64,000 bases of DNA from Centroscyllium fabricii (lineage: Eukaryota): the NCBI GenBank assembly GCA_051313645.2, contig JBNRSN020000019.1:48360001-48424000 (forward strand), read 5' to 3'. The notes under the pieces were generated by a model. That model had not been told where the DNA came from, did not search any database, and saw only the letters and a program-made list of their open reading frames with translations. Made by a program: the position numbers and the translations under genes. Shown here piece after piece: positions 1 to 64,000 of this stretch. Positions within the stretch are counted from its first letter, which is position 1. Each line of letters begins with the position of its first letter.

Positions 1-3000
1 TCAAACATCATCCCTTATTTCTGTATGTTTCTCTGATTTGACATGGACTTGAGCTGGAACAAATGAAAACTACAGAATCTGACATATTTGAGATGTCACT
101 TGCAGGAAGACGCTTGCGGACTTCAAAGTGAGCCAGCTACTCAAAGGGAAAAGGGATCACATGGAGGCAGGTTTGTTTTGTAGCTTTTCCTCTTAAAATC
201 TCTTCTTCAAGGCGAGCAGTAGTAAGGAGTATAGTAATAGGAGTATACGAATGAGGTAAGATTTGTGGAATCTAACTGGAGCAAAAAGATCTTTGAGGGA
301 CCAACACAGCAGCATAACTTGACCTGAATTAATTAGATCACAAATAATTTAAACATTAGTAAGATCATGGTTCTGAGTATGCATTGTGACATTGTCATTT
401 AAAAAAATATGTATTGCACTTATTATTAGCGAAGAAATTTGTTTTATACACATAGTAATTTTTTTCAATTAGTAATTCAAGCACTTTCTGGTGTAAATAC
501 TCAAACAGATATTAACAATTTATAAATTTTCACCCCTCATCACATTCCATCGTCAAATTGTTGATGTTTGTTATGTGGTTATTCAACTTGAAGCTCGTTT
601 TGTGAGTTTTGCCGCATGTGACTGCAGCTCCTTCCATGCAGGGTGCATGTCAAACTTCAGGCCTCTTTAGTTCTTGTCATTTCTGAGAGTATATTGTAAC
701 ATATCGGGGATGAACAGATTTTATTTGTATCCTATGCAAAAGCAGCAAATGGAGAAACAGGAGATATTTGCGCTGTCGATTCTTAGGGGAAATCCCTCCC
801 TTTACCTTTTGACTACACAAAATAACTGGAAAACAGTTGCCAGTTTGAGTTCTGGAATTATTGTTTCCAGAATGAAAGGGCTCCGTTGAAAAGTTCATTA
901 AAATTCATCATTGGCACAAAGACGTCTGCTGCAAATTAGAAATAAAAACATAATTGTAAAGACAATGCAGAAACAATTGGGAAGCTTTGTTTGTTTAAAG
1001 TGGAAATTTAAAACATTGGAACATTTTACTAAAAGAAAATGCATAATTTCCCTCAAAGTGTAAATCTCCATCTTTTACACCGAGACTGAGTGAAGAATTA
1101 CATAATATTTTCTGAATATTGTTTGTAATATTTATTAATGTTGAGAGATGTATTTTAAATGAATAATCTAGGTTTTCCACATGATTTCCTGAATTAAACA
1201 TTATTTAAAATGGCAAAAGCTACTATGTTTATAGGTTTAAAAACATGACTCATGATAATTTATGCAAGGATAAAAAATTCTAATAAAAAAATTAAAAGGG
1301 CACCTTTGCAGCCATTGTTTCACTGTTTACGTTAGTTAGCACTGTAAAATATTAGTATCCACTCCAAAACTGCTTCAGAATTGGGGGCAAATAGATTCTG
1401 TTAAAATAGCAACAGTTTTAATTAACAACTGCCCAAATTTAATATAGAGCCAACATTTTCCTTCACACTAAAAGCAGTTAAATAATTTGTGTTGCTAAAG
1501 TAGCTTTAGCTAATATTTTACTAACGTTGCATATTTTTCTTGAACGCATACCTTTAAATAACAAGGGAGTTGCTGATGAAATCTGCAGTGAAATTCATTG
1601 AGAATGGGCAGATGACCATTGATAGGGGAGGATATTTGGGAGGAAATAAAACTACATGGTATTGTTGAGAGGGTTTGAAGTTTTGTTTATTGCTAGATTT
1701 GAGTTCTTTACTGGGCTCTGCTGTTTACACAGAATATTTTGTTTTACTGTGTCACCATGTTCTGCGTTGTTTGAATTGTGGTTTGTGTTGGTATTTAGCT
1801 GATAACTCTGTCAAACTATGCAGGGAGATCAAGCTGGATAGCCCTTGGAACACCACAGGAGATTTCAGTTCCTAAATCAAAACAGAAGCAAGATTTTATT
1901 TTATTTTGTACGCACGTTTATTTTACATGAAAGCTAAGAATTAAGTCCTTGTTTGCTTCTGTATATTTCCATAAATCTACTTTGAAATAGTTAAAAAGTC
2001 CATTTTTAAATTTCCTGTGAGAGTGAATAGCTGTAATCCGACTTGAGATTAAGACAACTGACTACATGTTATACCAAATGAGTAACAACACGTGGAAAAC
2101 TTGCATCCCACTGCAATTTTCTTACAGGGTTATAACTTCTACACTAATGGATTTGACTCCTTTCGAATGCTGCAAGAGTTTTTGAATAACACATTTTAAT
2201 TAATGACATGCTATTTGCCATATTAATCGATTACCAGAAAAAAATATATAAATATACATCAGCTTTATTCAGGAAGGATTATGCTTAGACAGATGGAAAG
2301 CTGCCTTCGTGAATTTGAAAGTCATCTTCACTGTCCACACATTTTTTTTAATGTGGGCTGTGTCAAAAATGTGGTATAAGTAATACCTAAGGCCCAATGA
2401 ACCTTTTAGGATATTTATCCTTAGCACTTTCGATCTATTTTAAAAATAACAACTTAAAAAATGCACAGGTCACCTGAACATACCAACACTTTGCCTGGAT
2501 AGCTTAACTGTCTGGAGCCCTGTCAGGTGTAGCAGTGTTGGGGACCAATGGTGTATGTCAGTAAAATTAATATCACATTGAAGAGAAATCAAGTGAATAA
2601 TTCAGTGATAGTCTGGTCATGAAATTGCCAAAATTTAAGGAATTTTTGTTTGATTTTTTGAGCATGCCATATAGGTCTTGAAATAAAGTTAACTACATTT
2701 ATTCTGTGGGAGCCTCTTGTATTAAATTGTGTCAGATACAAAACACAATGATGATTACCCAAATCTTTACTGAGAAGCCATATCTTTGCAATCTATATAC
2801 ACAAAAATGGCTTGTTCAAAGTCTCTGCCAGGTGCATATGCCCAGGCTTACAGAAGGACTACTCCACGGCCTTTGTACAGGAATACTCAATTTATTGATT
2901 GCTTGACATTCCTTTTAGTTCCAGCTAATCAAAGGTATCGTCAGATATACTCAGCAAAATAATATCAATTACTTAGTAAGATCAGAGTGCCATTCCAGTG

Positions 3001-3550
3001 GCTTGCCCAACCTGAGCAATTCTTGATGACTTGAGGCTGTTGTAGAAGTGCACAGAGCTTTTTTGTTTTTACAGTAGTGGGGTGTTTAACCAGTTAATTA
3101 CTGTAAATCAGAAAATGTTAGCACAAAGATATTTTGTGCAACCTGAGGCTGCCAACACTTTCACACAAAATTTAACTTTCTGAGAAATGTTTGAGGTAAA
3201 TGCATTCATTTAAATTTGTGGTAAATTTAAATGCATAAATAAAGTTTTTTTAAAAATTGGCAGCAAAGGTTTCCTAATTTACAGTGCCTGCCATGTCTCC
3301 AGAAATAAAACAATTATTGTGTTGGTGACCCTGATGTAGGGGGTGTACATTGGAAGAGCCCATCTCAACAGATTCACTTTGAGGATGATATTTAGGTTGA
3401 GTGTTAATACGGAGAAGTCAAAGTTACATTTCTATTGCTTTTACTACTTGTTGGTAATGATGTCAGACTCTTGTATCCTGGTTAGCTTTGGTTGAATCGC
3501 CCATTTAGCTCAATGGAACATGTTGCTGAGTTGCCAACACAAATGTTTGC

Positions 3551-3873
3551 ATAGAAACATAGAAGATAGGAGCAGGAGTAGGCTATTCGGCCCCTCGAGC
3601 CTGCTCCGCCATTCAACGAGATCATGGCTGATCATCCAAATTCAGTGCCTTGTCCCTGCCTTCTCCCCATATCCCTTGATCCCTTCAGCCTAAATGGCTT
3701 ACCCCTTATCCTTAGACTGTGACCCCTGGTTCTGGACTCCCCGCCATCGGGAACATCCTTCCTGCATCTAGTCTGTCTAGTCCTGTTTGAATTTTATAAG
3801 TTTCAATGAGATCCCCTCTCATTCTTCTAAACCCCAAAGAGTATAAGCCCAATCGACCCAATCTCTCCTCATA
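3551..3873 (-). mobile_element. CR1/HER1-type LINE 3' end fragment
   Basis: Reverse-strand CR1 3' tail (CATAGAAACATAGAAG), the GGCTATTCGGCC/CCTGCTCC 3'UTR stem region and decayed RT C-terminal codons. Closely similar to the tails at 53787 and 63415. Confidence 0.85.
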
Positions 3874-3989
3874 TGTTTTTCAGAATTTGCTGAAACAGGT
3901 GCTGTACATTATTCCACCTATCTGTGATAGTTAAATATTGTTATAGTGGCCAAAGAATCTTGTGGTAATCAACTACAATAAACTGAACA

Positions 3990-4462
3990 TCATAAATCGG
4001 TAAATCCTTGATGTGAGCATCATCATGCAACACATTGAGAGCCACTGAAATAGAGATTCCAAACTGAACAAAACTTCCGCATATAATCAATTGATTTCAT
4101 AACTGTGATTTTCTCTCATGGTCTGGTGATGATTATTAACACATTGAACAATACTGTCATTCTTTATGGTGTCATCCAAACCCCTCAATCAGATTACTAT
4201 TGGACAAACTTTGTGAATCATTCCATTTGATTGCAGCCTGTACCTCACTCTGAGAGATCCATTATTCTATACATAGACCATCCAAACACTTTTTAGATTA
4301 ATGCCTTGTAATCATTCCCATATTCTTAAATTGCTTAACAGTGTTCACATCTTAGTTTGTTGATATTTGAAATGCAATTAAGGTAGATTCTCAGATGCAT
4401 CTGCAATTTTGATAATGGTTCAGAAAACAAAGCTTTATCTAGCATTGAACAAAAGTTTTATG
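3990..4462 (-). pseudogene. Very decayed non-LTR RT remnant, possibly continuing at 8864-8960 across LTR element 1
   Basis: Minus-strand fragments read VLFNVLII, LNVLHDDA, a KAF-like piece and (beyond the element) CISLTGIHIK, in RT motif order. Heavily frameshifted. Confidence 0.3.
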
Positions 4463-4467
4463 ATGAT

Positions 4468-4729
4468 TGATGCATGAGCAATTACAGCTAATCGACAGAA
4501 TTAGGTAATCAAGGCTTTTATTAACAAAAGAACTGAAGTACAGGTCTCAACACTATCTGGTCCTGGAATGTCAGGGGTCAACAGGGCTGCCACCTTTATA
4601 CCACAGCCTGTGGGTGGAGCCTGGGGGCGGAGCCAGCAGAGACATCCCAGGTAGATACAGTGGGACAAGAGGTAACTATATACAGCACAGTATAACAGTG
4701 GTGGTAAACAGTATTACAGGTTTACCACA
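4468..4729 (-). repeat. 3' LTR of element 1 (262 bp)
   Basis: Matches 8620-8863. Minus strand contains TATAAAGG and AATAAA. Confidence 0.93.
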
Positions 4730-4742
4730 TTCACACCTCGTT

Positions 4743-7700
4743 TTAAAATTGAGTCCGGCGGGGTGAAGTGGTTCTGCCGGGAGCGGCATAAGAAAGTCTA
4801 TCGGGCGGTCTGGTCTCCCTCCGTGACCGGCGCAGCTCCGGCTGTTGTGCGGGATCCTCAGGCAAGATGGTCTTCATCATCGGTGGCGTGACAACAGTCT
4901 CCTGGTGGGCGTGCATCGAAGGATCCCGGGACGCCGGCGTACCGTCTAGCGGGGCTAGAGAAAGGGAGGGCAACACAGGTGCATCGAGACTAACAGTGGG
5001 GGAGGTGGGATAGGTGGTGGGAAATGGTGGTCTCTGGGGCACCCGAGGGTGCAAGGTCTCGAATGGAGATCGTGTCCTCCCGCCCGTCGGGGAATGCCAC
5101 GTAGGCGTATTGGGGGTTGGCGTGGAGGAGCAATACCCTGTCGACCAGTGGGTCTGTCTTATGGCTCCTCACGTGCCTCCGAAGTAGGACGGCCCCTGGT
5201 GACGTCAGCCACAATGGTAGCGAGGTCCCTGCGGTGGAGTTCCTAGGGAAGGCAAACATCTCGTGAGGAGTAGCATTAGTTGCAGTACAAAGCAGCGACC
5301 TAATGAAGTGGAGCGCATCAGGGAGGACCTCCTGCCAGCGGGAGATTGGGAGGCCCCTAGGGCTAGTAGAACAGCCTTCCAGACTGTCCCGTTCTCCCTC
5401 TCAACCTGCCCATTCCCCCGGGGGTTGTAGCTGGTGGTCCTGTTCGTTGCAACTCCTTTCGTGAGCAGGTACTGGCGCAGCTCATCACTCATGAACGAGG
5501 AGCCCCGATCACTATGTATGTAGTTGGGGAAGCCGAACATGGTGAAGATGCTGTGCAGGCACTTGATGACCGTGGCCGAGGTCATGTCTGGGCAAGGGAT
5601 GGCGAAGGGGAAACGCGAGTACTCATCAATGATGGTGAGAAAGTACACGTTGCGGTCGGCGGAGGGGAGGGGCCCTTTGAAGTCGACACTCAGGCGCTCA
5701 AAGGGGCAGGTGGCCTTTATCAGGTTAGCTTTGTCTGGCCTGTAGAAGTGCGGTTTGCACTCGGTGCAGACTTGGCAGTTCCTGGTAACGGTCCGGACAT
5801 CCCCAATGGAGTAAGGCAGGTTGTGGGACTTGACAAAGTGGAACAACCTGGTGACTCTCGGGTGACAGAAGTCATTGTGGAGAGATTGTAGTCTATCCAC
5901 TTGTGCGTTGGCACAAGTTCCACGGGATAGAGCATCCGGGGGCTCATTGAGTTTACAAGATGTCGTAATTGTAGGTGGACAGTTCGATCCTCCACCTCAG
6001 GATCTTGTCATTTTTAATCTTGCCCCGCTGTTTATTATTAAACATAAAAGCCACTGAACGCTGGTCAGTGAGCAGGGTGAATCTTCTACTGGCCAGGTAA
6101 TGCCTCCAGTGCTGCACCGCTTCCACGATGGCCTGGGCTTCTTTTACCACAGAGGAATGTCTGATTTCAGGGCCTTGGAGGGTACGGGAAAAGAAGGCCA
6201 CCCGTCTCCCCGCCTGATTAAGGGTAGCGGCCAGAGCGAAGTCAGAGGCATCGCTTTCCACCTGGAACAGGGTGGATTCATCCACGGCGTGCATGGTCGC
6301 CTTCACAATGTCTGACTTAATTCTATCGAAGGCTACACGAGCCTCATCCACCGGGGGGAAAGAGGTAGATTTGATGAGGGGGCGAGCTTCGTCTGCATAA
6401 TTAGGGACCCACTGGGCATAATACGAGAAAAAGCCCAGGCATCTTTTCAGGGCCTTGAGACTGTGGGGGAGGGGAAGTTCCATGAGGGGGCGCATGCGTT
6501 CGGGGTCTGGATCGATGACCCCATTTTCCACGACACATCCCAGGGTAGCGAGGCGGGTTGTGCGGAAAACGCATTTCTCCTTGTTGTATGTGAGGTTGAA
6601 GAGCTGGGCCGTTTGGAGAAATTTAGCCAAATTGGCGTCGTGGTCCTGCAGGTCATAGCCGCAGATGGTGACATTGTCTAAGTAGGGAAAAGCAGCCAGC
6701 AGCTCATTTTGGTCCACCATTCGGTCCATCTCCCGCTGAAAGACTGATACCCCGTTGGTGACGCCGAACGGGACCCTGAGGAAATGGTAAAGACGGTCGT
6801 CTGCTTCAAAGGCAGTGTACTGGCGGTCGTCGGGGTGAATGGGGAGCTGGTGATACGCAGACTTTAAGTCGATCGTGGAGAATACCCAGTACTGCGCAAT
6901 CTGGTTGACCATGTCAGATATGCGAGGAAGGGGGCATGCGTCCAGCTGCGTAAACCGGTTTATGGTTTGGCTGTAGTCGGTGACCAGGTGGTGTTTCTCG
7001 CCGGTCATAACGACTACAACTTGGGCTCTCCAGGGGCTGTTACTAGCCTCAATGATCCCCTCCCTCAGGAGCCGCTGAACCTCAGATTTAATGAAAAATC
7101 TATCCCCCGCACTGTAGCGCCTGCTTTTAGTAGCTATGGGCTTGCAGTCCAGGGTGAGATTAGCGAACAGTGAGGGAGGGGCGACCTTAAGAGTCGAGAG
7201 GCTGCAAATGGTGCATGGCTGGTAATTTAAAAACTGCTGGCTGCAAACAGTGAGGGGGGGGGGGAGGGGCCCACCGTACTTCATCGTGTCGCTGTCGAGG
7301 TAGCTCATGAAGTCTAGCCCGAGCAGAACGTCAGCGCAGAGGTAGGGAAGGACAAAGAGTTTAAAATTACTATAAACCATGCACCGCACTGACAATGTAA
7401 CAACGCAGTAGCCGCCGACATCCGCTGTTTGAGACTTAGAGGCCAGGGAGATCCGCTGGTGCACCGGAAGGACCGAGAGTGAAAGCCTCCGTACTGTGTC
7501 GGGGTGAATAAAGCTTTCAGTGCTCTGAGTCAAAAAGGCAGTTCGTGTTGCGTCCGTTTACCTGGATGTCCATTGTGGACCTGGCGAGCTGGTGAGGCCT
7601 GGACTGATCCAGGGTAATGGAGGCCAGTTGAGGCAGTAAAAAATCGGGGTCCTCTGGTGTGGAAGCGGGGGAGGCGGGCGTGGACGCGGTCGGCGAATTC

Positions 7701-8597
7701 CACGCATCTGGGGGAGATCCAATATGGCCGCCCCCTCGATCCCCATGTGGCCTGACAAGATGGCCGCCCCTAGATCCCCATGTGGCCGTCCAAGATGGCC
7801 ACTCGACCAGACCACACGCTGCGCTGCTGGGGCTAGGGGAGGGTTTTGCCTTGCAAACGCTGGCGTAGTGCCCCTTTTTGCAGCTAGAGCACGTTGCATC
7901 TTTCGCCGGGTAGCGCTGCCTGGGGTGCTTAGGATGGCCACAGAAATAGCACTACTGGGCACGGGACACCGCTGTAGACATTAGCGGAGGCGGCGCGGCG
8001 CCGGGGGGCGATCCTACCGTCCAAGATGGCTGCGCCAGCGCCGTCCATGAGGCAGCCGCCTGGTCCAATGAGTAGGACTCCTTATTCCTGTGTGCCATGT
8101 CCAGCGAGGGCTGAGGCTTTTTTTTAAATCGAGGTCACTGTGCTCGAGCAGCCGCTGACAGGTGTAGCTCGATTTGATACCCGCAACAAAGGCATCGCGT
8201 ATCAGGCCCTCCACGCACTCCTGGGCTGTTACCGGCTTGCAGCTGCAGGCTCGTGCGAGTACTCGCAGCACCCGAAGGTAGTCCGCTGTAGACTCACCGG
8301 TCTGTTGTCTGCGGCACAGCAGGAGGTGTCTAGCGTAGACCTCGTTAATCGGGGTAGCGAACTGATCTTTAAGGAGCCTAGGGCGTCCTCGTAAGAGGTC
8401 TTGTCTTCGATCAGCATGTAGGTATGATGGCTTACCCGGGATTGCAGGACCATCAGCTTCTGTTCGACCGAGGTGACGGTGGCACTGGAGGCTGCTAAAA
8501 AGAGTTCAAAGCACTTCAGCCAGTGCGCAAACCTTTGCGGTGCGTCCACCGCCTGCGGGTCTAACTCCAGGCGATTGGGTCTTAATATTTTATCCAT
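4743..8597 (-). pseudogene. gag-pol of element 1, broken by several frameshifts and stops
   Basis: ORF pieces 8229-8600 and 8014-8271 (gag); CYFCGHPKH and CSSCK-KGHYASVC knuckles near 7850-7955; 5953-7533 (PR/RT/RNase H: SPW, DLKSAYHQ, VPFG, YLDN, ESDASD, KEAQAI, TDQRS); 5205-5900 (IN: HHCC, VDFKGP, HSDRG, GQVER). Confidence 0.93.
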
Positions 8598-8619
8598 CAC
8601 TAAAACAATTTTTGTTAAT

Positions 8620-8863
8620 AGCTAATCGACAGAATTAGGTAATCAAGACTTTTATTAACAAAAGAACTGAAGTACAGGTCTCAACACTATCTGGTCCTGG
8701 AATGTCAGGGGTCAGCAGGGGTGCCACCTTTATACCATAGCCTGTGGGTGCAGCCTGGGGGCAGAGCCAGCAGAGACATCCCAGGTAGATACAGTGGGAC
8801 AAGAGGTAACTATATACAGCACAGTATAACAGTGGTGGTAAACAGTATTACAGGTTTACCACA
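8620..8863 (-). repeat. 5' LTR of element 1, lacking ~19 bp at its inner (U5) end
   Basis: Aligns to 4487-4729. The TGATGCATGAGCAATTAC start seen in the other LTR is missing. Confidence 0.9.
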
Positions 8864-9059
8864 ATGTTCTTAATGATCGAACATCCAAATGGTATCTCGC
8901 ATCAAAGATGTGATATGTATTAATATTTTAATGTGAATGCCTGTTAAGCTAATGCATCATACTTCAGCTATTCAGATGTTGTAGAGATGGTTCATAACTA
9001 AACAGGAATCATCTCTACTGAAAGAAAAACAGCTTGACTATGTTGTTCTTACAGAGTGC

Positions 9060-9125
9060 CAGAATATAAAGAAATTATAGGTCAGGTAGTCTTACTTCAC
9101 ATTTTGGTAAACTATCAAAATCCAT
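9060..9125 (+). pseudogene. Old CR1 RT remnant split by element 2 (continues at 13772-13925, probable 3' end at 14895-15055)
   Basis: Joined across the TSD it reads NYR..SLTSHFGKLSKSILWEEIMKHLEKHELIKAIQQG...EFFEEV...AFDKVS, typical of CR1 RT. Confidence 0.75.
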
Positions 9126-9386
9126 TGTAACCTTCAATAACGTCCACGGAGTCATGTAGTAGATTAGAACAATCAGGCTTTTATTGACTACAGTAAGAAT
9201 GCACACCAGCAAGCTGACTGTCCCCTAGAATGACATGGGAGATGGGGGCAGTCACTTATATACTCCCTCCAGCGGGGGAGGAGTCGTGGGCGGAGCCAGG
9301 TATGTTCCAGGTATCACAGTGGAATGCATTACAGGTATGGGTTACATAGTGATTAACTATATACAGTGATATACACGTTTATCACA
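9126..9386 (-). repeat. 3' LTR of element 2
   Basis: Direct repeat of 13511-13771. Confidence 0.96.
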
Positions 9387-9503
9387 TTCACCCCTTCTTT
9401 AAGAACGAAAATACAGCAGGGTGAAGGACTAACAATTACAAAGGTGATCAGAAAAAATATATATATATACAAACGCAGTTCTTATGATTACAAGTTTAAT
9501 CTA

Positions 9504-12500
9504 TCAGGCGCTCCCCCAGCCGAGTCTTTCAGGTGGTTTGGTTGTCCGCGTCGATCTTCGCACCACTGGTGGTGCCTGTGGTGTTCGTGGTCGTGGAGCG
9601 GCTGGTTGTGTCTGTTGCTCCATTGATGCCGGTCGACTAGTGGTGGTTGTTATGTTACTTCTGGGTGGCGGTGGTGCCCTTATTCTGACAGCAGGGGGCG
9701 CCTTCTCTCCTTCGTCCTCTGACTCTAGGGGGCGCGCGCTGTGGATCCAAGCTTGGGGCCAGGTCGTGCTGCTTGCAGGTGCCTTGTGAGCATACTGGGG
9801 TACTGGGACCACGTGTGGGGGAGCGTACTTCGGCTTCGGCGGCATGGGGCGCGTCACAGGACATTTTGGGTGCGTGACCTGCTGGGCGGGGCTTCTTGGG
9901 GGCTCGGGCTGCCTGGCGGGGCTGGGCTTTGGGACTCCTGCTGGGGCTAGGTCCTTTATGGACACGGTGTCCTCCCTCCCATCTGGGAACGCTATGTAAG
10001 CGTACTGGGGATTTGCGTGCAGGAGGTGGACCCGTTCGACTAGGGGATCTGCCTTGTGTCCCCTCACATGCTTCCGAAGCAGGACCGGTCCCGGAGATAG
10101 TAGCCACGATGGTAGCGAGGTCCCAGAAGCCGACTTCCTGGGGAAGGCAAAAAGTCGTTCGTGAGGGGTGGCATTGGTGGCAGTACAGAGGAGGGACCGA
10201 ATAGAGTGGAGGGCTTCGGGGAGGACGTCCTGCCATCGGGTGACTGGGAGGTCTTTAGACCGTAGGGCTAACTGGATGGCTTTCCAGACAGTGGCGTTCT
10301 CTCTCTCTACCTGCCCGTTCCCCCGGGGGTTGTAGCTGGTAGTCCTGCTAGTCGCGATGCCTTTCGCTAGCAGGAACTGGCGCAGCTCGTCGCTCATAAA
10401 AGAGGTCCCCCGGTCACTATGGATATAGTTGGGGTACCTGAACAGGGAGAAAATGCTATTGAGAGCCTTGGTGACGGTGGCGGAGGTCATGTCCTGGCAG
10501 GGAATAGCGAAGGGGAAGCGGGAGTACTCATCTATCACGTTAAGGAAGTACACATTCCTATTAGATGAGGGAAGGGGCCCTTTAAAATCGACACTGAGTC
10601 GTTCAAAGGGGCGAGTGGCCTTGATCAAGTGCGCCCGGTCTGGCCGGTAGAAGTGCGGCTTGCACTCCGCGCAGACCTGGCAGTTGCTGGTCATGGTCTT
10701 GACCTCCTCGATGGAGTAGGGGAGGTTGCGGGACTTCACAAAGTGAACCAACCTGGTGACCCCCGGGTGGCAGAGGTCATTGTGGAGAGTTTGGAGACGG
10801 TCAGCCTGTGCGCTGGCACAGGTACCGCGGGATAGGGCATCTGGGGGTTCGTTAAATATCCCGGGCCGGTACAAGATATCATAATTGAACGCAGATAGTT
10901 CAATTCTCCACCTTAATATCTTGTCGTTCTTTATTTTACCCCGTTCTTTGTTATTAAACATGAATGCGACTGATCGTTGGTCAGTCAACAGGGTAAAACG
11001 TTTGCCGGCCAGGTAGTGCTTCCAGTGCCGCACTGCTTCAACGATGGCCTGGGCCTCCTTCTCGACTGAGGAATGGCGGGTTTCGGGGCCTTGGAGGGTA
11101 CGTGAAAAGAAGGCCACGGGTCTGCCCGCCTGGTTAAGGGTGGCGGCCAAGGCAAAGTCCGATGCATCGCTTTCCACTTGGAATGGGACGGACTCATCTA
11201 CCGCGTGCATCGTGGCTTTGGCAATGTCGTTTTTAATTCTGCAGAATGCCGAGTTGGCTTCTGCAGAAAGGGGGAAAGAGGTCGATTTAAGTAGTGGGCG
11301 AGCTTTGTCCGCATAATTGGGGACCCACTGGGCGTAATAAGCAAAAAATCCCAAACACCGTTTAAGAGCTGTGGGGGAGGGGAAGCTCCATGAGGAGGCG
11401 CATGCGGTCCGGGCCTGGACCGATGACTCCATTCTCCACCACGCTGCCGAGGATGGCCAGGCGGGTGGTGCTAAACATACATTTCTCCTTGTTATATGTT
11501 AGGTTCAGGGTTTTGGCCGTGTGGAGAAATTTTTCGAGATTGGCGTTATGGTCCTGCTGATCATGGCCGCAGATGGTCACATTATCAAGGTACAGGAAGG
11601 TCGCTCGCAGCCCGTACCGATCAACCATTCGGTCCATCTCCCTCTGGAAGACCGAGACCCCGTTTGTGACGCCAAACGGCACCCTAAGGAAGTGGTAGAG
11701 GCGACCGTCAGCCTCAAAGGCTGTATAAAGACGGTCCTCTGGGCGGATGGGAAGCTGGTGATAAGCCGATTTTAAATCTATTGTGGAGTACACTTTAAAT
11801 TGGGCAATTTGGTTCACCATGTCCGCTATCCGGGGGAGGGGGTAGGCATCTAGTTGGGTGAACCGGTTTATGGTCTGGCTGTAATCCACTACCATCCTAT
11901 TCTTCTCTCCGGTTTTTACTACCACTACCTGTGCTCTCCAGGGGCTATTACTGGCCTCTATGACCCCCTCTTTTAGGAGGCGCTGCACCTCAGATTTTAT
12001 AAATACCATGTCCCCAGCACTGTAGCGCCTACTTTTGGTGGCGACGGGCTTACAGTCTGGGGTGAGGTTGGCAAAGAGAGATGGAGGGGCAACCTTAAGG
12101 GTTGAGAGGCCACAGTTAGTGTACTGGGGGTACCGCCTTGAGCCGCGGTTTCTGACCATGAGTGAGGGAAGGGGTCCGCCAAATGCCATAGTAACGCTCT
12201 GAAGGTGGCACTGGAAGTCCAGTCCCAGGAGTAGCGGGGCGCAGAGCTGCGGCAGCACGTAAAAACTAAAGTCATTAAACATTGCGCCCTGTACTTTAAG
12301 CGTTACAATACAGCGCCCGGTGACGTCAGCGGATTCTGACTTGGACGCCATAGATATTCTCTGGCGCGCAGGGATTACTTTAAGGGAGAGGCGCTTTACG
12401 GTATTTTGGTGAACAAAACTTACTGTGCTCCCACTGTCGAACAGGCACACCACCTCTTCACCGTTAACTTCCACCGGCATCATCGATTTCTCCAGTGGTT

Positions 12501-13491
12501 GAATCTTCCTCTGGTCTAGGCTCGTCGATGCTAGCACAGGGTCCTCCGAGTTATCTTGATCTGGAGAATAGTCCTCCAAGTCTGCTCCCCAAAATGGCTG
12601 CTGCCGTGTGTTGGGCTGTGGAGGCTGAGTCAAAGATGGCCGCTGTTGCTGCGGCTGCCACGAGGGCTGCTGAGTGGGGGATGGGTGAGTCCAATGTGGC
12701 TGCTCCCCTGTTCCACACGCAGCGCTGCCCAGTTTAGATTTAACGTTAGTGTTTTTACAGACCTTTGAATAATGTCCCTTCTTGTCGCATTTTGAGCAGG
12801 TCGCTTCTCTAGCAGGGCAGCTGCGTCTTGCGTGTTGAGGTTGCCCACAAAAGTAGCATCTAGCTTTAGCGTGGGCAGCTGTGAGTAGTTCTTCTGCCGG
12901 TCATTGCGCCAGCGCTGTCCAAGCTTGCGGGGCTGGGCCCGTATAATTACTTGAATATGACGATAAGTCTGTTGATGCGCTATCCAGCGCGTGTCCCAAG
13001 TCTGTGGTCGCCTGTAAGTCCTGGCCGTTCTGCTCCAGCAGTCTCTGTCTGGCATAGTCCGATTTTAGACCAGTTACATAGGCGTCTCTGATGAGGCTCT
13101 CCATATGAACTTGAGCCGTTTGCGCTCTGCAGTCACAGTCCCGTGCCAGCACTCTGAGGGCTCTTAGGAACTGCACACTCGATTCGTTATTTTGCTGCTT
13201 TCTAGTAGCGAGTATGTGTCTCGCGTGGACTATGTTCGGTGCCCGCTTATATTCCGCCTCGAGGAGCCTGATGGCCTCTTGGAACGATGGGGCATCCACT
13301 GTCATTGAGTACACTTGAGGGCCCACCTGGGCGTTGAAGAGTCGCCGTTTTTGCTCCTCGGTTACTATGACCGCCGCGTTGGCTCTGATGTACCCTTCGA
13401 GCACGTTTCGCCAGTGTGAGAAGGCGTTTGCTGCTCCTGAAGATCGGGGGTCAACTTCGAACACTGCTGGTTTAAGCATTGAGGTATCCAT
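9504..13491 (-). pseudogene. gag-pol polyprotein of element 2 (one in-frame stop at 12901-12903, one frameshift near 11370)
   Basis: Gag starts at ATG 13491. Reading through the TGA gives CYFCGQPQHARRSC and CSKCDKKGHYSKVC zinc knuckles (12757-12858), in frame with protease LFDSGS and RT (YLDN at 11581-11592). RNase H and integrase (HHCC, DDE) lie in 9504-11432. Confidence 0.95.
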
Positions 13492-13510
13492 TTCTAGTAG
13501 TCAATAAAAT

Positions 13511-13771
13511 TGTAACCTTCAATAACGTCCACGGAGTCGTGTAGTAGATTAGAACAATCAGGCTTTTATTGACTACAGTAAGAATGCACACCAGCAAGCT
13601 GACTGTCCCCTAGAATGACATGGGGGATGGGGGCAGTCACTTATATACTCCCTCCAGCGGGGGAGGAGTCGTGGGCGAAGCCAGGTATGTTCCAGGTATC
13701 ACGGTGGAATGCATTACAGGTATGGGTTACATGGTGATTAACTATATACAGTGATATACACGTTTATCACA
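13511..13771 (-). repeat. 5' LTR of element 2 with TATA (13640-13647), Inr-like TCATTC (A at 13616) and AATAAA (13565-13570)
   Basis: Minus strand reads TATATAAG, then TCATTC with the A 31 nt from the first T, then GTAGTCAATAAAA. Confidence 0.9.
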
Positions 13772-14054
13772 TCCATATTATGGGAGGAAATTATGAAGCA
13801 CTTGGAGAAACATGAGTTAATCAAAGCCATTCAGCAAGGATTACTAAAACATTATAGAATTCTTTGAAGAAGTAATAGATGATGGAATTGCATTTTTATA
13901 CAGCATTTGACAAGGTATCTCAATACCATTGTAACATTAGGAACAGGAGTAGACCACTCAGCCCCTTTTGGGCCTGCAACAATATTCAATTAGATCATGG
14001 CTGATCTAGAAACATAGGAATTCAGAAATTGACCACAATAGACTGGGTGGAACT

Positions 14055-14870
14055 ATTGCGGATGCTGGAAATCTGAAATAACAACAGAAAATGCTGGAAA
14101 TACTCAGCATGCCAGGCAGCATCCGTGGAGAGAGAAACGGAGTTACAGACTGAACGGAGGTGTTCCGCAAAGCGGTCGTCCAATCTGCGTTTGATCTCCC
14201 CAATGTAGAGGAGACCGCATCGAGAGCAGCGAATACAGGATATTAAATTGCAAGAAGTACAAGTAAATGGCTGTTTCACCTGGAAGGGGTGTTTGGGGCC
14301 CTGGACAGTGGGAAGGGGGGGAGGTATATGGGCAGGTGTTGCATCTCCTGCGCTTGCACGGGAAGGTGCCAGGTGAAGGGGAAGGGCTGTTAAGGGTGAT
14401 TGAGGAGTGGACCAGGGTGTCGCGGAGGGAGCGGTCCCTTCGGAATGCTGAAAGGGGAGGTGATGGGAAGATGTGTTTGGTGGTGGGATGATGTTGGAGG
14501 TGGGGGAAATGGCGGAGGATGATCTGTTGAATGTGGAGGCTGGTGGGGTGAAAGGGGAACCCTATCGTGGTTCTGGGAGGGAGGGGAAGGGGTGAGACCA
14601 GAAGTAAGGGTGACCCTAAGCTTCAGGTCGCCTGTCACTTTAATTCTCCGCTTCACTCCCACTCTGATCTCTCTGTCCTCGGCCTATTACATTGTTCCAA
14701 TGAAGCTCAACATAAGTTCGAGGAACAGCACCTCATCTTTCAATTAGGCACTTTACAGCCTTCTGGACTCAAGTTGAACAATTTCAGATCATAATCCCTG
14801 CCCCATTTTTCATGCTGTATGACTTTGCCATTCCCATTTGCAACATTTTCACAGCATGTCCTTTCAATTC
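14055..14870. mobile_element. Penelope-like element fragment (GIY-YIG), internally inverted
   Basis: Minus strand 14147-14600 encodes CIRCSRCGLLYIGEIKRRLDDRFAEHLRSV. Plus strand 14605-14794 encodes the continuation VACHFNS...EEQHLIFQLGTLQPSGL. The PLE terminal region lies at 14055-14146 on the minus strand. Confidence 0.85.
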
Positions 14871-15457
14871 CTCCCCCCCCCCCCACCCCCCATCTTTGAA
14901 TAGGAAATTGAATCATTTGAAAAATAGGAATATTAAATGCTATGAGGAGTGAGCTGAAGTAGGATTAGATTATATGGCTCCAGTAGAGAAACATACTAGC
15001 AGAGACTTGAAGGGCCAAATGACCTGTTTGTTTGCTGTAACATTGTGATTCTATACTGAAAATGTCTTTTAAAATCCCATTGATACTCTGACTCTGATTT
15101 TTGAATTTGGTTTTAATTACCAACAATCTCCTTTGCACCTGACTAAAGTCTATTTTTTCAGGAGAAAAAGGGCTCTTCTTTTATCTCTCTCCACCCCTCC
15201 CACCAACTCTTTTTGCAGTGCATGTGAATTATTTTGCTGTGTGCCAGCTCTTTTCACTTCCAACAGAAGCCTCATAGTTTGGTTATCCTTATTGGTACAC
15301 ACCTATCATCAGTGTGGATCTTTCAATAATCTGTGAGTCTAATAACATGCTCAATGTATCAAAATTATCAGAGTTTATCCAACTTATCATCAATATCTGT
15401 AATGGATCATTGTTACTGGGACTCAGGAGATTGTAAACGGGATCCTTTCCTTTGTTG

Positions 15458-15680
15458 AAGAAAGACTCGCATTTATATAGCACCTTCTCATGTCTCTCTG
15501 AAACAGCCCAAAGCACTTCACATAAAATGAGTTGCTTTGAAGTGCAGCCATTGTTGTTGTACTGGCAAATGTGACAGCCACTTTGCACACAGCAGTGTTC
15601 ATCAAAAAAAAACAGGCAAGCTCCCTGCTGTCCTTCAGATAGTGCCATGGGGTCTTCAACATGCATCTTAAATTGGCATG
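15458..15680 (-). mobile_element. Deu-type SINE fragment with L2-like tail
   Basis: GCATTTATATAGCACCTT tail and AGTGCCATGGG core, as in the fuller copy at 44360-44835. Confidence 0.7.
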
Positions 15681-15821
15681 GACCTGTTGCCAAGTGTATA
15701 CTTTGGTGTCAGTGAGTGTGTGACTCAATAGAATGGAGACTAAAGGAAGTATAAGTGTGGTGCAAATCCTGATCTGGAGAGTCTTTCTTTAGTCTCCATC
15801 TAAAGAAAGATTCCCCAGAGA

Positions 15822-16318
15822 ATAGGCAGATTGGGCGACCGCTTTGTGGAACACCTCCGTTCAGTCCGTAAGGGTGACCCTGAGCATCCGGTCGCCTGTC
15901 ACTTTAATTCTCCACTTCGCTCCCACCCTGATCTCTCTGTCCTCGGCCTCTTACACTGTTCCAGTGAAGCTTAATGCAAACTCGAGGAACAGCACCTCAT
16001 TTTTCGATTTGGCACTTTACAGCCATCCGGGCTCAATATCGAGTTCAACAATTTCAGATAATAATCCCTGCCTCCATTTTTCATGCTGTATTATTTTGTC
16101 ATTCCCATTTGCTACATTTCACAGCATGTTCTTTCAATCCTTCCTTCCCTCCAAACCGCTTCCCCTCAACTGTCTCTGCACCTGCTGAATATCTGTTACA
16201 CTTCTAGTTTGTTCCAGTTCAGATGAAGGGTCCAGAACCTGAAACGTTAACTCCGTTTCTCTCTCCATGAATGCGGCCTGGCCTGCTGAGTTTTTCCAGT
16301 ATTTTCTGTTGTTATTAC
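15822..16318 (+). mobile_element. Penelope-like element 3' fragment (GIY-YIG C-terminus plus terminal region)
   Basis: Reads RLGDRFVEHLRSVRKGDPEHPVACHFNS...EEQHLIFRFGTLQPSGLNIEFNNFR. Same family as 14055-14870. Confidence 0.85.
16216..16252 (+). ncRNA. Degenerate minimal hammerhead-ribozyme motif of the Penelope-like element
   Basis: AGTT-CAGATGA-(AGGGTC CAG AACCT)-GAAAC-GTT-AACT. Stem I is AGTT/AACT. The core is CAGAUGA, versus canonical CUGAUGA. Confidence 0.55.
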
Positions 16319-16460
16319 AGCTATGAGCTAACAGTGCAGCCCTTACCTTGCCATGCCTGGTGAGGTCATTGAACATTTTCCAGCCCTGAATCGAGATACT
16401 CTGCATGGTGTTGGTGGTATTGACATTATCTGACCCATCTTTTGGTTAACTCAATGACCA

Positions 16461-17020
16461 GAATCAGAATCAGAATCAGGTTTATTTGTCACATTCCATA
16501 TACACAGTCTGCATAGATGGTAGCGAAATACCGTTTCTCCATAAGATCAAAAATGTAAAGGCAACAACATAAAAGGACACCTTAAAAGACATAAAAACAT
16601 TAAAACATAGAGAGCAGCATTAAAAGTGCTAGTGCTTGATTTAAAGAATGCTGGTGTTGAAGTGCTATGTGTCTCTTATCCCCTGGTATCGGTGAGGGGG
16701 AATGGAGGGCAACGCTGGGAGCGTGTTCAATGTTCTGATAGCTTGGGGGAAGAAGCTGTTACACAGTCTGGTGGATCTTGCCCGGATGCTCCGTAGCCTC
16801 TTGCCCGATGGTAGGGGTGCAAAGAGGTGGTGGGAGGGATGTGAGGGGTCTGCCATTATGTTGGTGGCCTTCCTGATGCAGCGGTCCGGGTAGATGTCAG
16901 CAAGGAGGGGGAGAGAGACACCTATGATCTTTTCTGCTGCTCTCACTATTCTCTGTAGGGACTTACGGTCAGCGGCTGTACAGTTCCCATACCAGAGTGT
17001 GATGCAGTGTGTGAGGATGC
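16461..17020 (-). mobile_element. Rex1/Babar-type LINE 3' fragment
   Basis: ORF 16665-17024 reads SILTHCITLWYGNC...LQRIVRAAEKIIG...DPSHPSHHLF.LPSGKR...SFFPQAIR, the characteristic C-terminus. (ATTCTG)n tail at 16461-16478. Confidence 0.85.
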
Positions 17021-18169
17021 TCACACAACGAGGGCGTTGAGGGACAGAATATCCCTCCTTTGCTGTGTTTGCTGCAACAAGATAATGACTTGCTCACGGG
17101 TATTTCCCAGGGCTGCTAGAACGATAATAGCACCCAAATTTTCTTTAAGCCGCTGCAGGCCTTCAAGAAGAATTGACACCAGTAATGGGTGCGCATTGAA
17201 TAGGAGATGTCCAGCACATCTGGGGCTCATCCATGGCATGCAAATTAGCTGAACTCAAAATGCAGCTGGCTTTAGCAATAAGTAAACTGCCCACTGTCCA
17301 AATTAAGTTGGTTCGATGAACTGAGATGAAAATTGGCCCCATTGTTTAAACAAAGTGAGAATTAACAAGAAAAATGTTGATTTCAAGAAAAAATGCATTT
17401 TAGTTTATGATGCAAATTTATCTGATTTAACCACAGCAATTTCTGGTTTTGTTTTATTGAGGTAAATGAGTCTCTATCTTTTAACTTCATTAGAACAGGG
17501 AAGACTCCTCTTCCCTGGGCATAATGAGCAAGCATTTAATAATGTGCAGATGACTTGTGACAGTCTGCAGTCACCAGTCCTGTGATGCATGGGGAGTGGC
17601 AACCTGAGACGGATAATGCTTAATCCTCCTTAGTTAATGTATCAGCAAATCTTTACCTAGACAAAGCAAACAGTGCTGCTCCTGACAATGGAAAAGCTGC
17701 ACTCCCAGTATAACACTATGACCTCTGGGCCATGGCCTTTGTTCCCAGTATAATGGGAAGTGCCCTCACAACGCTACCACAAAATGGAGCATCAATGTAG
17801 ACACGTGCTGGCAGAGAATGTCCAGACTGTTGCGAGTTCCATTAGCCAATAATATTGTTACACATCATTTCATATCTCAGTGAAGTCTTATGGATACTGT
17901 AAACTGTATCTATTGCTTTGTAGATCCTATAATACATAATGAATGGAGAGCATCCTTTAAAATGTATGTCCTGGTTCTGTATTCAATCCCTTCTTAAGCA
18001 GATATGCTTATTTTATGCTTTAATTTTAACACATATAGATCCACATTATATAAGTGCAGTCTACATTATATTAGGCATAATTGTACATAAAACCTATGAA
18101 ATATATACTACAAATTGTTTGAGGGCTGGTACTATAATATGAAATATGCATATAGCTTACAATTATACA

Positions 18170-19655
18170 GTGTGTGTACTCCTTACAGTGAGATTGCTAA
18201 AATACAGGTTGTAGCAGCACGAGTTGTATGTGCCACATAGAATATGTAAACTATGATATGAAATGTGTCTCTTACAGTATATAGACTATAATCTAAAATT
18301 TATGGCCCTTTGATTTTATATTTATGTACTCTATATCCCTTAAAGTATATAGATTTGTGTCCCTTATAGTACGTAGATTATAGAATGTCCCTTATAGTAC
18401 GTAGATTATAGAATGTCCCTTGCAGAAGATGGATTATTAACTATGTCCCAGATGGTATATGGTTATAATGTGAAATATGTTCATCCTTAGTGTATGGATT
18501 AAGATATAAAATGTCTATATTCTTTACAATATATAGATTATAATGTCAAATGTGAGTGTTCCTTACAGTATATAAATTATGATTATATTCTAGAAATATT
18601 TCCTGTGCAGAATATAGATTATAATATAAAATGTGTCCCTCACGGTAGATAAATTAGAATTTTAATATTAAATGTGTTCTTGGCAGTATATAAAATGTAT
18701 CCCTTCCAGAAGAAAGATGACTAAATAGACTATTTCCCATTCAGTACATGGATTACAATGTGTGCATTATTTACACTATATACATTACAGTGTGTGCATT
18801 CCTTACACTGTATACATTATAGTATAAAATGTCTGTGTTCTTTGCAGTATATAGAGTATAATGTGAATGTTCATTACAGTATATAAATTATGATTACATG
18901 AAATACCTGTTTCTTACCATATACTGTAAATATTGTATTTGTAATATAAAAATGTCCCTTGTGATATATGGATTATAATATAAAATGGTTGTGTCACTTA
19001 CTTTCTATTATAATCTATATACTGTATGTTCTTTACAGAACATATTTTATAATTGTAACATAAAATGTGCTCCTGACAGTATATAGGCTATACTAAAAAT
19101 GTGTCCCTTACAGAACATAGATTGTAATAAAAATTGTGGCCCTTGCAGGAGATAAATTATCCTATAAAATGTGTATCCCTTACAGAGTATAGATTATAAA
19201 ATAAAATGAGTCTTGTGCAGAGCATAGATTATAATGTAAAATGTGCTGCTTACAGTATATAGATTATAAACTAAATTGAGTGCTGCTTGTAGAAAATAGA
19301 TTATATAAAAATGTGTCTTATGCAGTACAGTATATAGATTATAATATGAAATGCATGTCCCTTACAATATCTGGATTGTAATTATAATATAAAATATATC
19401 CCATGTAGATAATATGAAATGTGTTCTTTATAGAGCATAAATTATAATTATAATATAAGTTGTAATCCTTACAGTATATAGATTGAAATACAGAATATTT
19501 CTTCCTTGCAGTACATAGATTATAATATAGAATGTGTCCCTTACAGTATATAGATTGTTATAATAGAGAACATCTGTGTCCCTTACAGTGTATTCATTAT
19601 TATAATATAAACTGTATGTGTTCCTTACAGTATATAGATTATAATATAAAATATG
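18170..19655. repeat. Degenerate AT-rich minisatellite, unit ~35-42 bp (CCTTACAGTATATAGATTATAATATAAAATGTGTGT-like)
   Basis: Recurrent CTTACAGTATATAGATTATAA core. Exact 28-bp doublet at 18361-18416. Confidence 0.85.
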
Positions 19656-21319
19656 TTCATAAGGCACATGTGATTTTCCCTAAATGATATAGAATCAGTA
19701 ATAAGACAGTCACTATTGTAGGGATGAAAGAATACTAAACTGTGGATGATTGTAAGTTGTGAGGCTGTAATTTACTCGAGGTTCAGGTAATGTATTATTT
19801 TATGATCTTAACTCTGAGATTAACATGCAACCTTCCACTTCATTAATTATATTTTGTAATATTTACTACTGTCTCAATAAAATAAAGAGAATATTAATGA
19901 GAATGACTGTTAAACACAACTAAATTGACACTGAGTTCTGCAACAGGTTACTGTAATGTATTCATTACTGAATAATAGTCTTGTGATTTACACAAGTGTA
20001 TATTAAGGAAATTATTTACTAGTTCTAAAGCAGAATTGTGTTGTAATTAAGGGACCAGTATATATCAATACAGTGACAATGTTGCCACCAGATATACTTT
20101 GATCTTGATGTTAATGTGCTCTCTATAAAATCTTACCCAAGCCACTCTGGTGTAATACTGTGTCAATATACTATTTATGTGATACTCTGAATTTATTACC
20201 CTCCCAACACTAATACTTTTCCCAATGTTGTGTAGCTCAAAATTCTCTCTCTGAACACAACCCAAATCTGAAAGGACAAATTCAATAACCGTACCGTTGG
20301 TTGCTTTTCACAGTTCAAGTGGACATTTTATGAAACTTTCACACGCCCACCATGAAGCTTTACAGAAATCTTAGCGACAGCACTGCTGTGCAAAAATGAA
20401 CCGATCTGACATTTAATCCTTTCAGAGGTTTATATTGAAATCTGTAACAAAACAAAAAGTGCTTTGTCCCACTTTTTAAAATATCTGTGATTGTGTTATT
20501 CACTGCCCCCGCACCCACATATCTCCTCCTCCTAACAGATTCTTTTCTTGGATCTTTACTTACATGTTTCATCTGCTTCATGCCATTCTTTCTTCTTAAT
20601 CTGTTCACTGAAACATTTGAAATCAACCTGAAATAGCCAGTAGGAAAGGGATACAATGACTTTGAATCATCCAATCTTAACAGTAGTAATGGTGTCAGGA
20701 ATTAATTTTACTGCACATTATCGGTGAATATCCCAGCTTGTTCAGATTAGATTTCAGCAATACACATGTTCTGAGGTATGGTCTTAATTTTGATCTGTTG
20801 CGGTCATGGGGATAATGAGTTGGTTTAGATGCAGGTGAAATGTTTGCGATCCACCTGCTCACTACATTATGTAGTGATACATTTTTACTTCAGAGAGTTT
20901 GTTGTTGATAATATAATTTAAAAAAAGTAAATATGTTGTTAAAAGGGCAATGTCTTAATGAAAAGATGTCTTGCACAACTTTGTTTGGAGGAGTAGAGCC
21001 AGATTGTTGTGTGTAATTTTTGTCACAATGCCACAGCATAGTGAAGTGATGGCATGTTTCAATATGATTTATTTCACCATATTATGTGTTTGTAAACAAA
21101 CTGAAAAAAGCTTTCCCCCCCACCAAAAAAGCACTTGTTCTCTATCAATTTAGTAAAGTTGGGAATATTCGTAACATTCTCCAAAGTGTAAATGAAAAGG
21201 GAGAAAAACAGAAGGCCAAGATTGCAAACATTTGCAGTAATGGCCCTTCCCTAATGAAATGTGTACACTTCTGTATTTCCTAACATCAGACCATATACTA
21301 TTTCTGTTTACCTCAACCA

Positions 21320-21495
21320 TCATCACCAAAAACAGATTAACTGATTGTTCACCTCATTGCTGTTTATGTGATTTTGCAATGCACAAAATGCCTGCCCTAT
21401 TTGCTTCCAAAACAGTCACTGCAGTTCAAAGTAATTCATTAAATGTAAAGCATTTTGCTGAGAAATGTAACAAGGCACTGTATTATATACGTTTT
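21320..21495 (+). mobile_element. Deu-type SINE 3' remnant
   Basis: Resembles the 3' half of 44360-44835 (CACCTCATTGCTGTTT...GCAGTTCAAAGTAATTCATT). Confidence 0.55.
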
Positions 21496-24400
21496 TTCTT
21501 CTGACATCTCACCGCGCATCAATTGTTTTGCATTACACCTCAGCTGCTCATTTGGTAGCTCGCTCAGTCCGATCCAGAGATGGATTTATTTTTATTTAAT
21601 GATTTCCTATAAATTTGCAGTAGGAATTCGGGACCAAAATTTTACTTGAAACGATCACATTTGCTTTGTTTTTGATTCAGCAATACTCTGAAATAAAGGG
21701 GGTATCATCTTCATTTTAATTTTAAAAGTAAGTTTTTTGGCCTGTCTTTTGTTTTTTCTATTTACTTATACCATCATAATCTTGTTGGAAAATGGCATTG
21801 CTTGTGACAATATTGTGGGCAAAATGGCCTTTGACTTTTCGCAAACAAAACAAAAAGCAAGGTTTGTTATGAAGGCAGTGTCCCCTATATTTCTGTATTG
21901 TTGTCTAACTTACAGTTTATTATTCATGATTGAAAATGTATGACAAGGGAAACAAATGAACTAAAAACACAGTTTTGTCGATTTGTAGGGAAGATGAGGG
22001 AAAATGTGTTTTGAAATCTGAAATGGTCTTTCAGTTTTCAAAGGGTTAACAAACAACCATCATTAAAATCTGAATAAGAGACTATTTACAAAGAAATGTA
22101 TTGGCTTTGAGATTGTATCTGCATTTGTGACTTTGCCACTCGAGCATTAACAAGCCCAAAACTAACCGAGAACTGAAGGCATCTTTTGTAATGCCACATC
22201 TTCCAGGCCAAAAATAATGAAGGTTCGAAAGAAAGAGAAAAATGTTGAACCTAAATTTTGAAGAAATGGAACAGGTGTTTATTAATATATGACTTAAGAG
22301 TTGTATAGCTAGATTTCATTTACAAAAAAGCTAAATATCTGAAGCTGGTTGTAACATTTTGATATAATAAATAATGTAATGTTTTAAAAATTCAGGAAAA
22401 AAATGAAAGAAGTTTTGTGTTTAGTTCTATTTCAACCTGACTAAATGTATTTTGGTGGTAAATTTTCTGTAGACTTGCTGTTTGCAGTAGCCTTTAGCAT
22501 CGTGCTATTAAAAAAACCTTCAAATGTTTCAAAAGGGCATTTTCATACATAAATGTTATCACACACGGACTAGACATGAGTAACATGAGTTACATTTTAC
22601 AGCCACAAATGTTACTTCTTAGAATATTCAGAAGTAAAGATCTGCTGACAAATCCCACTACAATCCAAAAATTAATTTCTGATCCTATTTAAATAATAGC
22701 TACAGGAATAAACACTCCATATTTAAACTGTACCTGACAGTTTAAAATGCAGTTCTCTCTCTTAAAGTGTTGGTCCTTTCTTTCGACAAACTCTTCAGTG
22801 GAAAGTCAGCAGGATGTAAGCCCTGATCTGTACAGTCCATTTATGACTCTGAGATTACCCTGCTCCACAAAAAGGTTTACTCACTTCTAAGCGAGAAAAA
22901 GAAGCTGGAATTACAGTTTGGCTATTCGTTGAGCTGAGAGCATCGTTATCATGGACCTAGAGAAGAAGACCGCATTGACAATTCATCTTATTGAGGCTTG
23001 AGCTACTTTACTTTAGCACCGGACCTTCCATCAGAACCTAAAGGCAATTTGTTGCAGAGTGAACTTGTGTGTGTGCACTTTGGCAAGTTTCTTCATAGAC
23101 TGGGATATAATTTCTGCCCTGAAACGATCTGGTAGCCAGAACGCATTGGTGCACCTAACTTCAGTTGGTTATGTTGTGCTGATACATCAATCAGTGCTAA
23201 CTACAACAGTCATTTACTCACAATACAAAGGTGATGGTTTGAAATACAGGATTTGAACAGATTTTACCATTTCTGACAAAATAAAATTAAGAAAAATTAT
23301 ATTAATTGAAGGATTTACAACTGAATACATTTTTTAAATAAAAGTTCATCTAAAGACCAAGGAGAACTAAAAAAAAATACTTGCACTTACTGTTATTGGA
23401 AACATCCGGGATTCACTCTGCGGTTACACTGTTTACTGGGGTAGCATGTACTTATGAGTAATTCTTTTGTGTGAATCTAGTGACCTCCTTAAGATTCTAT
23501 TCAAATCATATTTTCACAAAAGATAAAATGGAAGTGTGTATAATTTTCTCTGTAGCAATATTGGTCCCAAGAAAACAAGGGTACATGAGCATCTCTCACC
23601 GGTCACAACTTAGAGAAAAATCATGAGATTGGTTAACCCTCAGAGCACTGAAATTGTCCTGGTAAACTTCAAGATCTTTTTGTACTTTCTAATATCTGAG
23701 AACAGGAGATACTTTTATGCTTGTTGCATATTGTGAATTGATTTTAAACAATCCATAAAAAACAGAGCTTTCTACCAAACAGCAACTCTCTACCAAATCA
23801 AAAACGTGGCATTATTTACTTAAAGGGTTAAGTTACTTCCAGTTATTGTTTTTAAAGTGCCCCGTGTGGCTCTGTGCATTATACAAAATCACATTTTCTC
23901 AACTGCCAAATATAGGGGCTCCTATCAGTTTATGCTTTGGGTATAAACGTGGTGTAGAGAAGTCCTAAAGAGATGGCAAAAATGTGTAATTTTCTCAAAT
24001 TGTTCTTATTTGCTAATTGGTGCTGTGTTGGTTGTCATGACCAAATGGTTTCTCAATGTCAATACTTGGAGAGCGAAACGTGTATATACTTGCAGGATTT
24101 GATCTGATCCCCAAAAACTTTTATTAAAGAAATACTTTTTGAGAATCTCACTCGCCCCCTCTGAAAGAAAAGGAAATATATATTTTAAAAGCTTCTCTGC
24201 TGTCAGTCAAATGAAAGGGTGAAGAGATTTTAAAAAATCTATTGGTAATTTTCCATGTGGCTGCTTTCTGCAATCTAGCATTGAGCTTTTTAGAATTATT
24301 TTTTTTTTTAAATCAGAATTAATTTTGTTCATTTTGTAAAAGTGTTTATAAGCGGTTTCATTTGAAGTCCAGTACTGTTATCTGTCAGAAGTGTCTATCG

Positions 24401-26077
24401 TCCTTCTTTTCCTGTAATAATCTTGGTGGTTAGCCTGACAGTGTCCGAAGTAGCAAATTTCATGTTAAAGAATGAGAATTCAAACACTGTTTCCCAAAAG
24501 ACGAACACTTAAAACATATTACAGTAAAATAATTTTTTAAATGACTCTCTTTCTAAAGGAACTGGGAAAGAACATGTGCTTCAAAAAAATAGAATATATA
24601 TATGTATAGTAAATATTAAAATGTTCTTCAAATGTCAAGCATTTTAAATCAGAGTTAAGGAAAATCTATACATTGAAGATATACCCCTATTTACAATAAA
24701 CAGCAAACAGATCAAGCTAAACTGATGATAGGGAAACAAAGCAGGTGAATGCTTCAGATTGTAATTATTATAAAATTGATTCATTTGCAATCACTCAAAA
24801 TAAACAGGTACAAAGAAAGGAGGAATTCTCAAACTGGAAAGCTAAAATGGTATTTATTGCAGAACATCTGTACAATTTTAGCAAAACCACAGCCTGTTAT
24901 TTACACTATTAAATAGATTTTGAGTAGAATTCAGAAAAATAAGTGAATGACATTGATATCCTGCTCCTAGGAATGAGGATATAAAGCTGAAGGCAGTTAT
25001 AGGGTAGTACTAGTATAAAAACACTGGTTTCAGCAGAATAATAAATATGCAGTTTCTGGATATATGATATTTATTTTTAAACACAAATGGGCAGATTTCT
25101 TTCAAGTCTGATTATTGTCAGTTTTCAAAACAGGAAATAGTTGCATAATTTTCTGTAAATGTTAAGACATTTTCCAGTCAATTCCAATGCACTTTTCAAT
25201 ATGCATTGTGTATCACATTTTTTACATTTTGATTTGTATATCAGTAGCCCTATATATTTTAATATATGCACTTGAAATGATTGATTAGGTATATTTAAAA
25301 TTATTTTTTTGCAAATTTACAAATGTAGAAATGTTGTGTTATCTCAAGGATTTAAAAAAATCTGTAGTAATTATATGAAAAGGAACCAAAAGCAATTAAA
25401 AAAAATTGCAACATATTTGGACTAATCCAGATTTATGCAAAAGAAGTACTCTGACCTGGGATGGTTACTACAAATGGCAAATAAAGTGCTATTTAAAAAA
25501 AAGAAAATTTATAGATAAACTGTCATTTAAAATCAGGAGAACAGTATGACTTCATATCATATGAAATTAAATATGCAACTTTTTTTTTGCTAAAAGCAGG
25601 GCAGCTGCATTGTTATAAAAATGTGGTTTTTGAATGTAGTAATATTTTTTGGAAGTTGTTATTGTCACGTAGCATATAATAGCAGAGCTGAGATACTGCT
25701 CTCTTCAACCTGTGGACAAATAAACCATTTGAAGTTTGAATTTCCAAGCACTTTGAGATTTGACGTGAATAATTCCAATCTTTGCATTTTTGGCATAGTC
25801 TGTTCGAAGGCTTTCAGACTATTTTGAAGCCCTGATCTGTGATTTCATTACTGTAAGCTAGCAGGCTAGAGCAGGAGAAGAATGTGTCCCTTTCAATACA
25901 GAGTTTGAACAAACATGCGCCCGTCTTCAGGTACTGCTCCCAGAGCCAGGAAGCTCCAGTCTTTTTGCTGTTCACCCAGAAATTCCTTCAGTGAAACTAA
26001 TTAAAAATTATGTTTTTGCAAAAGTTTATTTTTGGTTGAAGCTCATAGAATTATTTTACTAATCACTATCAATTAGA

Positions 26078-26162
26078 GCGGGAGGGGCAAAACATTTTTT
26101 TTTTTAATTTACATCAGGAAGTTTTCTATTGGTCAGAAGAAATGGCGAGATGTGACGCAAAG
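26078..26162. promoter_or_regulatory. Promoter-like motif cluster
   Basis: Within 85 bp: GGGAGGGG (26080-87), ETS CAGGAAGT (26115-22), inverted CCAAT (26128-32), YY1-like AAATGGCG (26140-47) and ATF/CEBP-type TGACGCAA (26153-60). Marks the start of a GC/CpG-richer, TE-free block. Confidence 0.5.
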
Positions 26163-29062
26163 GATACTTGGCCAAGTAGAAACGCTGATCTGTGCCAAAG
26201 CAGACGTATCAAGAAATGTTGTTGCTAAGAGAGCGTGTGGAGGCCTTTTTTTTTGTTTTGTTTTGTTATTGGCATAGACTAGTGAGAACACAGGCAATTT
26301 CCATTTTAGCAGTGGGGCTTTGATGGCCCATCTTCAATGGAACACGCAATGGTCAGAATAAAAAGACAGGTTAGTCATAAAAAGAAATTCAGCGAGAAGT
26401 GGCTGAGGTTCGTTTTTCTTTCTTTTGGAGGCTAAGAGTGAGTGCCCACAGTCTTCTGTGCAGATATACAGGAGAGAAAGCCAGCAAACGTAACTGCGCT
26501 ATCAGAGGTAGTGTTCAGAAATAAACCCCACCTTTTTTTAGATTCACAAGTCGACAAGTTGAACTTTTGACTTCCTTTGCTTGCAACATGCTCAACAATA
26601 GAGCTGTCTATGTAAACTGTTCTTCTTTTTCTAAATTCGTCAAAGCAGGGAGAGAGGAACATTTTTTAAAAAGTTCGCCTTGGTCTTTCAGCAGCAGTAG
26701 GGGAAGGGTGGTGGGTGTGAGGAATATGTACTGTGAACTTATGCAAGCAGCTTCTGGAACCTGAGCCAAAAGGGGCAGGAAGTTGTTTTACAATAGAGTT
26801 ACAGTAATCTGCCATATGTTGATCATAAAAATATTATTTAAAAAGAAAAAAAATACTACTTTCAGTTTATGGTGTCCAGCTAAAGAACTGATTTGAGTTT
26901 GCTTGTGAAGCTCGGCTCAATCTCTTGAATGCTCCCAACAAATGCACTTAAAGCTGCAACGTGACTTTTGGCACGATTCCTCAAGTTTGCTTGAGGTTAC
27001 TGTTGGGGGGGGGGGGGGAGGGGATGGGCGGGGAGGGAAGCACGCTGCACAAGCAAAGTTTAAAAGCATACAGCAAAGAAAAGAGAAACTTTTGCTGAAA
27101 TCTTTCAGAAAATGGGTTTCAAAGTGCGCTGTTCAGTTGAGTCTAGGGGCATTTTGTGTGGAGTATTTAGAGCCAGGTTTGCTTTCTGTACGTTTTAAAT
27201 CTAACAGCAATCATGGCAGCTGTTTTTCTTCCAGCACAGCAGTTGCTGTCTCGCCCAAATGCTTATCAGCCTTTGACTCCATGCCAAGATAGTTGTAAGG
27301 GTCGAACAGTTTTAACTTGGTTGAGCAGCTGGTTAAGAGCAGGGACATGAGAACAAAATTATTCAATTACGTGTGGATTTACTTTTCTATATTGATTCTC
27401 AAAGCTAAGTAACAATTTGATGTCCTTTGATATATAATCTTAGAAGACTTTCTTTTTCCAAATTGTGTTTTTTTTAAATAATACATTATCTCTTACCAGT
27501 GCTGAGGATAAAGCTGTAGAAGGTAAAAGGTTAATTAACAAGGCTGTACTAAGAACGGTGTGTGTTTTAAACAGTGGGGAAATCAGTCTCATGCTGCATG
27601 TCTTAATTCATTACCTGGCTCAAAAGAGTATGTGTGTTTGGGGGAGGGGGGCTGCAAGGAAGCAGAGAGTGCGCTGGCGCAGTGCGGTCCAGCTCAGCCA
27701 GAGGATCGGTGGTGTCAGTCGCTGCACAATTCATGGCCGTGTGATGAAAGTAGCTAGCTCTCACACACGGGGCGGGCATGGGGGTGGGGGGGGGGAGGCG
27801 GGGGGGTGAAGAGCATGCCTCTATTTCATCGTCAACTCAGGCCTCTCGGTACTGCTCTGTCCTCCTTGATAGACAGTTGCAGTCACTCGTGAGAGGGCGA
27901 CTGAGCTATGCTTATGCTGCTTCTGTTCCTGTTGCAAGGGCCTCCCCCTCAGACAGCCTTTGCCAGACCAGAAGATTTCTCCACACGACAAACTGGATTT
28001 TTGTTTTTTGTTTCTCTATTGTGACTGGTTGGCAGAAGATGAGGCTCACATTTTTTGTTTGAATGATTTTTTTTTCCTTTTTGGCTTTCTCTGAAGTAAT
28101 GTGATGGTTAGTGCAGCTGTGGTGTTTTTAAAAAATTAATAAATGTTTCCTGATTTGAGTACTGAATTATTCTCGGTGTGCATACCTAATCCTGCACGGG
28201 TTTGGGTGGTGCTTGCTTCAAAATATGAATGTACTCTGCCACTCAAAAAAAAAAAGCAGCTCGGTCTTGTGATTGTACTGCGCATCTGCGTGTGAAAGGA
28301 CGGCGTTAGATTTGGATGTGCCGAGGGCTGTGTGGAAGTAGCTGCACTTCTGGGTCCTCATTTTTTTCATATACTGATTGGGAGGGAACAGGGTGTGCAG
28401 CGGAGCGCTGTCTGGGACAGGTGCCAACTCCAGACAAAAGACATAAAATAGGCTGTGAAAGAAAATGTTCAGATCAGTACGAAAAGGATTATTGATGATA
28501 TTGTGGAATGAAAGTAATAAATAATTTGAGTTAAGCCACGTTAGTTTCACTTTCAATTTAGAACTAAGAAGAAAAAAACAAGGGAGAGCTGATTTAAAAA
28601 AATACTTTCTCCTCACTGCAGGCATTTGGGCTGCGAAGGGGGGTCGTTTCTTCCCGTTGAATAATTCATAGGCTTGGTTGTGAGGCTGGACCAGCAATGT
28701 TATTAGCATGCATCAGACATGCTGTTTGTCTGTTTGCTAACATTCTTCATTCAAAGACTTGTTAACTACCAGACGAGTTTAACACACTGATTTTCAGCTA
28801 CCCTTCGGCCTCCCATTGTCACCAGCGTTGGCAACTGAAGGAGGGGGGGGGGGGGGGTGGGCACGGATGGCAGGGAAAGCCTGCAGATGAAAACTGGAAG
28901 TGGTTGCTAGGTAGGGACCGCCTTCCATTACTCAGGCCTGTGAGTACTTGTAAAAATGGAGCTGACTGTTTTCTTGTCTGCTTTACAGGACGACAAGATA
29001 CAAGGTGAATGCGTTCCCGTGTCTGCCCCTGCCGACTTCTCACACTTTTTTGGGGGTAAGCA

Positions 29063-29087
<25 letters not shown>
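29063..29087. repeat. (TC)n microsatellite
   Basis: About 12 perfect TC units. Confidence 0.95.
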
Positions 29088-29093
<6 letters not shown>

Positions 29094-32000
29094 CTCGTCC
29101 ATTGCTCTTTGAATGACGTACTGTAATGATGGACTGTATTTTCAGCTTCACGGACTAATATGTTTATAGCCAACGAAGTTTTAATTTGCAAACCGTGTCT
29201 ATGAAAATCGCTGCTGCCTCACTTTCTGAAGATGGCAGCGACTGCCGTAATTTCCATCTTTCTCTGTGTTTGGTTTCCTGCTTATTACCAACATTTCCAA
29301 GCACGGTTGACTTTCTATTTTTTTCCTCTTTTTGCTTTAAAAAAACTATTGTTTAGTTACTGTGAAGTTTCAGTTGATGAGCGAGGGTTTACTTCCTGAC
29401 TCTTTTATTTCAGAGTGCACATGTTCTAGGACTGGTGCCAGTCCTTCTTCCTGGGTTATAATGCAGTGTCTCTGTTGGTTACCACCCTTTACTGGCGCAG
29501 GGATATGGGGCAGCTTAAAAGAGCTGAGAAAATAAGAGATTCAGTTTGTTTTTTGCGTTTGCTTTGGAGATTGTTTTCAACTTCCGATAAATAATTTGGA
29601 TTAAAACGTTGTCCTTTGGTACTGAGTGAGTTTTAAATATCTGGGGTTAAAAGAGGGAGGGGGAATCAGGGTTCTTTCTTTATTTCCCTAAAAGTATTTT
29701 TCAGTAAGTCCCCTCGTGTGCTGTGATGTTTCCACAAATTTATCATCGCCATATGCCAGTAACCCGTATTAGATTGCTGCCTATCACTCTCTATTTGACC
29801 TTTTCTTGCAGTTATTTTTTGGTTTTGTTTAGGTGGTAAAGTTGGTCTATTTCTGTGCTTTGTTTGAATGGATTGTATTGAATGAGCCTTTAGAGAATGC
29901 CTGGTGTTGTGTCGTCCGGTTTTGGCGCGTACACTGTATAAAGGAATTCAGCCGTTTGCATTTTTTTTAGGGAATTGGGGAAATCTGCAAGCAACTTATT
30001 AACTTTTTTATTTCGTAATTTTCTTTCTGCTTTTCTGCTGTTGAACGTATTTGGAAAACACCAACTTTTAGAAATAGTTATCTTGGAGAAAAACATAAAA
30101 TTACTGGAATATGACGGAGTAGTAAAACAACCTTGTGTTTGTTTGAATCGTTTGGGTTTTTTCCTCTTTTCATTAACCCTGTACTAGTCGAATCTCCTGA
30201 TGGTAAAGCTTGCGGTATACGGCTCCTGGATCTGCTGTTCCAAGGTGCTGTTTACATTTAACTTTTTTTCCTGTAGCTATTGGATAACGTTTTTTGAAAT
30301 TAAAAATATATATATATATTTAAATACTGTAAAATTTCCTCAGTTACATATGTTGGTTTCAGAACACGTCATACTGATTTTTTTTTAAAATTATCTCGAT
30401 ACACAAAAGGATGATTGAGATCATCTGAGACACGTTGTCAGTCCAACCCATCCCATAGTGCATGCCAGTTAGCTGATTACATAATATTTAATTTAAATCT
30501 TTAATGTCTTAAAATCTGTTGGTGGTGATTCTTTCTTACAAAGCAAAAATAACGATCTAAACCTTCCGAGTTGGAGCTGCATTGAGTTGGTCAGATCAGC
30601 CGTCCCTTGCGGTTGGTTTCGCTCCCTCGTATTGACTTCCCCGCAGTCATCCATTGTTTCCATGCGTCGGGGTATTTCTTATAACGGTGCATGGCCCTGT
30701 TTATGGTTATTTCCAATCGACTTTATGTGACGCAAAGATTGTTTCTGTGCTTTATTCCAATTGAAGATCTGAATGCTTCCAGTCGGAATAAAAACTATTC
30801 TCAGTTAAGTGATTAATGCCGCATGGAGTTTGATCCTTAATATTCAGCATTTTAGAAAGAGAGAACAAAATGTAGGTATTGGTGCTTATTTAACCATTGC
30901 CATGGTCTGTTCTCTAAACAGATGTTGTCTTTCTCAGATGTCAGTATTCTGTAGAGTGCAGCAGTAAACATGGCAGCTCCCACATTATAAATGGACCTTT
31001 TACACCAAGATCTCTCCTGCTGAATGAACGATAGCACAAGACGAGTAAAATCAATTAAAAAAAATTGCTGTTGATATTTTAAGTGTCTGTATAAAAGATT
31101 AGTGTTTGCATGTTTCTTTTAAAGTTGAATGTAATTGCATCTATGTCAGCTAGGCTCAAAGAACGTCCTTTCTACGTGTGCATGTGTCTACCCGTCTGTC
31201 TCTCTGTGTCTATCATACTAGTTTTGTTTTACACATTCATTTATTTAATTACACTACATTAAACCATTGTATATTTTCATTAAAAAAATTACTTTGCATG
31301 CTGATGTCAGGTTTACTAAGAGCACATATTCATTACTGCTAATAGAAAACTCCTGATGGTCAGCAAGTTAAACTAATCCACTCAAAATAGACTGAAATAT
31401 GTGACCGAAAGCCATGTTATGCTGGTTCAGGAAACTCAAATGCTCTGATGTTAAAGTATTTTGTTCCCCAAATATATTTTGTCCTATTTTATCATTTTTA
31501 GCAAATAATTATTTTGTTAAGTAAATAGTCATGGGCATTATCTCATTTGAATATAAAATGTAGATTTCTTTAGCAGCCTACTTCCCTATCCGTTTAAATG
31601 CTGCGTTTATCTCACCGTATTCTGCTTGTTCTCAAAACTCAAGTTTCCAATTTCGCCTGATCCAATTTACTATTTTTTAATTATCTTTTTCTGCCACTTG
31701 TTTTCTGTGGATATGTACTCATTCAAAATACAAGTTGGTGTTAAAACTGCACACAGGGCATGAGCTAATTACACGATATTTTAGAAATGAAGAGACCGAT
31801 CCGACAAACCAGAATGTGGAGAAGTCTCACAGTGAAACCTATGCCGCACATTTCAGATAATTAGTTTCAAACTGCAATGGTCTGCTGTCACAGGGCGTCA
31901 GTGATCGTACCCAACCAAACCATTGACTCGAAAAAGAAAGGAAACATCAAAAATATTTGTATTTCTAGGAACAATTGTTACAGGATTAACATGAGGTGAT

Positions 32001-33724
32001 TTCTTTTTTTCATAAAACACGTTGTTCGCGCTTAGTGCGTGTAGTTAAGACACTTCATTCTTAACCGGAGGAATAAAAATGCCATGGTTCTTGTTGCTAA
32101 GCTATTCCAGTACAGTCAGATCTCCCATTTTGGTCCATTGTCTTAAATTGGAATAGGAGGCAGAGAAAATATGTTGCAGTAGCACGTAAGGTGTCTTGCC
32201 GTGGCAACATAACTTGAGATTTTTTTCCTCATCCCATAACGGGATAGCACTACCCTATTGTAAGAGAAATGTAAAATTCTAAAAGAAGAGAATGACGTAT
32301 TGAAAGTCGGAGCTGAGACGATTTGAGTAGAAATATCAGTTCCATTTAAATAAATGTAACTAAAACACTTCAATTTCCCATTTTATAGTATCTTAATAAC
32401 TGTTGTGTTGCAATGCAGACATCACCTTGTTCAACTGGTGGAGAGCAATAGTGATGCTATGCTATGTGTTATGGATTAATATTCAAAAGAAAGAAGCAGA
32501 CTATCAGCAGGAGAATCTGTTTGGCGGACGGGTTGCAGTTGGGAAGTTTGGTTTTAAGACTTTAATTTTAATTACTACAGTGATGGTGAGGGGGAGGGTT
32601 GTTGAATCATTTTCAGTTGATGCCAGCATTCATTTTGTAAAATTAAGAAATGCAACATTTCAGTGAAGTGCAGGAGATAAACCAGCCATTGCCAGTTTAA
32701 TGCTGCATTCAACAAATGAAACAAAATGGAAATTAGATGATTATAACTAATTCAATAACCCTTTAAAGGTTGATATTAAACGGAACTTAAAGTAAAAACA
32801 ATTATCTAAATATTTTCTCGCATTTTTTTCAATTAAAATATTTAATATCAGCCATGATTCTGATCCTTGGCCAAGGATCAACGATTGACAATTTGACAGC
32901 CTGTAGTGATATGAACAGGCTGGACCATCCCGTCGTACTGACCAAGAAGAATTGTGTAATGCACACGGTCAGAGACAGGATAGGGAAAGAGGACACAAAC
33001 TGTGCAATCTGTCAGACAACCACGTGATAAACAAGCTAGTCAAAGAGCCGCATTATTACCGAAATTTGGGATTGAATGCGCTACAAAGATGTCATTTGTT
33101 TTTGTGAGGAGGCGAGGGTGAGTAGCTCATTTGTTTTTGTAAAAGATGCAATTCATAGTTAGTTAGATGCCCAAACTCTCAAACAGGGCTGAAATGTAAT
33201 GGACAAATGCTTGCGTTTTCCTTGCCAGTGCCTGCTGTATAGTTCTGCTGTACTTGTGCAACAGTATCTAATTTTAGTATGTTCATTTGTAAATCTATAT
33301 GAAGGAAATTAAATCAGACATTCTGAAAGTCTATTTGTCTCAGTTTTATTAATCCAGAAATAGCCAAAATGCCTTAAATTGAGTTGTGAGCCAACACTTA
33401 AATCTCGAATCAGGATACACGGTAAGAATGTGAGGGAAAAAGCAGATTTTGTTTCTGGGATACATGGAAACCTTTGTTAATGTGAGCGGGAAACAGAATT
33501 TTTTATATGGATAAATTTTTTGTGTATATATTTCCTCGATACACCGATTATTGTAACTTATGTTTCCAAAAAACTTTAAAAATTTGCTATTTCAAATAAA
33601 GAAAGTCAGTCATTAACGTAGAAGCTGAAATTTACAACTAATTATAATATTCTGGATTTGCCTATTTAGAGCAGTGGACGTAAAAGAGATGTTTGTGTAC
33701 ATAGATATATATATATTAAAAAAA

Positions 33725-34160
33725 AAAATTGCATTTACATAGTACGTCATCACATCCTCAAAGTGTTGCACATCCAATTAATTTCATTTCAGGTGCAGTC
33801 ACTTTTGTAATTTTGGTAAATGCCAATTTGCACACAATAAGGTCTCACAAACAGCAAATTGGATAAATTACTACTTAATATGTTTTTAGCGATGTTAGTT
33901 GAGGGAAAGATTTTGTCCAGGACAGCAGCTGAACACCCTGCTGTTCTTTGAATTGTGGCATGGATCTTATAACGTCCACCTGAGCAGACAGACAGAGCCA
34001 CAGTTTAACCTCTCATCTGAAAGATGGAACTTTTGACAGTAGTCCTTAATGACTGCATTGAGCTGTTAGCCTAGATTATGTCCTCAAGTCTTGGAGTGGG
34101 GCTTGAACCTACAAAATGCTGACTCAGAATTGATGTGCAACCAACAGAGCCAAGCTGACA
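33725..34160 (-). mobile_element. Deu-type tRNA-derived SINE, near full length
   Basis: Reverse complement of the 44360-44835 family (GGAGTGGGGCTTGAACC B-box region, TCTCATCTGAAAGATGG core). Confidence 0.8.
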
Positions 34161-34294
34161 AATAAATTTCAAGAAAAAGAGAGAATTTTTGAATATAGCA
34201 TTTTTTCTATGTAGCTACATTTCTTCTCTCTCTACATCTTGTTAATTCAAAGTTGCTGTGTTCAAATTGTCAAATTCAAATCATGCTAACAAAA

Positions 34295-34441
34295 AGGTAA
34301 TTTTAACTTTCATCATTGGGCCGAAAACAGGCAGTAGTGGATTGGCCATCTGTTATAGACTCTGCTAGAAAGGCAAATTGGGCAGAGTACATTACAGGCG
34401 GCCAATCCACTACTACCCGCTGATGAAAGTAAAATTTACCT
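34295..34441. mobile_element. Palindromic MITE
   Basis: Ends GGTAATTTTAACTTTCATCA / TGATGAAAGTAAAATTTACC. Inner arms GTAGTGGATTGGCC / GGCCAATCCACTAC. Confidence 0.7.
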
Positions 34442-34999
34442 CTCGTTGTCTGAAGTGTTTAAGAGGCATTGTCTTTACCTTGAAGAGGCCGAATCAGCCA
34501 CATGCCTTATTTTCCAAAACATCATATTGAAGAAGTGTGATAATACCTTTGCAAAATGGTGAGAGGGTTTTGGTGCACGTTGCTGGAAGATGTCACAGTT
34601 TATTTGTCAACCATTTTCCAATAAAGATAGTGCACCTTCCATTACTTGAAGCAAATAAGGAGGGCAAGGGTCTACAAAAATATTTTTTAGGGGGGAAGTT
34701 GGAATTGATTGTAGGTTAAAACCAATTTTTATTTTTCAGACCAAAATTTTGTTATTTTGATTCCCTGAAAATATATATTTTTAAATATCAACAAAAAGTT
34801 ACAGATTCAAACTACCCAAAGGGAAGTTTCAAGGGCTTTCCTTTGCAAGCTGTTAATTGTATTTACAGCTTTTGAAAATCTACACGGTAGCCATTTTGCA
34901 ACGTGTCTCTCCATTAACGTTGAGGCATGTACTGAAACCTTGCTGAGTGGATGCTACCTCAGTTAAAGGAGCAACTTAACTTCAATGTATAAACATTAT

Positions 35000-35133
35000 G
35001 GGGTAGAAATTCTGCAGATCTTCCACCATAACTTTGGTGGAAACCTCAGAAAAATGGCTCTGTCTCTGGGATTTCCACATCTGAAGTTAAAGTTATGGCA
35101 GGAAATCGGAAGAAGCCCCGTAGAAATTCCAAG
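35000..35133. mobile_element. Decayed palindromic MITE
   Basis: Inverted arms CCATAACTTT / AAAGTTATGG and GTGGAAAC / ATTTCCAC. Starts GGGGTAGAAATT. Confidence 0.5.
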
Positions 35134-35352
35134 TTTATAATTTTGTCATTTTAAAACCACATATGACAATAAGTCTGCATTTTCAGTCAATTTCTTCTCA
35201 GTAAATTGTTTCTGTGAGATGCAGCAGACAATAGTCATTTACATTTTCCTAAGTTTGGCATTTCTTAATGCAGACTCCTTTGTGTTGTAATTCAGATTCT
35301 ACTAAAGTTTTAACTTTTTGGTTAGTTCAATGTATTATTGAAATCATAATGT

Positions 35353-35510
35353 GGGGGTAATTTTTATATACCCTGTCTGGTAGGAAACTAACTGGATCGG
35401 ATCAGTTGTCTCTTTACAGTCAATAGAAAGTAATGTCGGACGGGATGTAAAACGTGCAGCCGATTTGATCCCATCAGTTTCCCGCCGGTCGATTTAGGTT
35501 AAAATGACCC
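35353..35510. mobile_element. Palindromic MITE
   Basis: Termini GGGTAATTTT / AAAATGACCC. Inner GGAAACT...GGATC / GATCC...AGTTTCC arms. Confidence 0.6.
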
Positions 35511-37640
35511 GCTGTGTGTCTGCTGGCATTCCTTTCAACCCATCACTTTGACCTGGCTTCAGTCTCCCTTCCTGGCACGGCCTTCATTTTCCTTGTGCCT
35601 ACTTGTGAAGTGTCTTCAGATGTTTCTTTACACTAAAGACACGGAATAAATGCAAATTATTGTTGTTGCTCAATCAATAATTTTAAAAATGGCATTTTTA
35701 CTGTGGTGCTGCAACAAGTGGCTATGCCATGTTACATGGGCTTTTTACAGGAAATCTCTGAGATTTATAATTTGAACTGACAGTAAAATAAATTTGTATG
35801 CATAAGCACTTTACATTTTTTTAAATTTATTTCTATTAATGGAACATTACTTGTTAATGCTCATCTTATTATTTTTGCCCCAAATTAAGTTTTCTGTTTA
35901 TGGTACAAATAACATTCAATGTTTTGCACCATCGCTACATCATTTTATACTTAAATAAAATAGTTTTGCAGTCCTAGAAGGTTTAGGAATTTCTTTCCAG
36001 ATGTGAAATACTAAACGACATTTTCTTTTTAAAAGAAAGAGTAATTTTAGATATTCTGATAAATTGCATGAGTTTTTTATTTAAATAAAATAGAAGAAAA
36101 CAAATTCTGAAAGATCTTACAGAATATTTTTCAGTTTGCTGTTGTAATTTTAGCTCTTCTGGCCTCCTCCTGCATCCCCCCATCCCCACCCTAGAAAAAT
36201 ACAAAAGGAATAAAGATACCTGAGAGGGAAATACAAAGCTTAATGCAACCTCTGGAAAATTTGGATGGTGAGTTTATAATGCTAACTGCGCCCAAGACTG
36301 GGTCATAGTTTTGTGTTACACAGGGTATACTGTATTTATATAATAGAACGTTGATATTATAAAGTGCAAGTATACTCCAATGCACCATGTTATACATTGT
36401 ACACTATAATAAACATTGTATATGGATTTCTATCATTGAATATTGTAGTGTGACTTGTATTAACATTATACAGTGCGTTTAGATTTTCCTGGATGCTGTA
36501 TTTATTGTATTTACATAGTGTACTTATAGAGTTCATAATGTATTACAATTGATCTGCATATTATAAATGCTTGTATTCTCAGACGATAAACAAACTTTAA
36601 ACTGCTTATTATTAGTAATTTTCATTTTTCTTCCTCCTGTTCTTCTGAAGATAATTCTTACTGGGGTACAGTTCCATGAACATTGGCTGTCCTTCTGTTC
36701 CCAACCATAAGAGGTACAGATGACCATTTCCAGCTTGTTATTTTGGTTTTGTAGACGGAGCTCATGTTGTCCCTCACTGTCGTTAGTTTTTGTGGTGCAG
36801 TTTCATTTCTTGTGACAGGAAGTTTTTGAAGCAAGGTAATATGATGCTCGGCCATGGCTACTGTGATGGTGACAGTCGAGAGGACGGAGTGTTGCACTGA
36901 ATAATAATGTGTGATTTACAATTATAACACTGCATTATACATTAATAGTCGGGAATGTGCAGACAACCTCCAATAGAAACCTCACTAATGCCTTTTGGAA
37001 GCTTACGGTATCACCAGGATCCTTCAATTGTATTACTAGACTGGCACTGTATGCCTAGCCATTTGTTGTTTCCCAGATTTAGGGCACCTGTTATGTATTG
37101 CAATTTTAATATAAGATGGGTGAGCTTGATTACTGTTTTGTTTGGTGTGCTGTGGTTGAGTGCCATGCGGTTTTCGAGTTAATCCAGGCCTATCAGCATG
37201 AACCTTATCTGTGAGATCTAGATTTCCTTCCCTAAGGATCGTGATTTAACACCTGCGTGTTCCTAAAATTCCAAGCACTTCTCTTGGCGTCTCTTGTTAA
37301 AGGCATATTGTTTTAAGAGGGGGCTTTCACTATTGCTTTGGATACTGTAATAGCACCATATTGACGCCCTTCTCGTGCTTTGATTCTCCAGTGAGGGAAA
37401 GTAAGGTAAACACTTGCAATTCCCGCAGCCAGAGGAGTGATAAAGAAAGAGATAGATACAGAAAAGGGTGACCAAGGGAATGAGAGAAAAGAGGAATATA
37501 CTGAGATCATTTTGCTGTCCTCATGTGAGTGGTGCAGCTTGCCATTTTAAGCCATGTTTATACTTTATAAACAGTAACTCAGGCTTGAAAACTTCACACC
37601 CAGAATTTGTAGAGTGGTGACACCCCTAGTTGAACAGTTA

Positions 37641-37890
37641 AAGAAAGAAAGACTTGCATTTATATAGCGCCTTTCACGACCACCGGATGCCTCAAAATGC
37701 TTTACAGCTAATGAAGTACTTTTGGAGTGTAGTCACTGTTGTAATGTGGGATACGGGGCAGCCAATTTGCGCAGAGCAAGCTCCCACAGACAGCAATGTG
37801 ATATTGACCAGATAATCTGTTTTTGTGATGTTGATTGAGGGATAAATATTGGCCAGGACACCGGGGATAACTCCCCTGCTTGTCTTCGAA
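37641..37890 (-). mobile_element. Deu-type SINE 3' half
   Basis: AAGAAAGAAAGACTTGCATTTATATAGCGCCTTTCACGACC tail through GGCCAGGACACCGGGGATAACTCCCCTGC core. Confidence 0.85.
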
Positions 37891-38404
37891 GTTAGTTAGT
37901 GCATAGCCTTAAAACTGTTCTTTTTAAGAACTAGTAGTCAGATCAACTTGTAAGTGTCTTTTTGGCAGCAAATGTAAATGTTTTATTTTAATTATTACTG
38001 CCTGAATATAAAATACATTTCTTGCATTTTTTCTCAACTGCGCTACAAAAATAAAAGCTGTTATGAACATTCCTTTTGTCGTACTGCGGTGGGTCAGGGC
38101 AGCCTCTTTGAAGTATGCTATATTCATGTGACGGGATGGAGGGCAGTACAGAGTTGTTGATGGAAGGACTCGAAGGCCATCTATTGATTCCTGCAAGAAT
38201 ATAGTTTAAAATCATTGCCAAAACAGCTAGTGTCCTCTATGTTTTACATTGTAGCTCACTGGGTTACTCACAAGATAACATATATTATACTAAATTCAGT
38301 GCCAGGAAACTGATCCACTATGTTTAAATAAGCTGGAAAGAACAATGGTATCTACTTTCTAGAGAATATAGGGAAATAAAAATCAAGAAATACGTGTTTT
38401 GAGC

Positions 38405-38655
38405 CATAGAGTCATAGAGTTTTTCAGCGCAGAAAGAGGCCCTTCGGCCCATCACGTCCGCGCCGGCCATCAAGCCCTGTCCATTCTAATCCCATTTTCC
38501 AGCATTTGGTCCGTAACCTTGTATGCTATTGCATTTCAAGTGCTCATCTAAATGCTTCTTGAATGTTGTGAGGGTTCCTGCCTCCACCACCCTTTCAGGC
38601 AGTGAGTTCCAGATTCCAACCACCCTCTGGGTGAAAAAGTTCTTCCTCAAATCTC
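38405..38655 (-). mobile_element. CR1 LINE 3' end fragment
   Basis: CATAGAGTCATAGAG tail, GGCCCTTCGGCC hairpin, and minus-strand RKNFFTQRVVGIWNSLPERVVEAGTLTTFKKHLD. Confidence 0.9.
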
Positions 38656-39658
38656 AAATTTTGAAGTCTTTCTTTATCAATAAGAAGAGCTTGATGTAGT
38701 TAACTTCCCGAGGACCAGCAAATTAGCTTGGACCACTGGGTAACATCTTTGCTCTCCATTCAGACTATCCAATAGTCATAATAGACAATAATGCTAACTT
38801 TACAACAGCAAATTAACCTTACCACTCCTAGAACAACCCTGACAGTGTTAATGGAAATGAAGAATACTGTGTTACCAGCACATTGTTGAATGGACTGAAA
38901 ATGCCACATTGTATATTTGGGGGGAGTGAGCAGAGGAAGCACAGGAGTGGTCTGCTTTGCACAGCTTCGCTCCCGGTCTTTAATACTTTAACTATTTGTC
39001 TGGATGATAGCAGAGGAAAGAAACACACAGCGAGACATCCATAACTTGAGATTATTGCAAGAAAATGGATTCACACACGTAATAATTGTGCTCGGCTTAT
39101 TCCAAATAAACTTCTGCTCACCAAGAAAAACTGAGCTCCTGTTTAAGTAGATCGGTTTTTTTCTTCAAATTAGCCTGAATATTTGTTCGATATCACTTCT
39201 GTGATTCTAGAGTTTGTGTTTGATAGGTCTGGTCGATTTCCATGTTGGGGGGAGGGACCGTTCAGAAAGGTCTTACAGCTTTTGGCCTTCAAAAACGAGC
39301 ATCTTCTTGAAACAGAGCATTTGCATCTCGAAGTGCTGCCTCATTGCTGCTTTTCTCGATCTTTATCGCAGCTCGAGTTTGTTGTGTTTTGTGACTACAG
39401 CAGGTAATTTCATTGGGTAAAGCTGTTATGTAAGATTACACGTGAAATAGCACTTTTAACAGCAGCAGAGTTTGTAAAAATGTGTTTGACTGTCTGGAAC
39501 AAGCAAAACAGGACAAAAATTAAAAAGATGTTAATTAGTTTGAAATTGAGGATGAGCACAAAATAATACAAATTTGGAATGAATATTTCTTTCAAGTGTT
39601 CAGCAAGGGAAGACATGAGCAACCTGCCCACCTCAAAGATATCCCAAATACAACCAGT

Positions 39659-39844
39659 GGGCAAAACGTTCAACTTTGGCAGGGATATATAATTGGCATT
39701 AGAGAATTGGCTGCCTATTATTCACTCCGCCCGATTTTCCTTTCCATTGATATCGACAGAAAGGAAAATTGGGTGGGGTATATAATGAGCAGCCGATCCA
39801 CTACCACCCGTTTTACGCCCTCGCTGAAGTTGAAGATTTTGACC
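39659..39844. mobile_element. Palindromic MITE related to 34295-34441
   Basis: TIRs GGGCAAAACGTTCAACTT / AAGTTGAAGATTTTGACC. Inner arms CCCGATTTTCCTTTC / GAAAGGAAAATTGGG. Confidence 0.75.
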
Positions 39845-39975
39845 AATGACTTCATTATATATGAGACACAAGTCCTTAATAGGTGCTTAAAACAAATAAA
39901 TGCATCGATTTATGGCTGGTATCTATCAGAGTACTGAGGAAAAACTAGAAAGGAGATCTGTGAGGCACGGACATT

Positions 39976-41479
39976 CAGGACCTCTCTCGCGTCAGGGGAT
40001 GTGCCTGAGGACTGGAGAACGGCTAATGTAGTACCCTTGTTTAAAAAGGGTAGTAGGGACAAACCGGGCAACTACAGGCCAATCAGTCTTACATCTGTAG
40101 TGGGGAAAGTAATGGAAAAAATTCTGAGGGATAAAATCAGTTCGCATTTGGACAACCAAGGTCTAATAAGAGACAGTCAGCATGGCTTCGTCAAAGGTAA
40201 GTCGTGCCTGACCAATCTGTTGGAATTCTTCGAGGAAGTAACAAAGAGGGTGGATGAAGGGAGTACTGTGGACGTAGTATATATGGACTTTAGCAAAGCT
40301 TTTGATAAAGTCCCACATAGGAGACTAATAACAAAGGTTAGAGCGCACGGGATACAGGGTAACTTGGCACAGTGGATCGAAAACTGGCTGGGGGATAGGA
40401 GACAAAGGGTAATGGTAGAGGGCTGCTTCTGTGACTGGAAACCAGTAACCAGTGGCGTCCCCCAAGGATCGGTTTTGGGACCCTTACTGTTTCTAGTATA
40501 CATCAACGATTTGGATATGGGAGTAGGGGGTACAATCAGCAAATTCGCTGATGATACGAAAATCGGAAGGGTGGTAAACAACGATGAGGATAGTAAGGGG
40601 CTTCAGGAGGATATAGATATAATGGTTAATTGGGCAGAAAAATGGCAAATGGAGTTCAACCCAGAGAAATGCGAGGTCATTCAATTCGGTAGACCAAATG
40701 GGGTAAGGGAATATACCATGAACAACAAAACGTTAAATAGGACCGAGGAGCAGAGGGACCTGGGGGTACAGGTGCACAGCTCCCTGAAGGTTGCTGGACA
40801 CGTTAACAAGGTGGTTAAGAAGGCATACGGAATCCTCGCCTTTATTAACCAGGGCATAGTATACAAAAGTAGGGAGGTAATGTTAAACCTGTATAACACA
40901 CTGGTGAGACCTCAGCTGGAGTACTGTGTACAGTTCTGGTCACCGCACTACAGGAAGGATGTGGCTGCCCTGGAGAGGGTGCAGAGAAGGTTTACCAGGA
41001 TGATACCTGGTCTGGCGGACCTATGCTACGAGGAAAGGCTGGACAGGCTGGGGTTGTTTGCCTTGGAGAAAAGAAGGTGGAGGGGTGACATGATTGAGGT
41101 GTACAAGATCATGAGGGGACACGATAGGGTAGACAAAGGGGCATTGTTTCCCCTGGTGGGAGAGTCAAGCACTAGGGGACATAGATTCAAGATCAGGGGG
41201 GGGAGGTTTAGGGGGGAGGTAAGGAGAAATTTCTTTACCCAGAGGGTGGTGGAAGACTGGAACTCCCTGCCTGTGAGGGTGGTGGAGGCAGGAACCATCA
41301 CAACATTTAAAAAATACTTGGACCAGCACATGAAGGACCATAACATACAGGGTTATGGGCCAGGTGCGGGCAACTGGGGTTAGTACAGGGAGGAGTTTTC
41401 CTGGGCCGGTGCGGACTGGATGGGCCGAATGGCCCTTATCCGCACTGTAAAATTTCTATGATTCTATGATTCTATGATT
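39976..41479 (+). mobile_element. Young 5'-truncated CR1 LINE
   Basis: Uninterrupted RT ORF, 3'UTR stem-loop (GTGCGGA..GGGCCGAATGGCCC..TCCGCAC) and (ATTCTATG)n tail at 41453-41479. Confidence 0.97.
40001..41383 (+). CDS. CR1 ORF2 reverse-transcriptase domain and C-terminus (5'-truncated, no endonuclease)
   Basis: 460 aa with NYRPISLTS, QHGF, DFSKAFDKV, GVPQGSVLGP, KFADD, RDLGV and LEYCVQFWSP. No stops. Confidence 0.93.
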   Translation: MPEDWRTANVVPLFKKGSRDKPGNYRPISLTSVVGKVMEKILRDKISSHLDNQGLIRDSQHGFVKGKSCLTNLLEFFEEVTKRVDEGSTVDVVYMDFSKAFDKVPHRRLITKVRAHGIQGNLAQWIENWLGDRRQRVMVEGCFCDWKPVTSGVPQGSVLGPLLFLVYINDLDMGVGGTISKFADDTKIGRVVNNDEDSKGLQEDIDIMVNWAEKWQMEFNPEKCEVIQFGRPNGVREYTMNNKTLNRTEEQRDLGVQVHSSLKVAGHVNKVVKKAYGILAFINQGIVYKSREVMLNLYNTLVRPQLEYCVQFWSPHYRKDVAALERVQRRFTRMIPGLADLCYEERLDRLGLFALEKRRWRGDMIEVYKIMRGHDRVDKGALFPLVGESSTRGHRFKIRGGRFRGEVRRNFFTQRVVEDWNSLPVRVVEAGTITTFKKYLDQHMKDHNIQGYGPGAGNWG

Positions 41480-44359
41480 ATAAGGGGCGCAGTGGACACT
41501 GGAAGGCGGCATTAATAGAATGGAAACAGGCTAATGTGATGCCTATATTCATAAAGGGTGACAAAACAGACAGAGGAAAATATAGCCCCATTAGTCTTTT
41601 TCATGTAAATGTATGGAATCAGTTATCAGGAGTAAACTTGAGAATTATCTCTACAACAGTAATCTACCTAACAGAGGTGACCATAGAATCAGCAGGGGAA
41701 GGTCCTGTTGGATCAACCTTCTAGCAACTTTGAGGAAGTGACAACCTAAGTGGACTGTGGAAAGTCCCAAGGCATGGTGCACCTTGTCTTCCAAAAGGCT
41801 TTTGATAATGCACCACATGAAAAGCTATTAATTAAATTCAAAGCTATGGGGATTTAGGGTAAATCCTGGGAATGGATAAGAAACTGGCTGAAGTGAAGGA
41901 AACAGCAAATACTCATTAGAGAAGTGATGTCAAAGTGGGGGGAAGTACAGATTGGTGTATCACAGGACTCAGTGTTGCGACTACTACATTTCTAATTTGC
42001 AAAATTGACCTAGATTCAAAAAATATATAAAGTGGTCAGATTTGCAGATGATACCAAACTAGGAGGGGCAGTGGAACTGGAGGAGGCAGCTCAGAAATTA
42101 CAGAATGAGTTTAACAAGATCTGAAAGTGGGCAGAACAATAGCAGATGAAATTTAATGTGGACAAGTGTCGAGTGCTACCGATGTGAAGAAAATGGATGA
42201 TACATGTACTTCCTCATAATGTTGAAATAGCTAAGGATGAAGCTGAAAGAGACTTGGGAGTCTTAGAGTCGACTTTAAATATGTCCAAGCAATGGAGGGT
42301 AGTAATCAATAAAACCAATAGGATATTGAACTACAAAGCCAAAACAGTAGAATACAAGACAGAGGAGTTAATGATCAAACGTTTTAGGGCTCTAGTCAAA
42401 TCACACCTTGAATACTGCATCCAGTTGTGGTCGTGAAGAAACAGAAGAGAAATTCAACTACTTGACTTGCACCAAATGAACAGACTGCTACCGGTTACTT
42501 GGTGATGTCTTCTATACATTCGAGAGATTTCAAAACTTCCTTTTTTTTTAAGGTCAAAGAAAAATGAGTTTTCAAAGTACAGAAGATCTCAAGTATTAGA
42601 AGATCATTGAAAGATGAGTCTGGACACCTGTTGATGGACAGCTGCCACCCCAGGTAATGAGTTACACTTGTCATCTAGATACACTATATTTTAGGGAGAC
42701 CTTATATCGGGGTGCACAGTGCCAAAGATTTTTTTGCCATGGACCTCTCAATGGCTTGAAACAGAAACTAAAGTGATCAAATTTACTGATGAATATTTTC
42801 AATGTTTTACATCAACAACATGAAAACTTGAATTCAGTCCATTGAAATCGTCAAAAAAAATCTTAAATTAAAAAAAATGTAATAAAATGAAAGAAAGTGC
42901 AGACCATTTCAAATTGTCTGGTGTTTGATGATTAGCGCAAAATGTTGAGACAGTTTATTGCTGCTGCTTGTGCCTTAAGATTATAACTCGCTTTCCTCCC
43001 TCCCTCTCTGCTTTGCTCCCAGTCACCAGACTGATGAAAACATGTAGAGATCGTGTGAACACAATCATTTGTTGCATAACGAACATGGGTTGTGGCAATT
43101 TGAGTAAATGATTAGTGCGAAGACGTGCCCAATGATTGGTCAGTAGTCTTGCCGTCAAGATAGCCAGAGTACACACTCTCGTGACTTAATGTTCAGACCC
43201 TGTTCTACCCAGTGAGTTCAGTGATATTATTGTGATAACAAAGCACAAACTGTTCTGTATTTTGGCCTTTATTTTAGCAGCAGGGAATTTTCCATACTGT
43301 TGGGGTGAAAAGATCTGTTGTGAAGTCAATTGCTAGCTTGCACCATCGTTTTATTCAATGGTTTGATGCACACAGATTCTGTAATGTAGATTACAAGGCC
43401 TCTCAACCACAGTCCACTATACCTGGAAATGTCACAGCACGTCAGTCTGTTTAAAAAAAAATCAACAATATAATTTAGAAATTGGAAAATGTTATGGAAG
43501 GAATATTAGCGTTGGATATTGTGAGACCAACAAAAATACATTTGAAACAAATGTACTTTGATTTTAACCTTTGAATGTATACTGCGAATAGGGCCATTAT
43601 TAGGGTATTTAATATATAAAAAAATCTTTTCAATTTTAGGAACCTGACCTGCTCTCACACTAGGGTGTTCACTGGTCATTATTAAGATGGCAGCACAGTG
43701 ATTTTACCAGAAGGTTCTAGCTTTTATTTAAAAAAAATATACTGTATGTATATTTAGGATCCCTATGTTTAATGACCCTGAACATTCAGTTCATTTAATC
43801 ATTGATAGGACAAATGCTTTGTTATCATGCAAATCTGTTCAGAAAGCAATGCTTTTGATGACTCCGGGACTTTTTAAGCAAAATTGTGGTACTAAGGCAG
43901 GAAACTGCTACATGTGGTAAGTGCAGAAATTTGTGGGATTTGTCGCAGCATGTTACTTTGCGCCATATTGTTTGCCCTAATCGTTTGATAGATAGAGTTG
44001 TGGCTATCCTGGGGTAATCAAGTCACCTATCACATTTCACACAATCTGAGTAGTCTGACCCGTTGAGGTTCTAGCTAGGATGCCAGATCAATCGGAGGGG
44101 CTGATGCAATGCAACAGTGAAATCAAGGGGTTTGAGGGTAAGGCTCAAGTCATGCACAAATATTATCTGAATCTTAATTACATTACAGTTTTTAAATTAT
44201 TTTCCTGTCTATTGTTTATAAAATAAACTGGAGTTTTTAAAATGTTGTCAAGTTTGGCAATGCTACTGTTTCTGGGTGTGGTCATGTGCTTTGAGCATGT
44301 GAGGTAAGGAAGTTGTAGCTATTGATCATGTCAGCAATCACCAACCTTTCAGTTAACCA

Positions 44360-44835
44360 AGGTGTCAGCTTGGGCTGATTGGTAGCACCCTTGCTTCTGA
44401 CCCAGAAGATTGTGGGTTCAAGCCCCACTCCAGACTTCAGCACATAATCTTGGCTGACACGCCAGTGCAGTATTGAGGGAAGTCTGAAGTGCCATATTTT
44501 GGATGGGACATTAAACCCAAATCACCTCTGCCCTCTCAGGTGGATGTAAAATATCGCATGGCACTATTTGAAGAAGTGCAGGGAAGTTCATCTGGTGTCC
44601 TGGTCGACAGTTATCCCTCAACCAACATCACTGAGACAGTTTAATTTGTTACTTATCTCATTGCTGGTTGTGGGACCTTGCTGTGTGCAAATTGACTTCG
44701 TGTCAATTATGTTTCTATGTGTTTTCCCTACATTACAATAGTGACTGCACTTCAAAAGTACTTCACTGGCTGTGAAATTCTATGTGACGTACTGAGGTTG
44801 TGAAAGGTACTATAAAAATGCAAGTCCTTTCTTTT
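44360..44835 (+). mobile_element. Deu-type tRNA-derived SINE (SacSINE1-like), full length
   Basis: tRNA-like head (GGTAGCACCCTTGCTTCTGA...GGGTTCAAGCCCC), core GTGCCATATTTTGGATGGGACATTAAAC...CATGGCACT, and L2-like tail TGAAAGGTACTATAAAAATGCAAG. Family name recalled, not searched. Confidence 0.8.
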
Positions 44836-45009
44836 ATTTTGATCATGTCCTTACATCAGTGGATAAAAATACCTGGCTCATCATCAATGATGTTGAAGAA
44901 AATGTCATATCAAGAGACATTTTTTAGTTCCCCTGATGGGTCAGTTAATAAATGCACTATCCGTGTGGCACTGAACTATACAGATTTACTGATCCTTGCT
45001 TAATGGGAG

Positions 45010-45150
45010 AAGGGCCCCTACAATTTGCCTCAGTTCTCCAGGGCGAATGAGAGAAAAATCAGCCAGAATTCCTGCTCCCGATTGCTGTGTAGTCACTTTA
45101 GGTGAGGACTAGAATACCCCCACAATTGAATAGTCAGTCGACCCTCGTTG
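45010..45150 (+). mobile_element. Ancient SINE fragment (AmnSINE2-like); a second copy lies at 46965-47075
   Basis: CTACAATTTGCCTCAG...AAAATCAGCCAGAATTCCTGCTCCCGATTGCT is shared with AAAATCAGCCAGGGTTCCTGATCCTGATCGCTATC at 46974. Confidence 0.5.
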
Positions 45151-45162
45151 ACTCGTTCACAC

Positions 45163-45307
45163 CAGTGTTCCCTATAAACTGCGCTGCCACTTGGCCGTGC
45201 AGCTGTCTGGAGCTCTCGCGCAGGCTGCTTGCCGGCCTTACAATAGGAAAAATCGCCCATGTGCGGAAATTTGAATTTGGCAGCGAAGCCCATTAAAGGG
45301 AACATTG
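45163..45307. mobile_element. hAT-type MITE
   Basis: TIRs CAGTGTTCCCT / AGGGAACATTG. Perfect 8-bp TSD GTTCACAC (45155-62, 45308-15). Confidence 0.9.
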
Positions 45308-45315
45308 GTTCACAC

Positions 45316-45980
45316 AACAACAACAACAAGCACCTGTATTTATATAGCGCCTTTAACACAGTAAAATGTTCCAAGCCGCTTCCTAGGAGTATTATAAGAC
45401 AAACATCTGATGCCGAGCCACTTAAGGAGAAATTAGGGCAGTCAAAGAGCTAGGTTTTAAGGAGCGTCTTAAAGGAGAAAAAAGAGTTGGGAGACGGCGA
45501 GGTTTAGGGAGGGAATTCCAGAGCTTCGGGCCGAGGCAGCTGAAGGCACGGCCACCGATGGTTGAGCGATTATAATCAGGGATGCTCAAGAGGGCAGAAT
45601 TTGAGGAGCGCAGATATCTCGGGGGTTGTGGGGCTGCAGGATATTACAGAGATAGGGAGGGGCGAGGCCATGGAAGGATTTGAAAATAAGGATGAGAATC
45701 GAGGCATTGCTTAACTGGGAGCCAATGGAGGTCAGCGAGCACAGGGGTGATGGGGTATGGGACTTGGTACAAGTTAGGACACGGGCAGCCAAGTTTTGGA
45801 TGACCTCAAGTTTGCGTAGGGTAGAATGTGGGAGGCCAACCAAGAGTGCGGTGGAATAGTCAAGTTCAGAGGTAACAAAGGCTTGGATGAGGGTTTCAGT
45901 AGCAGATGAGCTGAGGCAAGGCCAGAGATGGGCAAATGAGCTGAGGCAGGGATGGAGACGGGCAATGTTACGGAGGCGTA
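45316..45980 (-). mobile_element. L2-type LINE 3' fragment
   Basis: (CAA)n tail plus GTATTTATATAGCGCC. Minus strand reads GLPHSTLRKLEVIQNLAARVLT...LIFKSFHGLAPPYL. Confidence 0.88.
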
Positions 45981-47079
45981 GAATAAATAGTTTAAATGGA
46001 TAGTGGAGGGTGACTGACAGCTATGGAGCTGTACTCCAGAATGAGTCTGTTCCTTCAAAAGAAGGGGGGACAAAATGGAAAGGAAAGGCACTGAGGAGAG
46101 TGAAGAGCTTTCATCATGACAAAATCACTTTTAAGAAATGCAGGTTAAAATTTTGTGCCACAGTCAGGAAATGCATTGGCCAACTTGTAATGTTCTTCAG
46201 ATGAGAAAAAAGGATTGCAATCATTTTCTTTTAATGTCACTGCCTCTTTAACAAATATTTCTGGTGATTTTTGAATCGATACCTTTTGACTTTTCTTCTT
46301 GTCCTTTTACCATATTAAGATGAGAGTTGAGTTGAGCTGAGCAGAGCATAATGTGATGTTCACAGAAAGGTGTCGAGGAGCTTCACAACAGCAGGGAAGT
46401 AATTTGTAGTTAATTATCAGGAAATCATATGCCCATTATACATAATGTAGAGAGCAATGGATACCTATGATGGTTTACGGGCAGTAATTAAATCGAGGAG
46501 TTCAGATAATGTCATAAACCACACAAATCAGGTTATTATTGGTGACAGAACCTTGAGATCATAGACTTAAACATATATAATATATAAATACAGTTCATTT
46601 GTAAAGTGTGTTTCATTTCTATCTCTCCAATTTTTATTGTACATAACTAAGGATGGAAAGGTTCTATCAGTAAGGGTAGTTACTGGTAATAAATCCATGT
46701 GGCTGATACATGATGACATTTACATTATAAGGATCAATGATTGTGATCTTATTACTGTGAATTTATTAGGAACCAAGTTGCAGTTGAGTGCCATCACAGT
46801 ACTATACATCTTAGCAGTGGTTACTATTGGGGTTCAAATATTACAAGCCTTTTATTACCAATACCTCACCAGCAAAATGGAATTTTGAAGTCTTAGCTGG
46901 TTGTTGAAAAGTCCATTAAACAAACAGTAATCATTTTGTGCAGTATAGATTTAGTTCTTGAGCTTTGAGGGGGAAAATCAGCCAGGGTTCCTGATCCTGA
47001 TCGCTATCAAGGACCTCTGCTGCAAAGTGGCCATGTCAGTGTAGGGTGAGGTCAGAGTAGGTGTGATGACCCCTGTGGT

Positions 47080-47380
47080 TGTTTTCCTCCAACTCTGGCC
47101 TCTTGTGTATCGCTGATTTCCTTCTCCCCTCTATTTGTTGCTGTGCATTCAGCTGTCTCGGCCCTAAGCTCTGGAATTTCCTCCTCAAACTTCTCCGCCT
47201 CTCTAAGTCTCTCTCCTCCTTTAAGATGCCCTTCAAAACCTACCTCTGACTAAGCTTTTGGTCACCTGTCCTAATATTTCCTTCTGTGGCTCGGTGTGAA
47301 GTTTTGTCTGATAACGCTCTTGTGAGGCGCCTTGGGACATTTTACTATCTTAAAGGCGCTATATAAATACAAGTTGTTGC
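47080..47380 (+). mobile_element. L2-type LINE 3' end
   Basis: GGCCCTAAGCTCTGGAATTTCCTCC...AAAGGCGCTATATAAATACAAGTTGTTG, the reverse complement of the 45316 family. Confidence 0.85.
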
Positions 47381-47534
47381 TATCTTTACACAGGAAAAAT
47401 GTTTCCAAAATCATTTTAAAATTTATTTACAAATTGTAATAACATACATCACATGAGCAATTGCCATGACTTCATCTTCATGTGGAGACACATGGCTCCT
47501 TCCCTACCAAAACCAAGTTTGCCATACTGCAGTA

Positions 47535-47832
47535 CAGTAAACTCTTGTTTAAACGGCACTTTAACATCCGGAATACTTTAATAACCGGCAAAATAGATAT
47601 ACGTATTTCAATACAAAACAACACCTCAATAACCGGTAATCTTGCCAATTCTACCATACATTTAATGGAACATTCTGTAGGTGAGTACCCAATTTTACAG
47701 TACATTTCTTGATTTTAAAATTTTGTTTGTGTTAAAAATTGTCTTGGTAGCTATACCTCTCTTTTATCCAGAATTTTTCATCAACCGGCACCATCCTGGT
47801 CCCATAGGTGCCGGATAAGAAAGAGTTTACTG
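47535..47832. mobile_element. Tc1/mariner-pogo (Tigger-like) MITE
   Basis: TIRs CAGTAAACTCTT / AAGAGTTTACTG, flanked by TA on both sides. Confidence 0.85.
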
Positions 47833-48189
47833 TATATGGCATAGGTGAATAAAATTTACCACATAGGTGAATAAAATTCAAAATATTGATCCAATAGCAA
47901 AGGATTTATATCAAATCCTGCTTTGTTGTGTTGAATCTATTAACATTTATCTAGAACAGAGGAAGTTAGCAGTGTAATATGTGACATGGCTTCTCAAAAC
48001 AAAATTCAATTTAACTTCTGTTTTAGGTTAGACACCTTAAATAAAATTGTTTCTTTAAAAAGAAATGTATCAACTATTTTAACTTTATGAAATCAAATGG
48101 CTTGAATGATCCACTATCACCATTTTTAGGCGATGTCATCACCAGTCTGATGACTTCCCCTCCTCCTTTTGCATTCTTTCATTCCATTA

Positions 48190-48452
48190 CAGGTTGAGCA
48201 CCGGTAATCCGGCACCCGATGGTCCGGCACCTTCAGTGGTCCGGCACGAATAGAAACCGGCGCTCTTCAGTTTGCGGAGCAGCCGCTCAGCGGCACCACC
48301 GTTTCCTGCGACGGGTGGGCGAGCGCCGAAGGCGTCGGGCGTTTGGGTTGCTGCTTTTTTAGGTTCTCTAACTGTTCTATCCCCGGGCTCCCGCACCAAA
48401 GGTCCGGCACCAGCCTGGTCCCGAGGGTGTTGGATTACCGGTACTCAACCTG
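48190..48452. mobile_element. Tc1/mariner-pogo (Tigger-like) MITE, CpG-rich and probably young
   Basis: 21-bp TIRs CAGGTTGAGCACCGGTAATCC / GGATTACCGGTACTCAACCTG, TA TSD, repeated TCCGGCAC subterminal motifs. Confidence 0.9.
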
Positions 48453-50328
48453 TATTACACTTTTCTGTGAAAACAAAGCAAAGCACTCATTTAGTATCTG
48501 CACTATTCCTTCATCCTCCATCAGATTTTCTTTTTCATATCTAATTGGCCCTAACCTTTCCTTTGTATTATTAGATAAGAAAGGTCCAGACTGTGAAACT
48601 GGCTCGTATTTCCTCTTTCATTCTCACCAGTTTTAATTATTTTAAATTAGAGTCTCTCAGGGTTTTTTTTGCTGAGCTGTTTTGATTGTTACGACCCATG
48701 GCATAGCTGTTCCCCAGTTGAGAATACAGACACTCAGCGCTCTATCAATGCCAATCTGTAACTGGCCTCCAAGAGCAATCGGGAAATTCCTTATGATGTT
48801 TCACTCTTCTCCATCTTGCCCCCTTACGGCACCTTCCAACAATAGCGCAGCTGAATTAGCATATGAAGCCACAAGGACGCTTGCACACTGTGGCACCAGT
48901 TTTAGATTGCATGTTGTATAATGTTGTAAGATATGCATTTCTGCTGAAAATGTTCATGTGTAATATGTGGAACTGCAGGACTGTTTTTCTCTAGTTTTGC
49001 TAACCCCAGTATAATCTATTCACTTAAAATCAAGACCAAAAAAGAAAACCCGGGGAAAAACATTTAATATGTTAGTTCAGGGAAAAAGCAGAGTAGAATT
49101 ATTAACCAAAAATAATCCATATCTTTTCCAAATTCATAGAATGGTCTTTAAAATGCCCCAGTGAAACAGATTTGTAACATTTCTATACATTGGTTGTAAT
49201 CCTTCATTGTTTATGGTGTATCTTTGCATAATTTCACTTTTATAACTTGTTTTCATTTTATCATTGTTTTGATATTAATTGTGTGACAATTTTCAGTGTC
49301 AGTGCCCGTTACTAATTTCAGAAAGAGGTCTGTCTGACATAATCTGCCCCAATATGAGAAAACAATCGGCCAGTGAAGGAGATCTGAGGTAAATGGAACA
49401 ATGAGTACTTGAAGAGTATGCAACTATCTGTTTAAAATCGTTGGAACTGGAGTCCAAAATCTAGAGATTGCCGACCTACAGAAATAACAAGGACAAAAAT
49501 AGCAACACATCACACTTCATTTTTTCATTTGTTAAACAAATGAAATGAGAACAGGTTGTTGATGTCAATAATGAGAGGAGGGGTAGAAAAGAACTACTGT
49601 TGGCTCTAAAGCCAACCTCTAATTGTTCAAACCAGGCTAAAAATTCTCAGATGAACTGGTGCTGCAGGGCAAAAACTGGGACAGGAAAAGTACAATTTTG
49701 TGAGTTTAAATATTTGCCATAGAAAAAGATGGTCGGTTGGTAGTGAAGATCAAAATCAAAGCAATCAACTGATGAATGAAATTTGAGCCAAATTAAATTT
49801 TTCCGGGTTCCCTGTTCTTCCTGTTTTTGCCGGGTTTTTGGCTACGCTGACATTCAGGTCTGGGACCTTCCACATATGCTGGTACCAGTACTACTGGGAG
49901 CTTATTGTACTATATTGTAGTGAGGATAACAGCGTAGGAGCGGCCAAAACCCGTGACTTCAGCCCCAATGCACCAAGGGTAACTTCGAGTGAATGAAAAG
50001 AGGAGTGCCTGTTACTAGCATCAGCTGATCTGCTGGAAGTGCTTTACTTTGCAGCTCAAATCCTGGGGAAGCTTGAGCTACAGTAGGGATTTGGGATTGT
50101 TTATTTTTTACTTACACCTGGACAGAGCTGACCTTGCCTCTGAGAGATCATCGGGGTATATTCTCCCAACTATATTAAAACATTCTGATTAACAATTGTG
50201 AGATTCTCTTGTTTTCTATTTTAATGGAGGAGGCACAGTACAGAAAGGAGAATAAGGCTCCATTTGGGGAGGATGCATCTTACAAGATATTACTCCCCCC
50301 TCCCCCCCCCCCCCCCCCCCCCCAAAAA

Positions 50329-51135
50329 AAAGTTTACCGGCCACACGGATCCTTAGAAGATCTCAGCGAGGAACTCGTGTGAGAAGAGCGTGCTTCACCA
50401 AAGAGGCTGAAGGACAGCTATACCAGCTTCTGCTTAAAGATCTGCAGCCAAGATCATCTGCACACAGGTCTGCCTGTGGCTGCATAAGATACGCCCACAC
50501 AATTTCTGTACCACTGGCTAATTATAAACAGCCACAGGGGTCCTGTGTAATATCACTCGGGTCCTGTGTAATATCACTCGGGGTCCTGTTTAATATCACT
50601 CGGGGTCCTGTGTAATATCACTCGGGGTCCTGTGTAATATCACTCGGGTCCTGTGTAATATCACTCGGGTCCTGTGTAATATCACTCGGGTCCTGTGTAA
50701 TATCACTCGGGTCCTGTGTAATATCACTCGGGTCCTGTGTAATATCACTCGGGGTCCTGTTTAATATCACTCGGGGTCCTGTGTAATATCACTCGGGGTC
50801 CTGTGTAATATCACTCGGGTCCTGTGTAATATCACTCGGGTCCTGTGTAATATCACTCGGGGTCCTGTGTAATATCACTCGGGGTCCTGTGTAATATCAC
50901 TCGGGGTCCTGTTTAATATCACTCGGGGTCCTGTGTAATATCACTCGGGTCCTGTGTAATATCACTCGGGGTCCTGTGTAATATCACTCGGGGTCCTGTG
51001 TAATATCACTCGGGGTCCTGTGTAATATCACTCGGGGTCCTGTGTAATATCACTCGGGGTCCTGTGTAATATCACTCGGGGTCCTGTGTAATATCACTCC
51101 GGATGCTGTCTCCCTTTGTCACTATTGTCATTACC
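50329..51135 (+). pseudogene. Harbinger (HARBI1-like) transposase N-terminal fossil, interrupted by a minisatellite
   Basis: Reads KVYRPHGSLEDLSEE / RRACFTKEAEGQLYQLLLKDLQPRS / LPVA / NFCTTG*L*TATGVLCNIT[array]PDAVSLC. This matches the Harbinger pattern RFTKE..L...LQP...LPV..K....LNFYATGSFQ..GD.CGISQSAV..C. Confidence 0.7.
50537..51099. repeat. Homogeneous minisatellite, ~26 units of (G)GGGTCCTGTGTAATATCACTC (21/22 bp)
   Basis: Head-to-tail units differing only by GGG/GGGG and three TGTTT variants. No spacers. Confidence 0.97.
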
Positions 51136-51714
51136 CCACTTCCTCTGCTTCAAAGCAGTTCTAACTCTTTCGATGTATTACACATCCCTGGACTTTTTAT
51201 TTATTGCGATACAGGGATGCCATGGCGATTATCTAGATGTTTACTCAATAACATGCTACCTGCACTGTCCCACCAATCTCATCATCTCCTATGGCGAGAG
51301 CAAAGTGCCTCCCTAGCAGCTCCAAGGCCTACTTCTCATAGGAGGTTAGCTCTCTAATGTCCAGTAGTCCCCTTTCGGTCCTCTGCCTTCCTCGGGCATT
51401 GCAAGCAAGTTTCTCCCATAATAATATTGAGGGAATTAGGTGAAGGCCAGCATTTGAGGACTGTCTCCCAGGTGGTATCACACAGAAGCTGGAATAGATT
51501 TGTTAGTATCACCCTGTCAAAATGAAAGACGGCGTTTTAAGATTCTGAATGAAACTAATTCCTGTTAGCGGAGTTGGTGATGCATATTGTACGATACAGG
51601 GTTAGATACCCTGAACCACAGAGCATAGAGAAGGGTGACTTGTGCAACTATTAATTTTAGAGAGTGAACAGTGCCCATGCTATCCAGGAAGGGAAAGGGA
51701 TGGTGGCCGGTGTG

Positions 51715-51925
51715 ATACTTTGACTGCCTTCACCAATTTTCTGGCACTGATCTGCAGTTCTGGGGTTGCCATTGCAATCTCTCTCCACATAGCACCCAAA
51801 GCACTTTTTCAGATTTCTTTCCATGGAGCAGTTTTTCTCCCCTTTACTGCATTTAATCCAGGAGTGTCTATAGATTGGCTTCATTAACATTTTGAGCTTC
51901 TCTTCTCTGCCTCTTCCAATGCGCT
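51715..51925 (-). pseudogene. Myb/SANT-like ORF fossil of a Harbinger element
   Basis: Frameshifted minus-strand pieces NEANL.TLLD / ALGAMWREIAMA / PRTADQCQKI resemble the trihelix W.EIA...RT..QC.K.W motif. Confidence 0.5.
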
Positions 51926-53439
51926 GTTCTTTTTTACCTACTTCTCCACTCGAAGATATTCTTTAAAAGTGTCACTAAATTTCACATGAACCATCCATTA
52001 CAGCTACCTCCCAATCAAAGTCTTACAAACGGTCCTTTACTTACCTGCTGTTGCAATCGTCAGCCAATCCTGGCTGTTTAAAGGCTGCATCTGCAAGTTT
52101 CACCCTTCTCCCCTCCCAGCAGAGTGCTCCTGTGTCACATGGTCGTTGCGCTCAGACAACACCTATGAAGATGTAAATGAACTGAGCCCATGTTCTACAG
52201 CAAATGGTCCCATGGATTTTTGGGACCTTTATATTTATTTGCAAAAGATGTATTTAGTTTATATAACTTATATATGCATAATAAATATTTATACAAATAT
52301 GTAATGCTATGATGTGAATTGATTTTTAGGATTAATTTGAATTATATTCTTATCAAGGTAGGGTATATTAATTCTGAGGGATGGAACATTTTTCACTTAG
52401 CTTATGGCACCTTCAGATTGTGGTAATGCATGCCTGTGCATGTTTTCTACACTACCTGTAATAGTTCTGTGGTGCTTGCTTTACTCAACACCACACGCAG
52501 CAGCCTGGGCAGTGACTAAACCCTTCCAGGGAGGGAATTATTTGGAGAAAAGTAACTGATCAGCAGCAATCACTGAACCAGATTATGTGATATTGGTTTA
52601 CCACACAAGTAGGACTGGACCGCTGTGTAGAATGAAAGAGTGACTCAGATATCAGTGGTGTCTGGCATTCTCCACATCCAGTGAGCCTCTCTTTACTCTG
52701 TTCCAACCCCAGCCTCAGAAAATTAGCTCGAATGCACCAGTATGACTTTTCCAATTCCCACAACAGCCTTCCTTGAGGCCCCTGACTTCCAATTAAATTC
52801 CAATTTGTGTCTAATCACAGGTAGTTTTGTGCTGTAGGCCCACATACACTACCAACTAAGTTTTGATTGCCCCATGCTCTTTTCATTTTGGACTTTTACA
52901 TCCAGCAGAGAGAAACAAGTCAGTCTGGGGTGGATCTAAACTCAGGCACCAGAGGTGACGGGAAAGGATTCAAACAGTGTTCTGAAACATTTTTGCTATA
53001 TGCAAATGTATCCCTTTATTCCTTGCTTAAATACTGCACGTGCATGCTAGATATTGTTTAGGTTTATAAATAAATGATAGCAAAGGTTTAGGTTTAAAAT
53101 CAGGTATACCAATACAGTGTAAGTTACACCTCTGCTTTGCACCGTGTTTAAAGCCCACATTAATTATGGACACGTTTCGTATTGTGCCTGATTGCTGCAA
53201 GTAGATTCGACTGTGATGGAATTACAGTAAATAACCCAAAACTTAATTGTTAGTGTAAACTTTCTCTTTGTTAACTTGTTTGTACACATACACATTGGTT
53301 TTTCTTTAGTGCAGTTTCTTCAAATAGCAAATCAGTGGTCCATTGAACTCTGCTTGTATTTTTTTTAAACAAACTGTGACTGATTGCATGGACATTCTCT
53401 GCATTTTGTTTCTCAAAATTGTCATAATGCTGAATGGAG

Positions 53440-53616
53440 GTTCAGCGTTGTGACAATGGGGCGGGGGGAAGCAGGGTAACTCCTTTTGCTCTTTTGAAAA
53501 AGTGCCATGGGATTTTTTTACTTGCACCTGAACAGGCAGACACTCACTGCCTCAATTTAACATCTCATCCAAAAGACTGCACCTCTGATAATGCAGCAGT
53601 CCCTCATTTCTGCACT
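53440..53616 (-). mobile_element. Deu-type SINE core fragment
   Basis: AGTGCCATGGGAT...CATCTCATCCAAAAGACTGCACCTC core in reverse. Confidence 0.7.
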
Positions 53617-54336
53617 AACAAAAATTGTTGGCAGGTGAACTTTTGTAGGTCTGAATATTTTTGGGAAATTTTGCTATAATAGGCCTTTGGAAAATGAACA
53701 TCTGTAGGTCATTCCCTCAGTGTGGTTGGTTGTGTAGAGTTGGTTAAATATTGAGCACTCAATTAGTGCAGTGGTCCCACAAATTAAGAACATAAGAAAT
53801 AGGAGCAGGTGTAGGCCACACAGCCCCTCAAGCCTGCTCTGCCATTCAACAAGATCATTGGTTAATCTTCAACCTCAATTCCACTTTGCAGCCCGATCCC
53901 TGTATCCCTTGATTCCATTAGAGTCCAAAAATCTATCGATCTCAACCTTGAATATACAGCTGAGTATCCACAGCCCTCTGGGGTAGAGAATTCCAAAGAT
54001 TCACAACCCTCTGACTGAAGAAATTTCTCCTCATCTCAGTCTTAAATGGCCGACCCCTCATCCTGAGACTGTGACCCCCTAGTTCTAGGGACTCTAACCA
54101 GGGAAAACAACCTCAGCATCTATCCTGTCCAGCCTTCTCAGAATCTTAGGTTTCAATGAGATCACCTCTCAGTCTTCTAAACCCCAGAGAGTATAGGCCT
54201 AGTCTACACAACCTCTCCCCATAGGACAACCCTCTCACCTCAGGAATCAATCTAGTGAACCTTGGTTGCACCGCCTCTAAGGTAAGTATATCCTTCCTTA
54301 GATAAGGAGACTAAAACTGTGCACAGTATTCCAGGT

Positions 54337-54452
54337 CAACGTTCCCTTTAATTTACTTTTGGGTGCGCATGCACAGTTTTTCCCATTTTACTGAGTTGGC
54401 TGCGTGGGAGCTCCAGAGCCCTGCGCGGCCCCGCAGGTTAAAGGGAATATTG
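54337..54452. mobile_element. hAT-type MITE inside the CR1
   Basis: TIRs CAACGTTCCCTTTAA / TTAAAGGGAATATTG. 8-bp TSD TTCCAGGT/CTCCAGGT. Confidence 0.85.
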
Positions 54453-55009
54453 CTCCAGGTGTGGTCTCACCAAAGCCCTGTACAATTGCAGCAAGACTTC
54501 CTTCCTCTTATGCTCCAGCCCCCTTGCAGTAAAGGCCAAAATTTGCCTTCCTAATTACTTGCTGTACCTGCCTGTTAACTTTCTGTGTTTCGTGTACAAG
54601 GACACCCAAATCCCTTTGAACACCAGCATTTAATAGTTTCTCACCATTTAAAAAATATCATGTTTTTCCTACCAAAGTGAATAACCTCACATTTCACCAC
54701 ATTCTACTCCATCTGCCACCTTATTGCCCACTCACTTAACCTGTCTATATCCCTTTGCAGGCTCTTTCTGTCCGCCTCAGAGCTTACGTTCCCACCCAGC
54801 TTTGTATTGTCCGCAAACGTGGATACATTATACTTGGTCCCTTCATCTAGGCCACTCATATAGATTGTAAATAGTTGAGGCCCAAGCACTGATCCTCGCA
54901 GTCCCCCACTAGTTATAGCCTGCCAACCTAAAAATGACCGGTTTATTCCTACTCTCTGTTTTCTGTCCTTCAACCAATCCTCTATCCATGCTAATATATT
55001 CCCCCCAAT

Positions 55010-55190
55010 CAGTGTTCCATGTAAGCTGTGTTCCATGTGGTCACGCAGCAATCTGTGAAGGTACTGCACAGGCCGTTCACGAGCTGTCCCATTGAAGATA
55101 TTGCACATGCACGGCCGCTGCAAATTTAAAGTTACCGTGTATTTAAATAAACAGGCTGCGCACCCACGGTAATACTTAGAGGGAGCATTG
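55010..55190. mobile_element. hAT-type MITE inside the CR1
   Basis: TIRs CAGTGTTCCATGTAAG / CTTAGAGGGAGCATTG. 8-bp TSD CCCCCAAT/CCCCCAAC. Confidence 0.8.
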
Positions 55191-56489
55191 CCCCCAACCC
55201 CATGACCCCTTATCTGATGTAACAAATTAGTATGTGAGTACTGCATTCTGAACTGTCCTGATCTGCAAATTGTAATGCATGCCTGTGCTTGTTTTCTGCC
55301 CTACCTGTAATGGCTCTGTAGTGCTTGTTTACTCAACATCACTAAAATCATCCTGGGTGATGATTAAGACCCCTTCAGGGAGAGAGTTATTTGGACAACA
55401 GCAATCACCCAACAAGGTTATTCATCAGACAGGTAGGATTGAACCTCTGTAGAATGAAGGCATGATGAAGAGTCCAGTGCGGTCTGCCATTTCGCACACA
55501 CACCGTTCCCACTTTCCTTTCTTCATCCTTTGCTATGCATTTCTAAATTAGAGCAATTTTGAGAATTATTCGAGTGTTCAGTTATGCCAGTATCCAGTGA
55601 CATGAAAAAGCATTGCCATTATAATACTTATTTAGAAGTGTTCACACTACCAATAGCAGCTTATGTGGAGAGTGGGTGTCAATAGTTCCGTGAAGAACTG
55701 CTAGAACAATGTAGAACAATGATGTAGACAACTGAAAGTATGTAAGTCACTTGATGACCCAGCTCTGGAAGTGGTGTCAGCATCTGATGAAATCTTGTAC
55801 AATTTAGCATAGCCTTTTCATGAAAGTTTGTACTTAATATTAGCTCTTCATTTGGTGTACGAGTATTTGAAGGACTACTTTTGTAAATTGAAGCCCCTCC
55901 CTCATCCAGTGTTGTACAATTCTCCTCCTCCAGACAGAGGTTCCTTGCTGTGGAGGGTCCACCCGCAATGCCATTGTTTCTATGGCTACATATTTGGTGG
56001 TCTCTTTAGTGATATACACAAGGTAAAGCCAACAGGTATTTATGAATTTGGCAGACTTTTTAACTTGAAAGAACTTAGCTGTAACACCAATGACTCTTTC
56101 TGTACATACATGTACCCTTTCATACTTGAAACATAAGTATTGTTAACATGACCTTCTAAATGTATATGGGTCTTGACTCAGACACAGATTGGAGCCCATG
56201 AAAAGACTGCGTTGATCTAGCCAAGTATCTTTTCTCTGTCTTTTGTTAAGGTTTGGAGATGCATGATTATTTGTTGGTTGATCCTACTGACTCTCGTGGT
56301 TTAGCTATGCAACCTGATGGCTGTATTGAGCCAGCATATGGACGTGGTGTTCACTGCCAACTCTTTAGTTATTTGTACCAATCAGTTGACTGGAACCTGT
56401 TCCATCAGACCCGAGATTGATTACATCCTAGTCTAAGAGAATGGATCCTGCCAGGGTGGGGAGGGGATGAATTCTCTGAATCCTAGAAG

Positions 56490-57060
56490 ATTGATGAGGA
56501 AAGTGAAGCACCCTTTTCTTATCCCATTTGCTGGGGATTCTTTCTCTTGGAATGCCATCTTCTAGTAGCATGACCCCTCATGGCTAGCTAAGTGATTTTC
56601 TTTGATGCTTCATCTGAGGTCTTTCCTGTGGGTCTTTCCAGTCTTAACACTGCCAATTGTGGTCATAGTATCTCTATGATAACCTTAAGACAGCCATCAT
56701 CAGAAAAGTTAATTTTCATATTTGATCAAATCTTTGGCTGTCTCTTCTTTCTCTCCAGTTTCTTTCTTGCCAATTTGTTTAAAATCTTTACATGTACTGC
56801 AGCCCACACCTTTAAGCATGTACAGTGCAATTTCTACTGATTACTAAATCCAGTCTTTTCAGCAAAAGCTGCAGTTGCAGCATAGTTTCTAAAACACAGC
56901 TCACAGTTGCAGATAATTTGTGGAAAATTGATAATTTTTTTGTGATTCAGAGATGCTTCGTAAATGACTAATGTGGAGGCGAGTGGTATGTCGTCTTCTA
57001 AGTAAAACTTACTTGGGTTCTTGATGGCCTGAAAATGTTGCATTTCTTTAAAGCTTTTTC
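56490..57060 (-). pseudogene. Highly decayed LINE ORF2 remnant (region upstream of RT)
   Basis: Pieces QHFQAIKNP / TIGSVKTGKTHRKD / ERIPSKW occur in the order expected for W..HF..LLN / I..LK.GKAPG.D / IP..W. Confidence 0.35.
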
Positions 57061-57419
57061 ATTTGTTTTTCCATTCATGCTGATCTGTGATTGATCTACA
57101 TAAGGTGCACTTGTAAAGATTCAGTTTGGATCTGTCAGCATTTTCAGTTGTAGTTGCTAGACGTAGTATTCAATTAAATGCTGCTTCCTGGCAACCATCA
57201 GCTGCCAGACCTTTTTTATGGCCAGGGTAGGCAACTGACCATTTGCCACCAGAGTAGCCCCTGCTCCTAGATAGTACATCTGCATACAAGGATGGGGTCA
57301 GTTTGGGCGGATGTGGTTGCTTGATGTCATTAACAAATCTCTGAATAATGCAAAATTCTTAGGATGCTACTGTACTACACTTCTCCAGAGATTTGGAATA
57401 TTGTGCATGTTCTCCTTAA

Positions 57420-58021
57420 GGCCCTGTCACACCTAGACGATTCTGCCAGCGTATGCAAATTAGGCTAAAACGCTGAACTTTTGACACTTTTTCAGTTTTG
57501 GGCTTATAATAGCGTATTCATAACGTATGCATAACGTATTAGTAACGTACACAGAACGTATCGATAACTTATACCAACGAATGCTTAGCGTGTTGTAGGC
57601 GTTCACAACTTATGCCCAACGATAGTCTAACGATAGTCTAACGATAGTCTAACGATAGTCTAACGTATGCAGCGTATCGCCGACGTTTTAGAAAAATTTG
57701 GATAAATTGAAAAACGCTAGCTTAAATCGTCAAGGTGTGACAGGGCATGACAGGGGCAAGGTAATGTGTGTAAAACGTTCGCCTAACGTGCTTGCAACGT
57801 ATGGCCAGCGTATGGGGAACGTATAAATTGTAACATTTATACGTCGTGATTTTTTGTGCATGCACAAAAAATCACGACTTATTCTACGTATAACGACGTA
57901 TACAACGTATGTCCAGCGTACTCTTAACGTATGCATAACGTACCCATAACGTATCCGACGTAAACCAGCGTTTTAGCCAAATTTACATACGCAGGCTAAA
58001 TCGTCTAGGTGTGACAGGGCC
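57420..58021. mobile_element. Non-autonomous DNA transposon with long TIRs, flanked by TTAA
   Basis: Perfect 23-bp TIRs GGCCCTGTCACACCTAGACGATT / AATCGTCTAGGTGTGACAGGGCC, extending imperfectly to ~55 bp. TTAA at 57416-19 and 58022-25. Confidence 0.9.
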
Positions 58022-58320
58022 TTAAGGAACACGGCAAACATACAGTGTGCAGTTATTGGGATTCCTTACTGTACCAGTTTCTATAGCATTGTGGGTGGAT
58101 GAGCTCTCACGTATCCAGCCTAACTTCTTCAGCAGGTCAGGTAACTGAATCAAAAGGTGTATTTTATTTGTGAAAGAAGAGCTGCTTGGTTCAGTTTACT
58201 TATTGCTGACTGTTGAGGTCAAATGTTTAGTTCATTTAAGATCAGTTTATGATGAAGATTGCCTCCGATCCAAATAAGGCATCTTAATCAATACATTTAA
58301 TTACTAAATTCATTTCTATG

Positions 58321-58620
58321 TGGGGGACTAAGTGGTGCACTGGATTAGCACGTGTGCTTTTACCTTCTGGACCTCAGTTCACCAACCCAGACTGATGAGT
58401 TGAAATCCATTTTATGTGGAATAAATTTGCGCCATTCTCAACTCAGTTACTAGAGGCAATGGGCAGACAAACAATAATAAAAATATATATATAGTCAAAA
58501 ATTGTCAAACTTACTCAGAGAGAACATAAGGATTGCTGGTGTGGGAAGTGAGGGTACTTGGGTAGCAGGGGGTACTATTCTAAGAATGGTGATATAGCAT
58601 GTTGTTGGGCTAGAATAAAA
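58321..58620 (+). mobile_element. Old tRNA-derived SINE (LF-SINE-like); a related head fragment lies at 52895-52965 on the minus strand
   Basis: Head GGGGACTAAGTGGTGCACTGGATTAGCAC...ACCTTCTGGACC...CCCAGACTGA followed by TATGTGGAATAAAT..TCTCAACTCAGTTACTAG. Similarity is from memory of the family. Confidence 0.4.
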
Positions 58621-58777
58621 ATTTATGCATGGTTACTGTTAGCATTTACATGTGACCTCTGAACTGAGGTTGCAGTTCCTTTTATTTGCACTGAGAAAGC
58701 TGTTTGAACTGGAAATTTATCAGATATAAACAGGTGGCCACTCATACCAGTGACTGTTTACACAAGTCTCACTCTCA

Positions 58778-60530
58778 GGGCTGGATTTTACCAACCTCGG
58801 CGGGTGCCGACCCCGCAGCTGTCTAGATCCTGGGCTCCAACATGATTTTACGTTAATAGGACTTGTTAAGCCCATCCTGCGAGTTTCCCGGCCAATTAAA
58901 AGGAAGCAGGTCTGATGACGTCATTTGATGATGCGTCATCAGCTGGTTTCCTCAAAGGGGCCATGTCCACATTCATTTTGACAGTTGTGCTGTCAGTGTT
59001 CTACAGCATTGGGGTGCTGCAAACACTGACAATCACTGCACAAAGGTGCAGGGATGCACCTAGACTCTCCCATGACTCCCTCCATATAGTTATGGAGGGA
59101 GTCACAGCATGCAGGGAGGTTCTCTTCCCTTCCCATGGGCGGAAGAGACCTCCCAAGGAGACCAACGCAGCCTGGTTGCACATTGCACAGGAGGACACAA
59201 GCAGGGATGTCGTCAGGAGGACCAGGCTGCAGTGGTGCAAACCTTTCAGTGATCTCAGTAGATCACAAAACAGTACTGCCAAGCCACATTCCACCTCATC
59301 CTGCTGTGCCACTCATCACATCCCCATCACTCTGCCTTCCCTACCCTACCCTACTCCTGCACATCTTTACTCACACCAGCTTACCTTGCACCTCCATCCA
59401 CCCCTCTCTATCTACATTATAACGTCCCCATCTCACATGTCACCCCTCACACTCACCCTCATCTTTTTCCAATCATACCAACTAACAACACACAAGGGTA
59501 GCCACTTGGGTGTTTTATGCAATGTTCATGTGAAGTCTCTGTTAATGTGTTATCAAACATTGAAATCTTTATTTACATCACTTTGCCTTCTTGGACAGAT
59601 CTGTGCTCACCTTTGGAAATGTCTGTGAGTTCCAGTGAATGGTGAGACATAACACCCCCCCCCCAAAGGTGATGAGTGTAAAAGGAATGCCTTGGACATT
59701 GTGGGGATGCTTTATGGTGTTGGTGTGGGGTGGTGCCAAACTGGCGCAATATGTGGCAGCCATGGTGTACAGGGTCAAGTGAAGTAAATTTGGCCATGGT
59801 GAGGCAATCCCTGGCCACCCGGGCAGCAATGCGCTCAGGTGCTGATGCCCTGTGTCCTGTGCAGCATTAAATGATTGCGGAGAAGGTCGGTGTTGTTGTT
59901 GGTGCTGCTGGTGTGCCTAGTGATGATGGTGTTGGGGCTGATAGTGGTGCAATTCTGAGGACCAAGGTGAGATTTGTTCAAGGGCACCAATGTTGCTGGA
60001 ATAGATGGCAGCTGAAGTTGAGATGACAGAAGCGATTTGTCAATGGTGAGAGAGCTTACTCCAAGGAAGTGACACTGGATAGAGAATTTACTCCAAACAC
60101 TTCCAAACTGAATACAGCTCAAAAGTGTCTTCCAAGTCCTGAAGGCTCAAGCTTCTGACATTGGAAAGTGAACAGCTGTGAAATGGTAGCTTTTATACCA
60201 CCTTTGTAGCTGTCACCTATTCACAGCAATGGAGAGTCATAGAGAACCTGACACACTTACCTGACGTGATCCCAGAGCAACTAGAACGTCATGAAAAAAG
60301 CTGGAAAAATGACTAGTAGGTAGTAAAATGCTGTTCAACTACCTTTAAAGACCCTCTTAACTATTTCAGTTGGTTTACCCACTGCTGGCAAAGCACAGGC
60401 AGGCCTGGCACATGGCAAACTTACACGGAGGCGGGTTCAGAACGGGATCCCAACCTGCTGTGAATCTTTTAGATTTTCACAGCGGACCTGCCTCTGAACC
60501 CGCCCTCTGAGTGCCGGCAAAATTCCGGCA
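58778..60530 (+). mobile_element. Harbinger-type element with a Myb/SANT-like ORF remnant
   Basis: Imperfect TIRs GGGCTGGATTTTACC / GGCAAAATTCCGGC, with TCA next to both ends. ORF 58915-59628 contains APRLSHDSLHIVMEGVTACREVLFPSHGRKRPPKETNAAWLHIAQE...RRTRLQWCKPFSDL. Confidence 0.75.
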
Positions 60531-61434
60531 TCAGTGTGTAAATATAGCCACAGAAAAACAACTGGTGTCGATAGTGTTACAAAGATACTTAAAGTGTACA
60601 CCATGTTCTCAAACTAACATGGTTATCACTTTCACACACCTTTGTTAATTGACTTCTAATAGTAACAGCCATGTTTAATGTGGTTACCTCCGGTGATCGC
60701 TGCTGCTGCTACTATTCTGTTCTTTACAGGTGTCATTAATAGTCAACCTATGGCAACAAAATCAAAAGAGATGAACTAATGCGACCAGGTTGAACTGGTC
60801 TGTTCTCAACTCAATGAACTTCTGTGCAATATTGGACTGTGCCTCATCTGTTCCACTCAATTGTAGCACCATTTCTGACATAGAATCATAGAACGGTTAC
60901 AGCACAGAAGGAGATTACTCGGCCCGTCGAGCCCGTGCCGGCTCTGCAAGAGCACTTCAGCTACTCCCACTCCCCCACCCTTTCCCTGTAGCCCTGCAAT
61001 TTTTTTCCTTCAGTTACTTATCCAACTCCCTTTTGAAACCACAATTGAATCTGCCTCCACCACTCTTTCAAGCAGTGCATTCCAGATCCTAACCACTCGC
61101 TGTGTAAAAAAGTTTTTCCTCATGTCGCCTTTGTTTCTTTTGCCAATCACTTTAAATCTGTGTCCTCTGGTTCTCGATCCCTCTGCCAATTGGAACAGTT
61201 TCTCTCTATCTCCTCTGTTTAGACCCCTCATGATTTTGAACACCTCTATCAAATATCCTCTCAATCTTCTCTGCTTTAAGGAGAACAACCCCAGCTTCTC
61301 TAGTCTATCCACCTAACTCATCCCTGGAATCATTCTCGTAAATCTTTTCTGCACCCGCTCTACGGCTTTCACATCCTTTCTAAAGTCCGGTGCCCAGAAT
61401 TGGACACAATCCTCCAGTTGAGGCTGAACTAGTG

Positions 61435-62397
61435 AACCAAACACATTCTTCTTTTTTCCCTTTATCGAGACTAATGAAACAGCCGAGAAGGATAGCAGAG
61501 GGCTGAGAGAACACAAAGGGACAAGAAGAGACAATGGGCGTGAAATTTGTCAGCGCACGATTTCTGGCGCTAAAATTAGCGCTGTGGTGCCCGATATTGA
61601 CTTTAGCGCTAATTCAGGTGTTGCACGACTTCCAGGTGACCAATTTTTTGGTGCTAATTGCCGATACCGGGCGCAGCGCACTTTAACCAAGTGCTTGCTT
61701 CCCCATGACCTCTGGAGCCGAATAGGTCTTAAAGGGGTAGGGGAAACAGAGCATCATGTTTTGGTCCCCCCTCCCTCATCAACTGGCCGATCTCGGGCCG
61801 CCCGACCCCCCCTCCCGCATCATCTCCCCGATCTCGGGCCGCCCGACCCGCCTCCCGCATCATCTCCCCGATCTCGGGCCACCCGACCCCCCTCCCCGCT
61901 CCCTTAGCAACTGCTCGATCTGGGGCCGCCCGATCCCCCTCCCTGCTCCCTTAGCAACTGGCCGATCTCGGGCCGAGGAGGGAGGTTCGCCCTTTTAGCA
62001 GCGCTGCAGCGGCCACTCAAAGCCGCAGCAGCACTTGCCAAAGCTGGCACTGGCAGCGCGGGGCGGGGTGGACAGGCGCAAAAGCTCATTTCGGGCACAG
62101 CCCGGCGGGCGGGCGTTGCACACGCATTTGAACGAGGATTGCTGATCGCTAATTAACGAGCGCTAACATTTAGCGCCGGCACTGGGCGGGTGGCGAATTG
62201 AGCGCCCGGTGCTATTTTTGGTGCTAATTCGGCGCTGGCCCATTAGCACCCATTTTCGGCGCTAATGGGCCAGTGCCAATTTCGCGCCCATAGTGTCTTC
62301 TTTCCTTGATAAAGGGAACTTCCCGAAACGTTGACTCTGTGTTTCTCTCCACAGATGCTGCCTGAACTGCTGAGTTTTTCCAGCATTTTCTGTTTTT
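61435..62397. mobile_element. Penelope-like terminal fragment with a 17-bp target duplication
   Basis: TTGAGGCTGAACTAGTG is duplicated at 61418-61434 and 62398-62414. 62290-62397 matches the PLE terminal region seen at 16240-16318. Confidence 0.7.
61536..62289. mobile_element. GC/CpG-rich Harbinger-type MITE with internal tandem repeats
   Basis: TIRs GGGCGTGAAATT / AATTTCGCGCCC, repeated GCGCTAA motifs, and ~40-bp GATCTCGGGCCGCCCGACCC repeats at 61785-61975. Confidence 0.75.
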
Positions 62398-62457
62398 TTG
62401 AGGCTGAACTAGTGTTTTATAAAAGTTCATCATAAATTCCTTGCTTTTGGATTCTAT

Positions 62458-63277
62458 GGGCAGGATTTTCATTGGGCCATGGAGGCAGGATTGGAGGCGT
62501 GTGGGGGGTTAAAATCTCGAAATCGGGGGGGCACGAACCCATCCCACCCCCAACCCACCTCCATGCCATTTTCAAAGGAGGCAGGTACCCGACCCGCACT
62601 GGGACCCACCTCCCCGAGGCAGGAAGGGGATTAGTGCCAATTAACTGCCTGTTAACTGGCAGTTTTTAACCTAATCCCTATTTTTATTCCTGAAGTGTGG
62701 GATTCCCAATGGCTCCAAACCACGCCAAGTTAGCGAGGTGGACCGTCGGGCTGAATGGCTTGGAGGGTTTGAGATGTCCAGTGTTCAGGTGAGTGATGGG
62801 TGCATGAGTGCAGAGGTAAGTGTGTTTGACGTGTGTAAAGTGTTAAAAGAAGTTTTACTTACCTTTACAGCCTTCCTTCAGGTCTCGGGAGTCCCTCATC
62901 TCACCGGCACAGAAAGCAGAATGGCCGACAGCTGTCAAAAGTTGCAGCATTCAGCTTTCTGTTCTGGGGGAGATCCCTAAATCAGCCTGAGAGGAAGGAA
63001 TTAACTTAGAGTACAGATTGTGAGTGTTTGACAGTTTCAAAGAGCTGTCAAACGCTGATAGTTCATCTGTCAAAGCTCTTGACAGATGAAATGTCAATCT
63101 GTGATGTCACCTGTTGCCGGGTGGCCCTTAATTGGCCTGCTGAGCCCGCTGGGTGGGTTCAACAAGGTCAATCAAGTGAAAATCGAGTGGGTTGGCCACA
63201 ACTCGATGGAGGCGGGACAACAACCCCAAACGTTGTAGTCCTGCCTCCTACACGCCTTTAGTATCAAAATCCAGCCC
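62458..63277. mobile_element. Harbinger-type MITE
   Basis: TIRs GGGCAGGATTTT / AAAATCCAGCCC. 3-bp TSD TAT (62455-57, 63278-80). Confidence 0.85.
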
Positions 63278-63414
63278 TATGCCTCTATTTATGAAGCCCA
63301 GTACCCCATATGCTTTTTTAACCACTTTCTCAACCTGCCCTGCCACCGTCAATGATTTGTGCACATATACCACAGGTCCCTCTGTTCATGCACCCCCTTT
63401 AGGATTGCAGCCTT

Positions 63415-63816
63415 TAGAAACATAGAAAAACATAGAAACATAGAAACTAGGAGCAGGAGTAGGCCATTCGGCCCTTCGAGCCTGCTCCGCCATTCAATGA
63501 GATCATGGCTGATCATCCAAACCCAGCACCCCGCCCCTGCCCTCTCCCTATCGAGCCTGCATCGACACATATCCCACCCTATCCCCGTAACCCCACATAT
63601 TCAACCCCCTAACACTAAGGGTCAATTTATCCTGGCCAATCAACCTAACCCGCATATCTTTGGACTGTGGGAGGAAACCGGAGCACCCAGAGGAAACCCA
63701 CGCAGACACGGGGAGAATGTGCAAACTCCACACAGATAGTACCCGAGGCTGGATTTGAACCCGGGTCTCCAGTGCTGTGAGACAACAGTGCTAACCACTG
63801 TGCCACCGTGCCGCCC
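63415..63816 (-). mobile_element. HE1-type V-SINE, full length
   Basis: Minus-strand tRNA head GGGCGGCACGGTGGCACAGTGGTTAGCAC...GGGTTCAAATCC, V-core TGTGTGGAGTTTGCACATTCTCCCCGTG...CTCCGGTTTCCTCCCAC, and a CR1-type 3' tail with (TTTCTATG)n. Confidence 0.92.
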
Positions 63817-64000
63817 TTAGTTTTAGTTTATATTGCCTCCCCTCCTTCTTCCGAGCAAAATCTATCACTTCACACTTCTCTGCGTTAAATTTAATCTGTC
63901 ACATGTCCACCCATTTCACCAGCCTGTCTGTCTTCTTGAAGTCTATCACTATCTTCCTCACTGTTCATGTTGTTTCTCCCTCTAGAATGTGAACTTATTA

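Follow-up and report, generated by a model that had tools for sequence, protein, structure and literature searches.

The locus described here raises the question of how a retrotransposon starts reverse transcription when its primer-binding site (PBS) matches its own LTR. It lies within a 64,000-nt stretch of contig JBNRSN020000019.1 (positions 48,360,001 to 48,424,000), hereafter the window, in the 7.2 Gb genome of the animal Centroscyllium fabricii, and consists of a tandem pair of LTR retrotransposons, both on the minus strand, which we call element 1 and element 2. In the literature covered by our search, self-priming has been shown for the fission-yeast element Tf1 and is elsewhere predicted from complementarity, with the primer at the extreme 5' terminus of the RNA. 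The comparisons reported below suggest that the group of element 1 likely uses a variant of Tf1-type self-priming with a long capped primer.

Element 1 (4468-8863, minus strand) is a decayed Ty3/Gypsy copy with a deleted U5 end. Its U5-truncated 5' LTR (8621..8863) shows 6 differences over 243 nt from the complete 262-nt 3' LTR (4468..4729), and the flanking target duplication (AACAT at 8864-8868, ATCAT at 4463-4467) matches at four of five positions. The gag-pol region (5205..8597, minus), frameshifted and interrupted by stops, begins with the gag ATG at 8597-8595 and encodes protease, reverse transcriptase (RT), RNase H, and integrase; a polypurine tract (4730..4739, minus) with AA at its end precedes the TG of the 3' LTR. 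Element 2 (9126-13771, minus strand) has a 261-nt 5' LTR (13511..13771) and a 3' LTR (9126..9386) with 5 differences over 261 nt, a polypurine tract adjoining the 3' LTR (9387-9400), a gag-pol region spread over three frames by a stop and a frameshift (9504..13491), and an exact 5-bp target duplication, ATGGA (13772-13776 and 9121-9125). Direct LTRs with TG...CA ends, a polypurine tract, and a 5-bp target duplication (exact in element 2, four of five positions in element 1) are thus common to the pair, as is the Pfam order protease, RT, RNase H, integrase, which identifies Ty3/Gypsy. The Pfam search detected no chromodomain and no envelope family in either element. The integrase tail of element 2 is proline-rich. 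Two CCHC-type zinc knuckles are visible in Gag, and a Gag with two zinc knuckles, together with an RT that groups with Mag, Jule, and SURL, is the criterion for the Mag lineage.

Several further features of the window were recorded. The RT catalytic motif is YLDN in both elements (5956-7557 and 11365-12900, minus); among 124 collected proteins, the first match to this motif ended in N in 90 and in D in 31, and was absent from 3. The two elements lie ~250 bp apart (8869-9120) in the same orientation with separate target duplications, and two families are also found within 3 kb of each other at L020, L125, L134, L140, L150, and L163. Rfam returned no matches across 4300-13900. Elsewhere in the window there are degenerate minisatellite arrays at 18250-19650 (units of ~35-42 nt), 50530-51150 (21-22 nt), and 61770-62000 (40-47 nt), and the open frames outside both elements include 39938-41383 (plus strand, 481 codons), 58900-59628 (plus, 242 codons), and 54704-55300 (minus, 198 codons).

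The original prediction held that in both elements the PBS position and a tract of the same element's LTR are reverse complements, and that this tract occupies the same place relative to the promoter. In element 1, the PBS remnant at 8610-8620, TTTTGTTAATA, and the LTR tract at 8653-8663, TATTAACAAAA (both read on the plus strand), are indeed exact reverse complements; among 50,000 dinucleotide shuffles of the 262-nt LTR, 5 produced a complement of the 11-mer. The whole tract, a predicted primer 3' end, comprises 14 nt (8650..8663, minus) complementary to the intact PBS, of which the remnant (8610..8620, minus) retains 11 of 14 nt; it contains AATAAA on the minus strand (8651-8656), an overlap that had also been claimed. 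The TATA box of element 1, TATAAA, lies at 8729..8734 (minus), and the predicted transcription start (+1), an Inr-like A 31 nt below it, at 8703. Between this +1 and the tract is a 40-nt leader (8664..8703, minus), which fossils of related families, described below, suggest would be the unpaired 5' part of the primer. Element 2 has its TATA at 13641-13647 (minus), its predicted +1 at 13616, a 13-nt LTR tract at +41 to +53 (13564..13576, minus), and an intact PBS (13497..13509, minus) separated from the LTR CA by a single spacer A (13510). The equal geometry was therefore recovered: the TATA-to-Inr distance is 31 nt in both elements (8734 to 8703 and 13647 to 13616), the tract begins at +41 in both, and the LTRs are unlike, with 56% identity in a global alignment. 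The pair does not represent two independent lineages, since both families belong to one Gag subclade.

Alignment with the intact copy L003 places the deletion point of element 1 at 8620..8621 (minus). The loss amounts to 23 nt, within the ~20-25 bp that had been proposed, and takes in 18 nt of U5 together with the spacer A and four T, with one T shared. The 5' RNA of element 2 folds into the tract/PBS helix (z -2.17), and the deleted form of element 1 folds no better than shuffles (z 0.37). In the predicted transcript of element 2 (13489-13616, minus), the first bases also pair with the bases right after the PBS, and the same spot is a recurrent fossil junction (L373, L396, L400).

For undeleted copies of family 1, the family of element 1, the expectation was that the LTR end would be followed almost directly by the complement of the tract. 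Of 29 other LTR loci of this family, six proved to be 5' LTRs, each of them with the reading CA + A + TTTTATT... A genome search with a junction pattern that left 15 PBS positions free (copies with indels there being unmatchable; control matches 0) yielded 99 undeleted family-1 junctions, of which 70 read CA + A + TTTTATTAACAAAA exactly and 29 carried 1-3 substitutions. A TGG tRNA PBS, the finding named in advance as contrary, occurred in 0 of the 99, and no other tRNA-type PBS was found among them. In 37 of 39 copies of the family, 85 nt separate the TATA box from the junction below it. Among 50 family-1 rows, PBS variants were uncompensated in the tract, barring one partial case (L173); such variants look like decay after insertion, and rewriting of the PBS is not seen directly in this family.

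We then compared junctions over a wider set of relatives. Their Gag starts came from this genome, by way of three protein searches (30 loci taken from each 150-locus list), from 80 metagenome loci, and from the family-1 loci. The sample amounted to 167 distinct copies in 30 clusters, the family-1 copies being selected by LTR or PBS-flank sequence and the remainder by protein. Each Gag search of this genome gave ~350,000 first-look candidates; viral contigs contributed a single distant locus. A helix of at least 11 of 12 pairs was present in 140 of the 167 copies and 28 of the 30 families, and in 0 of 300 shuffles. The register is common to these 28 families, from this genome and from metagenome contigs alike: the helix starts at LTR end +2 and comprises 13-14 Watson-Crick pairs, and the tract ends AAA|GCC, with GCC or ACC following the tract in nearly all copies. 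Its edges are sharp, as seen in 136 copies at positions outside the span used for selection, where 1 copy is paired at position 0, 126 at 13, 108 at 14, and 27 at 15. Across the same 136 copies, the PBS begins with TTT (134, 133, and 134 at paired positions 1-3), not TGG.

One of the 30 clusters had no usable junction, and family comparisons therefore use 29. Pairing at helix positions 4-13 was perfect with the family's own PBS in 21 of 29 families and in 6 of 812 cross-family combinations, so the covariation of both arms noted for the pair is real and extends far past two families; this difference between self and cross pairing rules out a fixed host RNA as primer. Closely related subfamilies exchange both arms jointly. 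The best copy of each family gave 366 Watson-Crick pairs, 3 G-U pairs, and 8 mismatches, and other predicted helices 546 Watson-Crick and 88 G-U (634 pairs), a comparison that favours the claim because the best-pairing copy per family was chosen and the comparator helices are predicted ones. Position 10 stands out in the otherwise variable, A-U-rich helix, being a G-C pair in 28 of 29 families. The AG frequent at positions 11-10 was also considered as a splice acceptor; this was ruled out, as the pairing runs past the AG. Judged by sequence covariation, pairing with the own LTR is a feature of the clade as a whole, with family-specific compensatory changes. The proposal that selection acts on the pairing is thereby supported, but the covariation may be partly mechanical, through rewriting of the PBS.

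The proposal of a constrained geometry held for part of the clade. A TATA box 80-86 nt above the junction was found in 11 of 13 families of this genome, the exceptions being one family with 107-110 nt and one with 65 nt or none, and in 0 of 14 metagenome families. Ten of those 11 families form one Gag subclade (support 100/99) that contains elements 1 and 2. Within it, the TATA distance stays at 80-86 nt, whereas U3 (86-172 nt) and the U5 loop (49-61 nt) vary more, and most pairs of leaders are near random identity. We conclude that the geometry is constrained in this subclade, where the TATA distance is tight, and not in the whole clade, where other spacings occur. Among the families without TATA, no initiator motif proved to be conserved, either where the tract begins or at some constant distance.

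If these elements prime with their own RNA, the primer may leave a trace. In Tf1, about half of the cDNAs are described as retaining a DNA copy of the self-primer (PMC11042837). Since the Tf1 self-primer is copied into plus-strand DNA, insertions in which the PBS continues into antisense leader would be expected here. We searched the genome with patterns of the form 'LTR end + PBS + antisense leader', having set the +1 prediction (TATA minus 31) before these searches, and fetched all matches (controls 0): 68 in three families and 43 in the family of element 2 and its sister. They comprise 102 distinct junctions. The inverted copy is shorter than 20 nt in 6; it ends between 20 nt and 7 nt before the predicted +1 in 21, at -6 to +3 of the predicted +1 in 31, and in the next ~108 nt in 8 (31 versus 8, binomial p 2e-26), and reaches beyond 165 nt in 36. 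Only 3 junctions fall in the 10 nt after the +1 window (versus 31, p 4e-7). The pile-up moves with the TATA box of each family (54-55, 53, 52, and 51-52 nt); fossil junctions end at the transcription start of the original prediction in five related families. Several fossil end points show 0-1 nt of microhomology, and many junctions join to positions in gag or pol. Among 38 loci checked, both ends were visible in 8, of which 7 have an exact 5-bp target duplication and 1 matches at four of five positions. We consider the fossils best read as plus-strand copies of the primer in these five families, including that of element 2.

A further search anchored at +1 gave 10 matches, 5 of them ordinary LTR variants and 5 true junctions (2 already known). 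All five true junctions are preceded by U5 + A + PBS and none by inverted U5. This arrangement is more in keeping with one mis-joining of a copied primer than with a jump to ordinary strong-stop DNA. Separately, inverted U5 of 8-40 nt, nearly always ending in A, lies between the tract and GCC in 45 LTRs of four families (a count that excludes one further row, a false match). Cleavage at the G of GCC, or one base ahead of it, would fit these insertions; short homologies could also account for them, as many return at 1-5 nt of homology.

Other rearranged copies were observed as well. At L268, L283, L304, and L316 there are palindromic double LTRs: behind an LTR and the PBS comes a further, inverted LTR that extends as far as its TG start, and target duplications of 5 bp border the whole. 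At L258, L266, L274, L293, L306, L375, and ten further loci, the 3' LTR passes at the tract into inverted U5, and a second LTR in inverted orientation follows wherever this part is visible at the locus.

The fossil search in family 1 itself gave 1 match, which belongs to another family; few are expected, as there are only ~100 intact copies. Two families outside the subclade, f5 (L320-L357) and f25 (L413-L445), behaved differently from the five: in f5, 1 of 38 junctions stopped inside the leader (at 41 nt), and in f25 none of 33 did. Most of their junctions (63 of 71) run through U3 and reach the LTR start or the polypurine tract, and a third outside family gave 2 matches, both long. With almost no ends in the leader, the junctions of f5 and f25 do not support a 5' fragment as primer in those families.

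Taken together, the helix register and the fossil ends make it probable that elements of the subclade prime with the capped first 51-55 nt of their own RNA rather than with a tRNA; we extend the same model to families beyond the subclade with less confidence. In the proposed sequence of events, transcription would start ~31 nt below the TATA box, where the fossil ends of five families agree. The tract at +41 to +54 would then pair with the site starting 2 nt after the LTR, as the covariation suggests, and a cut of the RNA at or one base before AAA|GCC would free the 3' end. The cutting enzyme is assumed, by analogy to Tf1, to be the element's own RNase H. RT would extend the primer into U5, and junctions of such a form occur in the genome. 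Plus-strand synthesis might sometimes copy the entire primer up to the cap, with mis-joining of the resulting tail leaving the fossils, and copying of the primer could overwrite the PBS with LTR-derived sequence, so that the two arms would stay matched. The polymerase-to-RNase H distance of Ty3 RT is given as ~13 bp (PMC5371799), and the 13-14 pairs of the helix may reflect a distance of this kind.

The strongest competing explanation, which we still regard as unlikely, takes the primer from the tract copy that lies in the 3' R region, with the RNA cut near its 3' end and circularising onto the PBS. It would accommodate the 36 of 102 subclade junctions and the 63 of 71 outside-family matches that pass +1 toward the LTR start or the polypurine tract. 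Such a primer has, however, no natural end at +1, where the junctions pile up, and the strong-stop DNA it gives would carry inverted U5 and then terminate at +1, a form seen in none of the five +1-anchored junctions. Long inversions would also follow from re-priming of the copied tail on R; they fit this re-priming, a 3' R-copy primer, or switching at the DNA level. In the families without fossils at +1, a 3' R primer may be in use.

It is less likely still that concealing the 5' LTR's poly(A) signal is the sole function of the helix, with something else as primer. All 13 junction-bearing families of this genome have AATAAA or ATTAAA within the tract, and the placement of the PBS behind the 5' LTR alone would suit this role. 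Neither hexamer is in the tract of 9 of the 29 families, however, 2 of which have it in the downstream loop, so poly(A) masking cannot be the general role. In addition, the arm begins exactly where minus-strand synthesis must, there is no other PBS, and masking leaves the fossils unexplained. As a second role beside priming, masking of the 5' poly(A) signal is plausible in the families of this genome.

A strictly Tf1-like arrangement, with the transcription start at the tract itself and a primer of just 13-14 nt, appears slightly less probable again. The sharp outer edge of the helix at 13-15 pairs would suit it, and so would the metagenome families, which have no TATA at 80-86 nt. The tract start nevertheless bears no conserved initiator motif, and 52 of 102 junctions extend at least 20 nt, ending at or before the +1 predicted from TATA. 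The least credible reading is that host DNA polymerase switched templates at the quasi-palindrome after insertion, with no role for RNA: template switching can create inverted copies and can use one arm to 'correct' its partner, which would suit the partial compensation in L173, confined to its 5' LTR, but nothing would make a DNA process halt at +1, the fossil elements have two LTRs and target duplications, with many joining distant gag or pol, and inverted U5 occurs in solo LTRs, which have no PBS.

Priming by the capped 5' fragment of the element's own RNA would mean that a very abundant animal clade appears to use another self-priming geometry than Tf1, and that traces of the primer's two ends are preserved in the genome. 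A search for junctions of the form 'LTR end + PBS + antisense leader' can point to the start site and the primer length without RNA data, and is applicable to any predicted self-primer. The model would also explain why annotation tools for tRNA sites find no PBS in these elements. A broader scenario, which we offer only tentatively, is an animal-wide Gypsy clade in which self-priming evolved apart from Tf1/sushi, with a capped, length-constrained primer of ~54 nt whose 14-nt tract would combine the primer 3' end, hiding of the 5' LTR's poly(A) signal, fold-back of the primer on the new minus strand for removal, and rewriting of the PBS in each cycle; in sister families the tract's 3' copy may serve instead. 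Our literature search, with subscription journals, Repbase Reports, and much older work outside its scope, found no account of self-priming in this clade.

The identity of the clade can be approached through described elements. Cigr-1, with its founder in Ciona intestinalis, has LTRs of ~245 bp, one ORF of ~1,200 codons, and a Mag/SURL-like Gag. The relatives of our elements fit these traits by description, not by sequence, and we take it that their clade may be Cigr-1. Their named protein relatives come from a ray (the closest), nematodes, crustaceans, and an anemone. The Cigr-1 clade is reported from molluscs and annelids (PMC6238403, PMC8556966), and term searches of the main texts of these two papers gave no mention of a PBS. 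The clade name Saci2 was ruled out, as Saci2 is described with a 4-bp duplication (PMC12471100). By eye only, the RT motifs differ from the Mag rows of a published alignment (PMC2871265 supplement).

Among elements with unconventional PBS regions, the dictyostelid Skipper is described as having a T-rich stretch in place of a TGG-type PBS beside its left LTR, and unconventional priming has been proposed for it; unlike the elements studied here, it is reported with a chromodomain and with no complementary region found in its LTRs (PMC5006619). For Tf1/sushi, plant Tcn1, and copia TAR elements, self-priming has been predicted from LTR complementarity of at least 10 bp located 0-5 bp after the 5' LTR, and the predictions as presented there include no long leader and no mapping of primer ends from fossils (PMC6317226). 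Our elements appear to belong to a different lineage by their domain content, with no chromodomain detected in elements 1 and 2 as opposed to the Tf1/sushi chromoviruses, and by their RT motifs in a by-eye comparison with the published alignment (PMC2871265 supplement). The closest functional parallels are Tf1 and Tf2 of Schizosaccharomyces pombe and Tj1 of S. japonicus, which, as described, likewise have a PBS complementary to their own 5' LTR transcript and use no tRNA, need a cut to obtain a free 3' end, and have a primer that can be copied into plus-strand DNA (PMC7175516, PMC4600332, PMC11042837). Fossils read as primer copying of the Tf1 type were seen here in five families of the subclade, and not in family 1 or the two outside families. 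In Tf1, the primer consists of the RNA's first 11 bases, freed by RNase H (PMC7175516, PMC4600332, PMC5341516), and thus lies at the RNA 5' end, whereas in the elements studied here the tract begins at +41 and the fossil copies reach 51-55 nt.
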